Virus record (IMG/VR): IMGVR_UViG_3300045988_098849
Direction: 5' to 3' (one strand)
Length of the DNA: 54,525 nucleotides
Origin: a virus
The notes below the pieces were generated by a model, which was given only the letters and a program-made list of their open reading frames with translations, had not been told where the DNA came from and did no database searches. Shown piece by piece: positions 1-54,525 of the stretch. The position numbers and the translations under genes were made by a program. The stretch's first letter is position 1. Each line of letters opens with the position of its first letter.

Positions 1-99
1 CAAAAACAGAAAACATTTTCAATATGCATTTTCGCCCTATATTCGCCCCTATAAGCCGCCTTTTTATTTCACTTGACCGGATTAACCGCCAAAAAAAAG
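1..99. repeat. Terminal direct repeat copy 1, identical to 54427..54525 (circular-contig overlap)
   Basis: Base-by-base comparison shows 1-99 equals 54427-54525 with no mismatch. The unique sequence is 54426 bp. Confidence 0.95.
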
Positions 100-127
100 A
101 AAACGCCCTCTCACAAGCCGCAGAGGG
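88..127 (-). terminator. Intrinsic terminator after CDS 111..404
   Basis: Minus-strand hairpin CCCTCT/AGAGGG (106-111 with 122-127), followed on the minus strand by a T-run (A-run 88-103 on the plus strand). Confidence 0.5.
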
Positions 128-404
128 GCAGAGAAAGCATTTCCTTATTCAGCTTCTCAAGGTCGAATTTTTCAAGCCTTGACAGGTCGAACGCCTGTAA
201 TTTTTCTATACATTCTTTTCGGGTTTTTCCGTAAACACCTATTAACATACCACTTTTTTCTTCTGTCACACTCCAAGAACAGCTACCTCCGCCGCTTATG
301 TAAAAGATGAAGCTACCACGTTCCACCCTGTATCCCTCAGCCTGAAAGCGTTCCCTTTTTCGCCCTGCAAGCTGACGGACTGCGAAAAACTTTTCTTTTT
401 TCAT
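111..404 (-). CDS. Hypothetical protein, 97 aa (cargo operon)
   Basis: ORF track. SD AAGGGGG lies 9 nt upstream of ATG 404. No recognisable motif. Confidence 0.6.
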   Translation of the reverse strand: MKKEKFFAVRQLAGRKRERFQAEGYRVERGSFIFYISGGGSCSWSVTEEKSGMLIGVYGKTRKECIEKLQAFDLSRLEKFDLEKLNKEMLSLPLCGL

Positions 405-467
405 GTGGTTGCACCCCCTTTTACACAGCCGCTCCGCAGAGCGTCAAGCCCTGCGGATTCCTTTTTG

Positions 468-833
468 TTAAAAGTACGCTTTTTCATAACACAGATTTTT
501 TAGGTAATGAATTTTCCCTTCAAGTCCGCCATCTAAGTCTATTGCATAAAGCATTACTTTCAGCGGAACAGCATTTAACAGTTTTTCATACTGTTTTATC
601 TCCGGCATAGAGTTTAACCACCGTTCCCATTTTTCATGCTGTACATTAGCCGTATGCTCAATTTTTAACAGTGCATCAGATGGCACATATCCCATGGGAT
701 TGACATACCATGTGATTTTTCCACAATTTGCAATATGAGCAATAGTTTTATAATCTCCATTTTCCTCTACGGCTTTATTGCAAACAGTGATTCCATTTCC
801 CAAATGTCCCATAAATAATTCAAATTTTTTCAT
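468..833 (-). CDS. Hypothetical protein, 121 aa
   Basis: ORF 468..866 trimmed to ATG 833, which has an AAAGGAAAG SD 6 nt upstream. No motif recognised. Confidence 0.55.
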   Translation of the reverse strand: MKKFELFMGHLGNGITVCNKAVEENGDYKTIAHIANCGKITWYVNPMGYVPSDALLKIEHTANVQHEKWERWLNSMPEIKQYEKLLNAVPLKVMLYAIDLDGGLEGKIHYLKNLCYEKAYF

Positions 834-935
834 GATTATCTTTCCTTTCTTTTTCTCATGTTCCATTTTCCTTGGCTTGTCTCATCAGTTGGAAGGTTGC
901 CGCCCTACCCAATACCGCCCGAAGGCGGTTTCAAC

Positions 936-1211
936 TTAATCGGCTAAAATTGACCTTGCGGTGTTAAAAACGTAAAGTCTGTTGTGCGGATGGTGCTTAA
1001 AATCTCCATTGCTTTTTATCGTTTTCCCGATATTTTCATATTTAAGACTGACAACGATTAAATATTTTTCAAGCATTTCATCGGAACATTTTAAGCAGTT
1101 AATCGCATTTTGGATGCTGCTTTTATTACTATTCCAGTAAATACCTTCGATTCTGCATTTCTTTTCTTCCTGTAATTCGTTAAATTCTTTCATTAAATCT
1201 TTCTTTGTCAT
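936..1211 (-). CDS. Hypothetical protein, 91 aa
   Basis: ORF track. AGGAGG lies 8 nt upstream of ATG 1211. Confidence 0.6.
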   Translation of the reverse strand: MTKKDLMKEFNELQEEKKCRIEGIYWNSNKSSIQNAINCLKCSDEMLEKYLIVVSLKYENIGKTIKSNGDFKHHPHNRLYVFNTARSILAD

Positions 1212-1359
1212 TTTGATTTCCTCCTTCGTTGTCCTCTGTTGTTTTCTATGGCATTATATTATCATATTTAATTAATAATATCAATTCATAAACGCAAAAT
1301 TAAATAAAATATTATTGCAAAAATAATGTAAATAAGTTGAATTAAGTTTTATATAATAA

Positions 1360-1388
1360 TTGACTTATTTATTGCATTATTGTATCAT
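1360..1388 (+). promoter_or_regulatory. Sigma-70-type promoter TTGACT-17-TATCAT
   Basis: TTGACT at 1360-1365, a 17-nt spacer, and TATCAT at 1383-1388, about 45 nt upstream of ATG 1434 in an AT-rich divergent intergenic region. Confidence 0.55.
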
Positions 1389-1433
1389 TTAATTATATCA
1401 ATAATAATGCGTATTAAATGGAGGTATGTAATC

Positions 1434-2030
1434 ATGGCAAAGAGTGAAAAGGAAATGATAGAAAAATACAAGGCAAGGATGAAAAGACAGAATGAAAAGA
1501 TAAAGGAAAACTACGACAGAGTATCCGCAACGCTTCCAAATGGCACCATAGACAGAATAAAGGCTTTAGGTCTGACGATTAACGGAGTAATTAATGAGAG
1601 CGTGCTTGCATATCTGGACTGCATGGAAGAAGCGCAGGCAGAGGAAGAACAGAACAACGCAGAAACCGCAAAAATACAAGATTCTACACCAGATACAGAA
1701 GTAGCGGAGATTGCCCCTGTAGAGCCGGAAACGTCAGAACCGACCAATCCCATACCCGATGCGGAAACGCCCGTCAGAACGCCCGAAAACGGCTTAAAAC
1801 CGCTAACAATCGAGGATATCCAAGCCATGTTTGATAACAGGAAAACAGACGAAATCAGACAGGAGGAAGAAAGACAGGAGCGGAAAGAACAGGAGGAGCA
1901 GGAGCGGCGCAAGCTGCTAGCCAATCCCGAATACGCCGCCACATACGCCCAGCTTATGGCAATGGAGACCGCAGAAAAGGAAAAGAAACGCGCCGAAATG
2001 CTCACCAGAGCGAGATTAGAAACATTGTAA
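1434..2030 (+). CDS. Ribbon-helix-helix (Arc/CopG-like) N-terminal domain protein with an acidic, coiled-coil tail
   Basis: ATG 1434 follows GGAGG. The N-terminal pattern RVSATLPNGTIDRIKALGLTINGVINESVLAYL resembles RHH DNA-binding proteins. The rest is E/Q/K-rich low complexity. Confidence 0.5.
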   Translation: MAKSEKEMIEKYKARMKRQNEKIKENYDRVSATLPNGTIDRIKALGLTINGVINESVLAYLDCMEEAQAEEEQNNAETAKIQDSTPDTEVAEIAPVEPETSEPTNPIPDAETPVRTPENGLKPLTIEDIQAMFDNRKTDEIRQEEERQERKEQEEQERRKLLANPEYAATYAQLMAMETAEKEKKRAEMLTRARLETL

Positions 2031-2035
2031 ACCTG

Positions 2036-2061
2036 ACCGCCAGAAATGGCGGTTATTTTTC
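2036..2061 (+). terminator. Intrinsic terminator
   Basis: Stem ACCGCC/GGCGGT (2037-2042 with 2049-2054), followed by ATTTTT. Confidence 0.6.
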
Positions 2062-2088
2062 CATATTTTACCATTTATTTATCTTTGT

Positions 2089-2131
2089 AAAGATATCTTT
2101 GAAAAGATTTAATATTTTAGGAAGATATCTT
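2089..2131. promoter_or_regulatory. Two AAGATATCTT palindromes (putative operators)
   Basis: AAAGATATCTTT at 2089-2100 and AAGATATCTT at 2122-2131, plus a degenerate third copy at 2135-2150 that overlaps the -35 of the next promoter. Confidence 0.5.
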
Positions 2132-2148
2132 TTTAAAGATATTTTATC

Positions 2149-2177
2149 TTGATTTTTTGCGGTGAAATTCGTATAAT
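2149..2177 (+). promoter_or_regulatory. Sigma-70-type promoter TTGATT-17-TATAAT
   Basis: TTGATT at 2149-2154, a 17-nt spacer, and TATAAT at 2172-2177, 34 nt upstream of ATG 2211. Confidence 0.6.
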
Positions 2178-2210
2178 TGAGAGTAGGAAAAACGAAGGAG
2201 GTATATTAAA

Positions 2211-2462
2211 ATGATTGTATTTAAATTTGATGTTGCAGCTGCATTAGAATCCGCTGGGGTTACTTCTTACACAGCTGTAAAAAATGGTTTGTTATCTGTC
2301 GACACGTGGCGGAAAATCAAGAAAAACGATGCAAATATAAGCATGAAATCTCTTAACAAAATTTGCATCATCCTGAACATGAAACCAGAACATTTAATCA
2401 CATACAAGCTGGATGAAAAAGAAGATTCTGACATAATAGAAAGGTTCAAAAAACTAGGTTAA
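2211..2462 (+). CDS. XRE/Cro-type helix-turn-helix protein, 83 aa
   Basis: AGGAGG SD. The pattern LESAGVTSYTAVKNGLLSVDTWRKIKKN...SMKSLNKICIILNMKPEHLI fits an HTH_XRE-like protein. Confidence 0.6.
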   Translation: MIVFKFDVAAALESAGVTSYTAVKNGLLSVDTWRKIKKNDANISMKSLNKICIILNMKPEHLITYKLDEKEDSDIIERFKKLG

Positions 2463-2564
2463 GAAGATAGCTTTTGAAAGATACACGATACCCCATACAA
2501 GCATCTGTATCTGTAAGGGGTTAAAAAGAATGTAATCTAGTATTTTATTTCATACAGTAAAACC

Positions 2565-2597
2565 AATGAAATCTAATATATTCAAGAATGAAATCTA
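2565..2597. promoter_or_regulatory. Direct repeats AATGAAATCTA x2, spaced 22 bp
   Basis: Identical 11-mers at 2565-2575 and 2587-2597, about 90-120 bp upstream of the promoter at 2683. Confidence 0.4.
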
Positions 2598-2682
2598 AAA
2601 AAGAATTTAAGTACGTAGTAATATATTAAATCTTAAAACAAATACAGAAACCAATTAAATCATAAAAAAACAAAATTCCCTA

Positions 2683-2711
2683 TTGACAGAATGATTAAAT
2701 TTTTGTATCAT
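2683..2711 (+). promoter_or_regulatory. Sigma-70-type promoter TTGACA-17-TATCAT (start of packaging/late transcription unit)
   Basis: TTGACA at 2683-2688, a 17-nt spacer, and TATCAT at 2706-2711. Confidence 0.6.
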
Positions 2712-2820
2712 ATCCCACAAGAAAGAAAATTGAATTTAAAAGGCATCCAGCTAACGCCGTTGCTCTGGATGACCTGAACGGCAAGGACGGCACCCCAATT
2801 TTTTACAGAGATACCAACAC

Positions 2821-2860
2821 GCCACAGAATGAGATTAAAATCTTTTTCTGTGGCTTTTTT
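2821..2860 (+). terminator. Leader terminator between the promoter and the first late gene
   Basis: 9-bp stem GCCACAGAA/TTCTGTGGC (2821-2829 with 2846-2854), inner AGATT/AATCT pairing, then TTTTTT at 2855-2860. It lies 39 nt before ATG 2899. Confidence 0.7.
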
Positions 2861-2898
2861 AATTTACCGCAGCAGGAACGAGGAAGGAGGCGCGGAGC

Positions 2899-3537
2899 AT
2901 GGAAAATAAAATTTATGATTCAGAAATCGAGGCGTGTCTAGATTCATTCTGTGCCGAAAAGGGAATTGCGGACATGTCCAAGGAATCACAAAGCGTCTGG
3001 AATGCTGCCCTAATGTATATTAAAAAAAATGTATTCCCAGACACAAAACAGTTAAAATCTAGTATTTTATTCAAAAATGGTATAGGAGCAATGAGCAATT
3101 GTAATGCCTATGACTATGAGCTTGTAGACCATATCTGCGATATATATATTTATTTATCCCTGATGAATGATAAAGAAGTATCTATCAATGGTTTTAGTTT
3201 TTTAACAGGGATAAGTAGAGATGCAATAAAAGAATGGGGAAATGGTAATAAAAAACTAAGTGATAAAGCTTTCAAAATTTACAAAAAGCTAGTAGATGTA
3301 AGGCTTGAGAGTTTATCGGGCAAACTAGCCACAGGAAAGCAGAACCCTGTAGGCGTTATCGCAATCCTAAATCACTTTTACGGTTGGAACAGCCCATATG
3401 CGCCAGATGCTAACAGACATCGCACCGCCCTATCAGCTGCCGAACTTCCAAGACTGAACGAGGTTAAAACTGTTGAAATTGCACAAGATGCAGACAGATT
3501 GACGGACAGCGGAAACGATAAATCAATATCTAGTTGA
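2899..3537 (+). CDS. terS: Putative terminase small subunit, 212 aa
   Basis: First gene after the late promoter and leader. The central HTH-like FLTGISRDAIKEW and the motif NPVGVIAILNHFYGWN resemble the TerS motif (IFxLKNxFGW). Confidence 0.5.
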   Translation: MENKIYDSEIEACLDSFCAEKGIADMSKESQSVWNAALMYIKKNVFPDTKQLKSSILFKNGIGAMSNCNAYDYELVDHICDIYIYLSLMNDKEVSINGFSFLTGISRDAIKEWGNGNKKLSDKAFKIYKKLVDVRLESLSGKLATGKQNPVGVIAILNHFYGWNSPYAPDANRHRTALSAAELPRLNEVKTVEIAQDADRLTDSGNDKSISS

Positions 3538-3560
3538 AAATAAATGCTTGACACAATATA

Positions 3561-3590
3561 TTGATTTAAAACTATTCGCATAACTATCAT
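3561..3590 (+). promoter_or_regulatory. Possible promoter TTGATT-18-TATCAT overlapped by a 7-bp inverted repeat
   Basis: TTGATT at 3561-3566 and TATCAT at 3585-3590. The inverted repeat ATTCGCA/TGCGAAT brackets the -10. Confidence 0.35.
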
Positions 3591-3774
3591 TTTGCGAATA
3601 AATACAGAAAATTATAGCCAATGCGGATGAACAGCGGTTGTTGCGGCTTGGATGATTCCGCCGTTGAGAATGGACGGGGGTGGGGGTCTGGATAGGAGTA
3701 GAAAAAGCCTCTACTTAGTCCCACAAATATCCTCAAAAACAAAAAGCCCCCATCTGCACAAAGGAGTGACAAAA

Positions 3775-4047
3775 ATGTTTTGGAACCCATTTAGAAGAAT
3801 TAAGGATTTAGAATTCGATGTCGATGTGCGAGACCGTACAATCGAAAATCTGAAAAAGGAGATTGAGGAATTAAAATCTCCTACAAGACCAAAGTATCAT
3901 CCAAATGTAACCTGTACTGACTGCGAATATTTCATTGTTGAGGACTACGGAAACGTAGTTTGTAAAGGCTATTATTGCAGACTCAATAATAACTGTGAAG
4001 ATTACACTTTGAAAGAGCAAGTAGGCGGTGTTACATATGTACGATGA
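3775..4047 (+). CDS. Hypothetical Cys-rich protein, 90 aa
   Basis: AAGGAG lies 8 nt upstream of ATG 3775. An N-terminal coiled coil is followed by CTDCEY...VCKGYYC...NNC. Confidence 0.55.
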   Translation: MFWNPFRRIKDLEFDVDVRDRTIENLKKEIEELKSPTRPKYHPNVTCTDCEYFIVEDYGNVVCKGYYCRLNNNCEDYTLKEQVGGVTYVR

Positions 4048-4186
4048 AAAAGAATGTTGCGGTAAGTGCAAATATGCCATTATAGACCGAGAGTTGCTTT
4101 TTACCTGTGATAATGAGGATAGTGACTACTACACCGACTACACGGAATATGATTATGGCTGTGATTATTTTGAACCGAAGGAGTGA
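4037..4186 (+). CDS. Small Cys-rich ORF, 49 aa (shorter than the ORF-track cutoff)
   Basis: Hand translation gives MYDEKECCGKCKYAIIDRELLFTCDNEDSDYYTDYTEYDYGCDYFEPKE. It overlaps the upstream stop and ends just before the next SD. Confidence 0.4.
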   Translation: MYDEKECCGKCKYAIIDRELLFTCDNEDSDYYTDYTEYDYGCDYFEPKE

Positions 4187-4191
4187 ACAGA

Positions 4192-4422
4192 ATGAGAATT
4201 TTAAGCCAAGATAGAACAGCTTCCATTGATGAAAGTGGAGTATCACTGTTAGTAGTTAAAAATTATGTCAAGGCCATCCTTAACGATATAACACTCAAGT
4301 CTATTGTTCTCGGAGAATATAGGAACGAAGATCGAGCAATGGAAGTGCTTGCAGAGATTCACGCTCTGTATGAAGAACTCCCCTTCTCTGGCAGTACAGT
4401 TTTTTATATGCCAAAGGAGTGA
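4192..4422 (+). CDS. Small phage protein, paralog family member A (76 aa)
   Basis: AAGGAG SD. Starts MRILSQDR and ends FYMPKE. Similar to 4425..4661 and 43142..43423. Confidence 0.6.
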   Translation: MRILSQDRTASIDESGVSLLVVKNYVKAILNDITLKSIVLGEYRNEDRAMEVLAEIHALYEELPFSGSTVFYMPKE

Positions 4423-4424
4423 GC

Positions 4425-4661
4425 ATGATGATAACGATTATTAGTCAAGATAGAAAGCATTCTGTTGGCAAGGATAAATTTCATAGAATAGATATTTTTA
4501 GACACGGGAAAGAAATCATTGCAGAAAAAGATAGGGAGCGAATACTACTTGGTCACTATACGAAAACAGAGCGGTCTTATGAAATATTCCAAAAATTATG
4601 CCTTGTCATAAGGAAAGACATTCCGAATTGTGGTGACTTTTTCTATATGCCGAGATATTAA
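4425..4661 (+). CDS. Small phage protein, paralog family member B (78 aa)
   Basis: ATG 4425 follows AAAGGAG. Starts MMITIISQDR and ends FYMPRY. Tandem duplicate of 4192..4422. Confidence 0.6.
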   Translation: MMITIISQDRKHSVGKDKFHRIDIFRHGKEIIAEKDRERILLGHYTKTERSYEIFQKLCLVIRKDIPNCGDFFYMPRY

Positions 4662-4785
4662 ACTCTGATATGTACCCTGTTTGTTGCGCTTGCCTTTGAG
4701 CGGTTTAGTTCATGACTGTACGGCGATTATGGCAAGAAACAAGGCGGCTATAGACGCTGATTTTCGGACGCAGGGTCTTATATAT

Positions 4786-4856
4786 GCACCAGTAGTTTAA
4801 TGGCAGAACAGAAGTTTTCCAAACTGCGGAAACGGGTTCGATTCCCGTCTGGTGCT
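4786..4856 (+). tRNA. tRNA, anticodon UCC (Gly) most likely
   Basis: Hand fold: acceptor GCACCAG/CTGGTGC, D stem GTTT/GAAC, anticodon stem GAAGT/ACTGC (one A-G mismatch), loop TTTCCAA, T arm ACGGG-TTCGATT-CCCGT, and discriminator U as in tRNA-Gly. Confidence 0.75.
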
Positions 4857-5039
4857 TTTCATCGGGTTTTTGGACATTTTTCCCGATGGATAACACAACC
4901 TTTCACCCACTAGGGGAATCCTGTTAAGAGCCATCGCACGGCTCGGTGGGTTTTTGGCTTGTATGCCGATGGGGACTGGCAACAAGACCAAACACCAACT
5001 TCATATTTGGGGCGTTTTAACGGCATCACGCCCCACTCT

Positions 5040-5113
5040 GGATTCTTAGCTCAGTTGGTTAGAGCATCCGGCTCATAACCGGACGGTCCTCGGTTCAAGT
5101 CCGAGAGAATCCA
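5040..5113 (+). tRNA. tRNA, anticodon CAU (elongator Met or Ile2 type)
   Basis: Hand fold: GGATTCT/AGAATCC acceptor, GCTC-AGTTGGTTA-GAGC D arm, TCCGG-CTCATAA-CCGGA anticodon arm, CTCGG-TTCAAGT-CCGAG T arm. It lacks initiator features. Confidence 0.85.
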
Positions 5114-5467
5114 TTTGCGGTCTTTCGGTATCATGGTTTATCGCAACCATTGATCGAGCTGACTGGTCGTATGATTCGGGGTCGCTCCCCTCCGTGGAAA
5201 TCGGACGGAACACAAACCGATAGGAATTGTGACACATCGGAGAGCAACGATGCGGGATGCTCAGGATGGCATCAACAGGGTATGGACGCTACCAACATAC
5301 TTGGAGTGATGAAAACTGCGTTCAAGGCAGTCCGTTTTGCTGGTTTCGTGACTGACAATAAACCAAAAACTGAAAAATCATGTTGGGGATTGGATAGAAA
5401 CTTGATTTAGGTGAGGTCGATTCGGATTTCACTATTAGAGATGGTGTCTTTTAAATCCCCATCCTCT

Positions 5468-5559
5468 GCCAACATACCGAAACGGTTATAACGGCGTGGT
5501 CTTGAAAACCATTGTGTCGGTTAGAATCCGACATGGGGGTTCAAATCCCTCTGTTGGCG
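5468..5559 (+). tRNA. tRNA-Ser, anticodon UGA (class II, long variable arm)
   Basis: Acceptor GCCAACA/TGTTGGC, anticodon arm GTGGT-CTTGAAA-ACCAT, variable arm GTCGG-TTAGAAT-CCGAC, T arm GGGGG-TTCAAAT-CCCTC, discriminator G. Confidence 0.8.
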
Positions 5560-5755
5560 TTTGGGTTCACGATGAAAACCTTACTCGCAACCTTATGGGT
5601 TAAATCGTTGTAAAAATGCGTGGTCGAAAGCAGTCTTTTAGGTCTGCGATAAAGCGGACTTGCCCCGGGTTATTAGCCTGCGAATAGACGTGAAGTGAGC
5701 GATGTACAAGAAACATGAAAACGTTGAATTGTTCTTCAATGCTCGAGAAAGGATT

Positions 5756-5817
5756 TAGCATGTGGTGTAAGTGGCTATCACACTGTTGAGATGCAGGTTC
5801 GAGTCCTGCCATGCTAT
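5756..5817 (+). ncRNA. tRNA-like element lacking an anticodon arm
   Basis: Acceptor TAGCATG/CATGCTA, D arm GTGT-AAGTGGCTATC-ACAC and canonical T arm GCAGG-TTCGAGT-CCTGC. Only 8 nt sit where a 17-nt anticodon arm plus variable loop should be. Confidence 0.5.
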
Positions 5818-5849
5818 TTTTAGAATAAAAACGAAAGGCGGTGCGTGTA

Positions 5850-6062
5850 ATGGCGAAAGGTGTAAAAACCATAAGCAAGAAAAAATTCTTTGAAGCGTTC
5901 GATGCGTTCTGTAGCGGACGGATGACACTTTCCGTAGCAGCAAGACATATAGGAATCAGCGTGCCTACTGCCTCTAAATACTTCAACATGTACATAAAAA
6001 GCGAGCCCTTCCCAGATACGCTATTCGGGACTGATGAGCAACAGGAAATGTTAGAAAAATGA
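5850..6062 (+). CDS. Small HTH protein, 70 aa
   Basis: ATG 5850. The motif MTLSVAARHIGISVPTASKYF looks like a helix-turn-helix. Confidence 0.5.
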   Translation: MAKGVKTISKKKFFEAFDAFCSGRMTLSVAARHIGISVPTASKYFNMYIKSEPFPDTLFGTDEQQEMLEK

Positions 6063-6072
6063 TAATTTGCCT

Positions 6073-6258
6073 ATGAGAGAGAAATCCATAACAGGTAAAT
6101 ACATAGGGAACGCAATAGGATACTGTCACTGTAAGGCTCATACTGGGGCGTTGAACAAGGAACTTGCTTACAAGCACAAATGTATTGCTAAACGGTGCAA
6201 ATGGCTTGAGAAGTACAATGATGATGCGTGGAGAAGAAAAGAAAGGTATGTGCGGTAA
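6073..6258 (+). CDS. Hypothetical Cys/His-rich protein, 61 aa
   Basis: ATG 6073 within ORF 6067..6258. Contains CHCKAH...CIAKRC. Confidence 0.45.
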   Translation: MREKSITGKYIGNAIGYCHCKAHTGALNKELAYKHKCIAKRCKWLEKYNDDAWRRKERYVR

Positions 6259-6488
6259 TGAAAAGCAAAACACTTGAAGAATTGGCAGAAGAAGCTGTTG
6301 ATAATGCACTGAAGAACATTGAAATTAGCGGCGTTCACTTCAGACAGTTTGTTGAAAAATTCGGGAACGCCAACGAAAATACGAAATGCAATTTATCCAT
6401 TTGTATATATAACAAGTGCGGAAACTGCATAGACGATGAAACCCGCAAGGGGTGTGTAACTTTTTCAAAAGAAGTTTTGGGAATTTGA
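6258..6488 (+). CDS. Hypothetical Cys-rich protein, 76 aa
   Basis: ATG 6258 overlaps the upstream TAA (TAATG). Contains CNLSICIYNKCGNC. Confidence 0.5.
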   Translation: MKSKTLEELAEEAVDNALKNIEISGVHFRQFVEKFGNANENTKCNLSICIYNKCGNCIDDETRKGCVTFSKEVLGI

Positions 6489-6507
6489 AATAGACGGAGG
6501 AAATGAT

Positions 6508-6882
6508 ATGAAAAAATTATTCGTAAGCGTACCGATGAAAGGCAGAACAGAGGAAGAAATCAAAGCAAGCATTCAGAAAATGAAGAAAATTGCAGAAATA
6601 TACGAAGGCGAAGAATTGGAATTGATTGATAGTTATATTGAGGACAATCCGCCTAAAGGAAATAACGAAGCAATATTCTATCTTGGAGAAAGCATTAAGA
6701 AATTGGCACAAGCAGATGTATTTATTGGCATTTGTCAATTTCATGACTGGAACGGATGCGAGATTGAAAGAAGCGTAGCTTTAAGATACGGAATTAAGAC
6801 CTATGAAATTCCGGCAAAATATGTAACTGCAAATTATAACGCCGTTTATAACGCCATTCTTAATAAATTGAGAACAATTTAG
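6508..6882 (+). CDS. Nucleoside 2-deoxyribosyltransferase-like (DUF4406-like) protein, 124 aa
   Basis: GGAGG SD. N-terminal MKKLFVSVPMKGRT and C-terminal LAQADVFIGI...WNGCEIERSVALRYGIKTY match the recalled DUF4406 pattern. Confidence 0.45.
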   Translation: MKKLFVSVPMKGRTEEEIKASIQKMKKIAEIYEGEELELIDSYIEDNPPKGNNEAIFYLGESIKKLAQADVFIGICQFHDWNGCEIERSVALRYGIKTYEIPAKYVTANYNAVYNAILNKLRTI

Positions 6883-6989
6883 TACCGAAAGATTAAAGAA
6901 ATTGTAGGTTCGATTCCTACTGACTGCGTTTAAAAAACAATTACCGACTAACAAATTGGAAGTTAGCCGCTAACCCTAAACATCTGAGG

Positions 6990-7018
6990 GCAAAGGATTT
7001 TTGCACCTTTGCTTATTT
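6990..7018 (+). terminator. Possible weak terminator
   Basis: Stem GCAAAGG/CCTTTGC (6990-6996 with 7006-7012), followed by TTATTT. Confidence 0.35.
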
Positions 7019-7038
7019 GAGCGGAGGTGCTTTTTTTA

Positions 7039-8781
7039 ATGGCAAGTTTTGAGTTGATAAGTGCCGTACAGGACTACGAGAAATACATAGAAACAAATGG
7101 AATCAATGAGCAGGTTATTGATGCGTATTGCGAAGCTGCCAAAACCGCTGCTACGAATGAAAAGGATATTGAGTACGGTCTTAAAATATCAAAAAGGTGT
7201 AAGGAAATCATTGAAACCTTTTGCGTTGATACTTCTGGAGGCACAATTTGGGATTTAGAAAAATACGCTTTCAAAGAAAAAGTAAGCTATGAAATTATAG
7301 AAAAATTTTATTCCGTCTTACTGATAGAAGCGCAGAATAAGGTTGTCGATAGTTTCTTTCGTTATATCGAACACAAAAGAGAACCGAAGGAGCGGTTTTA
7401 TATGCCGAGAAGAAAACAGTTCTTAAAAATTGGTCTGGTAGATGCACTGCAAGGGATGATTGATGATAAGTACGATATTCTGTGTATCAGCCTAATTCCT
7501 GGGGCCGGGAAAACGACAATCGAGAAATTCTTCAATGCCGCGATTATCGGTTGGTATCCGAAGGACTTCAATCTGTTTTATTCTCATAGCGGTGATATTA
7601 CCAGAATGTATTACGATGGCATGTACGATATTGTCACCAACGCGGATGAATACGCATGGAACGAAATATTCCCTAACCTTAGCGTGACGAACACGAACGC
7701 CAAGATGGAGCAGTTTAATGTCGGGAAATATAAGCCGTTCCCCTCTGTTCAGTGTACATCCGTAGGTAGTAAGAACGCCGGTAAGGTTCGTGCATCGAAA
7801 TTTCTGCTTGTTGACGATATGATAGGCGGTATCGAAGAAGCAATGAACCCTATGATACTTGATAAGCTGTGGAACAAATACGCTGTTGACGCAAGACAGA
7901 GAAAAATACAGGACACTACGGGGCATAACTGCAAGGAGATACATATTGCTACCAGATGGAGTGTTCATGACGTTATCGGGCGCATACAGAATATGTATGA
8001 GGGCAACTCAAGGGTAAAGGTAATTTCGGTTCCTGACATCGACCCTGTAACAGGAGAAAGCAATTTTGATTATGAGTTTTCCGGGTTCGATGTCGCGTTT
8101 TTTGAAGACCAGCAACTATTGATGGACGATATTTCCTACAGGTGCCTATATAAACAGGAGCCCATTGAGCGAGAGGGTCTGGTATTCCCTGATGACAAGA
8201 TACGCCGATACCTCAATCTTCCACACGGAGAGCCGGATATTATCACTGCACAGTGCGACACGAAAGGAAAAGGAACGGACTATTTTGTCCTGCCAATCCT
8301 GCAAAAATACGGTGATGACTACTACTGCGTGGATTGCGTTTGCGATAATACCGCAGACTATGAAATGCAGTACGAAAACGCCGCAAATGCTATTGTTAAT
8401 AATGGAGTACAGGAGTGCGAATTTGAGCGAAACGCAGGCGGAGACAGGGTTGCTATGGAAGTGAATAAACGTGTAGAGGCTAAGGGTTGGATTTGCAATA
8501 TTACAGATACGCCGACAGAGACAAACAAAGAAGCAAGGATTTTTCAGTGCTCAAACTGGATCCTGCAACACATTGTCTTCAAGGATGAATCTCAGTATTC
8601 TCCGAAAGAGCCATACGGCGTGATGATGTCACTTTTGAAACGGTATTCTGTAAGTAGCAAGAAACAGCTTGATGACGTTCCAGACGTATTTTCTAACTTT
8701 GCGGTAAGAATCACAAAGGGAAATAGGATTGCGAAGGTAGAGGCAACCATAAATCCGTTTAGAGGGGGCGTATATTATTGA
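7039..8781 (+). CDS. terL: Terminase large subunit, 580 aa
   Basis: GGAGG lies 10 nt upstream of ATG 7039. Walker A-like LIPGAGKTT and Walker B-like LLVDDMIGG. Its size and its position upstream of the portal gene fit TerL. Confidence 0.85.
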   Translation: MASFELISAVQDYEKYIETNGINEQVIDAYCEAAKTAATNEKDIEYGLKISKRCKEIIETFCVDTSGGTIWDLEKYAFKEKVSYEIIEKFYSVLLIEAQNKVVDSFFRYIEHKREPKERFYMPRRKQFLKIGLVDALQGMIDDKYDILCISLIPGAGKTTIEKFFNAAIIGWYPKDFNLFYSHSGDITRMYYDGMYDIVTNADEYAWNEIFPNLSVTNTNAKMEQFNVGKYKPFPSVQCTSVGSKNAGKVRASKFLLVDDMIGGIEEAMNPMILDKLWNKYAVDARQRKIQDTTGHNCKEIHIATRWSVHDVIGRIQNMYEGNSRVKVISVPDIDPVTGESNFDYEFSGFDVAFFEDQQLLMDDISYRCLYKQEPIEREGLVFPDDKIRRYLNLPHGEPDIITAQCDTKGKGTDYFVLPILQKYGDDYYCVDCVCDNTADYEMQYENAANAIVNNGVQECEFERNAGGDRVAMEVNKRVEAKGWICNITDTPTETNKEARIFQCSNWILQHIVFKDESQYSPKEPYGVMMSLLKRYSVSSKKQLDDVPDVFSNFAVRITKGNRIAKVEATINPFRGGVYY

Positions 8782-9206
8782 CAAAGGAAATTCTAAAGCA
8801 ATACACAGACCTTCAACAAGAATGTGATGAGGTAAGAGAAAAGATATCAACTCTTGAACAGCAGATTATAAAAATAGAGCAGGAAGGAACGGTTCTTGAC
8901 AAAGTATCTGGCGGAGTTGGCGGATTGGAAACATTTGTCATTGAGGGCTTCCCCTATCCAGAATATAACAGAAAGAAAGCGTTGCTTTACTCAAGGAAAG
9001 CAACATTATGCGAACTTGAATTAGAGTTGTTGGAAACGATAAACAAAGTTGAAGCGTTTATAGCAGATATAAACGATAGCCACATGAGGCGAATTATCCG
9101 TCTTAGATTTATTGATGGTCTTTCTTGGGCTGATGTTGCAAGAAGGGTTGGAGGCAATACTGAGGATAGTGTAAAGAAAATGTTTTATCGTTTTCTCGAA
9201 AATTAG
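8778..9206 (+). CDS. Sigma-70 region-4-like transcriptional regulator, 142 aa
   Basis: TTG start overlaps the terL stop. The C-terminal RRIIRLRFIDGLSWADVARRVGGNTEDSVKKMFYRFL is sigma r4 / ArpU-like. The N-terminus is coiled coil. Confidence 0.55.
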   Translation: MTKEILKQYTDLQQECDEVREKISTLEQQIIKIEQEGTVLDKVSGGVGGLETFVIEGFPYPEYNRKKALLYSRKATLCELELELLETINKVEAFIADINDSHMRRIIRLRFIDGLSWADVARRVGGNTEDSVKKMFYRFLEN

Positions 9207-9272
9207 AAAGTTGTCCTAAATGTCCCGAAAAAGTGTGGTATATTTAGAATAAAGAAATATGCAAGCAGACGA

Positions 9273-9298
9273 ACACCGATTCTTGTCGGTGTTTTTTG
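9273..9298 (+). terminator. Intrinsic terminator
   Basis: Stem ACACCGA/TCGGTGT (9273-9279 with 9286-9292), followed by TTTTT. Confidence 0.65.
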
Positions 9299-9324
9299 TT
9301 TTGTTTTTTATCGGGAGGTGCCGC

Positions 9325-10752
9325 ATGAGTAATAGAATGACACTCCAAGAGATTGTTCGTGGGAATTACGGCAGAAAAATTGCATACACAAACGTGGAGA
9401 AAATAACGCCAGAAAATATCGTTTCTGTAATCGGAAAGTGTATCGGAGTTTTCAATTTCAATAAAACCGTTATCGAATACCTTTGGAATTACTACAAGGG
9501 AGACCAGTCGATACGTTATCGAAAAAAGGTTGTTAGAGACGATATCGTGAATAAGGTTGTTGAAAACCACGCATATGAAATCGTACAGTTCAAGGTCGGG
9601 CAAACATACGGTGAGCCTGTGCAATTTGTTAGCCGCAAGGATGATGAGCGGATAAACAAAGCTGTAGACATTCTGAATGATTACATGGTGGATGTTGATA
9701 AACAGTCAAAGGATATTAAGTCTGGAGAATGGCAGTCCGCAACAGGTACATCGTTTAAAGCGGTTCAATTTTCAGATGGCGATATTAAATTTCGTATTGT
9801 ATCCCCTACTCCGCTGAACACATTTGTGATTTATAACGCAAACACAGAAGAACCGATTTTGGCGGTGCAGGAATCGAAGGATAGGAACGGAAAACTGTAT
9901 AAGAGGTGCTTTACGGAGACACATTCCTGTGAAGTACATGATTCTTCCGTTACAGATTGGAGACTTCATGCTTTTGGCGGTATACCGATTGTGGAATACC
10001 CTAATAACCATGAGCGGTTATCTGATATTGAACTTGTCATTGACATTCTGGATTCCATTAACAATATGCAGTCAAACCGCATGGATTCCATTGAACAGTT
10101 TGTGCAATCGTGGATAAAATTTGTAAACTGCGATATCGATTCGGAAGAATTTGGGAAAATGAAAATGCAGGGTGCGTTGGTTGTTAAATCAAATAACGGC
10201 GAAAACAAAGCTGATGTCGATATCATGACACAGGAGTTGAACCAGACGGAATCACAGGTTGCAAAGGATGACCTATGGGACAATGCTCTTTCCATCCTTG
10301 CAATACCGAATAAAAACAACAACAACTCTGGTGGAGATACGCAAGGGGCGGTGCAACTTCGTAACGGTTGGGATTTCTCAAAGACGAGAGCAAAGCTGAA
10401 AGACCCCATTGTAAAAGCGGCGGAGAAACGCCTTGCAAAAATCGTGCTAAATATCATTCGTATTAAGCATGAGGATTTAGGCATTACTACAAGGGATTTT
10501 GATGTGCAGATAAATCATAGTCCGCAGGACAATATGTACACAAAATCGCAGACACTCTATCAGCTTTTGCAGGCAGGAATACACCCTCTTATCGCAGTTA
10601 AGACTGTTGGATTATGGGGAGATTCCGAAAAAACCTTCCTTCTTTCAAAGCCTTATATGGATGCTTTGTGGCAGACAGCGGAAGAAAAGGAAGAACAGGA
10701 ACGAAAGGCGGCGGAGATTGCAAAACAGTCTCAAACGGTTGCAGAAGAATAA
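9325..10752 (+). CDS. Portal protein (SPP1 gp6-like), 475 aa
   Basis: GGGAGG SD. Size and position fit a portal (between terL and the Mu-F-like gene). Typical acidic C-terminus. Confidence 0.8.
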   Translation: MSNRMTLQEIVRGNYGRKIAYTNVEKITPENIVSVIGKCIGVFNFNKTVIEYLWNYYKGDQSIRYRKKVVRDDIVNKVVENHAYEIVQFKVGQTYGEPVQFVSRKDDERINKAVDILNDYMVDVDKQSKDIKSGEWQSATGTSFKAVQFSDGDIKFRIVSPTPLNTFVIYNANTEEPILAVQESKDRNGKLYKRCFTETHSCEVHDSSVTDWRLHAFGGIPIVEYPNNHERLSDIELVIDILDSINNMQSNRMDSIEQFVQSWIKFVNCDIDSEEFGKMKMQGALVVKSNNGENKADVDIMTQELNQTESQVAKDDLWDNALSILAIPNKNNNNSGGDTQGAVQLRNGWDFSKTRAKLKDPIVKAAEKRLAKIVLNIIRIKHEDLGITTRDFDVQINHSPQDNMYTKSQTLYQLLQAGIHPLIAVKTVGLWGDSEKTFLLSKPYMDALWQTAEEKEEQERKAAEIAKQSQTVAEE

Positions 10753-10767
10753 AAAAGAGGTGGTTTC

Positions 10768-11388
10768 ATGTCAAGAGTCCCGAATGACGAATTTCATACA
10801 GAGAAAATTGTATATGAAACCTATTTCGGAGAAATGGAAATATCCGACGAAGAAAAGAAAGAACGGCTTGAGTTAGCGAAAGAACTTGAGCCGATTTTTA
10901 TTTCTTTTTTTTATGCTTTTTTGGAACAAGGAGAAAGCGAAGGAGATTTCATTCAAGGTATTTCGGCAGAATACGAAAAGGCGGCGTTGAAGTTTCTAAA
11001 GGTCAGAGAACCACCAGCATACATAAAAGAATACTCGGAGAAAATCACAGAAGATATTATCCGAACAACGATTGAAAATAAGGATACGCCCTACTTTACA
11101 TCTGTTGAGCGTGCCATGAATATTGCGGCAAATGAAGCGAATACCATTGGCAACTACCGAGAATACACCAGAATGGTTAAGCAAGGTTATAAATACAAAA
11201 CATGGATAACCATGAATGATGATAAGGTGCGGCATACGCACGCAGAAGCAAACGGATATAAAGTCGGGATATTCGATTCTTTTCAAATAGGTGCATCTGA
11301 AATGTCCTTCCCTCGTGACTACTCTTTAGGGGCCAGTGCGGAAGAAATTGTAAATTGCAGATGTAGTCTGAAATACACGAAAACTTAA
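10768..11388 (+). CDS. Head morphogenesis protein (Mu F / SPP1 gp7 family), 206 aa
   Basis: Motifs DDKVRHTHAEANG and VNCRCSL are typical of the Phage_Mu_F family. It lies directly after the portal gene. Confidence 0.75.
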   Translation: MSRVPNDEFHTEKIVYETYFGEMEISDEEKKERLELAKELEPIFISFFYAFLEQGESEGDFIQGISAEYEKAALKFLKVREPPAYIKEYSEKITEDIIRTTIENKDTPYFTSVERAMNIAANEANTIGNYREYTRMVKQGYKYKTWITMNDDKVRHTHAEANGYKVGIFDSFQIGASEMSFPRDYSLGASAEEIVNCRCSLKYTKT

Positions 11389-11412
11389 ACAGTCCTTAGG
11401 GGCTGTTTTTTG
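11388..11412 (+). terminator. Intrinsic terminator
   Basis: 8-bp stem (one G-U pair) at 11388-11395 with 11400-11407, followed by a T-run. Confidence 0.55.
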
Positions 11413-11508
11413 TTTATAAAAATTAAGCAGCTATGCGGTAAATAGCAAACTCAGCAGGTGCGACCTGCGGTAACAAAAGCGTGAGTAAAAGAACAGGAGG
11501 TAATAACC

Positions 11509-12066
11509 ATGAAACGAGAAGATGTGCTGAAACTTTTCCCAGAGGCAACTGATGAGCAGATTACCAATTTGCTGAATCAAAGTAACAAGGAAGTGTTGAA
11601 CGAAAAAAACAAAATCGCACAGTACAAAGAAAAAGCCGATAAGGCAGACGAATTACAGGCAAAGATTGACGAATTGGAATCAAACGGTTTGTCTGAAACT
11701 GAAAAAGCCAATAAAGCGTTGGAAACAGCAAATGCAAGAATCGCAGAACTTGAGAAGGCACAGACATTGGCTACGCAGAGAAGCACTGCGGCTGCGAAAT
11801 TCAAAGTAACTGCTGAACAGGCGGCGCAGATTGTAAAAGATGACGGCTCTTTCGATTATGACGTTCTCGGACAGATTATCTCTGATAAAGAAACGGCTGC
11901 TGCCAAAGCGAAAGAGAATGAGATTGCAAACAATTCCCCTAACCCTAACGGAAGTAATGGTGGCGGCGAAACGCAGACGGAGGCTGAAAAAATTGCAAAA
12001 GACATCGGCAGTAAATGGTCTGATGCAAATAAAACGGCAGAATCTGTTTTAAAAGACTATATGTAA
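11509..12066 (+). CDS. Scaffolding protein, 185 aa
   Basis: AGGAGG SD. Highly charged coiled-coil sequence located upstream of the decoration and capsid genes. Confidence 0.7.
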   Translation: MKREDVLKLFPEATDEQITNLLNQSNKEVLNEKNKIAQYKEKADKADELQAKIDELESNGLSETEKANKALETANARIAELEKAQTLATQRSTAAAKFKVTAEQAAQIVKDDGSFDYDVLGQIISDKETAAAKAKENEIANNSPNPNGSNGGGETQTEAEKIAKDIGSKWSDANKTAESVLKDYM

Positions 12067-12082
12067 GGAGGCTGAATAAACT

Positions 12083-12421
12083 ATGAAATTCAATAAAAAA
12101 AGCGTGGTTATGCAAAAGGAAATTCTGAAAAGAAGGCTTGGTGGAGAATTGTTCGTTCCTATAAAACTGGATGCATCGGCTTTTACAGAAGGCGTTTGTA
12201 AGGCTGGGAATCCTATTTCCGCAGAGGGGAAAAAGGTAAATGGTGGAAGCGATGATTCGGCGGCAGTCGGTATTCTGCTTTATGACGTGTATGATTCTAA
12301 CACTAACGGAACTATCATCAAGGCATTTGCTTGTGTAAACGAAGCAAATGCGAATGCGAACGCAGGAATTACGATTGCGGAGGCGGTAAAGACGGCACTG
12401 CCACTGATTGTATTTGAATAA
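12083..12421 (+). CDS. Head decoration protein (lambda gpD-like), 112 aa
   Basis: Sits between the scaffold and the gpE-type capsid gene, as in lambda. Shares the AAVGIL motif and the roughly 110-aa size of gpD. Confidence 0.55.
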   Translation: MKFNKKSVVMQKEILKRRLGGELFVPIKLDASAFTEGVCKAGNPISAEGKKVNGGSDDSAAVGILLYDVYDSNTNGTIIKAFACVNEANANANAGITIAEAVKTALPLIVFE

Positions 12422-12435
12422 GGAGGTGTAAAGTA

Positions 12436-13503
12436 ATGAACATTAGAGATGTATACAACGCAAAGGCGATTGCCCTTGTGCAGACAGAAGTAGCAAGCAA
12501 TAGAATCTCTTATCTGGGCGAAGGTTTGTTTCCTGCGAAAAAGAAAATGGGCCTTGACCTGAAATGGATTAAAACATCTAAAGGACTGCCTGTTTCCTTG
12601 GCTCCTTCCAATTTTGATGCAAACTCTACAATCAGAAGTAGAGAAGGCTTCATTGTTAAAGAAACTGAAATGCCGTTCTTCCGTGAATCTATGCTTATAA
12701 AGGAATCAGACGAGCAGGAAATCATGCGTGTGCAGGATTCTTCCGACCCTTACGCAGCGGATGTTTTGAGCAAAATCTTTGACGATGCAAACACTCTGAT
12801 TGAAGGTGCGAGGGTTGTGCCCGAGAGAATGATTATGCAGTTGCTCTCCCCTGCTGATGGGTCTCCTAAGATTTCTATTGAGGCAAACGGCGTTGCGCAT
12901 GCATTCAATTATGACACAGACGGAGAGTACAAGAAAACAAACTTTGCGGAGCTGACTGAAACAACTGACAAGTGGTCTGATACAGAAAACTCTGACCCCC
13001 TCGACGATGTTTCCGTGGGAATGGATTCTGTTGAAGCAAAAACAGGCGAAAGACCTTCTATCTTGATTGTTTCCAGAAAGACCATGGACTATCTGAAACA
13101 GAACAAGAAAATCAAATCCGCAATTTTGGCACAGAATGTAACGGCAAATATCTTTATGAACGATAACAGAGTGAAGGAAATTTTCTCTGCTGAACTGGGC
13201 GTAAATATTATCGTTTACTCCAAACAGTACAAAAACGAAGCCGGCACCGCTGCTAAATTCTATCCGGATGGTTTTGCAACATTGATTCCTAACGGCGCAC
13301 TGGGTAACACATGGTACGGAACAACACCGGAAGAACGTACACTGATGGGAAGTAAGGAAGCGGATGTATCCATTGTAAATACAGGCGTTGCGGTTTCTGT
13401 TATAGTGACAAGCGACCCTGTTCATACAAAGACAACTGCATCCGAAATTGTACTGCCCTCTTATGAGAGAATGGATAGCGTTTTCGTTATCAAGTGCTAT
13501 TGA
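12436..13503 (+). CDS. Major capsid protein (gpE family), 355 aa
   Basis: AGGAGG SD. Size, position and N-terminal pattern (...LFPAKKKMGLDLKWIK...) fit phage major capsid protein E. Confidence 0.8.
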   Translation: MNIRDVYNAKAIALVQTEVASNRISYLGEGLFPAKKKMGLDLKWIKTSKGLPVSLAPSNFDANSTIRSREGFIVKETEMPFFRESMLIKESDEQEIMRVQDSSDPYAADVLSKIFDDANTLIEGARVVPERMIMQLLSPADGSPKISIEANGVAHAFNYDTDGEYKKTNFAELTETTDKWSDTENSDPLDDVSVGMDSVEAKTGERPSILIVSRKTMDYLKQNKKIKSAILAQNVTANIFMNDNRVKEIFSAELGVNIIVYSKQYKNEAGTAAKFYPDGFATLIPNGALGNTWYGTTPEERTLMGSKEADVSIVNTGVAVSVIVTSDPVHTKTTASEIVLPSYERMDSVFVIKCY

Positions 13504-13519
13504 TAAGGAGGAGAACGCC

Positions 13520-13747
13520 ATGAAGTACGGACACATAGTAAAACACAAGGGTGTATGGTATGCCGCAGGAGAAGAAGTGCCTGATACTAACGAGAAAGCG
13601 GAAGGAAAGAAATATTCCAAAAGCGAAATCGCACGTATGCCCGTTGACGAACTGCGGCAGTTGGCGTTGAGCACAGGTGTTAATGGAGCAGAAGAAATGA
13701 ACGGCACAGAACTGAAACATTATCTCTTGTCCGTATTCGGACTGTAA
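13520..13747 (+). CDS. Small protein with a Rho-N/SAP-like helical motif, 75 aa
   Basis: AGGAGG SD. The C-terminal PVDELRQLALSTGVNGAEEMNGTELKHYL resembles the Rho N-terminal domain motif. Confidence 0.5.
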   Translation: MKYGHIVKHKGVWYAAGEEVPDTNEKAEGKKYSKSEIARMPVDELRQLALSTGVNGAEEMNGTELKHYLLSVFGL

Positions 13748-13761
13748 AGGAGTGATTACTT

Positions 13762-14118
13762 ATGGCTGATTACAGCATTTTAGAGCAAGTAAAAATCAGA
13801 CTGCGGCAGTTTCATGTTGACGAGGACGATACTGTGGTATTCGACCAAAAAGAAGAAAACCCACTCTTAAATCAGCTGATAGAGCAGGCGAAAAAAGAGA
13901 TTGCCATAAAGCGTATGTATCCAGATACATACACAGATGATGATATTGCGGAGGATTTGAAAAGGTTTGAGAACAATATCGTTGACTTGGCAGTCTATGA
14001 CCGCTCACAGGCAGGAGAAGCCTATATGGAAAGCTATTCTGAAAACGGAGTAAGTCGCACTTGGAAAAATAGAGAGGATTTGTTCTTTGGCGTATACCCG
14101 TTTGTAAAGGTTCTGTAA
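13762..14118 (+). CDS. Head-tail connector (gp6-like DNA-packaging) protein, 118 aa
   Basis: AAGGAG SD. Typical N-terminal ...LEQVKIRLR... pattern, located after the capsid gene. Confidence 0.6.
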   Translation: MADYSILEQVKIRLRQFHVDEDDTVVFDQKEENPLLNQLIEQAKKEIAIKRMYPDTYTDDDIAEDLKRFENNIVDLAVYDRSQAGEAYMESYSENGVSRTWKNREDLFFGVYPFVKVL

Positions 14119-14213
14119 AGTGGTTAAAGCAAACTGGCTTTAGTCGTTTTTAGTGCGTTGCCGTTGGTAGTTTCAATAAATTTATAGAATTTTTTGAAAT
14201 TTAATCGAAAACA

Positions 14214-14227
14214 AATGAAATTTCATT
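14214..14227. promoter_or_regulatory. Perfect 14-bp palindrome AATGAAATTTCATT
   Basis: Read directly from the sequence, in the 236-bp AT-rich gap before CDS 14355. It shares the AATGAAAT core with the repeats at 2565-2597. Confidence 0.4.
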
Positions 14228-14354
14228 AAAAATTCGCTTAATTTTTCTATTAAATTCGATAGATTTTATTTTTTAACGAAATGGCAGCAGGGGTGCATCT
14301 GATTATGTGGCGGTGGGCTGATGCACAATTATTAAGCAGAAAGGCGGTACAGAA

Positions 14355-14654
14355 ATGCAAGTCGAAATAGCGTATCTCATAAGCATAGTATCTTTGGCAT
14401 TTTCCGTCTTTTTCGGGTTGAAAAGTAGCAAGCATACAGACACAAAGGATATTGAGGAACGTGTGAAGGATAACACCAGAATCAATATGAAACTGGATGC
14501 TATCGCTGGCACAACGCAGGAAATAAAATCGGAAATATCCACAATGAGAGAAGAAATCAATAAGCACAATGACAAGATTATTAAGTTGGAGCAGAGCCTT
14601 AAATCTGCACATCATAGGCTTGATACTCTTGAGGAACGAATGAATCATGAGTAG
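14355..14654 (+). CDS. Membrane-anchored coiled-coil protein (XhlA-like?), 99 aa
   Basis: N-terminal transmembrane helix IAYLISIVSLAFSVFFGL followed by a heptad-rich coiled coil. Preceded by its own AT-rich intergenic region. Confidence 0.5.
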   Translation: MQVEIAYLISIVSLAFSVFFGLKSSKHTDTKDIEERVKDNTRINMKLDAIAGTTQEIKSEISTMREEINKHNDKIIKLEQSLKSAHHRLDTLEERMNHE

Positions 14655-14665
14655 GTGGTTTTCAA

Positions 14666-15088
14666 ATGCTCGATATTAACAGACAAAAGATGTTCTATTC
14701 AAAACAAATCGGTCAAGTCCCTGTCTATGATACGGACGAGGATGGGAATTTGAAATACATCACCGTGGACGGAAACGAAGTGCCGATAGAGACAGGAGAA
14801 TACACAATGGGATACGATGTTCCAGTCCCATTCTATTCTTCAATCAGCAACAAATTGAGCGAATCTCTTATTAAAGAGTTTGGCGTTGATAATTCAACAA
14901 ATTTCGTTCAGATTGTCGATGACAAGGGAAAACTTCCTTTGTCTGTCGGGGATTTGGTGTGGAAGAAATCTGCGGTTCAGTATAAGGCGGCAATGGTCGA
15001 TAAGACAAGCTGTGATTACATCGTCAAAGGCGTTGCGGATGAAGGGCTGACGGTTGATTTGTTTCTGCTACAAAAGAATGTAAAGTAG
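14666..15088 (+). CDS. Hypothetical head-tail joining module protein, 140 aa
   Basis: GGTGG SD. Tightly packed with neighbouring structural genes. Confidence 0.55.
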   Translation: MLDINRQKMFYSKQIGQVPVYDTDEDGNLKYITVDGNEVPIETGEYTMGYDVPVPFYSSISNKLSESLIKEFGVDNSTNFVQIVDDKGKLPLSVGDLVWKKSAVQYKAAMVDKTSCDYIVKGVADEGLTVDLFLLQKNVK

Positions 15089-15096
15089 GTGGAAGC

Positions 15097-15453
15097 ATGG
15101 AGAATAAAACTGTAAATATTCTTGGAGAGAAATACTCAATTATGTTTGTGGATGAATATCCAGAACGATTTTCTGATTTTGAGGAATCAACGGACGCTCT
15201 GTGCAATTTCTATGACAAAGTGATTTATGTATTAAATCCAAAAGAAAAAGACCTAACGGAAGATGGGAAAATCAACTTAAACAAAAGGAAACTTAGGCAT
15301 GAGATAGTCCATGCCTTTCTTTTTGAAAGTGGTTTATCTTCCAATACACATGGAATTTATGGTGCATGGGCTGAAAACGAGGAAATGGTTGACTGGATTG
15401 CAATACAGTCTCCGAAAATATTTAAAGTGTTCCAAGAACTTGAAATTTTGTAG
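15097..15453 (+). CDS. HExxH metallopeptidase-like protein, 118 aa
   Basis: HEIVH motif inside KLRHEIVHAFLFESG. GGTGG SD. Paralogous architecture to 27727..28047. Confidence 0.55.
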   Translation: MENKTVNILGEKYSIMFVDEYPERFSDFEESTDALCNFYDKVIYVLNPKEKDLTEDGKINLNKRKLRHEIVHAFLFESGLSSNTHGIYGAWAENEEMVDWIAIQSPKIFKVFQELEIL

Positions 15454-15461
15454 GTGGTTCT

Positions 15462-15962
15462 ATGTCGAAGAAAATATCAATCAATATCATGTCCAATAAG
15501 TCCATACAGAACGCCGTAAGAGAGGTTGAGAGCTACGCTTACGAATTGACCGATAAATGTAACGAACTGGCGAAAAAACTCGCTCAAATCGGCGTACAGA
15601 CCGCCAAAATGAAGGTTGCTCAATACGATGCTGTTTATACAGGAGAACTTCTTAGCAGTATCAATTATGAGCAAGGGGCGGTCATTAAAAAAGGTGCAAC
15701 GTGGATTGTGTACACTGGCTGTCCTTGGGCCAAATTTGTTGAGTTTGGTACAGGTATTGTCGGAAAGATGAAGCCACACAAAAATAAAGGTATTGTCGGT
15801 TGGGAATATGATGTGAACGAACATGGAGAATCTGGATGGTGGTATTACAGGGACGGAAAACGACACTGGACAAAAGGTATGCCCTCTCGCCCATTCATGT
15901 ATGAAACGTCCATAGAATTAGCAGAAAAGATTGCGGAGGTTGCAAAGGAGGTGTTTGGTTGA
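15462..15962 (+). CDS. HK97 gp10-family tail-completion protein, 166 aa
   Basis: Contains ...YTGELLSSINYE...WAKFVEFGTG..., typical of the HK97 gp10 family. Confidence 0.65.
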   Translation: MSKKISINIMSNKSIQNAVREVESYAYELTDKCNELAKKLAQIGVQTAKMKVAQYDAVYTGELLSSINYEQGAVIKKGATWIVYTGCPWAKFVEFGTGIVGKMKPHKNKGIVGWEYDVNEHGESGWWYYRDGKRHWTKGMPSRPFMYETSIELAEKIAEVAKEVFG

Positions 15963-16369
15963 GTGATAATTCATGGGCTTATGACATCGGAACGGTTGTA
16001 TTCTCAATCGTAAAAACGAAAGCTAAGCCAAAATTGGAATCGAAATATCCGACCATATACTTCACAAGCAACGGAAAGAAATTAAGTGATGCTATCTTCC
16101 CTACCGTCTATATTCATCGTATGGCGGCGGCGGAGCGTGGAGCAGACCTTGAGGGACTTTCCATAAACGCAACCTTGGAAACCTTTCAGGTGGATGTATT
16201 CACAAACACAAACCAATCGGATGTAGGCAGAATAATGTCTGTTGTCGCAGATGTATTCAAGGAAATGCGGTTCAAGGTTATTGCCCTTCCAGAATTTAAT
16301 GAGGGGGATACATACAGAAGTACCGCAAGATTCCAAAGAGTAATAGGAGCAAATGACAGTTTAACGTGA
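15959..16369 (+). CDS. Tail terminator/completion protein candidate, 136 aa
   Basis: TTG start overlaps the upstream TGA. Located before the major tail gene. Confidence 0.5.
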   Translation: MSDNSWAYDIGTVVFSIVKTKAKPKLESKYPTIYFTSNGKKLSDAIFPTVYIHRMAAAERGADLEGLSINATLETFQVDVFTNTNQSDVGRIMSVVADVFKEMRFKVIALPEFNEGDTYRSTARFQRVIGANDSLT

Positions 16370-16370
16370 T

Positions 16371-16396
16371 AAAGCCTAAACGGGCTTTATTTTTTT
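16371..16396 (+). terminator. Intrinsic terminator before the major tail gene
   Basis: Stem AAAGCC/GGCTTT (16371-16376 with 16383-16388), followed by ATTTTTTT. Confidence 0.55.
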
Positions 16397-16417
16397 ATGC
16401 AAAAAGGAGGAATGAAT

Positions 16418-16918
16418 ATGGCAACAGGTTTGAAATCCAGAATTATTTATAGAGAAAAAACATCAAGTCCAACAGAAGGTTCTTATTGGGCAGGAACTTA
16501 TAAACTTCTGTTGAGGGCGAAAGCCATTCCAAGCCCATTTGGTTCTCAGAACATGGTGGATACATCCACGCTGGAAGACCTTGTAGAAACACAGGAAATG
16601 GGAAGACGTGCGGCTGGCTCAATGGAGATTTCTGGCGCATTTGAAAAGAAATACAAAGATGACATGGTTTCAAACGAGGGAAAGGAACTGGATTTTTGTA
16701 TCTTATATGGGACAGATGGCAAGGGTTCAGAAGGAATCTGCGCTTTTATCGGTCAGGAATCTTTCGCTCCTGATGAAGCAACAGATGACCATTTGACAGG
16801 AACTGCAACCGTAGCTGTGAAAACAGTTCCTAAGTGGATTGAGAATGATTATGATGTTGCGGTAACGGAAGACGAGAATGGCTATCCGACTACAATCACA
16901 CTGTCAAAAAAAGGTTAA
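16418..16918 (+). CDS. Major tail protein, 166 aa
   Basis: GGAGG lies 7 nt upstream of ATG 16418. It sits immediately upstream of the G/GT chaperone pair. Confidence 0.65.
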   Translation: MATGLKSRIIYREKTSSPTEGSYWAGTYKLLLRAKAIPSPFGSQNMVDTSTLEDLVETQEMGRRAAGSMEISGAFEKKYKDDMVSNEGKELDFCILYGTDGKGSEGICAFIGQESFAPDEATDDHLTGTATVAVKTVPKWIENDYDVAVTEDENGYPTTITLSKKG

Positions 16919-17013
16919 GTCAGCCCTTGAATATAGAATCGGCTAATATGGCTGACTATGATAAATCCATAGCCGAAATACAGTAAATTAAGTAGAAAAA
17001 AGGAGTTATGCAA

Positions 17014-17337
17014 ATGAAAAACTTTACCATTAACAAAAAAGTGTATAAGGCAAAAGAATTTGATTTTAACCTTGTTTGTGACTTGGAGGACGAGGGTGTT
17101 TCTCTTGAGGTCATGCAGGATAAACCCATGTCTATGATGAGAGCGTATTTCGGCATCTGTGCCGGCATTGGAAGAAATGCAGCTGGGGAAGAAATGCAGA
17201 AACACATTGTTTCCGGAGGAAGTTTTGAAGAAATGGCAGAAGCCATGTCTAACGCTATGGAACAGTCTGATTTTTTTCGGGCTGCCAACAAGACAGCGGA
17301 AGCGGAAACTGCGGAAAATCAGAGAGAAGCGGAATAA
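17014..17337 (+). CDS. Tail assembly chaperone G, 107 aa
   Basis: AGGAG lies 8 nt upstream of ATG 17014. Acidic C-terminus. Located upstream of the tape measure gene. Confidence 0.7.
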   Translation: MKNFTINKKVYKAKEFDFNLVCDLEDEGVSLEVMQDKPMSMMRAYFGICAGIGRNAAGEEMQKHIVSGGSFEEMAEAMSNAMEQSDFFRAANKTAEAETAENQREAE

Positions 17338-17717
17338 GAAAAAAATACAAGTCGTTTCGTGAATTTTTGACTGCTGAATGGTTTCCACAGGCATACGCTA
17401 TCGGGGTTTCGTGGGATGAATTTTGGAGAATGAATCCAAGGATATTGTTTGCGATTGCAGAGGGATACAACCAACGTGTCAGAAATGCAGATTACATGAA
17501 TTGGATAAACGGTCAGTATATGCTTTCTGCTGTAATTGTCGGTGTAGAGAAAAATTTGGCAGGAAATAAGGCAAAAAATGAGTATATCAAAGAACCCATC
17601 CTTTCTGTTAGCGAAGAAAAACGGAATACTGAATCAAATGAAGAGATTGCGGTTTTTGAAATGAAAAAAAGGATACTGGCACTTCGTGAATCTGGTTTGC
17701 CAGAAAGTCCGAAATAG
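17014..17717 (+). CDS. Tail assembly chaperone GT fusion made by -1 frameshift at 17271-17277
   Basis: The -1 frame opens at 17271 (right after the stop at 17268) and runs to 17717. The slippery sequence T_TTT_TTT sits exactly at that position in the zero frame (GAT TTT TTT CGG). Confidence 0.65.
17271..17277 (+). promoter_or_regulatory. Slippery heptamer T_TTT_TTT (-1 programmed frameshift site)
   Basis: Seven consecutive T residues, phased as X_XXY_YYZ relative to the G frame. Confidence 0.65.
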
Positions 17718-17786
17718 TATTTAGGTGGTAATGGCTAAGTCTATTACCACCTATTTAACGCTATGGGAAGGTGGTGGAAACGAAGA

Positions 17787-20700
17787 ATGAGTGAAATAGA
17801 TAAACTTGAGATAAAGATTGTTGCAGATGCCGCAGAAGCGGAAAAGTCTGTAAAAAAGTTGAGCAAAACTATTGATGGTATCGGGAAAACAGGAGATTCC
17901 ACAAAACAGATTCGTGAAATTAAATCTGTTTTGGAGAGCATTAAAACACCAGAAATAGAGATTAAAGGCATAAAAGAATTTGCGAAACAAGCAAGAATCA
18001 TAGCACACAACTTTTCAAAAGCCGCAAGAAGTGCAAAGGAAATCGGCGCTTCGTTAAAAGGCGTGAATCTCGGACAACTCACAAAAAAGACGAAAAAAGA
18101 ATCTGCATCTGTTGAAGATTATAGCCATTTGAAGGACATCCCTATTTTTGACATGGGCAAGCAGATTAACGGTGAGCCGATACAGGATGCCGCAAAATCC
18201 ATGTCTGATTTAACGAGCGAAACGAGCAGAGCTGTTTCCGTTGCAGGACAGCTTGCCGCCGCAATGGAACGTGTTTCGGAAAACGCCGCAAAAACAGACA
18301 GATTTTCTGGAATAGAAAAAGAGATCTCAAAAAATCTTGGCATGACAGGCGTTCTGGATATTGATAACGGAAAATTCGCTGAAACCATGGAGGAATCAAA
18401 AAGCCTTATCAATGGATTTAGAGTTGACTTAGAAAAACTCGGACTTAGTGAAATCAAGTTTCCAGAAGTCGAAAAGGCAGAGAAAGAATTAAGAAATATA
18501 GAGAATACGGTTAGAGTTCTGACCGAAACCATAGAAGAATTAAAAGCGTCTGGTGCAAATGCCAAACAGTTAAAGCCGCTTGAAAAGCAGTTGGAGAGAA
18601 TAAGCCAAAAATCAAAAATAGCAAATCTTAATCTGAAAGATACTATTGCACTTGCACGTTCTAAAATACCAAATATTCAAGAGGGGTTGCAGGAAAATCA
18701 GAGCAAAAAAACGCAACAAGTAAGCCAGAGGAAACGCTCAAATAAATCTCGTGGGCGTTCATCCGGTGGGCTTTTTGGTCGCTCTGGCGGTCGCAATAGT
18801 TTTTCTTTGCCTAAAATGGTTGGTATGTCTGTACTGTACTCCACTGTATTTCAGCTGATTGCTACCATACAGTCTGCATTTGCAGAGGGTATGCAAAGTT
18901 TGGCACAGTACAGCCAATCGGTAAACGCCAATATTTCCTCTATGATGTCCGCTTTAATGCAGTTGAGAAACGCATTTGCGGCGGCGTTTGAGCCTATTCT
19001 TTCTGTTGTCGCACCCTACCTTGCTACTTTCATTAGTTGGCTTGCGAAGGCAATCAATATGTTGGGGCAATTCATTGCGGCACTTACAGGCAAAGGCTAT
19101 GCGGTACAGGCTAAAAAAGTGCAGATGGACTACGCGAAAAGTCTGCAAAAAACGGCAGGCGGCGCAGGAAAAGCAGCTAAGGCATTAAAGGAAATGCAGG
19201 ACTATACGCTCGGATTTGATGAATTGCACATCATAGACACTAAGCAGAACGATAGCGGCGGTGCGGATGGCGGTGCAGGCGGCGGTGCAGGAGACCTTCT
19301 CCCTACCGATATGTTTGAAACTGTCGAGATTGATTCCAAGATAAAAGGTCTTGCCGACAGAATAAAAGAAGCATTTAAAACGGGGGACTTTTACAGTCTT
19401 GGTGCTGATTTGGGGAAAAAATTACAAGATGCGCTCGGCAGTATCGACTGGGATGCAATATATGAAAAGGCAGACAAATTCGGCACAGGATTGGCAAGTT
19501 TTTTAAACGGCTTAATATCGCCCGATACATTTTCTGTTTTAGGGGCAACAATAGCAGGCGCATTGAACACCGCATTGCATTTCCTTGATTCGTTTGGCAC
19601 TACATTTGATTGGTCTAATTTCGGGCTATCCATAGCGGCTGGAATTAACACGTTTTTCTCCACTTTCGATTTTGTCCTTGCCGCGGATACGGCTAATAAA
19701 TGGATAAACGGTATTTTAACCACATTGATAAAAGCCGTACAGGGTACAGATTGGGCAATGATAGGAGAAAAAATTGGAACATTCATAAAGGAAATTGATT
19801 TTGTCACCATTCTGTCCAATATCGGAACACTGATATTTGAAGCAATATCGGCGGCTCTTAAAGCGTGGAATGGCTTTGTTGATGTTGCGCCGATAGAATC
19901 AACTATCATAGCCGCTGTTGCATTGTTGAAATTCACTGGTCTTGGTGCTTCAATAGCCAAAGCAATCGCAGCACAGATAGCAGGCTCGGAGATTGTTACT
20001 GGTATAGGAACTGCTATTGCTGGTCTTGGACCGAAGATTGCAGGGTTTATATTAAGTCCTTGGACGCTTGCCATAGGTGCGGCTATATTCGCTGTTTTTA
20101 TGACTATAAAGCATTGGGATGAGATAAAAGAGTTTCTTGCAAAGTTGTGGGATGGTATTAAGAAAACAGTAGTCGAAGTATGGGACTCTATTAAAAATTT
20201 CTTTAAAACAACATGGGATGAAATTGTAAGTTACTATCCAGAGAAATGGGGCGAATTAAAGACCGCAACATCTGAATTGTGGGAATCTGTCAAAACAACT
20301 ATTTCTGAAAAATGGACTGCGATTAAAAATTTCTTCACAGAAACAATACCGCAGATTGTAAGTGATATTGTTGAGTGGTTCTCAGGATTGCCGGGGAAAA
20401 TCGGAGAGAAAATCTCGACTTTAGTATCCTCTATCTTGCCAACGTGGGGAGATAGTATTTCAACTTGGATTTCATCTTCAATACCAGAAAAAATCAAAAT
20501 GATTATCGACCTGTTTAAAGGAATACCGCAGGGCGTATATAACGCCGTAACATCCATGGGACGTACGATTGAGAAAATCGGTAAATGGATGTGGGAGGGC
20601 ATTAAAAAAGGTTTGCTTTCTTTAGTGCCTTCTGGTGTGAAGGAAGTTGTAAGTGGAATACTTAGTGGCACAAAGAGCGCGGCAGAAATCCACTCCCCAT

Positions 20701-21506
20701 CCAAACTGTTTAAACGAGAGGTCGGTGCTTATCTGGGCGCAGGTATCGTTGAAGGTATGGAAGAATCCGTCAAAGGTGCAGGCAGTGTTATTGATGAAAT
20801 CGTAGACAAAGTATCTGGCGGTGGCAGTCTTGCTCCTGTTGTATCGGTCGAAGCACCAGATATTTCACAGTGGGATGCGACATGGGATATATTGAGAGAA
20901 AGATTTGAAATGATAAAGGCAGATATTATTTCAAATATGAATACATTCTATTCAACCATAAGTGCTATGACAACGAATTTCGGTACGGTTTCCAAGGCAC
21001 AGATAACGGCGTATCTGCTGAAAGTTTACGATAACATTTACAACACGTTTGATGCTATCAGACAGACCTTGCAGCAAGTTTCGGATGAAGTTACAAGGAT
21101 GCTGAACCAGATGGTTTCGGACGCAAACTCACTGGCAGGATTGACTGGTAAAAAATACAGTCATGTCGGCGGCTACACCATGCAACAGGCGCAGCGGTTC
21201 AACATAGAAATGTTTGCGAATGGTGGTTTCCCTCGGTCTGGCGAACTGTTTATTGCAAGAGAGGCAGGACCGGAACTGGTCGGAAGTATTGGCGGCAAAA
21301 CAGCCGTTGGCGGCAATGACCAGATAGAACGTGCGATTTTTAATGCCGTTTTAACGGCTATGTCACAGGCAATGGCAAATGGTAGCAGTCAGCCAATCGA
21401 ACTAAACCAGAAGATTGAACTGGATGGAGACGTTATTTATAACAATCAGCAGAGAGTATCCGCAAGACGAGGTATTAACTTTGGTCTTGGTGCATTTCAA
21501 AGGTAG
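17787..21506 (+). CDS. Tape measure protein, 1239 aa
   Basis: Longest ORF in the window. N-terminal coiled coils, a central Gly/Ala-rich hydrophobic region, and position after G/GT. The start is ambiguous (ATG 17763 or 17787). Confidence 0.85.
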   Translation: MSEIDKLEIKIVADAAEAEKSVKKLSKTIDGIGKTGDSTKQIREIKSVLESIKTPEIEIKGIKEFAKQARIIAHNFSKAARSAKEIGASLKGVNLGQLTKKTKKESASVEDYSHLKDIPIFDMGKQINGEPIQDAAKSMSDLTSETSRAVSVAGQLAAAMERVSENAAKTDRFSGIEKEISKNLGMTGVLDIDNGKFAETMEESKSLINGFRVDLEKLGLSEIKFPEVEKAEKELRNIENTVRVLTETIEELKASGANAKQLKPLEKQLERISQKSKIANLNLKDTIALARSKIPNIQEGLQENQSKKTQQVSQRKRSNKSRGRSSGGLFGRSGGRNSFSLPKMVGMSVLYSTVFQLIATIQSAFAEGMQSLAQYSQSVNANISSMMSALMQLRNAFAAAFEPILSVVAPYLATFISWLAKAINMLGQFIAALTGKGYAVQAKKVQMDYAKSLQKTAGGAGKAAKALKEMQDYTLGFDELHIIDTKQNDSGGADGGAGGGAGDLLPTDMFETVEIDSKIKGLADRIKEAFKTGDFYSLGADLGKKLQDALGSIDWDAIYEKADKFGTGLASFLNGLISPDTFSVLGATIAGALNTALHFLDSFGTTFDWSNFGLSIAAGINTFFSTFDFVLAADTANKWINGILTTLIKAVQGTDWAMIGEKIGTFIKEIDFVTILSNIGTLIFEAISAALKAWNGFVDVAPIESTIIAAVALLKFTGLGASIAKAIAAQIAGSEIVTGIGTAIAGLGPKIAGFILSPWTLAIGAAIFAVFMTIKHWDEIKEFLAKLWDGIKKTVVEVWDSIKNFFKTTWDEIVSYYPEKWGELKTATSELWESVKTTISEKWTAIKNFFTETIPQIVSDIVEWFSGLPGKIGEKISTLVSSILPTWGDSISTWISSSIPEKIKMIIDLFKGIPQGVYNAVTSMGRTIEKIGKWMWEGIKKGLLSLVPSGVKEVVSGILSGTKSAAEIHSPSKLFKREVGAYLGAGIVEGMEESVKGAGSVIDEIVDKVSGGGSLAPVVSVEAPDISQWDATWDILRERFEMIKADIISNMNTFYSTISAMTTNFGTVSKAQITAYLLKVYDNIYNTFDAIRQTLQQVSDEVTRMLNQMVSDANSLAGLTGKKYSHVGGYTMQQAQRFNIEMFANGGFPRSGELFIAREAGPELVGSIGGKTAVGGNDQIERAIFNAVLTAMSQAMANGSSQPIELNQKIELDGDVIYNNQQRVSARRGINFGLGAFQR

Positions 21507-21881
21507 GTGGTTTTTGTGGCAGTAATCAAATATAACGGCATAGAAATTACCTGCCCTTCTGTGCAAGACTACGAAGGTCAACAGTTAGTTGACAGCGGCA
21601 GAAATGCAAATGGTGTTGTGGTGGCTCAAAAAATAAACCGCCGCCAAGTGAAACTGAATTTAGAATGGAAGGTTATTTATCCAAAGGATTTGCAGAAGAT
21701 TTTGGAGTTGATTGAAACCTTCATAGGCAAAGTGACCTATTATGACCCCAAGGAAGGTAAATTCATCACAAGGGAAATGTATTGGGGAGATTATTCCGTT
21801 TCTACATACCAAGTGTTAGAAAACGGTACGCCAGTGTTCTTTACAGGCTTTAAGGCTTCTCTTATCGACACAGGGAAATAG
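21507..21881 (+). CDS. Minor tail protein following the tape measure, about 121-124 aa
   Basis: GTG 21507 or GTG 21516 (GGTGG lies 5 nt upstream of the latter). The position is analogous to lambda gpM. Confidence 0.55.
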   Translation: MVFVAVIKYNGIEITCPSVQDYEGQQLVDSGRNANGVVVAQKINRRQVKLNLEWKVIYPKDLQKILELIETFIGKVTYYDPKEGKFITREMYWGDYSVSTYQVLENGTPVFFTGFKASLIDTGK

Positions 21882-21896
21882 TGGGGCGGTGGTTTT

Positions 21897-23675
21897 ATGT
21901 ATCCAGTAACAGCAAAATGGAAAGAAGAAACAGAACAAACGCTCCGCAATCCTTCCTATGTGAGAATTGTATTTGGCGTGACAGACCCAGATGCGCCAAG
22001 GTTAAGCAGACCAACAGATAATGGACATTTGCCTTACAGTGATATTGATAGCGTGGATGTTGGGACAACTGCCCCATCCACATATCAAACCATGGAACGT
22101 AACCGCTTTGTGTTGGATGGCAAGAACCCGTTGCCGAGAGAAGTAAACCCGATTTATCAAGGGTATGTCGGGACAGAAATCAGTGGCGACGCAGGGATAT
22201 ACGCTATACAGCCATGCGTAAAGGTTGCGTTTGATGACTATGTGCAATTCCCGGGGCTAACCTTTCAGTTTGACGAAAGCATGGGAGACTATCCGAGTAG
22301 TTTTCGTATCTTGGCGAAAAAGGATGGCGTTTCTGTTTTTGACAAAACATTTTCGCCAGATACGCCATATTGGGAAATGTCCGAGCATATTCCGATTTGC
22401 AACGAAGTACAGTTCTTTTGGATAAAATCAAGCATACCGCACCGCAGGGCAATGTTGCTTTCTTTGATTTATGGTCTGGTAAGCAGATTGACTACCGATG
22501 ATATTACAAGCTGCTCCTCTACAAAAGAGATTGACCTCTTGACCTCTAAAATTCCAAAGCAGGAATTTGAATTTACGTTGATTGATACGCAAAGAAGATA
22601 TGACCCCGAGAATCCGCAGGGCGTATGGGAGTATTTGGAAAGCAGGCAACCTGTCAATTACCAGTACGGCTATGAATTGTCGGACGGCTCTGTTGAGTGG
22701 ATACCTTGGGGGTTGTCCTATTCCTCTGGGGACTTTGAAGTATCCAAGCAAGGTATTGTGGCAGAGGTCAGCATAAAGTGTGTAGGGTTGGCAGACCATT
22801 TGACAATGACCTATGATGAGGGCGTTTATTCCCCTTCTGGTCGCAGTTTGTTTGACCTTGCAACCGATGTTATGAGATTTGCTGGATTTGAAAATACAAT
22901 TCAGCTTGATAACGCATTGAAGGATATTTATACGCATAATCCCCTGCCCTCCTCCAAAGTGAATGAGTGCTTGCAGCTGATAGCAAATGCAGGGCGTTGC
23001 GTTATGAGCCACAGTAGAGGTGGCTATATTCAAATCCTTAGAGAAAACGCAGAAACAACTGGGTTTGACATGAATTTTGAAAAAATGACGGATACGCCAA
23101 CAACAACAAAGATACCGCCCCTTCGCAACCTATCAGTCGAGTATAACTCCATCAAGGTAAATCCCGAATTGACGGCGGCGGTCAATGCTGTTGAAATATC
23201 AGCTCCTACCGCACATGAGTACACCTTTACGCACCAAGCGTTTACAAATCAGAAGGTAGAAGTCAGCGGCGGCTTGTCTATTGTCGGCACGCCGAAATAC
23301 TATGCCTACAAAACTGTAGTAACGCTTAAGGGGAACGGTACGGTAACGGTCAATGGAAATAGCCTAACCGAAAACAAAATCGAATACAAGGCAAAATACA
23401 GTGATGTGGGCGAGGATTTGAGCGGAGTGAGCAACTCTCTGATTGACAATAGAGAGGATGCTGTTGCATACGCAAACTGGGTGGCGGCGGTAACGCTACG
23501 CAGGAACACTTACACCGCACAGGACAGGGGTTATCCAGAGTTGGACGTTGGGGACACAGTAAGCCTTACAAGTAACTTTGCGAACCAAACGCCTGTTACT
23601 ATGGTTCAGCAGAAATTGTCCTATAATGGCTCAATTAAGGGCGAGTGCCAATATATTATTGGGGGTGGTGGATGA
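21897..23675 (+). CDS. Tail tip/baseplate protein, 592 aa
   Basis: GGTGG SD. Large ORF in the position expected for a tail-tip protein. Confidence 0.6.
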   Translation: MYPVTAKWKEETEQTLRNPSYVRIVFGVTDPDAPRLSRPTDNGHLPYSDIDSVDVGTTAPSTYQTMERNRFVLDGKNPLPREVNPIYQGYVGTEISGDAGIYAIQPCVKVAFDDYVQFPGLTFQFDESMGDYPSSFRILAKKDGVSVFDKTFSPDTPYWEMSEHIPICNEVQFFWIKSSIPHRRAMLLSLIYGLVSRLTTDDITSCSSTKEIDLLTSKIPKQEFEFTLIDTQRRYDPENPQGVWEYLESRQPVNYQYGYELSDGSVEWIPWGLSYSSGDFEVSKQGIVAEVSIKCVGLADHLTMTYDEGVYSPSGRSLFDLATDVMRFAGFENTIQLDNALKDIYTHNPLPSSKVNECLQLIANAGRCVMSHSRGGYIQILRENAETTGFDMNFEKMTDTPTTTKIPPLRNLSVEYNSIKVNPELTAAVNAVEISAPTAHEYTFTHQAFTNQKVEVSGGLSIVGTPKYYAYKTVVTLKGNGTVTVNGNSLTENKIEYKAKYSDVGEDLSGVSNSLIDNREDAVAYANWVAAVTLRRNTYTAQDRGYPELDVGDTVSLTSNFANQTPVTMVQQKLSYNGSIKGECQYIIGGGG

Positions 23676-24145
23676 TGGCTTGGATAACACCTGTCTTCGA
23701 CAGAATCGTTGAGGATACCGAGAGTGCAAGAATAAATCAAGGAAATGCCGAAAACAACAAAGGCGCGTTAAACTACCAAGACTTGAACCGCATTGAAGGA
23801 AACCATAAGGAATTGATGAAATGGCTTGCAAGTAGCGGCTATTATCTTCCTCGTTCATACAGGGACTACAAAGAATTTAACGGTAAAACGTACACAGATT
23901 GGCAGGAAGAAAATATACCTTGGCTATCTGAAATCAACCGTATCCGAGCGAATTATACCGCATTGGTGCGGTTGTTTTTGGTTGGTTTGGGTTTGCCTGT
24001 ATTTGCGGAAAGTGATTACGTTGACTGGCAGGAAGTAAATGATTGGGAACGTGTTGCCGCGGTCGGCAAGGAAATGACAGAAAATATGAAGCAGGAATAT
24101 ATCTACTGCGGAACGATGAATAGCGGAGGTGAACGGTTACTATGA
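23672..24145 (+). CDS. Tail-fibre module protein, 157 aa
   Basis: ATG 23672 overlaps the upstream TGA (ATGA). Confidence 0.5.
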   Translation: MMAWITPVFDRIVEDTESARINQGNAENNKGALNYQDLNRIEGNHKELMKWLASSGYYLPRSYRDYKEFNGKTYTDWQEENIPWLSEINRIRANYTALVRLFLVGLGLPVFAESDYVDWQEVNDWERVAAVGKEMTENMKQEYIYCGTMNSGGERLL

Positions 24146-24501
24146 AGGATTTTTTAGATAGAATCCCAACACAGGTAGGGCGGAGAAAAATCACCCATGC
24201 GGACGGGACAAGCGAATATGTGACAGTCGAAATGGCTGATAACCCGACTGTTATCGGCACACCGCTGAATCGTGAGGCGTTTATGGCGTTGCAGGGGTTT
24301 GAGGCGTTTCATGTTGCTTTTAACGATGACGGCTCTATTACCGAAACAAATGCACTGAATGAACCGCTGGACACCGTTTTCAATTCAGACGGAACGATTG
24401 ACGAAACTTTTACAAATAAGGACGGACTGAAAATCGGAATAAAAACAAAATTCAATCCAGATGGTTCGATTTCGGGAAACCTTATCAATTTCACAGCGTA
24501 A
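24142..24501 (+). CDS. Tail-fibre module protein, 119 aa
   Basis: ATGA overlap with the upstream gene. Internal repeats FN(D/S)DG(S/T)I.ET. Confidence 0.5.
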   Translation: MKDFLDRIPTQVGRRKITHADGTSEYVTVEMADNPTVIGTPLNREAFMALQGFEAFHVAFNDDGSITETNALNEPLDTVFNSDGTIDETFTNKDGLKIGIKTKFNPDGSISGNLINFTA

Positions 24502-24513
24502 GGAGGGAAAATT

Positions 24514-25257
24514 ATGGGAATTTGGGCGGCGGTAAAGTACGCATTAAATAGCACGTTGGGAACAAGCAGTTTTTTGTCATTAGACAAAATGATTCAAGCA
24601 CATGGTACGCAGACCTTTACCGAAAATGGCACGTTTACCGTTCCGGCTGGCGTGACGAAGATTTGGGTTACTGCTTGTGGTGGCGGTGGAGGTGGCGGCG
24701 GTGCTAGAATGGACGATGAGGCTGGTGCAGGCGGTAATGGAGGTTCGTGTATCATAAGAGAACCGTATACAGTTACGCCGAATAGCAAAATAAATATTGT
24801 TATAGGATTAGGCGGGGCAGCAGGAGAATCAAGCAGGAGTAGTTCCAGTCCAAAAAGCGGTCAATCAGGTGGAACTACGGTTATTGGTTCGCTTGTTTCT
24901 TTGCCCGGAGGTGTAGCACAGGCACATGCAACTACCCCCAACACAGAGGATAGAAATATTGGTGCTGGCATTGGAGGAGAAGGTGCTAGAGGCTCCTCTA
25001 ATAGATATTCAAAAGACGGAGAAAATGGAGTTAGAGGCTGCGGAGGTACTGGGAATGGATATGGTGCCGGCTACACTAGTGGTGGAGGTGGCGGCGGTTC
25101 TTTCGGCAACGGAGGAAATGGTGCTTATTATTTTAACAAAACTTTGCATACTGCAACCCCTCCTGGATATGGTGGCGGTGGTGGCGGTGCAACCAACTAC
25201 ACGTCATCAAATACTGCGTCCGCAGGCGGAAACGGTATTGTTATTATCGAATGGTGA
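24514..25257 (+). CDS. Glycine-rich tail-fibre/receptor-binding protein, 247 aa
   Basis: AGGAGGG SD. Contains TKIWVTACGGGGGGGGA and several G-runs, and ends GGNGIVIIEW, as in the phage glycine-rich domain family. Confidence 0.6.
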   Translation: MGIWAAVKYALNSTLGTSSFLSLDKMIQAHGTQTFTENGTFTVPAGVTKIWVTACGGGGGGGGARMDDEAGAGGNGGSCIIREPYTVTPNSKINIVIGLGGAAGESSRSSSSPKSGQSGGTTVIGSLVSLPGGVAQAHATTPNTEDRNIGAGIGGEGARGSSNRYSKDGENGVRGCGGTGNGYGAGYTSGGGGGGSFGNGGNGAYYFNKTLHTATPPGYGGGGGGATNYTSSNTASAGGNGIVIIEW

Positions 25258-25266
25258 GGTGAGAAT

Positions 25267-25587
25267 ATGAAAACTTATGCAATGATTTTACAAAACAGAG
25301 TGATTGACGTTCTGAAAGACCAAGAAACAGAACCCTACTATCCACCTGACCCTTCCGGCAACCCTGTGACTGCCATTCCTTGTGACGATACGGTTACGCT
25401 TGGCATGCTTTATGATTCTGAAACAGGTACGTTTTCGGAATACACACCGCCCGAACCAGAACCCATGCCAGAACCAAAACCCTCCCAGCTTGACCGTATT
25501 GAGGAGCAGTTAAACGCCCTTACTGCTGACAGCGTGACAATAGAGAAATTAAATGCGGCAATCAGTGAAGGGGTGAATGAGGTATGA
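25267..25587 (+). CDS. Hypothetical tail-associated protein, 106 aa
   Basis: GAGGTG SD. Has a proline-rich linker PPEPEPMPEPKP. Confidence 0.5.
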   Translation: MKTYAMILQNRVIDVLKDQETEPYYPPDPSGNPVTAIPCDDTVTLGMLYDSETGTFSEYTPPEPEPMPEPKPSQLDRIEEQLNALTADSVTIEKLNAAISEGVNEV

Positions 25588-26018
25588 TGGAAACGATTAA
25601 GCACATGGCGAAGCTAGCGGCGCAGGCGGTGCAGGAGAAAGCGGACACTATGACAGGAACGGAATTAAACGCTGAGGACAGGTTTATTCCTGATTTTCAG
25701 ACAGCGAAAGAAAAAGAAAATATGCTCAATCGCCCTGTCGGGTTTATCTGTAAGAGTACCGCAGAGCGCGTGGTAAAGCTGTTACAGGTCTATGACAGCA
25801 GTATTTATACCGCTGAGCCAGAGGAACTGCCTGCACAGTGGGGGTTCGTATGGAGTGACAACCCCGAAAAGGCGAAGCCGTTTATCGCGCTCGCAACGTC
25901 CCCTTACATGAAGGGAAATTGCTGCACGGAGGATGGCGCGGTGTATCGTTCTCTTATCGATAATAATACATGGAGCCCGACAGAATACCCTAGCGGATGG
26001 GAAAAGGTAGAAGCATAA
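25584..26018 (+). CDS. Hypothetical protein with a CBM5/12-like C-terminal motif, 144 aa
   Basis: The C-terminal YMKGNCCTEDGAVYRSLIDNNTWSPTEYPSGWEKV resembles carbohydrate-binding module 5/12 motifs. Confidence 0.4.
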   Translation: MMETIKHMAKLAAQAVQEKADTMTGTELNAEDRFIPDFQTAKEKENMLNRPVGFICKSTAERVVKLLQVYDSSIYTAEPEELPAQWGFVWSDNPEKAKPFIALATSPYMKGNCCTEDGAVYRSLIDNNTWSPTEYPSGWEKVEA

Positions 26019-26033
26019 AGGAGGCTTGATGAA

Positions 26034-26387
26034 ATGAGACAGATTACATTCTTAATGGAAAACTGGTACTTAGTGGTGGCACTTCTGGCGGTTGCCTGCG
26101 TGATTGGTATGTGTATCGGCAGATTTCTGAATATGCCCACCGAAACACAGCGCGTCAAAGTGAAACAATGGCTGTTATGGGCGGTTATGCAGGCGGAAAA
26201 GGAATTGGGCGGCGGCACTGGAAAATTGAAACTGCGCCGCGCCTATGATTTATTCGTGCAGAGATTCCCTGCTATTGCTATAGCGGTATCATTCGATACC
26301 TTCTCTGCGTGGGTGGATGAAGCACTGGAAGAAATGCGAAAAATGCTGAAAGAAAACAAGGCGGTCAAGGAAATTGTAAAGGGATGA
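26034..26387 (+). CDS. Holin (LL-H family-like), 117 aa, possible dual start M1/M8
   Basis: AGGAGG SD. Single N-terminal transmembrane helix WYLVVALLAVACVIGMCIG followed by a charged helical tail. Lies immediately upstream of the lysin region. Confidence 0.65.
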   Translation: MRQITFLMENWYLVVALLAVACVIGMCIGRFLNMPTETQRVKVKQWLLWAVMQAEKELGGGTGKLKLRRAYDLFVQRFPAIAIAVSFDTFSAWVDEALEEMRKMLKENKAVKEIVKG

Positions 26388-26391
26388 TTAC

Positions 26392-34649: not shown

Positions 34650-35387
34650 CTAAAAATTCCAGTTTATATCGCTACTGGAAGCCTTCCCGATTTTCTCCCA
34701 AACAATACCTTGATATCCGCTTGAAATGCTTTCATTTATTGCTGTTGACACCGCCGTATCTCCGTACTGTGTTGACTTTTCCGACACTGTTTTTAAAAGC
34801 GTCCGCAAACCTCTTTCTTTGTACTTGAAATTCCTCTCTCCCTTATATGCAATCCAATCCTGTACCGATTCCAGAAGATAATCGGAAATAGCAAACTCGG
34901 AAACCATATCATTCAGCATATCAGCAGAAGATACTTTCTTTGCAGAAGCGGAAGGAATACTTTTCGGTTCTTCTTCCTTCTGGCAATCGTCCGCACCACC
35001 TCTGACTTTATTTACCGTATCCATAACGTACCTCCTAAAATCATCTGACTTAATATGCTTTGCGACATTCTCAACACCCGTAAGCGTTTTCTCTGACTTG
35101 CTCCAGTTGTACTTGTACCATTTGAGAATCAAGACTTCCTTTGTTTCTGCACAGTACCGAATTACGCCATGCACATTTTCAAAGCGGCTAATCAATCTTG
35201 AAATTGTATCCTTAGTATATCCTGTATGGTGTGATATTTGATTAAAACTGACCTCGTAGCAACCGCAGATGTTCGTCTGTGGGTTTGTCAGAAGATAAGC
35301 ATAGAAATACTTATCCTCTGGTGTGAAATCGTCCTCGACCTTGCTGTCCGTCCAAAACGATATATGTAAATTCCTGTATATTGCCAT
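34650..35387 (-). CDS. Replisome organiser (Phage_rep_org_N / DnaD-like), 245 aa
   Basis: ATG 35387. Contains FWTDSKVEDDFTPEDKYFYAYLLTNPQTNICGCYEVSFNQISHHTGY, the classical N-terminal motif. Confidence 0.7.
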   Translation of the reverse strand: MAIYRNLHISFWTDSKVEDDFTPEDKYFYAYLLTNPQTNICGCYEVSFNQISHHTGYTKDTISRLISRFENVHGVIRYCAETKEVLILKWYKYNWSKSEKTLTGVENVAKHIKSDDFRRYVMDTVNKVRGGADDCQKEEEPKSIPSASAKKVSSADMLNDMVSEFAISDYLLESVQDWIAYKGERNFKYKERGLRTLLKTVSEKSTQYGDTAVSTAINESISSGYQGIVWEKIGKASSSDINWNF

Positions 35388-35421
35388 AAACAACACCCTA
35401 CTCTTGTTTACTGTTGATTTT

Positions 35422-36096
35422 CTACTTGTATTCTTTCTTCTCTTTTTCTGTTTTCTCCTTGCAATTCGCACCATCACTGGGACTGTAACTCGGTTTCTCA
35501 CACCGTTCAAATTCAATCACCCAAACCCATGGGTTAGCCTGCCAACTGTAGCGGTCAATATCAGATTTTTTGATGGTGGAATCCCACAGGTTAAAAAAAT
35601 TCAGCATAGCTGATGTTCTGAATTTTGTTTTAGAACACACACTTTCTCTACATCCTTCTTTTTCCGCACCCTCTTCTGTGATATCCTGCAACCGTTCCAC
35701 CCGTACATCCTTCACCTTCAGCCAGATTCTCGCCGCTTCTTTTGGCATATGGATTGATGGATGCCATATATGGCTATCATTTTTAAAGCCAATTTCCGCT
35801 ATCTCATCTGCTCTAAAAACATACTGTTTATCTGAATTTAAGGAAATCGGATGTCCCCATGTTTCCCGAACATACAGAATGTCTCCCTGCTGGTACGGTA
35901 ATCTAAAAAATTTTTCGCCATATTCATCAGCATACACCCCCCTGCAAGATACACAGCCTTTTGGTGTAAACATGGTATACCCCCACATCGCATCATCAGG
36001 GATAGCACCTTTCACAATCCGCCGAGTGCAAGTCTTTTTCCCGTCTAAAATCGCCCGCACCATTTCTGTATTGAATAAGATTGGTTTAATCGCCAT
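35422..36096 (-). CDS. ASCH domain protein, 224 aa
   Basis: AAGGAG SD. Starts MAIKPILFNTEMVRAILDGKKTCTRR. Confidence 0.6.
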   Translation of the reverse strand: MAIKPILFNTEMVRAILDGKKTCTRRIVKGAIPDDAMWGYTMFTPKGCVSCRGVYADEYGEKFFRLPYQQGDILYVRETWGHPISLNSDKQYVFRADEIAEIGFKNDSHIWHPSIHMPKEAARIWLKVKDVRVERLQDITEEGAEKEGCRESVCSKTKFRTSAMLNFFNLWDSTIKKSDIDRYSWQANPWVWVIEFERCEKPSYSPSDGANCKEKTEKEKKEYK

Positions 36097-36499
36097 CCGC
36101 TTCACATCTCCTTTTCTCCAATGCCGCTTCTTTTGGAATAACATAAAAATCATTCAATAATTCTTCAATATGTTCCCCTGTCCAAACAGGCGTATCTTTC
36201 TGTTTTACGGAAGTGACATACCAATCATATAAAGTACTCTCGTCCATGGCGTTCTCTAAATCGACTAATCTTTTTTCATGTTTTCCAACCTTACATGGCA
36301 GCACCAACAGCCGCCCCTGTTCTTCCAAGTCCCTGTAGCGTTTTAGTTCCTCCAGCAAGTCAGCTTCCTGTCCAAATCCATCCGCAGTACGTTTACACGC
36401 CCTTGCTTCCGCCCCGAAATCTTCTACCGGAGTATATCTTCTCAATCGATTTACTGCTTCTCTTAACTGGTTAATCTTTTCTTCAAGTGTCACACTCAT
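36086..36499 (-). CDS. Hypothetical protein, 137 aa
   Basis: AAGGAG lies 9 nt upstream of ATG 36499. Confidence 0.5.
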   Translation of the reverse strand: MSVTLEEKINQLREAVNRLRRYTPVEDFGAEARACKRTADGFGQEADLLEELKRYRDLEEQGRLLVLPCKVGKHEKRLVDLENAMDESTLYDWYVTSVKQKDTPVWTGEHIEELLNDFYVIPKEAALEKRRCEADGD

Positions 36500-36511
36500 T
36501 TTCCTCACTCC

Positions 36512-38110
36512 TTAAATCACCCCATACAGTTCCTTCATGGTTTCAAACTGTCTCCCGCACATTTCCGGCAGATTTGCCCTTACAAGAGCTTCTGCGAACG
36601 GCGGCGGCACCGCATTTCCGCAGCGTGCGACCTGTTTTGTTTTGCCGTAGGCTTTCCCCGTGTAATCATGGTCGATGATGTAATCGGGCGGAAACCCATT
36701 CGCCGCGTACAGTTCCCTCGGAGTCAGCATCCGCAGTCCGATGTCACTGATGAAGTACATCGTCCCATTGACATCCAGCAGCAGAATTTCATCCTCTGCG
36801 ATTGCATACCCACAGTACGCATTTAGCAGTTCTCTGACCTCGTTCCAGTGATGCAAATTCATTTCCGACCAGTTCATTTTCACCGTGACAATGCCGAAAT
36901 GCCCTGCGGATGTCGTAATCGTATGCAAAGGCTCGTCCGGCTTCTGCCCGATGCCCGTTTTGTAAAACTTGGAAATAAAGGTCTCCACAACACATTCCCT
37001 GTCCTTCGTGGTCGAGGTATGCAAGGGACTATTCACATCCAGCGGTCTGCCGTTCTGGAAGTATTCCGCCAGATATGCCACAGAAAGCCCGTATCGGTTC
37101 GCCGCGTCCAGCGTCATAATCGGCTCATCCATCCCCTGCCATCTCACTCTTTCCGATTGCTCTGTGTGATACTGAATCAGAGAAGGCATCGCAAGGTATT
37201 GTTTGCCGCTCCCGACAATCGTACTTAACGGCTCATTGATGTCATGCACCCTCGGTGCCTGTCCTTTTCGTTCCCCGTAACCAATAGGAACAATAAACGG
37301 CTCTTTATTCTGCAGCACAAATTTCTCAATACCTCTTGCAATGCGTTTCTGTGTATTTACCGCCAAAGGGCGCACAGCACGGATACCGTATTTTTCTTTG
37401 ATTTCATCCGTTGTGTCAAAAATAGAAGGGCATGGAATCGTCCAGTCGATAATCTCCGCCGCCCCTCTCCATGGCTTGCATTTTCCGCTTTTTACTTCTT
37501 CGCTGTCCTTCGGTGCATGGGTGCGTTCCGGCCAGATAATCGGCTTGCCGTCACATCTGGCAATCAGAAAAAATCTCTTTCGGATGGTCGGCGCACCATA
37601 GTCTGCCGCGACAAGCTCCCGATGGTCTATCTCATAGCCCAATGCCTGTAGCTGCTCCTTCCACTTGCGGAATGTTTCGCCACGCCTGCTTTTCACAGGC
37701 TTTCCTTTTCGCACCGGGCCCCATGTCTGAAATTCTTCCACGTTCTCCAAGATGATAACTCTCGGCTTGACCGTCCCTGCCCATTTCAGTACAATCCATG
37801 CCAGACCGCGAATATTTCTGTCTACGGGCTTACTGCCCTTTGCCTTGGAAAAATGCTTGCAGTCCGGCGAAAACCACGCCAGCCCGACAGGTCTGCCCCT
37901 CGTGACCTCCCACGGGTCTACGTCCCATACGCTTTCGCAATAATGCCTCGTTTGCGGATGATTCGTCCGGTGCATCAGAATTGCATCCGGATCATGGTTG
38001 ATGGCTGCATCCACCGCTCTGCCTGCGGCAAGCTCTATTCCGGTTGACGCGCCGCCTCCGCCTGCGAAATTGTCTATTATCATTTCCTCAAAAAAATCTA
38101 TCTGCCTCAT
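36512..38110 (-). CDS. DNA (cytosine-5) methyltransferase, 532 aa
   Basis: Motif I DNFAGGGGAS, FSPDCKHFS (PC-like), ILENVEEF (ENV) and RCGNAVPPPF (motif X). Confidence 0.85.
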   Translation of the reverse strand: MRQIDFFEEMIIDNFAGGGGASTGIELAAGRAVDAAINHDPDAILMHRTNHPQTRHYCESVWDVDPWEVTRGRPVGLAWFSPDCKHFSKAKGSKPVDRNIRGLAWIVLKWAGTVKPRVIILENVEEFQTWGPVRKGKPVKSRRGETFRKWKEQLQALGYEIDHRELVAADYGAPTIRKRFFLIARCDGKPIIWPERTHAPKDSEEVKSGKCKPWRGAAEIIDWTIPCPSIFDTTDEIKEKYGIRAVRPLAVNTQKRIARGIEKFVLQNKEPFIVPIGYGERKGQAPRVHDINEPLSTIVGSGKQYLAMPSLIQYHTEQSERVRWQGMDEPIMTLDAANRYGLSVAYLAEYFQNGRPLDVNSPLHTSTTKDRECVVETFISKFYKTGIGQKPDEPLHTITTSAGHFGIVTVKMNWSEMNLHHWNEVRELLNAYCGYAIAEDEILLLDVNGTMYFISDIGLRMLTPRELYAANGFPPDYIIDHDYTGKAYGKTKQVARCGNAVPPPFAEALVRANLPEMCGRQFETMKELYGVI

Positions 38111-38178
38111 TCCCTCACTCCTCAGAACAGCCAATCATCATCGGGGATGGTTTTTAATAATTCTTTTAATTTCATAAA

Positions 38179-38319
38179 TCAGCCCTTCTTATGCTCGTAA
38201 ATTTCAATCCCTTTTCCTTTGGCGAACCCGTATTCTTGGTTTGCACCTTTGCTATTTTCCCATCCGTCCAACATATAAATTGCATCGCAAAGGTCAAGCA
38301 ATTCAAAAGACATTCTCAT
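38179..38319 (-). pseudogene. 46-aa ORF matching only the C-terminal half of a DUF4406-like protein (gene remnant?)
   Basis: Hand translation gives MRMSFELLDLCDAIYMLDGWENSKGANQEYGFAKGKGIEIYEHKKG. ATGA overlap with the upstream gene. The N-terminal half is absent. Confidence 0.45.
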
Positions 38320-38621
38320 GTATTCGCCACCTTTCCATTCCTGTATTCTTCTATTGCTGCATCAACCCTTTCTTTGCTCCAATCTGCGCTATCGTACCAT
38401 TCAACCGCCTTAAAAACAGGACTGAGCATTTCGTGTAGTGTTTCAATTCTGATTCTGGCTGATTTGATATACTCAACTAATCGTCTTACATCCTTTGCCA
38501 CATCTTTATATCCGCTCGAATTGAGGTAGTCTGCCATTTCTTCTAACAATTCAATACTTCCACACTGCACAAGCTCGTCTACTTCCCTTGAGTATAGATA
38601 GCCCCAACTTCCGCCGCTCAT
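38316..38621 (-). CDS. Hypothetical protein, 101 aa
   Basis: GGAGAG SD. ATGA overlap with the upstream gene. Confidence 0.5.
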   Translation of the reverse strand: MSGGSWGYLYSREVDELVQCGSIELLEEMADYLNSSGYKDVAKDVRRLVEYIKSARIRIETLHEMLSPVFKAVEWYDSADWSKERVDAAIEEYRNGKVANT

Positions 38622-39208
38622 TGTTTCTCTCCGCCTTTCATCAATCCTATAAATTTCTCATACTGCCGTTCTGAAATCTTATTCCCCCTCTTATCCGCTC
38701 TAATTTCGATTGTGAGGTGCTTTTCGGCAATATGCGATAATTCCTTCGCAAGATTCTTTCTGCCCTGCTCCAAGCCGTCACGATAGCCCTTAGCGGCTTT
38801 GTATTCCGCAATTTGCGATTTGCCCTCTCCCTGTGAGCCGCTTGTCTTGTTCCGCAACTGATAACCGCCATCAGCATATTTCTTTATCCAGTGCTGCTCC
38901 GCACTATCCAATTCGGTATCCTTGTAAAGCATAAAACCGATTTTCCATCCATACTGATTTGTTTCTGCATCGTATAAGCCATGTTTTTTCAACGATAGGT
39001 CGATATGCTGATAGCCGACAAGATGTTGCGACAATCTGGTAATAAGGTGTATTGCTTGCCCGATGTATGCGTATTTGAATCCGTTTTCGTCAATTCTTGT
39101 TAGGAAATAAATTCCGCTGTCCTCATTCAATTTTGGGTTGACTTTCAGCAGGCGTTCCTTGTTTTTCTTCTCGATAGCCTTCGCTTTCTTGAATTTCTGA
39201 TAGTCCAT
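38618..39208 (-). CDS. GIY-YIG nuclease domain protein, 196 aa
   Basis: AAGGGGG SD. Contains SGIYFLTR...YAYIGQAIHLITRLSQH (GIY...YIG...R). Confidence 0.7.
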   Translation of the reverse strand: MDYQKFKKAKAIEKKNKERLLKVNPKLNEDSGIYFLTRIDENGFKYAYIGQAIHLITRLSQHLVGYQHIDLSLKKHGLYDAETNQYGWKIGFMLYKDTELDSAEQHWIKKYADGGYQLRNKTSGSQGEGKSQIAEYKAAKGYRDGLEQGRKNLAKELSHIAEKHLTIEIRADKRGNKISERQYEKFIGLMKGGEKQ

Positions 39209-40067
39209 CTTTCAACCCCCTTAGAAGTGCCTCTCCATTTATTTTTACAGAATAATGATTTCGCATAACAAGCATTTCTTCCTTTGCACGCTTATAAAAT
39301 TCTTTCGATATTTCAAATCCATATGAGTTTCTACCGCACTCCATAGCCGCTCTCAGTGTCGAACCACTTCCGGCACAAGGGTCAATCACAACATCCCCAT
39401 CGTCAGTGAAAATCTTAATCAGTTTTTTAATAACTGCTACTGGTTTTTGGGCTGGATGAATTTTAGGGATTTCTTTTCCATCCTTCTCCCATGTGAACCA
39501 ATTAAAAATCATCCGTCCTGTGCCGCGAATATTCTTCCCGTTCTCGTCCTGCTGACAGCCGTTTCTAAACTTTGGTAACCTTCCACGATAAAATACAAGG
39601 GCGTATTCTGTCGCGCCCACAATACGCATATTCGCCTTCAAAACCTGTGGGCTGTAATTCTTACAAAAAACCAAAGGTATGTAGTTTACGAAGCCATGTT
39701 TCTTGGCGGCATTGATAAGCGTTGGAATCTGCTCAAAACTGCAAAAAACAATCATGCAAGGACTGTTGCTGCTTCTGCCACGGGATACGGTTTTCGTATC
39801 TTCTTTCTTCAACAGCTTGCTACAAAAATGAAAATACTCATACAGGTTGAAATTAAAATCGGTATTAAAAGCTGCTTTTCCTGCGAGTTTGCTTTCACCG
39901 TTTTTATTGTCCCCTCCCTTGTACCACATGGGATTACTACCATAGAAATTCGTACCCACGTTGTAGGGGATATCGGCAATAACAAGTTGCGCTTTCGGGA
40001 TTCCGTACCGCTTATAATTTTGGAAATTGTCATTAAACAATTCCGTTTTTATGTTTTTCAAATCCAT
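39123..40067 (-). CDS. DNA methyltransferase, N6-adenine/N4-cytosine (beta class), 314 aa
   Basis: Motif IV-like ADIPYN and motif I VVIDPCAGSGSTLRAA. The 3' end overlaps the GIY-YIG gene by 86 nt. Confidence 0.75.
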   Translation of the reverse strand: MDLKNIKTELFNDNFQNYKRYGIPKAQLVIADIPYNVGTNFYGSNPMWYKGGDNKNGESKLAGKAAFNTDFNFNLYEYFHFCSKLLKKEDTKTVSRGRSSNSPCMIVFCSFEQIPTLINAAKKHGFVNYIPLVFCKNYSPQVLKANMRIVGATEYALVFYRGRLPKFRNGCQQDENGKNIRGTGRMIFNWFTWEKDGKEIPKIHPAQKPVAVIKKLIKIFTDDGDVVIDPCAGSGSTLRAAMECGRNSYGFEISKEFYKRAKEEMLVMRNHYSVKINGEALLRGLKDGLSEIQESEGYREEKQGTPAESQPKIE

Positions 40068-40312
40068 TCACCTCCCCGTCTTTTCCGTCTTTTCCGTCTT
40101 TTTCGATTAACCTCTTTTCTAACTCTTTCAAATTCTTCATCAGATATTCCGAATATCTCAATGTAATCATATTCTGGTGCGAACAACACCAATATATCGT
40201 CCTTCTTATAAATAGGCACCATGAAATCGCCTACAATATTCGCAGTATCGAACATTTGTATCCCTTTTTCAAAATTCTCTTTCAAAAAAACGATTAAATT
40301 TTCTATTCTCAA
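40058..40312 (-). CDS. Hypothetical protein with a poly-basic tail, 84 aa
   Basis: TTG start with GGTGGAG SD. The tail RKRRKRRKRR is encoded by three tandem 9-mers at 40078-40104. Confidence 0.5.
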   Translation of the reverse strand: MRIENLIVFLKENFEKGIQMFDTANIVGDFMVPIYKKDDILVLFAPEYDYIEIFGISDEEFERVRKEVNRKRRKRRKRRGGEWI

Positions 40313-40337
40313 AATCAGTCTCCACCTTTCTTATTTT

Positions 40338-40760
40338 TTAAAACGGCAAATCGTCATCTTCAATGGTATTGTCAACGGGATAAAAACCATCCGTGTTACT
40401 CTGCGGTTTCGGCGCATCACTTATCTGCCCTGCACTGCTGCTTGCCACTTTACTCTCGGCAAACTCGAAAGATTTCACGATAAAGGATACCCTGTTCTGC
40501 TTCTTACCTTCCCTGTCGGTGTATTCATTCTGTACAGCTTCACACTCTAGAATGATTTTCGTACCCTTCTTTACAAACTGCCCCATTGTTTCCGCCTTTT
40601 CGCCGAAAGCGGAGATATTGAAAAAGCTCGTTTTCTTCTTGTCTCCGTATCCGCTTTCGACCGCAATGGAAGTTCTTCCGACCGCTAGAGGATTTGCGGA
40701 CTGCGTGTATCTGAGTTCAACATCTCTTGTTGTTCTGCCAACAAAAATACATTTATTCAT
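40338..40760 (-). CDS. ssb: Single-stranded DNA-binding protein, 140 aa
   Basis: OB-fold N-terminus MNKCIFVGRTTRDVELRYT and the acidic tip DDDLPF. Confidence 0.9.
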   Translation of the reverse strand: MNKCIFVGRTTRDVELRYTQSANPLAVGRTSIAVESGYGDKKKTSFFNISAFGEKAETMGQFVKKGTKIILECEAVQNEYTDREGKKQNRVSFIVKSFEFAESKVASSSAGQISDAPKPQSNTDGFYPVDNTIEDDDLPF

Positions 40761-40993
40761 TTCTGCTTGTCCCTCTTTCTTCTAAAGTATTCGTTCTTTC
40801 GGTAATCTGCCTGATTTTCGATGAACGCCTTATTTTGCATTTCTTTTTTATTTTTCAAATGCTTCTGATTCCAAATCGTGAATTTCTCGCATTTTGAATG
40901 ACATCCAGCGCTCCTTCCTTCGCATCCATAGCAGGGGCAAATACCATCCTTCGCCTTGATATTTGCATTTAAGGAAAACTCATACCTTCCCAT
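40757..40993 (-). CDS. Cys-rich (zinc-binding?) protein, 78 aa
   Basis: Contains CPCYGCEGRSAGCHSKCEKF. Confidence 0.5.
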   Translation of the reverse strand: MGRYEFSLNANIKAKDGICPCYGCEGRSAGCHSKCEKFTIWNQKHLKNKKEMQNKAFIENQADYRKNEYFRRKRDKQK

Positions 40994-41702
40994 CACTCAA
41001 CCACCACCCGTCATTACGCCCTGCAACGTACACATTCGCCGTAGGACACACTTCTTTCATACGCTCGATGAATTTATCGGAATCGGCATTATCAGCTGAC
41101 AGATGGCACATTATGACGTTATGCAAGGAATCTGAATTATTCGCTTTCACAAACTCACAAGCTGTTCCAATCTCCATGTGACCGCCGAAAATATGATTCT
41201 TTTTTCCTTCGTTATCTGGATAAATCATATCTTTGTCATAATTCACGCCGAGAAGAATATGGTTTATATTTTTGAACCGCCATTTGACAATAGCCGTATC
41301 AGTTATATACAGCATCCTTCCCATTTCCTTGTGTTCAACCAAAAACCCATAACAGGCGCAAGGTTCGCCGTCCGCATCTGTGTGTGTCCATCTACCGTCA
41401 ATCGTTGTAAGGTCAAACGCCTGCACTCTAAAACCAGAAATATTTTTCAAGCCGATGTCGCTTTCGTTTTCATACGGCTTTAAAACAGGAACACCCATTC
41501 TTTCAAATTCATTGACCGATTTTGAGTGGTCAGCGTGTTTATGGGTAACAATCGCACCGACAACATCAGAAATTTTCCAACCGATTCCTTTCTTAATTTT
41601 CTTTTCGTTCTCCCCCAAGTCCAAAAGAAGAATCTCTCCTGTGTCTGCAATAAGTGCGTGGCAATTTCCGCTTGAACCCGTTGCTATCGTTTTTAGCAGC
41701 AC
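40980..41702 (-). CDS. MBL-fold metallo-hydrolase, 240 aa
   Basis: GTG start with AGGAGGTG SD. Contains the HKHADH (HxHxDH) motif. Confidence 0.75.
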   Translation of the reverse strand: MLLKTIATGSSGNCHALIADTGEILLLDLGENEKKIKKGIGWKISDVVGAIVTHKHADHSKSVNEFERMGVPVLKPYENESDIGLKNISGFRVQAFDLTTIDGRWTHTDADGEPCACYGFLVEHKEMGRMLYITDTAIVKWRFKNINHILLGVNYDKDMIYPDNEGKKNHIFGGHMEIGTACEFVKANNSDSLHNVIMCHLSADNADSDKFIERMKEVCPTANVYVAGRNDGWWLSDGKV

Positions 41703-41720
41703 TTTCGCACCTCCTAACGA

Positions 41721-42347
41721 TTATTCAATCCCCTCAACATGGTATCTTCCGTATCCACTACTTCTACCACTTCCGATACCGTTGCCAAATCCTGCAAGAT
41801 TGACAATGTTTACAATCTGTTCCAAAGAGAAAGCGTTTTCGGTGTACTGGATTGTAAATGCAGCTTTCCAACCGCTAAATCTGTTAAGGTGTACTAATAC
41901 TGGAGAGCCTTTTTTGGGAGACATCAGTTTTTCGTCAATATGATGTTCTGCAAACTGAATTGGTATCAAATCTCCCTTTGCGATAATGTTTACTCCTGCA
42001 TTAAACTTCGTTGCGTATGTATCAATTTTGTTATGTATAACAGCCTGTCCGAAAGATTTTTTCAGACCGAACCCTGTAATACATGGTGCGTTTTCTTTTA
42101 ATGCCTGTAATAGTCCTTCTTCCGAATAATCTTTTGGCTTGCCGTTGTACCAGTGCATAGAAGTGATGATTGCTTCCCATTGATTAGGCTTTGCTGTGTC
42201 TTTCGCCTTATCCTTACGCTTGTCAATCAAATCCTTTGCGCTTACATCGTTCATTTTATTAAGAATCAAGTCTCCATCTCCTGCGATTTTGATTGTTGCG
42301 GTTTTGATGTTTAAGGGCTTGATTTCGATTACCTCTGTTTTAGCCAT
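41721..42347 (-). CDS. Hypothetical recombination-module protein with a glycine-rich C-terminal loop, 208 aa
   Basis: AAGGAG SD. Ends LAGFGNGIGSGRSSGYGRYHVEGIE. Confidence 0.55.
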   Translation of the reverse strand: MAKTEVIEIKPLNIKTATIKIAGDGDLILNKMNDVSAKDLIDKRKDKAKDTAKPNQWEAIITSMHWYNGKPKDYSEEGLLQALKENAPCITGFGLKKSFGQAVIHNKIDTYATKFNAGVNIIAKGDLIPIQFAEHHIDEKLMSPKKGSPVLVHLNRFSGWKAAFTIQYTENAFSLEQIVNIVNLAGFGNGIGSGRSSGYGRYHVEGIE

Positions 42348-42701
42348 TTTTGTTTTCTCCTTTCATTTTTGTTACTGATAGAACACTTTGTAGGCGATAT
42401 AATATTCTGCATTGTCTTGTATTTTCTTTTGATTTACTGTTCTTTTCTTTAATATGCTGGCGGTATCATACCGCCTATAAAATGCTCTATCAGCGTGTTC
42501 CTATAATCAAGCGCTTAGCAAGTGAGATAAAGTGTCCTATGTTGCGCTTTATTTTCCTGTTTTATTTTGACCTGTTTTTCGATGTTTTATAAAAAGCTGT
42601 TATATAATAGGTGTTATCTCACCTGTTAAACACTTGAAAATAGGTTGTTTTTTAATATGCTGTCTGAAATTTTCCTGTTATGTTCTGTTTTATGCTATAT
42701 A

Positions 42702-43142
42702 TCAAACAGTGATTAAATCAATCTGCTCAAATACCTGTTCCAACTCGGAAAGTGTCTTATATTTCAATCTGAAACTTTCCAATTCTGATAATGCTCTTTT
42801 AAGCAAATCTTCATATTCATTCTGATTTTTCAGAAAAGTCCTTGTCGGCTGATAAACAGTATTGGACGTTCTACTTAATACTCTTACTGGCGGCGCATCT
42901 TCGCTTTTAGGTTCTACATACAACATCCTAATGACATTGCCGGCTTGTATTGTTCTGTATTTCTCGGCAGCTAAATCATTGTCCCACTCAAAGCATTTAT
43001 GTAATTCTGAATTTTCATCTCTTGCAAAATCGAGAATTGCTTTCGGGGTAATCTGTTCCAAAGAAGAAATCTCTCTGTAACATTCATTTGCATCGGCTTT
43101 AAAGATCCCGTCAACCTTCCATTTTACATTTTCGTTCATCAT
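42702..43142 (-). CDS. Conserved phage protein, about 146 aa
   Basis: The pattern PKAILDFARDENSELHKCFEWDNDLAAEKYR recalls a widespread phage family of unknown function. Confidence 0.5.
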   Translation of the reverse strand: MMNENVKWKVDGIFKADANECYREISSLEQITPKAILDFARDENSELHKCFEWDNDLAAEKYRTIQAGNVIRMLYVEPKSEDAPPVRVLSRTSNTVYQPTRTFLKNQNEYEDLLKRALSELESFRLKYKTLSELEQVFEQIDLITV

Positions 43143-43423
43143 CACACCTCGCTATCCTGCGGAAATCGAAATACTTTTGGATAATTGAAAGCGAAATAAT
43201 ATTCACTGCTTCTTGCCTGTTGGTAGTTCTCGTATTCCGTTCTCAACATTTCCATAGCCTTTGCGGCTTTTTCTTTTGTTGAATATTCAGCTAAATTGAA
43301 ATAGGTATCATCAGCAACGCTTGCCGGAAAGGCAGGAATCGATGTTTTGGTTGTGGCATCAATTGCAACTACAAACTGTTCATACGGAAAATCAACTTCT
43401 CCGTTCTGACTAATAATTCTCAT
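43142..43423 (-). CDS. Small phage protein, paralog family member C (93 aa)
   Basis: AAGGGGG SD before ATG 43423. Starts MRIISQNGEV and ends FRFPQDSEV. Same family as 4192..4422 and 4425..4661. Confidence 0.55.
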   Translation of the reverse strand: MRIISQNGEVDFPYEQFVVAIDATTKTSIPAFPASVADDTYFNLAEYSTKEKAAKAMEMLRTEYENYQQARSSEYYFAFNYPKVFRFPQDSEV

Positions 43424-43428
43424 ATTTT

Positions 43429-43635
43429 TTACCCCCTTACCCAAAGCCAAACTGCGCTCACTACCGTCAAAGCGGTGGCGGCAAATGCAGCTGATGTGAT
43501 TTTATTTTTCGCTACATAATAGTCGAAATCTCTACGCAATCCCATTTTTTCATCTTTGCTAAACAACCAAAAGATTCTCCAGCAATACACAATAACAATC
43601 ATCCAAATAAAAATAGTCAACTTCATAATAATCAC
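43429..43635 (-). CDS. Small membrane protein, 68 aa
   Basis: Two hydrophobic helices. GTG start after GGAGGTG. Confidence 0.45.
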   Translation of the reverse strand: MIIMKLTIFIWMIVIVYCWRIFWLFSKDEKMGLRRDFDYYVAKNKITSAAFAATALTVVSAVWLWVRG

Positions 43636-43638
43636 CGC

Positions 43639-44637
43639 TTACACCTCCTGTACAATTTCTCCATCAATGATGTTTTCCTCGTCAAAATCAACGGCATTTG
43701 CACTTTCCACAACATCATCCTGTGTCTGTCTGTATGTATCATCCAATTCGATTTGTGCCTGTCTTGCCATCTGGTCATAATTCTTTGGATACTTTCTTGT
43801 AGCGTTGTTGCACATTTTCCGCTGAATCATGCTCTCTGGCGTATCCAACCATGCGCCGCTGATAAATTGTCTGGCAATTTCACATTCCAACATATCATCA
43901 ACCGTCTCACACGCTCTCAATGCGTTCAGAATTTCATCCTTCTTTGCCTTGATTTCCTCTTTCTGCTTTGGCGTTGCCTTGTATCTATCCTCGCAAACAC
44001 CGAATGTAGCGTTCATCATATTCTGCTTAACGTGAGCCAAAAGGTTGACCTTTACGCTTGCTCTGTCAGCTGTCAGATATGTTACTGTGCCGTCCGTCAA
44101 TTTTACTGGATATACCACCCGAACCGCTTTATCTGACAATCCGTTTTCTTCCCATTCTGGCGGTGTCAGCTCCAATCCCTTATGTTTGGGTGGGATATAG
44201 GTATCCCCTTCTTTGACTACCCAATATGGATAAACTTGTTCGACATCCTTGCCGTAATGAGAGAGAAGGGAATCATATCCTGCACCCTCGATACCCATTT
44301 CAACAACCTTTACCCACTCGTTCCCACGCTTTACATTTCTAAGTTGGAAATAACATTCTCTCGGATATGCCGCAGGGTTCAATTTCAGCCCTGCACAGTT
44401 TTCAACGATGCCCCTCAAGTTGCTTGTATCGAGAGAGTTCATGCTCGCTTTTCCATCGTTCTTCACGAGGTTGTAAATGCTGCCGACCGCCTCCATAGCA
44501 CATTTTCTGGAATATTCATCAAAAATAACGCCGCAAGCCTCATAGTCTTTTGCAATCAATCCTGTAATTTCGTTGCTCCACCGACTTAATGCCGTTGTAA
44601 ATTTCTTCTTTTCCGCTACCTGTGTATTTTCAGCCAT
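43639..44637 (-). CDS. recT: RecT-like single-strand annealing protein, 332 aa
   Basis: GGAGG SD. The pattern GLKLNPAAYPRECYF...GIEGAGYDSLL...VVKEGDTY resembles the RecT core. Confidence 0.5.
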   Translation of the reverse strand: MAENTQVAEKKKFTTALSRWSNEITGLIAKDYEACGVIFDEYSRKCAMEAVGSIYNLVKNDGKASMNSLDTSNLRGIVENCAGLKLNPAAYPRECYFQLRNVKRGNEWVKVVEMGIEGAGYDSLLSHYGKDVEQVYPYWVVKEGDTYIPPKHKGLELTPPEWEENGLSDKAVRVVYPVKLTDGTVTYLTADRASVKVNLLAHVKQNMMNATFGVCEDRYKATPKQKEEIKAKKDEILNALRACETVDDMLECEIARQFISGAWLDTPESMIQRKMCNNATRKYPKNYDQMARQAQIELDDTYRQTQDDVVESANAVDFDEENIIDGEIVQEV

Positions 44638-45004
44638 TATTTTCTACCTCCTCCTCAACCGGCGTATTCCAACAATCTTTACATTCTTTTTCGTAACAAC
44701 CTTCTATTGTTTCTTTTTTAAGTCCTAAAGATATTGCACAGGTTTTCGGAATACCTTCCTTGCTTAAAGGTGCATTTGGATACTTTTCCAAGAAATCTTG
44801 TAAAAACGTCTTTCTCGGATGCTCTTTAGACCATTTTTCTACGATGTCAACTGCAATCTCTGGATACTTTCTCTGTAAACCGCCACACGCGAAACCAGTT
44901 GGGTTTTTTTCACTGCTAAGCGGACAATCAGAGCAATCAATACTGCACTTTTTCGTCATTCTATTTTTTTCTTTAAAATATTCCAACGCTGTCATTTCTG
45001 CCAT
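44630..45004 (-). CDS. Cys-rich hypothetical protein, 124 aa
   Basis: GAGGAG SD. Several CxxC-like pairs. Confidence 0.5.
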   Translation of the reverse strand: MAEMTALEYFKEKNRMTKKCSIDCSDCPLSSEKNPTGFACGGLQRKYPEIAVDIVEKWSKEHPRKTFLQDFLEKYPNAPLSKEGIPKTCAISLGLKKETIEGCYEKECKDCWNTPVEEEVENNG

Positions 45005-45010
45005 TCTGTA

Positions 45011-45310
45011 TCACTCCTCACATGCTTCATATGTCTGCTCGAAAATGTCTGGTTTACAGGGATAAAGTTCTCCCTTCACGCCGCGAATCACATAGTCCCC
45101 AACACTCACATGATGCGTTCCCTCTAATGTATCAATATATAGTTCGATAGGTGGTTTTTCTCCGTCATCACTATCGTAGTACATGATGCCATTTTCAAAG
45201 GCATTTACAGCCCAATCAGGGACATAATATTTACCATCTGCACCTTTTAAATCTCCATCATATTTAAACGCTTCAATTACCACAGGCTTCTTTCTGTATT
45301 TCATAACCAT
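45011..45310 (-). CDS. Conserved small phage protein, about 99 aa
   Basis: N-terminal KYRKKPVVIEAFKYDG, typical of a common phage family of unknown function. Confidence 0.5.
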   Translation of the reverse strand: MVMKYRKKPVVIEAFKYDGDLKGADGKYYVPDWAVNAFENGIMYYDSDDGEKPPIELYIDTLEGTHHVSVGDYVIRGVKGELYPCKPDIFEQTYEACEE

Positions 45311-45983
45311 CACTCCACTTCCTTAATTTCTCCATCTTCCAACCGATACCATGTGTCCTCTTTATATGTATCCCCATCAATCTGGATTGCTTTGTAATTG
45401 ACGATTTCTCCTTTGCCGTTTCGTTCGACCATAACAATTAAACTGCCGATACCGCCTTTAGCTTTGCCGCCGTTTTCAGAAACCATGATAGAATGTTTCC
45501 GCCTGCCAGTGTAGCGTTGTTTCCGCCTGCCAGTGTAGCGTTGTTTCCGCCTGCCAGTTTAGCCCCGTCTCCGCCTGCAAGTTTAGCCCATTCTCCGCCT
45601 GCCAGTGTAGCGTTGTCTGCGACATTTTCTTTTTCTGAAACATTATCAACTTCTTCTTTAATCTGCCGATAGGTTACGTCAAAACTTGCCTTAATAAATT
45701 CTACTAAAGACAGCCTTGCGCCGATTTTTAGTTTCTTTGTGCAATATTTCTTCTCGTCATTTGTAAGAGTTTCGTCCATTGCTTCTACTTCCGAAAATTC
45801 GCACATTTCGCCGTTATTATCAATTAACGGATAATAGTCAAGTACGTCCATAGGATTTTTGCAGAAGTGCATGCCGTTCACGCAAATATTAGCTTCGCTT
45901 TCTTCAAAAATCGTGTTCTCTGCGTACTGCTTATCTTTGCAAATAAGCCCCTTGCGAAAACCTTTATATCCTTTCATTCCCAT
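45310..45983 (-). pseudogene. Repeat-containing protein split by a one-nucleotide frame change (45438..45983 plus 45310..45432)
   Basis: GGAGG SD at 45983. The conserved C-terminal continuation HSIMVSENGGKAKGGIGSLIVMVERNGKGEIV...DTWYRLEDGEIKEVE is open only in the -1 frame, from about 45493 onward. Confidence 0.6.
45496..45615. repeat. Five tandem 24-nt coding repeats (8-aa unit xATLAGGx)
   Basis: 45496-45519 and 45520-45543 are identical. Three diverged copies follow. Confidence 0.85.
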
Positions 45984-45986
45984 TTT

Positions 45987-47930
45987 TCAAACCTCCACTT
46001 TGCATACATTTAATTTTTCATCATCTGTCCTGCGAATAACAATTAACTGGCGGCTTACATCTGGAATCCTGTTTTCGTCCAATGATTCTGTATCGTCAAT
46101 CCAAATCGGCAGCTTGATTCCGTTCATGTCCTGCAATCCTTTTAACAAGAAAATTTTCGCAAGAATTCTGTCTCCGTGATTCAATCCATTAAAGTAATCA
46201 ACGCCGTTAACATTGATTCTCAAAGTTTCCTTAATATCTCCGCTCAATGTTTCTTCGCTCATTTTAAGTTTGATAAACTCAAATCTACTGTTTACCATAT
46301 TTTCCAGAGCCGAATTTTTGGCAATGCTGAAATCCTGCAACATATCAATCCGGCGTTCAACATCTGCCGCTTTCTGTGCCTGTTCCTTGACGGATTCTTT
46401 CAGAGCGGAAATCCTCTTTTCGGCTTCTTCTCTATCCTTAACAATTCCGTCAATTTCGGACTGTTTCTGTGATAATTCCACCGATAAATTGTTAATTCGG
46501 TCTGTCACTTGCCGCCACAAAGAAGTAGAATCAAAGATTTCCGCTGCCTCCGCTTCGGATTTTTTCAATTCCTTGGAAATTCTCTTGTATTCATCCGTTC
46601 CAGAAAATTTCATATCAGAAAGGATTTTTTCTTTTTCGGAGGAAATTTCATCTACTCGTTTCTTCTTCTCTGAAATAAAAGCCGTAATTTCTTCGATTTT
46701 CTTGGAATGAAGACTGATTTTTTCTTCAACCTCCTCAATCTTGGATTCGGCAGAGGAAATGGCACTTTCCGTAAGCCTGATATTTTCTTCTCTTTCTTTT
46801 TCAAATCTTTCTCTATCTTCCTCTGTCCTTTCTTCCGGCAAAGGTTGTCCACAAACATGACACACGCCGCTTGCGATAAAATCAGCATTTTTCAGCCGCA
46901 GGCGTTCTTTTACCAAGTCCATCAATTCCTTATTTTTAAAGGCAAGATAGATTTTGTTATTCTGCAATTTTGCGTTTCTTTCGGTCAGTTCCGTTGGTTT
47001 TTCTGAAATTTCTTTATCCAAAACAGCCAGTTCTTCATTGATAGCACTGACTCTTTCTCTTTGCGTTTTTGTCTGCTCCTTTTCGATTTCGGACAACTCG
47101 CCTTTGAGTTTTTCAATATGAGAAAGCAGAAAGCTGTACCTGTCGATTGAAACATTCAGTGCCTCTTTCAGGTTCTTCATACTTTCGATGTTTCCGATAA
47201 TAACCGCTTTCTCGGATTCCAATTTCTGCAAATCAGAATCATCCGACCTGTCAAGTCTGCGCTGCTCGTAGTCCAATTCAACATTCAGCCTGTCCAGTTC
47301 TCCGTTTTCGACAGAAAGGCGTTTTTTCAGTTGCTTCAATACGTCCTCCGTTTTCTTTCCTGCGGTCATTTCGTAAATGCTCTGGTATTCTGCATTTTCC
47401 TTGCAAAAACGCTCAATATCGAACCCAGAAAGACCTTCAATGGCTTTTCTGGCATCCGCAGTAGATTTTTTCAAAGCTGAAAAGAATACCGATGCATTAG
47501 AACACATTGCCACTGTTTCTGTCGGTGCGATACTGGCTAAAAAATCGTTTACTTCCGCAGTTTTCGCAGACACGCCATCAAGAATATAAACAGTTTCGTT
47601 TCCGACAAAAACGCCCTTGCGATACTTTCTTTTAGTCACTTTTCTAATTTCGTGTTCAATCCCATTGATTTCAAAAGTAACCGCTCTTTCGATTTCCTTT
47701 ACAGGCTTTTCTTCTCCGTTTTCATCCACAGGACAAATATTAGTCGGTGCAGCACCATTCGCAAATTTACCTGTCATAACATCAAAATAGGCGTTCATCA
47801 GCGTGGATTTTCCGCATCTGTTTTTGCCTCTGATTTCCGTTTTTTCGGAAAAGTCAACCTCCACATTTTCAGCACCCATGTAATTTTTGAGGCTGATTTT
47901 TTTCAATAATACTTCCGTCAATCGTTCCAC
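45987..47930 (-). CDS. SMC/Rad50-like AAA ATPase, 647 aa
   Basis: Walker A GKNRCGKST, a long central coiled coil with a CxxC hook-like motif (CHVCGQ), and C-terminal LPIWIDDTESLD. Confidence 0.75.
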   Translation of the reverse strand: MERLTEVLLKKISLKNYMGAENVEVDFSEKTEIRGKNRCGKSTLMNAYFDVMTGKFANGAAPTNICPVDENGEEKPVKEIERAVTFEINGIEHEIRKVTKRKYRKGVFVGNETVYILDGVSAKTAEVNDFLASIAPTETVAMCSNASVFFSALKKSTADARKAIEGLSGFDIERFCKENAEYQSIYEMTAGKKTEDVLKQLKKRLSVENGELDRLNVELDYEQRRLDRSDDSDLQKLESEKAVIIGNIESMKNLKEALNVSIDRYSFLLSHIEKLKGELSEIEKEQTKTQRERVSAINEELAVLDKEISEKPTELTERNAKLQNNKIYLAFKNKELMDLVKERLRLKNADFIASGVCHVCGQPLPEERTEEDRERFEKEREENIRLTESAISSAESKIEEVEEKISLHSKKIEEITAFISEKKKRVDEISSEKEKILSDMKFSGTDEYKRISKELKKSEAEAAEIFDSTSLWRQVTDRINNLSVELSQKQSEIDGIVKDREEAEKRISALKESVKEQAQKAADVERRIDMLQDFSIAKNSALENMVNSRFEFIKLKMSEETLSGDIKETLRINVNGVDYFNGLNHGDRILAKIFLLKGLQDMNGIKLPIWIDDTESLDENRIPDVSRQLIVIRRTDDEKLNVCKVEV

Positions 47931-48097
47931 ATCCTTTTAATACATTCGCTACAACCTACGATTTTTCCGTCATCCCTTTTATAAAGGTATTCATATTGCG
48001 TTTCTTGGCAGTGCGGACATTCTTCCTGCTCTTTTTCGCAGTATCCGCAACCATCACATTCATTCTTTATCCCTATCCTGCATGGGTAAGCCATCAT
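47918..48097 (-). CDS. Zinc-ribbon-like small protein, about 59 aa
   Basis: Contains CDGCGYC...CPHC...CSEC. Confidence 0.45.
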   Translation of the reverse strand: MMAYPCRIGIKNECDGCGYCEKEQEECPHCQETQYEYLYKRDDGKIVGCSECIKRMWND

Positions 48098-48239
48098 CAA
48101 CTCCCCCTAACATAGACAAAATTTCTCTCGAACTGATGTATGTAGACGCTTTCAGATAGGCAACAGTTGCCTTAACCCTGCCGTTCATTTCCCATAACTC
48201 CTGTAAATCGTTTTCTGGTGTTAAAGTCATTTTTCCCAT
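48060..48239 (-). CDS. Small ORF, 59 aa (shorter than the ORF-track cutoff)
   Basis: Hand translation gives MGKMTLTPENDLQELWEMNGRVKATVAYLKASTYISSREILSMLGG.... GAGGGA lies 7 nt upstream. Confidence 0.4.
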   Translation of the reverse strand: MGKMTLTPENDLQELWEMNGRVKATVAYLKASTYISSREILSMLGGVDDGLPMQDRDKE

Positions 48240-48278
48240 TGATTTTTCCCTCGCTTTCTGGTATCTTGGTTGCGTGTT

Positions 48279-48701
48279 TTATTTTTCGTGTTTTCTGATA
48301 AACGAAACCGCTTTCCTATAAGTTGCCAAAATCGAATCTTCTACTTCGGCATCTGTCACGTCACATTTTCTTGTTTTTTCTAAAGTTTCCGCAATAACCA
48401 ACATCAATGCCGCCAGAATGTCAGCCGTGCCTCCGCTCGTTTTAAAATTACAGTTCTTTTCAGTAACAACAATTTTAATTCTTGCTTTATGGTTATCATC
48501 ATCTTTCCCCCTTCCGTAAAACCGATTTCCAATCATCAGCGAAACCGCAATGCCGAAAACCAGATAAAACAGCATCCTGCCGTCTGGATTTTCCAAAATA
48601 TACACAGTGCCGCACAGTGCAGTCAGCGTTCCGAAAAACATGACCGCCCACCGCAGCAGACCGCGGCGGATGTAAAACGCAGTCCGTTTCCAATTTCTCA
48701 T
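48279..48701 (-). CDS. Membrane protein, 140 aa
   Basis: Two N-terminal transmembrane helices followed by a soluble C-terminal domain. Confidence 0.5.
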   Translation of the reverse strand: MRNWKRTAFYIRRGLLRWAVMFFGTLTALCGTVYILENPDGRMLFYLVFGIAVSLMIGNRFYGRGKDDDNHKARIKIVVTEKNCNFKTSGGTADILAALMLVIAETLEKTRKCDVTDAEVEDSILATYRKAVSFIRKHEK

Positions 48702-48934
48702 AACCTCACCACTTCCCCATCGCTTTCAAAAAACTGGCTATAGCGGAAACTCTCTGTGTATCCTCCTGCAAAAATGGCGGTGAAGATGAACGGATACAAT
48801 CCTGTTACCGTTCCTGTTCTTCTTTTTCGTAGGACGTTCGCTCCGTGCCTGTCCTTGCCAAACTCAATTACCTTAATCTTCTTGCCTACAAACAATTTCT
48901 TTTCCGCTGCTTCTCTGATTTGTTCGATTTTCAT
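48698..48934 (-). CDS. Veg-like small protein, 78 aa
   Basis: AGGGGTG SD before ATG 48934. The pattern ...GKKIKV....GTVTGLYPFIFTAIF...SFRYSQF resembles Veg (DUF1021). Confidence 0.45.
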   Translation of the reverse strand: MKIEQIREAAEKKLFVGKKIKVIEFGKDRHGANVLRKRRTGTVTGLYPFIFTAIFAGGYTESFRYSQFFESDGEVVRL

Positions 48935-49082
48935 GTTGTGCACCCCTACCTTTGCTACACTCTGGGCAATAATAGCCATTTCTGGTATCCTGCGTTGCGG
49001 CAATGTTCCAAACCTTACCGCAGATATTGCAGGCTACCACTCTTTTATTTGTTGGCGTTCTACGCGGCAACCCGATTGACAT
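48873..49082 (-). CDS. Zinc-ribbon small protein, 69 aa
   Basis: Contains CNICGKVW...YYCPEC. The 3' end overlaps the next gene. Confidence 0.4.
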   Translation of the reverse strand: MSIGLPRRTPTNKRVVACNICGKVWNIAATQDTRNGYYCPECSKGRGAQHENRTNQRSSGKEIVCRQED

Positions 49083-49100
49083 TTCCTATCCCTGCCCTTC

Positions 49101-49196
49101 TTACTTCTTCTGATTAAAAATGGCATACAGGAAAATCAAAATCATTTCCGATGCGATTGTCACGAAAACGCCAGCAACAAATGGATTTACATACAT
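49101..49196 (-). CDS. 31-aa hydrophobic peptide (shorter than the ORF-track cutoff)
   Basis: GAGGTG lies 6 nt upstream. Sequence MYVNPFVAGVFVTIASEMILIFLYAIFNQKK. Confidence 0.4.
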   Translation of the reverse strand: MYVNPFVAGVFVTIASEMILIFLYAIFNQKK

Positions 49197-49209
49197 CTTT
49201 ATCACCTCG

Positions 49210-49359
49210 CTAACAGACTGCATATTTCAGAATTGTGCAAATAAGCCATAAAACAGTCCAAAATCCCAAGGCTTTTCTTTCGTTTTCAATGCAACTTAAT
49301 ATACACATTACAAAAAGCAAAAATTGCAATGCAATTAAAATGTTTTTTATTACAATCAT
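49210..49359 (-). CDS. 49-aa two-helix membrane peptide (shorter than the ORF-track cutoff)
   Basis: ATGA overlap with the upstream stop, and a GGAGGGGAAGGA SD. Sequence MIVIKNILIALQFLLFVMCILSCIENERKALGFWTVLWLICTILKYAVC. Confidence 0.4.
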   Translation of the reverse strand: MIVIKNILIALQFLLFVMCILSCIENERKALGFWTVLWLICTILKYAVC

Positions 49360-49820
49360 TCCTTCCCCTCCGTTTCTTCCTTTTTCTGCTCCGCCATGCT
49401 CTCAACTTTCCCAAGGATATAACCCTTGTCAAAATCGGACAGTTTAGGAATCAGGCCATTCAATTTTTGAATGATTCTTTTCTCCGTTTCCTCTCCGCCA
49501 TCTCCTCCGACCAAATAAACCTTCAAATTCATCGAATCAGAAAAAGCTTTCTCTCTTTTTCGTTCTGTAATTTCCATAAGTCTCTTTACGGCATCGACAA
49601 ATGGAATATCAAAATATTCTCTGCCGGAAACGCTTTTATTTCTTTTGCCGGAATAAAGAGAGTGCATCTCCCTTTCAAATTCAAATGCATTTTCTACTGG
49701 CTCGGTACAGTAATACTGGCTTACCTTGTGCGGAATCTGATTTTTCCGCCTCTCTGGATTTACAGAAACTCCAATTTTAATAAAATTTCCGCAATCCATA
49801 ACATAGATTCTTCGTTTCAT
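49356..49820 (-). CDS. T5orf172 / GIY-YIG-like domain protein, 154 aa
   Basis: GGAGGG SD. Contains IYVMDCGNFIKIGVSVNPERRKNQI. Confidence 0.55.
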   Translation of the reverse strand: MKRRIYVMDCGNFIKIGVSVNPERRKNQIPHKVSQYYCTEPVENAFEFEREMHSLYSGKRNKSVSGREYFDIPFVDAVKRLMEITERKREKAFSDSMNLKVYLVGGDGGEETEKRIIQKLNGLIPKLSDFDKGYILGKVESMAEQKKEETEGKE

Positions 49821-49839
49821 TTTATCCCTCCAATTTTAA

Positions 49840-49858
49840 AATCCAATTTAATTGAATT
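49840..49858. promoter_or_regulatory. Operator-like 19-bp site O3 (AATCCAATTTAATTGAATT)
   Basis: Degenerate copy of the two operators in the switch region. It overlaps the cro 3' end. Confidence 0.4.
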
Positions 49859-50051
49859 TGTCAGGCACAAAAATAAAATCCATCGGGATTCCAGAAAGTA
49901 GGCTCATTTCTCTTACCTGCGACAATGTCGGCTCTGTGTTCCCCTTTTCCCAGTTGATAACTGTATTATTGGAAACTCCAAGCTTTTTCGCCCATTCCTT
50001 CTGGCTCATGCCTGCATTTACCCTTACAGCTTCTAAAGAAATTTTAGGCAT
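49848..50051 (-). CDS. cro: Cro-like HTH repressor, 67 aa
   Basis: AAGGAG SD. Contains MSQKEWAKKLGVSNNTVINWEKG. First gene of the leftward early operon. Confidence 0.75.
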   Translation of the reverse strand: MPKISLEAVRVNAGMSQKEWAKKLGVSNNTVINWEKGNTEPTLSQVREMSLLSGIPMDFIFVPDKFN

Positions 50052-50080
50052 ATTCTCAACTCCTTTCCTGTTTTTTATTT

Positions 50081-50109
50081 ATTATAATCCAATATAATTG
50101 GATTGTCAA
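50081..50109 (-). promoter_or_regulatory. Early leftward promoter TTGACA-17-TATAAT
   Basis: On the minus strand: -35 at 50109..50104 and -10 at 50086..50081. The spacer is occupied by operator O1. Confidence 0.7.
50086..50104. promoter_or_regulatory. Operator O1, palindrome AATCCAATATAATTGGATT
   Basis: 19-bp inverted repeat read directly from the sequence. Confidence 0.7.
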
Positions 50110-50113
50110 CAAA

Positions 50114-50132
50114 AATCCAAATAAATTGGATT
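50114..50132. promoter_or_regulatory. Operator O2, palindrome AATCCAAATAAATTGGATT
   Basis: 19-bp inverted repeat lying between the two divergent -35 boxes. Confidence 0.7.
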
Positions 50133-50137
50133 TTCTA

Positions 50138-50166
50138 TTGAATTTTTTGATTTTATGGTTTATAAT
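50138..50166 (+). promoter_or_regulatory. Rightward (repressor) promoter TTGAAT-17-TATAAT
   Basis: TTGAAT at 50138-50143 and TATAAT at 50161-50166. Confidence 0.65.
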
Positions 50167-50191
50167 AACAGAAGAAATGGAGGTGGAAAAA

Positions 50192-50566
50192 ATGACCGAT
50201 GAAGAACAAAAAATAGTATTTTCAAAAAATTTGAGAAAGTATATCGCACTGAATCAAAAGCAGCAAACAGAGGTATCGAAAGACATTGGAGTAAACCTAA
50301 CCACTCTGAATATGTGGTGTCGCGGAAAATCAATGCCGGGACCTGGTAAGTTAGGAACACTTGCAAGATATTTCGGGATTGGTGTTTCTGAATTGATAAA
50401 CGAAAGCAAGGCAGACGGTACGGATGAAGAATATCAGAACGCCGTAAAAATCATTTCGGAAAATGACGAAAGTTTTAAAAAAATCATAATAGAATATATG
50501 AATCAACCGGCAAAAAACAGGAAACTTATATGTGATTTTTTCGAGACATTTGTATTTAAGGAATAA
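50192..50566 (+). CDS. CI-like HTH repressor without a peptidase domain, 124 aa
   Basis: GGAGGTGG SD. Contains LNQKQQTEVSKDIGVNLTTLNMWCRG. Divergent from cro. Confidence 0.7.
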   Translation: MTDEEQKIVFSKNLRKYIALNQKQQTEVSKDIGVNLTTLNMWCRGKSMPGPGKLGTLARYFGIGVSELINESKADGTDEEYQNAVKIISENDESFKKIIIEYMNQPAKNRKLICDFFETFVFKE

Positions 50567-50570
50567 AAAA

Positions 50571-50594
50571 AAGAGGGGAATTATCTCCCCTCTT
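50571..50594 (-). terminator. Intrinsic terminator (minus-strand orientation)
   Basis: 9-bp stem AAGAGGGGA/TCCCCTCTT. The T-run is present only on the minus strand (A-run 50565-50572). Confidence 0.6.
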
Positions 50595-50727
50595 GCTCCT
50601 GATAAACAGATTTTATAAAATAGAAAATCCTCTGCAAAGAATCAACATCTTTAATTTTTCTTGAAAAATTTGTAATATCGTGAATATAAACTTCTACCAA
50701 ATCATATTTTCCGTCTTTTCTTAACAT
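50581..50727 (-). CDS. Small ORF, 48 aa (shorter than the ORF-track cutoff)
   Basis: GAAAGGG lies 10 nt upstream. Sequence MLRKDGKYDLVEVYIHDITNFSRKIKDVDSLQRIFYFIKSVYQEQEGR. It ends inside the terminator hairpin. Confidence 0.35.
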   Translation of the reverse strand: MLRKDGKYDLVEVYIHDITNFSRKIKDVDSLQRIFYFIKSVYQEQEGR

Positions 50728-50964
50728 AATTTATACGCCCTTTCTGCTTTTTCGACATTTTCCTCTATGGACTTTTTATTTTCAAGGTTTACAATAGATA
50801 TTAGGCGGCGAGAACGCCAATCCAAACGCCGCCCAATAACCAGAACTGCGGCGTACCTGTTTTTAGGTACAAGCTAATTATAACAGAGGGGAGAAGGATT
50901 CCATTGCAGTTGACTACCAAATATTCAGCAAAACTTTCCATTCAACTACAAAATAGAAAGGTGT

Positions 50965-51279
50965 GTGAACTATGGGGTAAACCCGGGGCAATGTATATCG
51001 AATCTCAAATCCGAGTTATGCCGCGCAATGCTTCTAAAGGGGTGGAGTATTGCACAGCTTTCCATCCAGTGTGATTTATCATACAAGGCTATGTATAACA
51101 TCATCAATGAGGAAACGGAAGATATGCGGCTGTCCACATTCGTTAGAATCTGCGACAATGTCGGTATATCTCTGGTAAAGGTTCTTGAGATTTCCAATTC
51201 AGAAATCGTTTCTGACGAAATTTCTAAGGCAATCGTAACCTGTGGCGGCAATCAATATCTATTGAAACAAATACTTTGA
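50965..51279 (+). CDS. XRE-type HTH protein, about 104 aa (start uncertain)
   Basis: Contains GWSIAQLSIQCDLSYKAMYNIINEE...LSTFVRICDNVG. Only a GTG start with a poor SD is available. Confidence 0.5.
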   Translation: MNYGVNPGQCISNLKSELCRAMLLKGWSIAQLSIQCDLSYKAMYNIINEETEDMRLSTFVRICDNVGISLVKVLEISNSEIVSDEISKAIVTCGGNQYLLKQIL

Positions 51280-51284
51280 CTGAG

Positions 51285-51305
51285 GGGGCTTTTCAAACAA
51301 GCCCC
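51285..51305. terminator. Bidirectional terminator
   Basis: Stem GGGGCTT/AAGCCCC followed by a T-rich run. It lies between convergent genes. Confidence 0.65.
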
Positions 51306-51314
51306 TTCTTCTTT

Positions 51315-51989
51315 TTACCTGTAAGTCATCCGCTCGATACGGTCAAGAATTTTGTCCGCATCCTGCTCTAACTCGGGGAAGTGCTTTACAATGTCAATCG
51401 GGTATTCTGGATACTTCCCGACCTCATTCTTATAAATCTCTCTTGCTGCATCCAAATCGTACCTTTCGGAAAGTCGGGTCAAGATGCAATGATACAGATA
51501 GCTGTAGCTGTTGCCGCTGTATCTGCACAAGCGGTAAATCCTGCCCTTGTTCCGCTCGTACCAGTCAGATACAATCGGCACTCTGGGCGTGAAATCCTCT
51601 GCGAGCGGTTCTTTGTAATATGGCTCTTTCTGCACCTCTCTGACCTTGAAATATACGTCTACAAGCATATCCTGCACTTTCCAAGATAAATCGTCTGTAA
51701 ATGCCTTTACAAGCAGGAGATACCCTCTTTCGGTTATCAGCGTAATGCCCTTGTTAGGAATGGAAATATTTCTATTGTCCGTTAAACGGACATTAGGATT
51801 TTCCTTAGGCTTTAAACTGATATAGTGTTTGTTTTCTTCAAATCTTTTTTTGTTTCTATAAAACGCCTTTCTTGCTGTTCCTGCTGGTCTCTGATGCACC
51901 GTGTCAATGTCCTTGAATGTTACAACTCTTTCGCCGTCATACTCTCTAATCTGCATTTCGGTGTTTTCGATTGTGATAACGTCATTCAA
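51315..51989 (-). CDS. ORF6N-domain antirepressor-like protein, 224 aa
   Basis: TTG start with AGGAGG 9 nt upstream. Contains IREYDGERVVTFKDIDTVHQRPAGTARKAFYRNKKRFEENKHY. Confidence 0.6.
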   Translation of the reverse strand: MNDVITIENTEMQIREYDGERVVTFKDIDTVHQRPAGTARKAFYRNKKRFEENKHYISLKPKENPNVRLTDNRNISIPNKGITLITERGYLLLVKAFTDDLSWKVQDMLVDVYFKVREVQKEPYYKEPLAEDFTPRVPIVSDWYERNKGRIYRLCRYSGNSYSYLYHCILTRLSERYDLDAAREIYKNEVGKYPEYPIDIVKHFPELEQDADKILDRIERMTYR

Positions 51990-52105
51990 TTTCGATAACC
52001 TCCTTCAATCTTAACTTGAAAGAGATTTCCCTTTATGTTAAAATATTCCATAGAGAGAAATCTCGAGTGGATTAACGGTTACAAACTTTGGTCGGGGCGT
52101 AACCG

Positions 52106-54525: not shown

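Follow-up and report, generated by a model that had tools for sequence, protein, structure and literature searches.

Annotators usually treat a phage tRNA island as tRNAs and junk, or mistake it for tiny hypothetical proteins. The tRNA cluster of phage T4 yields two stable non-tRNA RNAs of ~120–140 nt, species 1 and 2 (rnaC and rnaD), from the same precursors as the tRNAs, and in Escherichia coli the chromosomal 3′ETS-leuZ sponge is a tRNA-precursor spacer RNA that is unstructured besides its terminator and pairs with sRNAs. The tRNA-like domain of tmRNA and mascRNA both lack a decoding arm and stack an acceptor-like helix on a 5-bp stem that has a 7-nt loop. The non-coding RNAs GOLLD and ROOL occur beside tRNA genes in Firmicutes phages and prophages (PMC5737381). 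ROOL (RF03087) and GOLLD (RF01998) are ~580–800 nt long with many junctions and pseudoknots.

The tRNA gene island described here occupies positions 4662–5849 of the window, the whole 54,525-nt stretch analyzed (IMG/VR record IMGVR_UViG_3300045988_098849). The locus type is ordinary; the feature is real and contains one new small motif, a three-way-junction RNA designated M1. M1 shares the genomic niche of ROOL and GOLLD beside phage tRNA genes, but at ~50 nt and with three helices it has no sequence or structure similarity to either. Like T4 species 1 and 2 it is a non-tRNA RNA within a phage tRNA cluster, although of another lineage, size, and sequence. It has the topology of the tRNA-like domain of tmRNA and of mascRNA, but lacks a T-loop or D-loop consensus, and no tRNA, tmRNA, or mascRNA model scores at M1 (weak mascRNA matches in the window fall on true tRNAs). 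The combination of release and base pairing seen in 3′ETS-leuZ is the mechanism that, by analogy, may apply to M1 with its CU-rich leader, the targets being Shine–Dalgarno (SD) sequences and not sRNAs. Skipping-rope (RF02924) and int-alpA (RF02996) resemble M1 in being small, bioinformatically defined, and located directly 3′ of tRNAs in related phages (L051, L132, L030, and L114). However, neither has a match in the window at E ≤ 10 or at any M1 position, and the M1 fold differs. No M1 string occurs in the first 200 of the 408 files of PMC8040213.

The island is part of a ~54-kb tailed phage that probably infects gut Lachnospiraceae or related Clostridia. It is oriented rightward, on the strand that also carries the neighboring genes and the large terminase gene (7027–8781, + strand), and sits between the latter and a weak small-terminase-like ORF at 2899–3537. 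ARAGORN identified tRNA-Gly(UCC) (4786–4856, +), a CAU-anticodon tRNA (Met or Ile2; 5039–5114, +), and tRNA-Ser(UGA) (5467–5560, +), and no tmRNA. The Rfam tRNA model, which has a gathering score of 29 bits, gave these genes 59, 72.3, and 51 bits, respectively, in support of the three tRNAs named in the original prediction. The spacers sum to 885 nt, close to the ~900 nt predicted to lie outside the tRNAs, and no tRNA-free stretch exceeds 352 nt. The spacers had also been described as G+C-richer than other intergenic DNA of the phage. The direction of this difference is correct (0.461, and 0.50 in spacer 1, vs. 0.41 for the window), but its size is modest given a standard deviation of 0.05 among 300-nt windows. 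BLAST of the island and of the first 25 kb against GenBank phages gave matches solely via tRNA sequence.

Intactness checks over 18 relatives found no credible conserved ORF within 4662–5849, in agreement with the predicted absence of a coding sequence between 4661 and 5850. ORF 5150–5410 is intact in none of the 18, and minus-strand ORF 4705–4896 in 10. The one ORF that stays open, of 39 aa at 4681–4800 (15 of the 18), starts with TTG, lacks an SD sequence, and overruns into tRNA-Gly. The prediction that the interval encodes RNA with a structured part besides the tRNAs holds in the form of M1 and several short hairpins.

The core of M1 spans 4905–4951 (+). A 7-bp helix, P1 (4905–4911 with 4945–4951), closes the junction and is abutted by the hairpin P2 (4912–4915 with 4919–4922; 3–4 bp in the family). 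The conserved linker, GUUAA in the window (4923–4927) and of the GUUAAG type in the family, leads to P3 (4928–4932 with 4940–4944; 5–6 bp in the family), which has a 7-nt loop and whose 3′ strand continues without a gap into that of P1. A U-run (U5) follows at 4951–4955 (+) in the sequence. The UAG and GUUAAG junction bases are invariant. At 4890–4964 the window matches all 75 positions of the M1 model, R1, with 75 bits (E = 1e-23), and the model has no other match in the window. M1 positions have no Rfam match in the window or in the relatives.

Conservation and covariation across related phages had been suggested as a check, and the result is positive for M1. In a pattern-retrieved set (A2), 93.8% of cells are paired and four of the four P3 pairs tested covary, the inner P1 pairs being fixed by the search pattern. 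In a set selected by terminase (A3), 95.7% of cells are paired and 10 of 15 pairs have changed on both sides (six of seven in P1), in an alignment fitted to the M1 model. The covariation counts of both sets come from related sequences. None of 500 shuffles was as good as set A3, and slid controls were 28–46% paired. Divergent copies keep the fold with a wholly different P1 (CUCUCU/GGAGAG in L030 and CCAGUU/GACUGG in L029), and RNAalifold recovered P1 and P3 de novo. G-U pairs are frequent, among them the invariant U-G that closes P1, and because so many pairs are G-U the fold is possible on the tRNA (+) strand only. M1 on its own is not unusually stable (z = −1.28 against shuffles), and in the minimum-energy fold computed from the spacer 1 sequence alone the P1 3′ strand has a different partner. 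At least one close relative (L002) is without 4859–4951, indicating that M1 is dispensable there. We consider it very likely that the architecture given here for the island is correct and that M1 is a real, selected RNA fold.

M1 exists in hundreds of copies among related phages. Its pattern occurs in at least 120 IMG/VR stretches, and M1 is present in 48 of 62 distant relatives picked by terminase alone (82–86% identical). A pattern scan of genome collections gave 76 matches, of which 15 score above 54 bits, 5 score 18–25 bits, and 56 have no model match at E ≤ 0.01; the 61 low- or non-scoring matches look like chance. The 15 high-scoring copies are on genome or MAG contigs nearly all labeled Clostridia and mostly Lachnospiraceae (Acetatifactor, Roseburia, Faecalimonas, Agathobacter, Eubacterium, Ruminococcus, Lachnospiraceae, Acutalibacteraceae, Clostridia, and one “Bacteroides sp. 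CAG:927”). One GenBank phage, Dulem virus 39, has M1 25 nt after a tRNA-Ser; its record has no tRNAs annotated and small CDSs drawn over the island. Of 171 copies, 131 have a tRNA encoded 39–140 nt upstream on the same strand (Ile-UAU, Gln, Gly, Leu, or a UUA suppressor), and in the window the P1 5′ strand begins 48 nt past the 3′ end of tRNA-Gly. Altogether M1 adjoins six tRNA species and is kept in phages whose terminases are ~18% different. Type B phages have a second conserved hairpin downstream of M1, the loop of which (CUAUCCCACGG) is absent from the window. The tRNA island of one related phage (L118) carries both M1 and ROOL. Separately, RtcB is also encoded in the tRNA island of one relative.

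Judging from these sequences, M1 is most likely a small RNA domain transcribed and processed together with the tRNAs, and we consider a tRNA island with mosaic spacers and M1 as a domain of the polycistronic tRNA precursor to be the probable, though by no means certain, explanation of the locus. M1 would be made within the precursor and form a discrete folded domain, either released by tRNA-processing nucleases or serving them as a processing or stability signal. Stacked on P3, P1 would form a helix of 12–13 bp ending in a 7-nt loop, as in the acceptor/T-arm minihelix of a tRNA. Just 5′ of P1, most family members have a CU-rich, single-stranded tract (CCUCCUUUC) that could base-pair with SD sequences. 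At least a 5-mer of CCTCCTTTC occurs within 25 nt 5′ of P1 in 69 of 74 unique contexts, compared with a background of 10%. In the window the tract has shrunk to a weak form, CCUUUC (4899–4904, +), a 6-nt match that is long enough for the 5-mer rule applied to CCUCCUUUC but not significant alone. Compared with a 16S-like 3′ tail, the window leader gives a nonsignificant p of about 0.1. The hairpin and tail upstream of M1 were also compared with helix 45 and the anti-SD tail of 16S rRNA, and mimicry was rejected: only a 7–11-nt match to the tail appears in some types, and none is significant in the window. Processing followed by pairing is a possible mechanism for M1 that we propose tentatively from its sequence and fold. 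More speculatively, and in our view improbably, M1 would be a small phage RNA of a new class, derived from or mimicking a tRNA without its anticodon arm and cut from the tRNA precursor by tRNA-processing enzymes. M1, or an upstream fragment ending in CCUCCUUUC as a copy of the 16S anti-SD tail, would then bind SD sequences or ribosome-associated factors and retune translation during infection.

It is unlikely, although not negligibly so, that M1 is a mere cis-acting transcription signal of the tRNA array, that is, an intrinsic terminator/attenuator or an anti-terminator. A terminator scan flags 4928–4949 followed by a T-run, P1 of the window precedes U5, and M1 is positioned just 3′ of a tRNA in the 131 of 171 copies noted above. 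Against this, the U-run comprises only three U in types B and C, and the conserved three-way junction, with its invariant UAG and GUUAAG bases, is more than a simple terminator requires. Moreover, conserved structure in type B extends 100–200 nt beyond M1, and transcription therefore evidently reads through.

The non-tRNA sequence could instead be functionless, comprising decayed tRNA genes and recombination scars with hairpins that are chance products or leftover tRNA arms. This is rather improbable for the spacers and already contradicted for M1. The island is indeed a mosaic, the stem topology of M1 is that of a tRNA minus its anticodon arm, and z is close to 0 over roughly half of the spacer length. 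The island also contains a tRNA-like element of 62 nt (5756–5817, +), which had been predicted and which the Rfam tRNA model recognizes at 39.1 bits. Its acceptor stem has 7 bp, it keeps a D arm and a canonical T arm (GCAGG-UUCGAGU-CCUGC), and 9 nt stand where the anticodon arm would be (4 nt against 15 positions in the tRNA-model alignment). It fits exactly the minihelix layout of the tmRNA tRNA-like domain and mascRNA. ARAGORN did not call it at default or relaxed thresholds. Its T arm (GCAGGTTCGAnTCCTGCCAT) is shared with the tRNA-Ile(tat) of two relatives (L029 and L031), and by this sequence the element looks like what is left of a tRNA-Ile(UAU)-type gene; it may be a simple pseudogene. 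An exact D-arm/T-arm pattern scan of IMG/VR for a parent gene found only L116 and L183, which with the window make three near-identical contigs carrying the element. A second, independent tRNA remnant is present at 775–836 of L118.

Several results speak against decay. In the spacers ARAGORN at 90, 80, and 70% gave spurious intron-containing or tmRNA-like calls only, and the Rfam tRNA model found no decayed tRNA at E ≤ 10. M1 is kept with compensatory changes across the terminase divergence and the six tRNA neighbors described above. Spacer identity among the relatives is 90–99%, compared with 80–92% for the adjacent CDS (5852–6062) on the same contigs. Spacer 1 (4857–5038) is far more stable than expected (z = −4.23; none of 200 shuffles as stable).

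The seven local hairpins listed in the original prediction are all present in the sequence, with coordinates within 1 nt. The claim that hairpin density exceeds chance stands for spacer 1 and for two pieces of spacer 2, 5115–5165 (z = −2.5) and 5378–5466 (z = −2.7), but not for whole spacers 2 (z = −1.36) and 3 (z = +0.58). The segments holding the three hairpins listed at 5191–5331 are at chance level (z = +0.3 and −0.6). One listed pairing, CCATCG/CGATGG (4931–4936 with 4967–4972), is present in the letters but clashes with two covariation-supported helices, P3 of M1 and the hairpin at 4953–4992.

Directly 3′ of tRNA-Gly is hairpin hp1 (4858–4890, +; core CAUCGGG/CCCGAUG; z = −2.91), with a compensatory change from G-C to U-A at 4864/4884 in L003 and L018. 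Hairpin d1 (4953–4992, +; GGCUUGU.UGCCG...CGGCA.ACAAG.CC) belongs to a segment (4955–5038) with z = −3.34, and its pair 4962/4982 is U-A, U-G, or C-G among relatives. The predicted hairpin d2 (5008–5035, +; GGGGCGU/ACGCCCC) ends 4 nt 5′ of tRNA(CAU); its stem is invariant among close relatives and hence without covariation evidence. Hairpin e (5118–5165, +; core AUGGUU/AACCAU at 5130–5154; z = −2.46), 3′ of tRNA(CAU), has a compensatory change from U-A to G-C at 5137/5146 in L006, L016, and L017. These counts for hairpins other than M1 reflect shallow divergence (90–99% identity) and mostly wobble-preserving transitions, and were made on the alifold-optimized structure. The hairpins at 4858–4890, 4953–4992, 5008–5035, 5118–5165, and 5382–5463 may be precursor-processing or stability hairpins flanking the tRNAs. 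Besides M1 and these conserved hairpins, no structure was detectable in the spacers by fold z against shuffles.

It is very improbable that the region acts as DNA, as a packaging (pac/cos), recombination, or attachment site. It lies upstream of the terminase and undergoes cassette-like recombination, but M1 follows tRNAs and not terminase distance, and on the opposite strand the many G-U pairs of its helices would become A-C mismatches, an argument for single-stranded RNA over recognition of duplex DNA. We give equally little credence to the CU-rich tract and M1 region being a minus-strand translation start (GAAAGGAGG plus ATG) for a hidden small protein antisense to the tRNA. On that strand an SD-like sequence is followed at 3–13 nt by a start codon in 30 of 53 unique contexts, several candidate ORFs begin with ATGAAAAA, and ORF 4705–4896 of the window starts 3 nt from GAAAGG. 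However, the remaining 23 contexts, the window type included, do not have the SD plus start, and the candidate ORFs are 6–127 aa long and unrelated in sequence, the longer ones being merely antisense tRNA. ORF 4705–4896 is intact in merely those 10 of 18 close relatives, and the G-U pairs of M1 reflect selection on the + strand RNA.

The long spacers had been proposed to be one or more large structured RNAs, possibly ROOL, GOLLD, or a group I intron remnant, and an Rfam search had been suggested as a check. Rfam 15 scans of the whole window at gathering score, of 4400–6100 at E ≤ 10, and of 1–4700 at E ≤ 1 found only tRNAs to be significant, with no family besides tRNA in the island at E ≤ 10. 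ROOL did not reach its gathering score of 99.1 bits in the window, and neither it nor GOLLD, group I intron, or self-cleaving ribozyme models matched 4400–6100 at E ≤ 10, which leaves none of the three suggestions standing. The lone tmRNA-type match at E ≤ 10 was a 12.8-bit permuted-tmRNA fragment inside tRNA-Gly. As a positive control, ROOL scored 390.8 bits in the tRNA island of L118 (1462–2022), and the more general statement that ornate RNAs adjoin tRNAs in such phages is thereby borne out.

As read from alignments with at least 18 close relatives, the spacers are a patchwork of short cassettes (50–160 nt, independently present or absent) swapped by recombination among related phages, and not one large RNA. 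The 5′ spacer cassette sp0 (4662–4785, +), from the upstream ORF stop to tRNA-Gly, is optional and mostly gone in L003, L011, and L015; it has z = −1.56 and a single compensatory pair, 4693/4732, among 10 unique sequences. Optional cassette B (5166–5327, +; 162 nt), identified by alignment and nhmmer, is present in five other loci only (L003, L011, L116, L158, and L183), and other relatives have an unrelated ~44-nt piece in its place. Cassette B gives no structure signal (z = +0.33 and −0.64) and is represented by just two unique sequences. It is followed by a 50-nt linker without significant structure (5328–5377, +; z = −0.67) kept in all close relatives, and by optional cassette D (5378–5466, +; z = −2.71), a long imperfect hairpin at 5382–5463. 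Cassette D is missing from about one-third of the close relatives (L002, L004, L006, L008, L016, and L018), and its variation is wobble-preserving only.

Spacer block i (5561–5692, +; z = +0.29) is conserved, being 92–97% identical in relatives, and has one local hairpin at ~5639–5663 with the rest unstructured. It is non-coding, because relatives differ by single-base indels. The lineage-specific cassette j (5693–5755, +; z = −0.10), which precedes the tRNA-like element, is shared with L116 and L183 only, and 5693–5815 is swapped for a different ~265-nt cassette in 18 of 18 close relatives. An nhmmer search of 200 loci found no homologues of the non-M1 spacer blocks beyond close relatives, except weak partial matches of block 5561–5692 in L164 and L181, and beyond the close relatives conservation shrinks to ~60 nt.

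A reading of the spacers as one or two large, ornate non-coding RNAs that enclose the tRNAs, ROOL/GOLLD-like or of a new large class, accords with a long, ORF-free, somewhat G+C-richer interval, with ROOL in the equivalent island of L118, and with GOLLD and ROOL near tRNAs in prophages (PMC5737381), but is barely credible given the blank ROOL, GOLLD, and intron searches beside the strong ROOL control, the lack of a contiguous multi-junction RNA of ~580 nt (the longest stretch, at 352 nt, is cassette-built with z = −1.36) or of a GOLLD-like RNA of ~800 nt, sometimes enclosing a tRNA, in what is a mosaic island, the shuffle-level stability of spacers 2 and 3, the independent presence, absence, or replacement of 5166–5327, 5378–5466, and 5693–5815, and conservation that is limited to ~60 nt past the close relatives. 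There is no large ornate RNA in the window, and a false lead is thus removed.

Across a large group of Clostridia phages from the human gut, the tRNA island is a hot spot of structured RNAs, harboring ROOL, skipping-rope, int-alpA, and M1. If the improbable proposal of a translation-retuning small RNA were true, the tRNA islands of Lachnospiraceae phages would be translation-manipulation cassettes composed of tRNAs, suppressor tRNAs, ROOL, skipping-rope, M1, and, in one relative, RtcB. At ~50 nt, M1 is a small, tractable handle on why phages put non-coding RNAs by their tRNAs.

The interval 4662-5849 contains three tRNA genes, tRNA-Gly(tcc) (4786-4856), tRNA(cat) (5039-5114) and tRNA-Ser(tga) (5467-5560), all anticipated in the original prediction, recovered by ARAGORN and confirmed with the Rfam tRNA model. 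Because these genes are flanked by rightward ORFs (4183-4422, 4419-4661, and 5841/5852-6062 and onward) and accompanied by a large terminase gene (7027-8781; Pfam PF22530 + PF17289), the interval is a tailed-phage tRNA island. The non-tRNA remainder comprises 885 nt in spacers of 124, 182, 352, 195 and 32 nt, close to the roughly 900 nt and the long spacers of 354 and 196 nt estimated beforehand. The expected absence of a credible CDS was borne out by comparison of 17 ORFs of ≥30 aa with 18 aligned relatives: the sole ORF staying open (39 aa, 4681-4800; 15/18 relatives) has a TTG start, lacks an SD and enters tRNA-Gly, and the 86-aa ORF at 5150-5410 is intact in 0/18 relatives and has no Pfam match.

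The two ORFs preceding the island (4183-4422 and 4419-4661) are adjacent, overlapping and paralogue-like, each of ~80 aa and ending in FYMPK/FYMPR; they are swapped or missing in some relatives and have no Pfam match above cut-off. Farther upstream, the region 1350-2100 has an odd composition (G+C 0.48-0.52, AT skew +0.4 to +0.56) with long ORFs on both strands (1380-2030 on the plus, 1511-2074 on the minus), and adjoins a very A+T-rich patch (1050-1500, G+C 0.23-0.25). The tRNA-Gly(UCC) gene exists as two alleles, that of the window (4786-4856) and that of L002, L003, L006, L011 and L016-L018, which differ in a block covering the anticodon stem and variable region only, the remaining gene being nearly identical; this confined block suggests recombination breakpoints within the gene.

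In nhmmer searches only positions ~4889-4960 have counterparts in distant relatives, each of them shortly 3' of a tRNA. This part of spacer 1 contains a ~50-nt three-way-junction motif, M1 (core 4905-4951), consisting of helices P1 (4905-4911 with 4945-4951), P2 (4912-4915 with 4919-4922) and P3 (4928-4932 with 4940-4944, loop AUCGCAC), with a GUUAA linker (4923-4927) between P2 and P3 and U5 following the motif. A search pattern built on its invariant bases matched at least 120 IMG/VR stretches, and the loci listed include 171 copies, whose 31 distinct cores fall into three main types. The M1 covariance model, R1, recovers a single window copy (4890-4964, 75 bits; next best 9.9 bits), finds the motif in 48 of 62 distant relatives selected by terminase alone, and detects it in Dulem virus 39. 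Of 76 pattern matches from the GTDB genome collection, 15 score >54 bits with R1, on contigs labelled Clostridia (14, mostly Lachnospiraceae-type) or 'Bacteroides sp. CAG:927' (one); the remainder, five at 18-25 bits and 56 without an R1 match at E≤0.01, look like chance given their low or absent scores.

In the pattern-retrieved alignment (set A2), 93.8% of cells are paired, as good in 0/500 shuffles, and slid registers reach 30-45%. P3 covaries there in 4/4 tested pairs, all at free positions of the search pattern; the outer P1 pair occurs as CG, GU, GC and UA and the third P2 pair as CG, GU and GC. In the terminase-selected alignment (set A3), which was fitted to the model, 95.7% of cells are paired (as good in 0/500 shuffles) and both sides changed in 10 of 15 pairs, including 6 of 7 in P1; both sets consist of related sequences, and P2 is short. 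Divergent copies keep the fold with P1 fully rewritten (CUCUCU/GGAGAG in L030, CCAGUU/GACUGG in L029), and RNAalifold recovered P1 and P3 de novo. G-U pairing is frequent (the basal P1 pair is an invariant U-G), and the M1 helices therefore exist only on the plus strand, that of the tRNAs. On its own, M1 has no unusual stability (z -1.28), and the minimum-energy fold of spacer 1 places the P1 3' strand in another pairing. The original prediction had looked to Rfam and to covariation: no Rfam family matches any M1 copy at E≤1, but M1 covaries across relatives in both sets. Evolution has maintained M1 as a strand-specific RNA fold tied to tRNA arrays, and we consider the structural and architectural statements, on the island and the M1 fold, highly probable.

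Most copies (131/171) lie 3' of a tRNA on the same strand, at a distance of 39-140 nt; this tRNA may be Ile-UAU, Gln, Gly, Leu-UAA or a UUA suppressor, and in Dulem virus 39 M1 follows tRNA-Ser(UGA) by 25 nt. Given these varied neighbours, M1 is an independent tRNA-array module and no one tRNA's trailer. A CU-rich tract with the sequence of the 16S anti-SD tail occurs 0-8 nt 5' of P1 in 69 of 74 unique contexts vs 10% background; in the window it is CCUUUC only, which is not significant alone. The flanks of the tract differ among contexts, suggesting that the tract itself is selected. The tract was rejected as the SD of a minus-strand ORF: such ORFs are of 6-127 aa and non-homologous, and 23/53 contexts, the window type among them, have none. 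The M1 of type B phages forms the 5' domain of a longer conserved RNA, whose last element is a hairpin with CUAUCCCACGG as its invariant loop; this hairpin was looked for in the window and is absent. The type B structure downstream of M1 (L031 1868-2070 and ~50 other loci) is likewise conserved and covarying, and is made up of a hairpin (GCCGCG...CGCGGC), a multi-stem insert that is optional, and the long CUAUCCCACGG hairpin; with M1 it forms an RNA of ~100-200 nt without an Rfam match, the downstream part of which the window lacks.

M1 would be transcribed within a polycistronic tRNA precursor, where P1 stacked on P3 could form a helix of 12-13 bp with a 7-nt loop at its end, the 3' strands of P3 and P1 being continuous. 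Such a stack would have the acceptor/T minihelix geometry recognised by tRNA-processing enzymes, so M1 might be cut out of the precursor or might guide cleavage. Pairing of the CU-rich leader with SD sequences would be possible in most members, and the flanking hairpins may be processing or stability elements. We put this processing and pairing mechanism forward tentatively; its main rival, in which M1 is purely a cis-acting termination or read-through signal, appears unlikely.

All seven hairpins predicted for the island are present within 1 nt of their expected positions, but the pairing of 4931-4936 with 4967-4972 clashes with P3 of M1 and with hairpin d1, and is probably not formed. Stability relative to dinucleotide shuffles is uneven, so that the description of a hairpin-dense, stable island holds for spacer 1 (4857-5038; z -4.23, as stable in 0/200 shuffles) but not for spacer 2 (5115-5466; z -1.36) or spacer 3 (5561-5755; z +0.58). 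Stable segments are 4857-4898 (z -2.9), 4955-5038 (z -3.3), 5115-5165 (z -2.5) and 5378-5466 (z -2.7); values elsewhere are +0.3 (5166-5250), -0.6 (5240-5335), +0.3 (5561-5692) and -0.1 (5693-5755). The spacers are indeed raised in G+C (0.461 vs 0.41 for the window; spacer 1, 0.50), but the enrichment is modest because the standard deviation of 300-nt windows is 0.05. Among close relatives (5-17 unique sequences per block), a single compensatory double change was seen in each of hairpins hp1 (4858-4890), d1 (4953-4992) and e (5118-5165), at 4864/4884, 4962/4982 and 5137/5146, respectively, all their other changes keeping wobble pairing. Wobble-preserving changes only were seen in the optional long imperfect hairpin, cassette D (5382-5463), and in the 5639-5663 hairpin, and hairpin d2 (5008-5035) is invariant. 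Such support is shallow, if suggestive; alifold optimised the structures on these very data.

The element at 5756-5817, correctly foreseen as tRNA-like, is a 62-nt match to the Rfam tRNA model (39.1 bits; gathering score 29) with aligned acceptor, D and T arms and only 4 nt at the place of the anticodon arm. The acceptor stem is a perfect 7 bp, the D stem has 4 bp and a loop containing GG, the T arm is canonical, and 9 nt stand in for the anticodon arm and variable region. In its T arm and acceptor stem the element resembles the tRNA-Ile(UAU) genes carried by most distant relatives. A second case, independent of this one, is L118 775-836, where TTCAAT takes the place of the anticodon arm in a tRNA-Ile(UAU), and a crude scan gave 56-57-nt acceptor-plus-T-arm elements (AGCAAGC...CCGGGGTTCGAATCCCCGGCTTGCT) in L053, L140 and L141. 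From these several truncated elements, arm-less tRNA derivatives seem recurrent in these islands. The window's element has only three near-identical copies, which do not separate a recent pseudogene from a functional tRNA mimic; we lean towards a pseudogene.

GenBank phages resemble the island at tRNA level only, and terminase identifies just one relative in GenBank, Dulem virus 39 (82% identity). Its record (PP511791.1, 54500-59751) annotates no tRNA genes, draws small 'hypothetical protein' CDSs across the tRNAs and M1, and has an RtcB RNA ligase (58459-59664), absent from the window, between the tRNA island and terminase. The IMG/VR terminase search gave 80 loci, of which L001-L018 (92-98% identity) share the window's three tRNAs and L020-L080 (82-86%) have different tRNA sets, also with long spacers. 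The islands of several relatives encode UUA-anticodon suppressor-type tRNAs reading UAA stop codons (L030 1595-1666, L053 6219-6290 and others), hinting that part of this phage group may recode stop codons.

By BLAST and alignment against these relatives, the island is a patchwork with mosaic spacers. Segment 5166-5327 is shared only with L003, L011, L116, L158 and L183, an unrelated ~44-nt piece replacing it in other relatives; 5378-5466 is absent from 6/18 close relatives, 4859-4951 from L002, and 4680-4780 mostly from three relatives; and 5693-5815, with the tRNA-like element, is a different ~265-nt cassette in 18/18 and recurs only in L116 and L183. Such cassette gain and loss, with spacer lengths ranging across relatives from 82 to 182 nt (spacer 1) and from 146 to 352 nt (spacer 2), is incompatible with a single large structured RNA, and we regard the originally proposed large-RNA reading as close to excluded.

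Nor is a known family present: Rfam 15 at gathering scores found only tRNA in the whole window, and nothing meaningful at E≤10 in 4400-6100, where the suggested ROOL, GOLLD and group I intron were all missing. ROOL, GOLLD, introns, ribozymes and tmRNA are excluded for the window, since the same library detects ROOL (390.8 bits, L118 1462-2022), skipping-rope, int-alpA and Hammerhead_II in relatives. That ROOL sits directly after tRNA-Tyr in the equivalent island; skipping-rope and int-alpA also directly follow tRNAs (L051 3160-3260, L132 1016-1100, L030 1670-1737, L114 936-1002), the tRNA islands of 30 scanned relatives containing one ROOL, two skipping-rope and two int-alpA. Type II hammerheads (49-69 bits) occur in 8 of the 30, on the strand opposite the tRNAs and 3.5-5 kb from the island (minus-strand L003 714-781, L020 3162-3227 and L024 3369-3436; also L083, L094, L099, L114 and L138); none was found in window 1-4700 at E≤1.

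Among the closest known things to M1 are the stable RNAs of the T4 tRNA cluster and sRNAs derived from tRNA spacers, such as 3'ETS-leuZ. M1 is like ROOL, GOLLD, skipping-rope and int-alpA in adjoining phage tRNAs, and is new among RNAs beside phage tRNAs because no Rfam model matches it; ROOL and GOLLD are RNAs of unknown function in that position (PMC5737381). M1 may already be listed anonymously among 8,495 candidate structured RNAs from IMG/VR (PMC10690425), and the examined part of the PMC8040213 supplements contains no M1 string. The locus is of an ordinary type, and for this window a 'large ornate RNA' is the wrong reading; M1 is a small but robust RNA motif, recognisable by a clear genomic signature and present in hundreds of copies.
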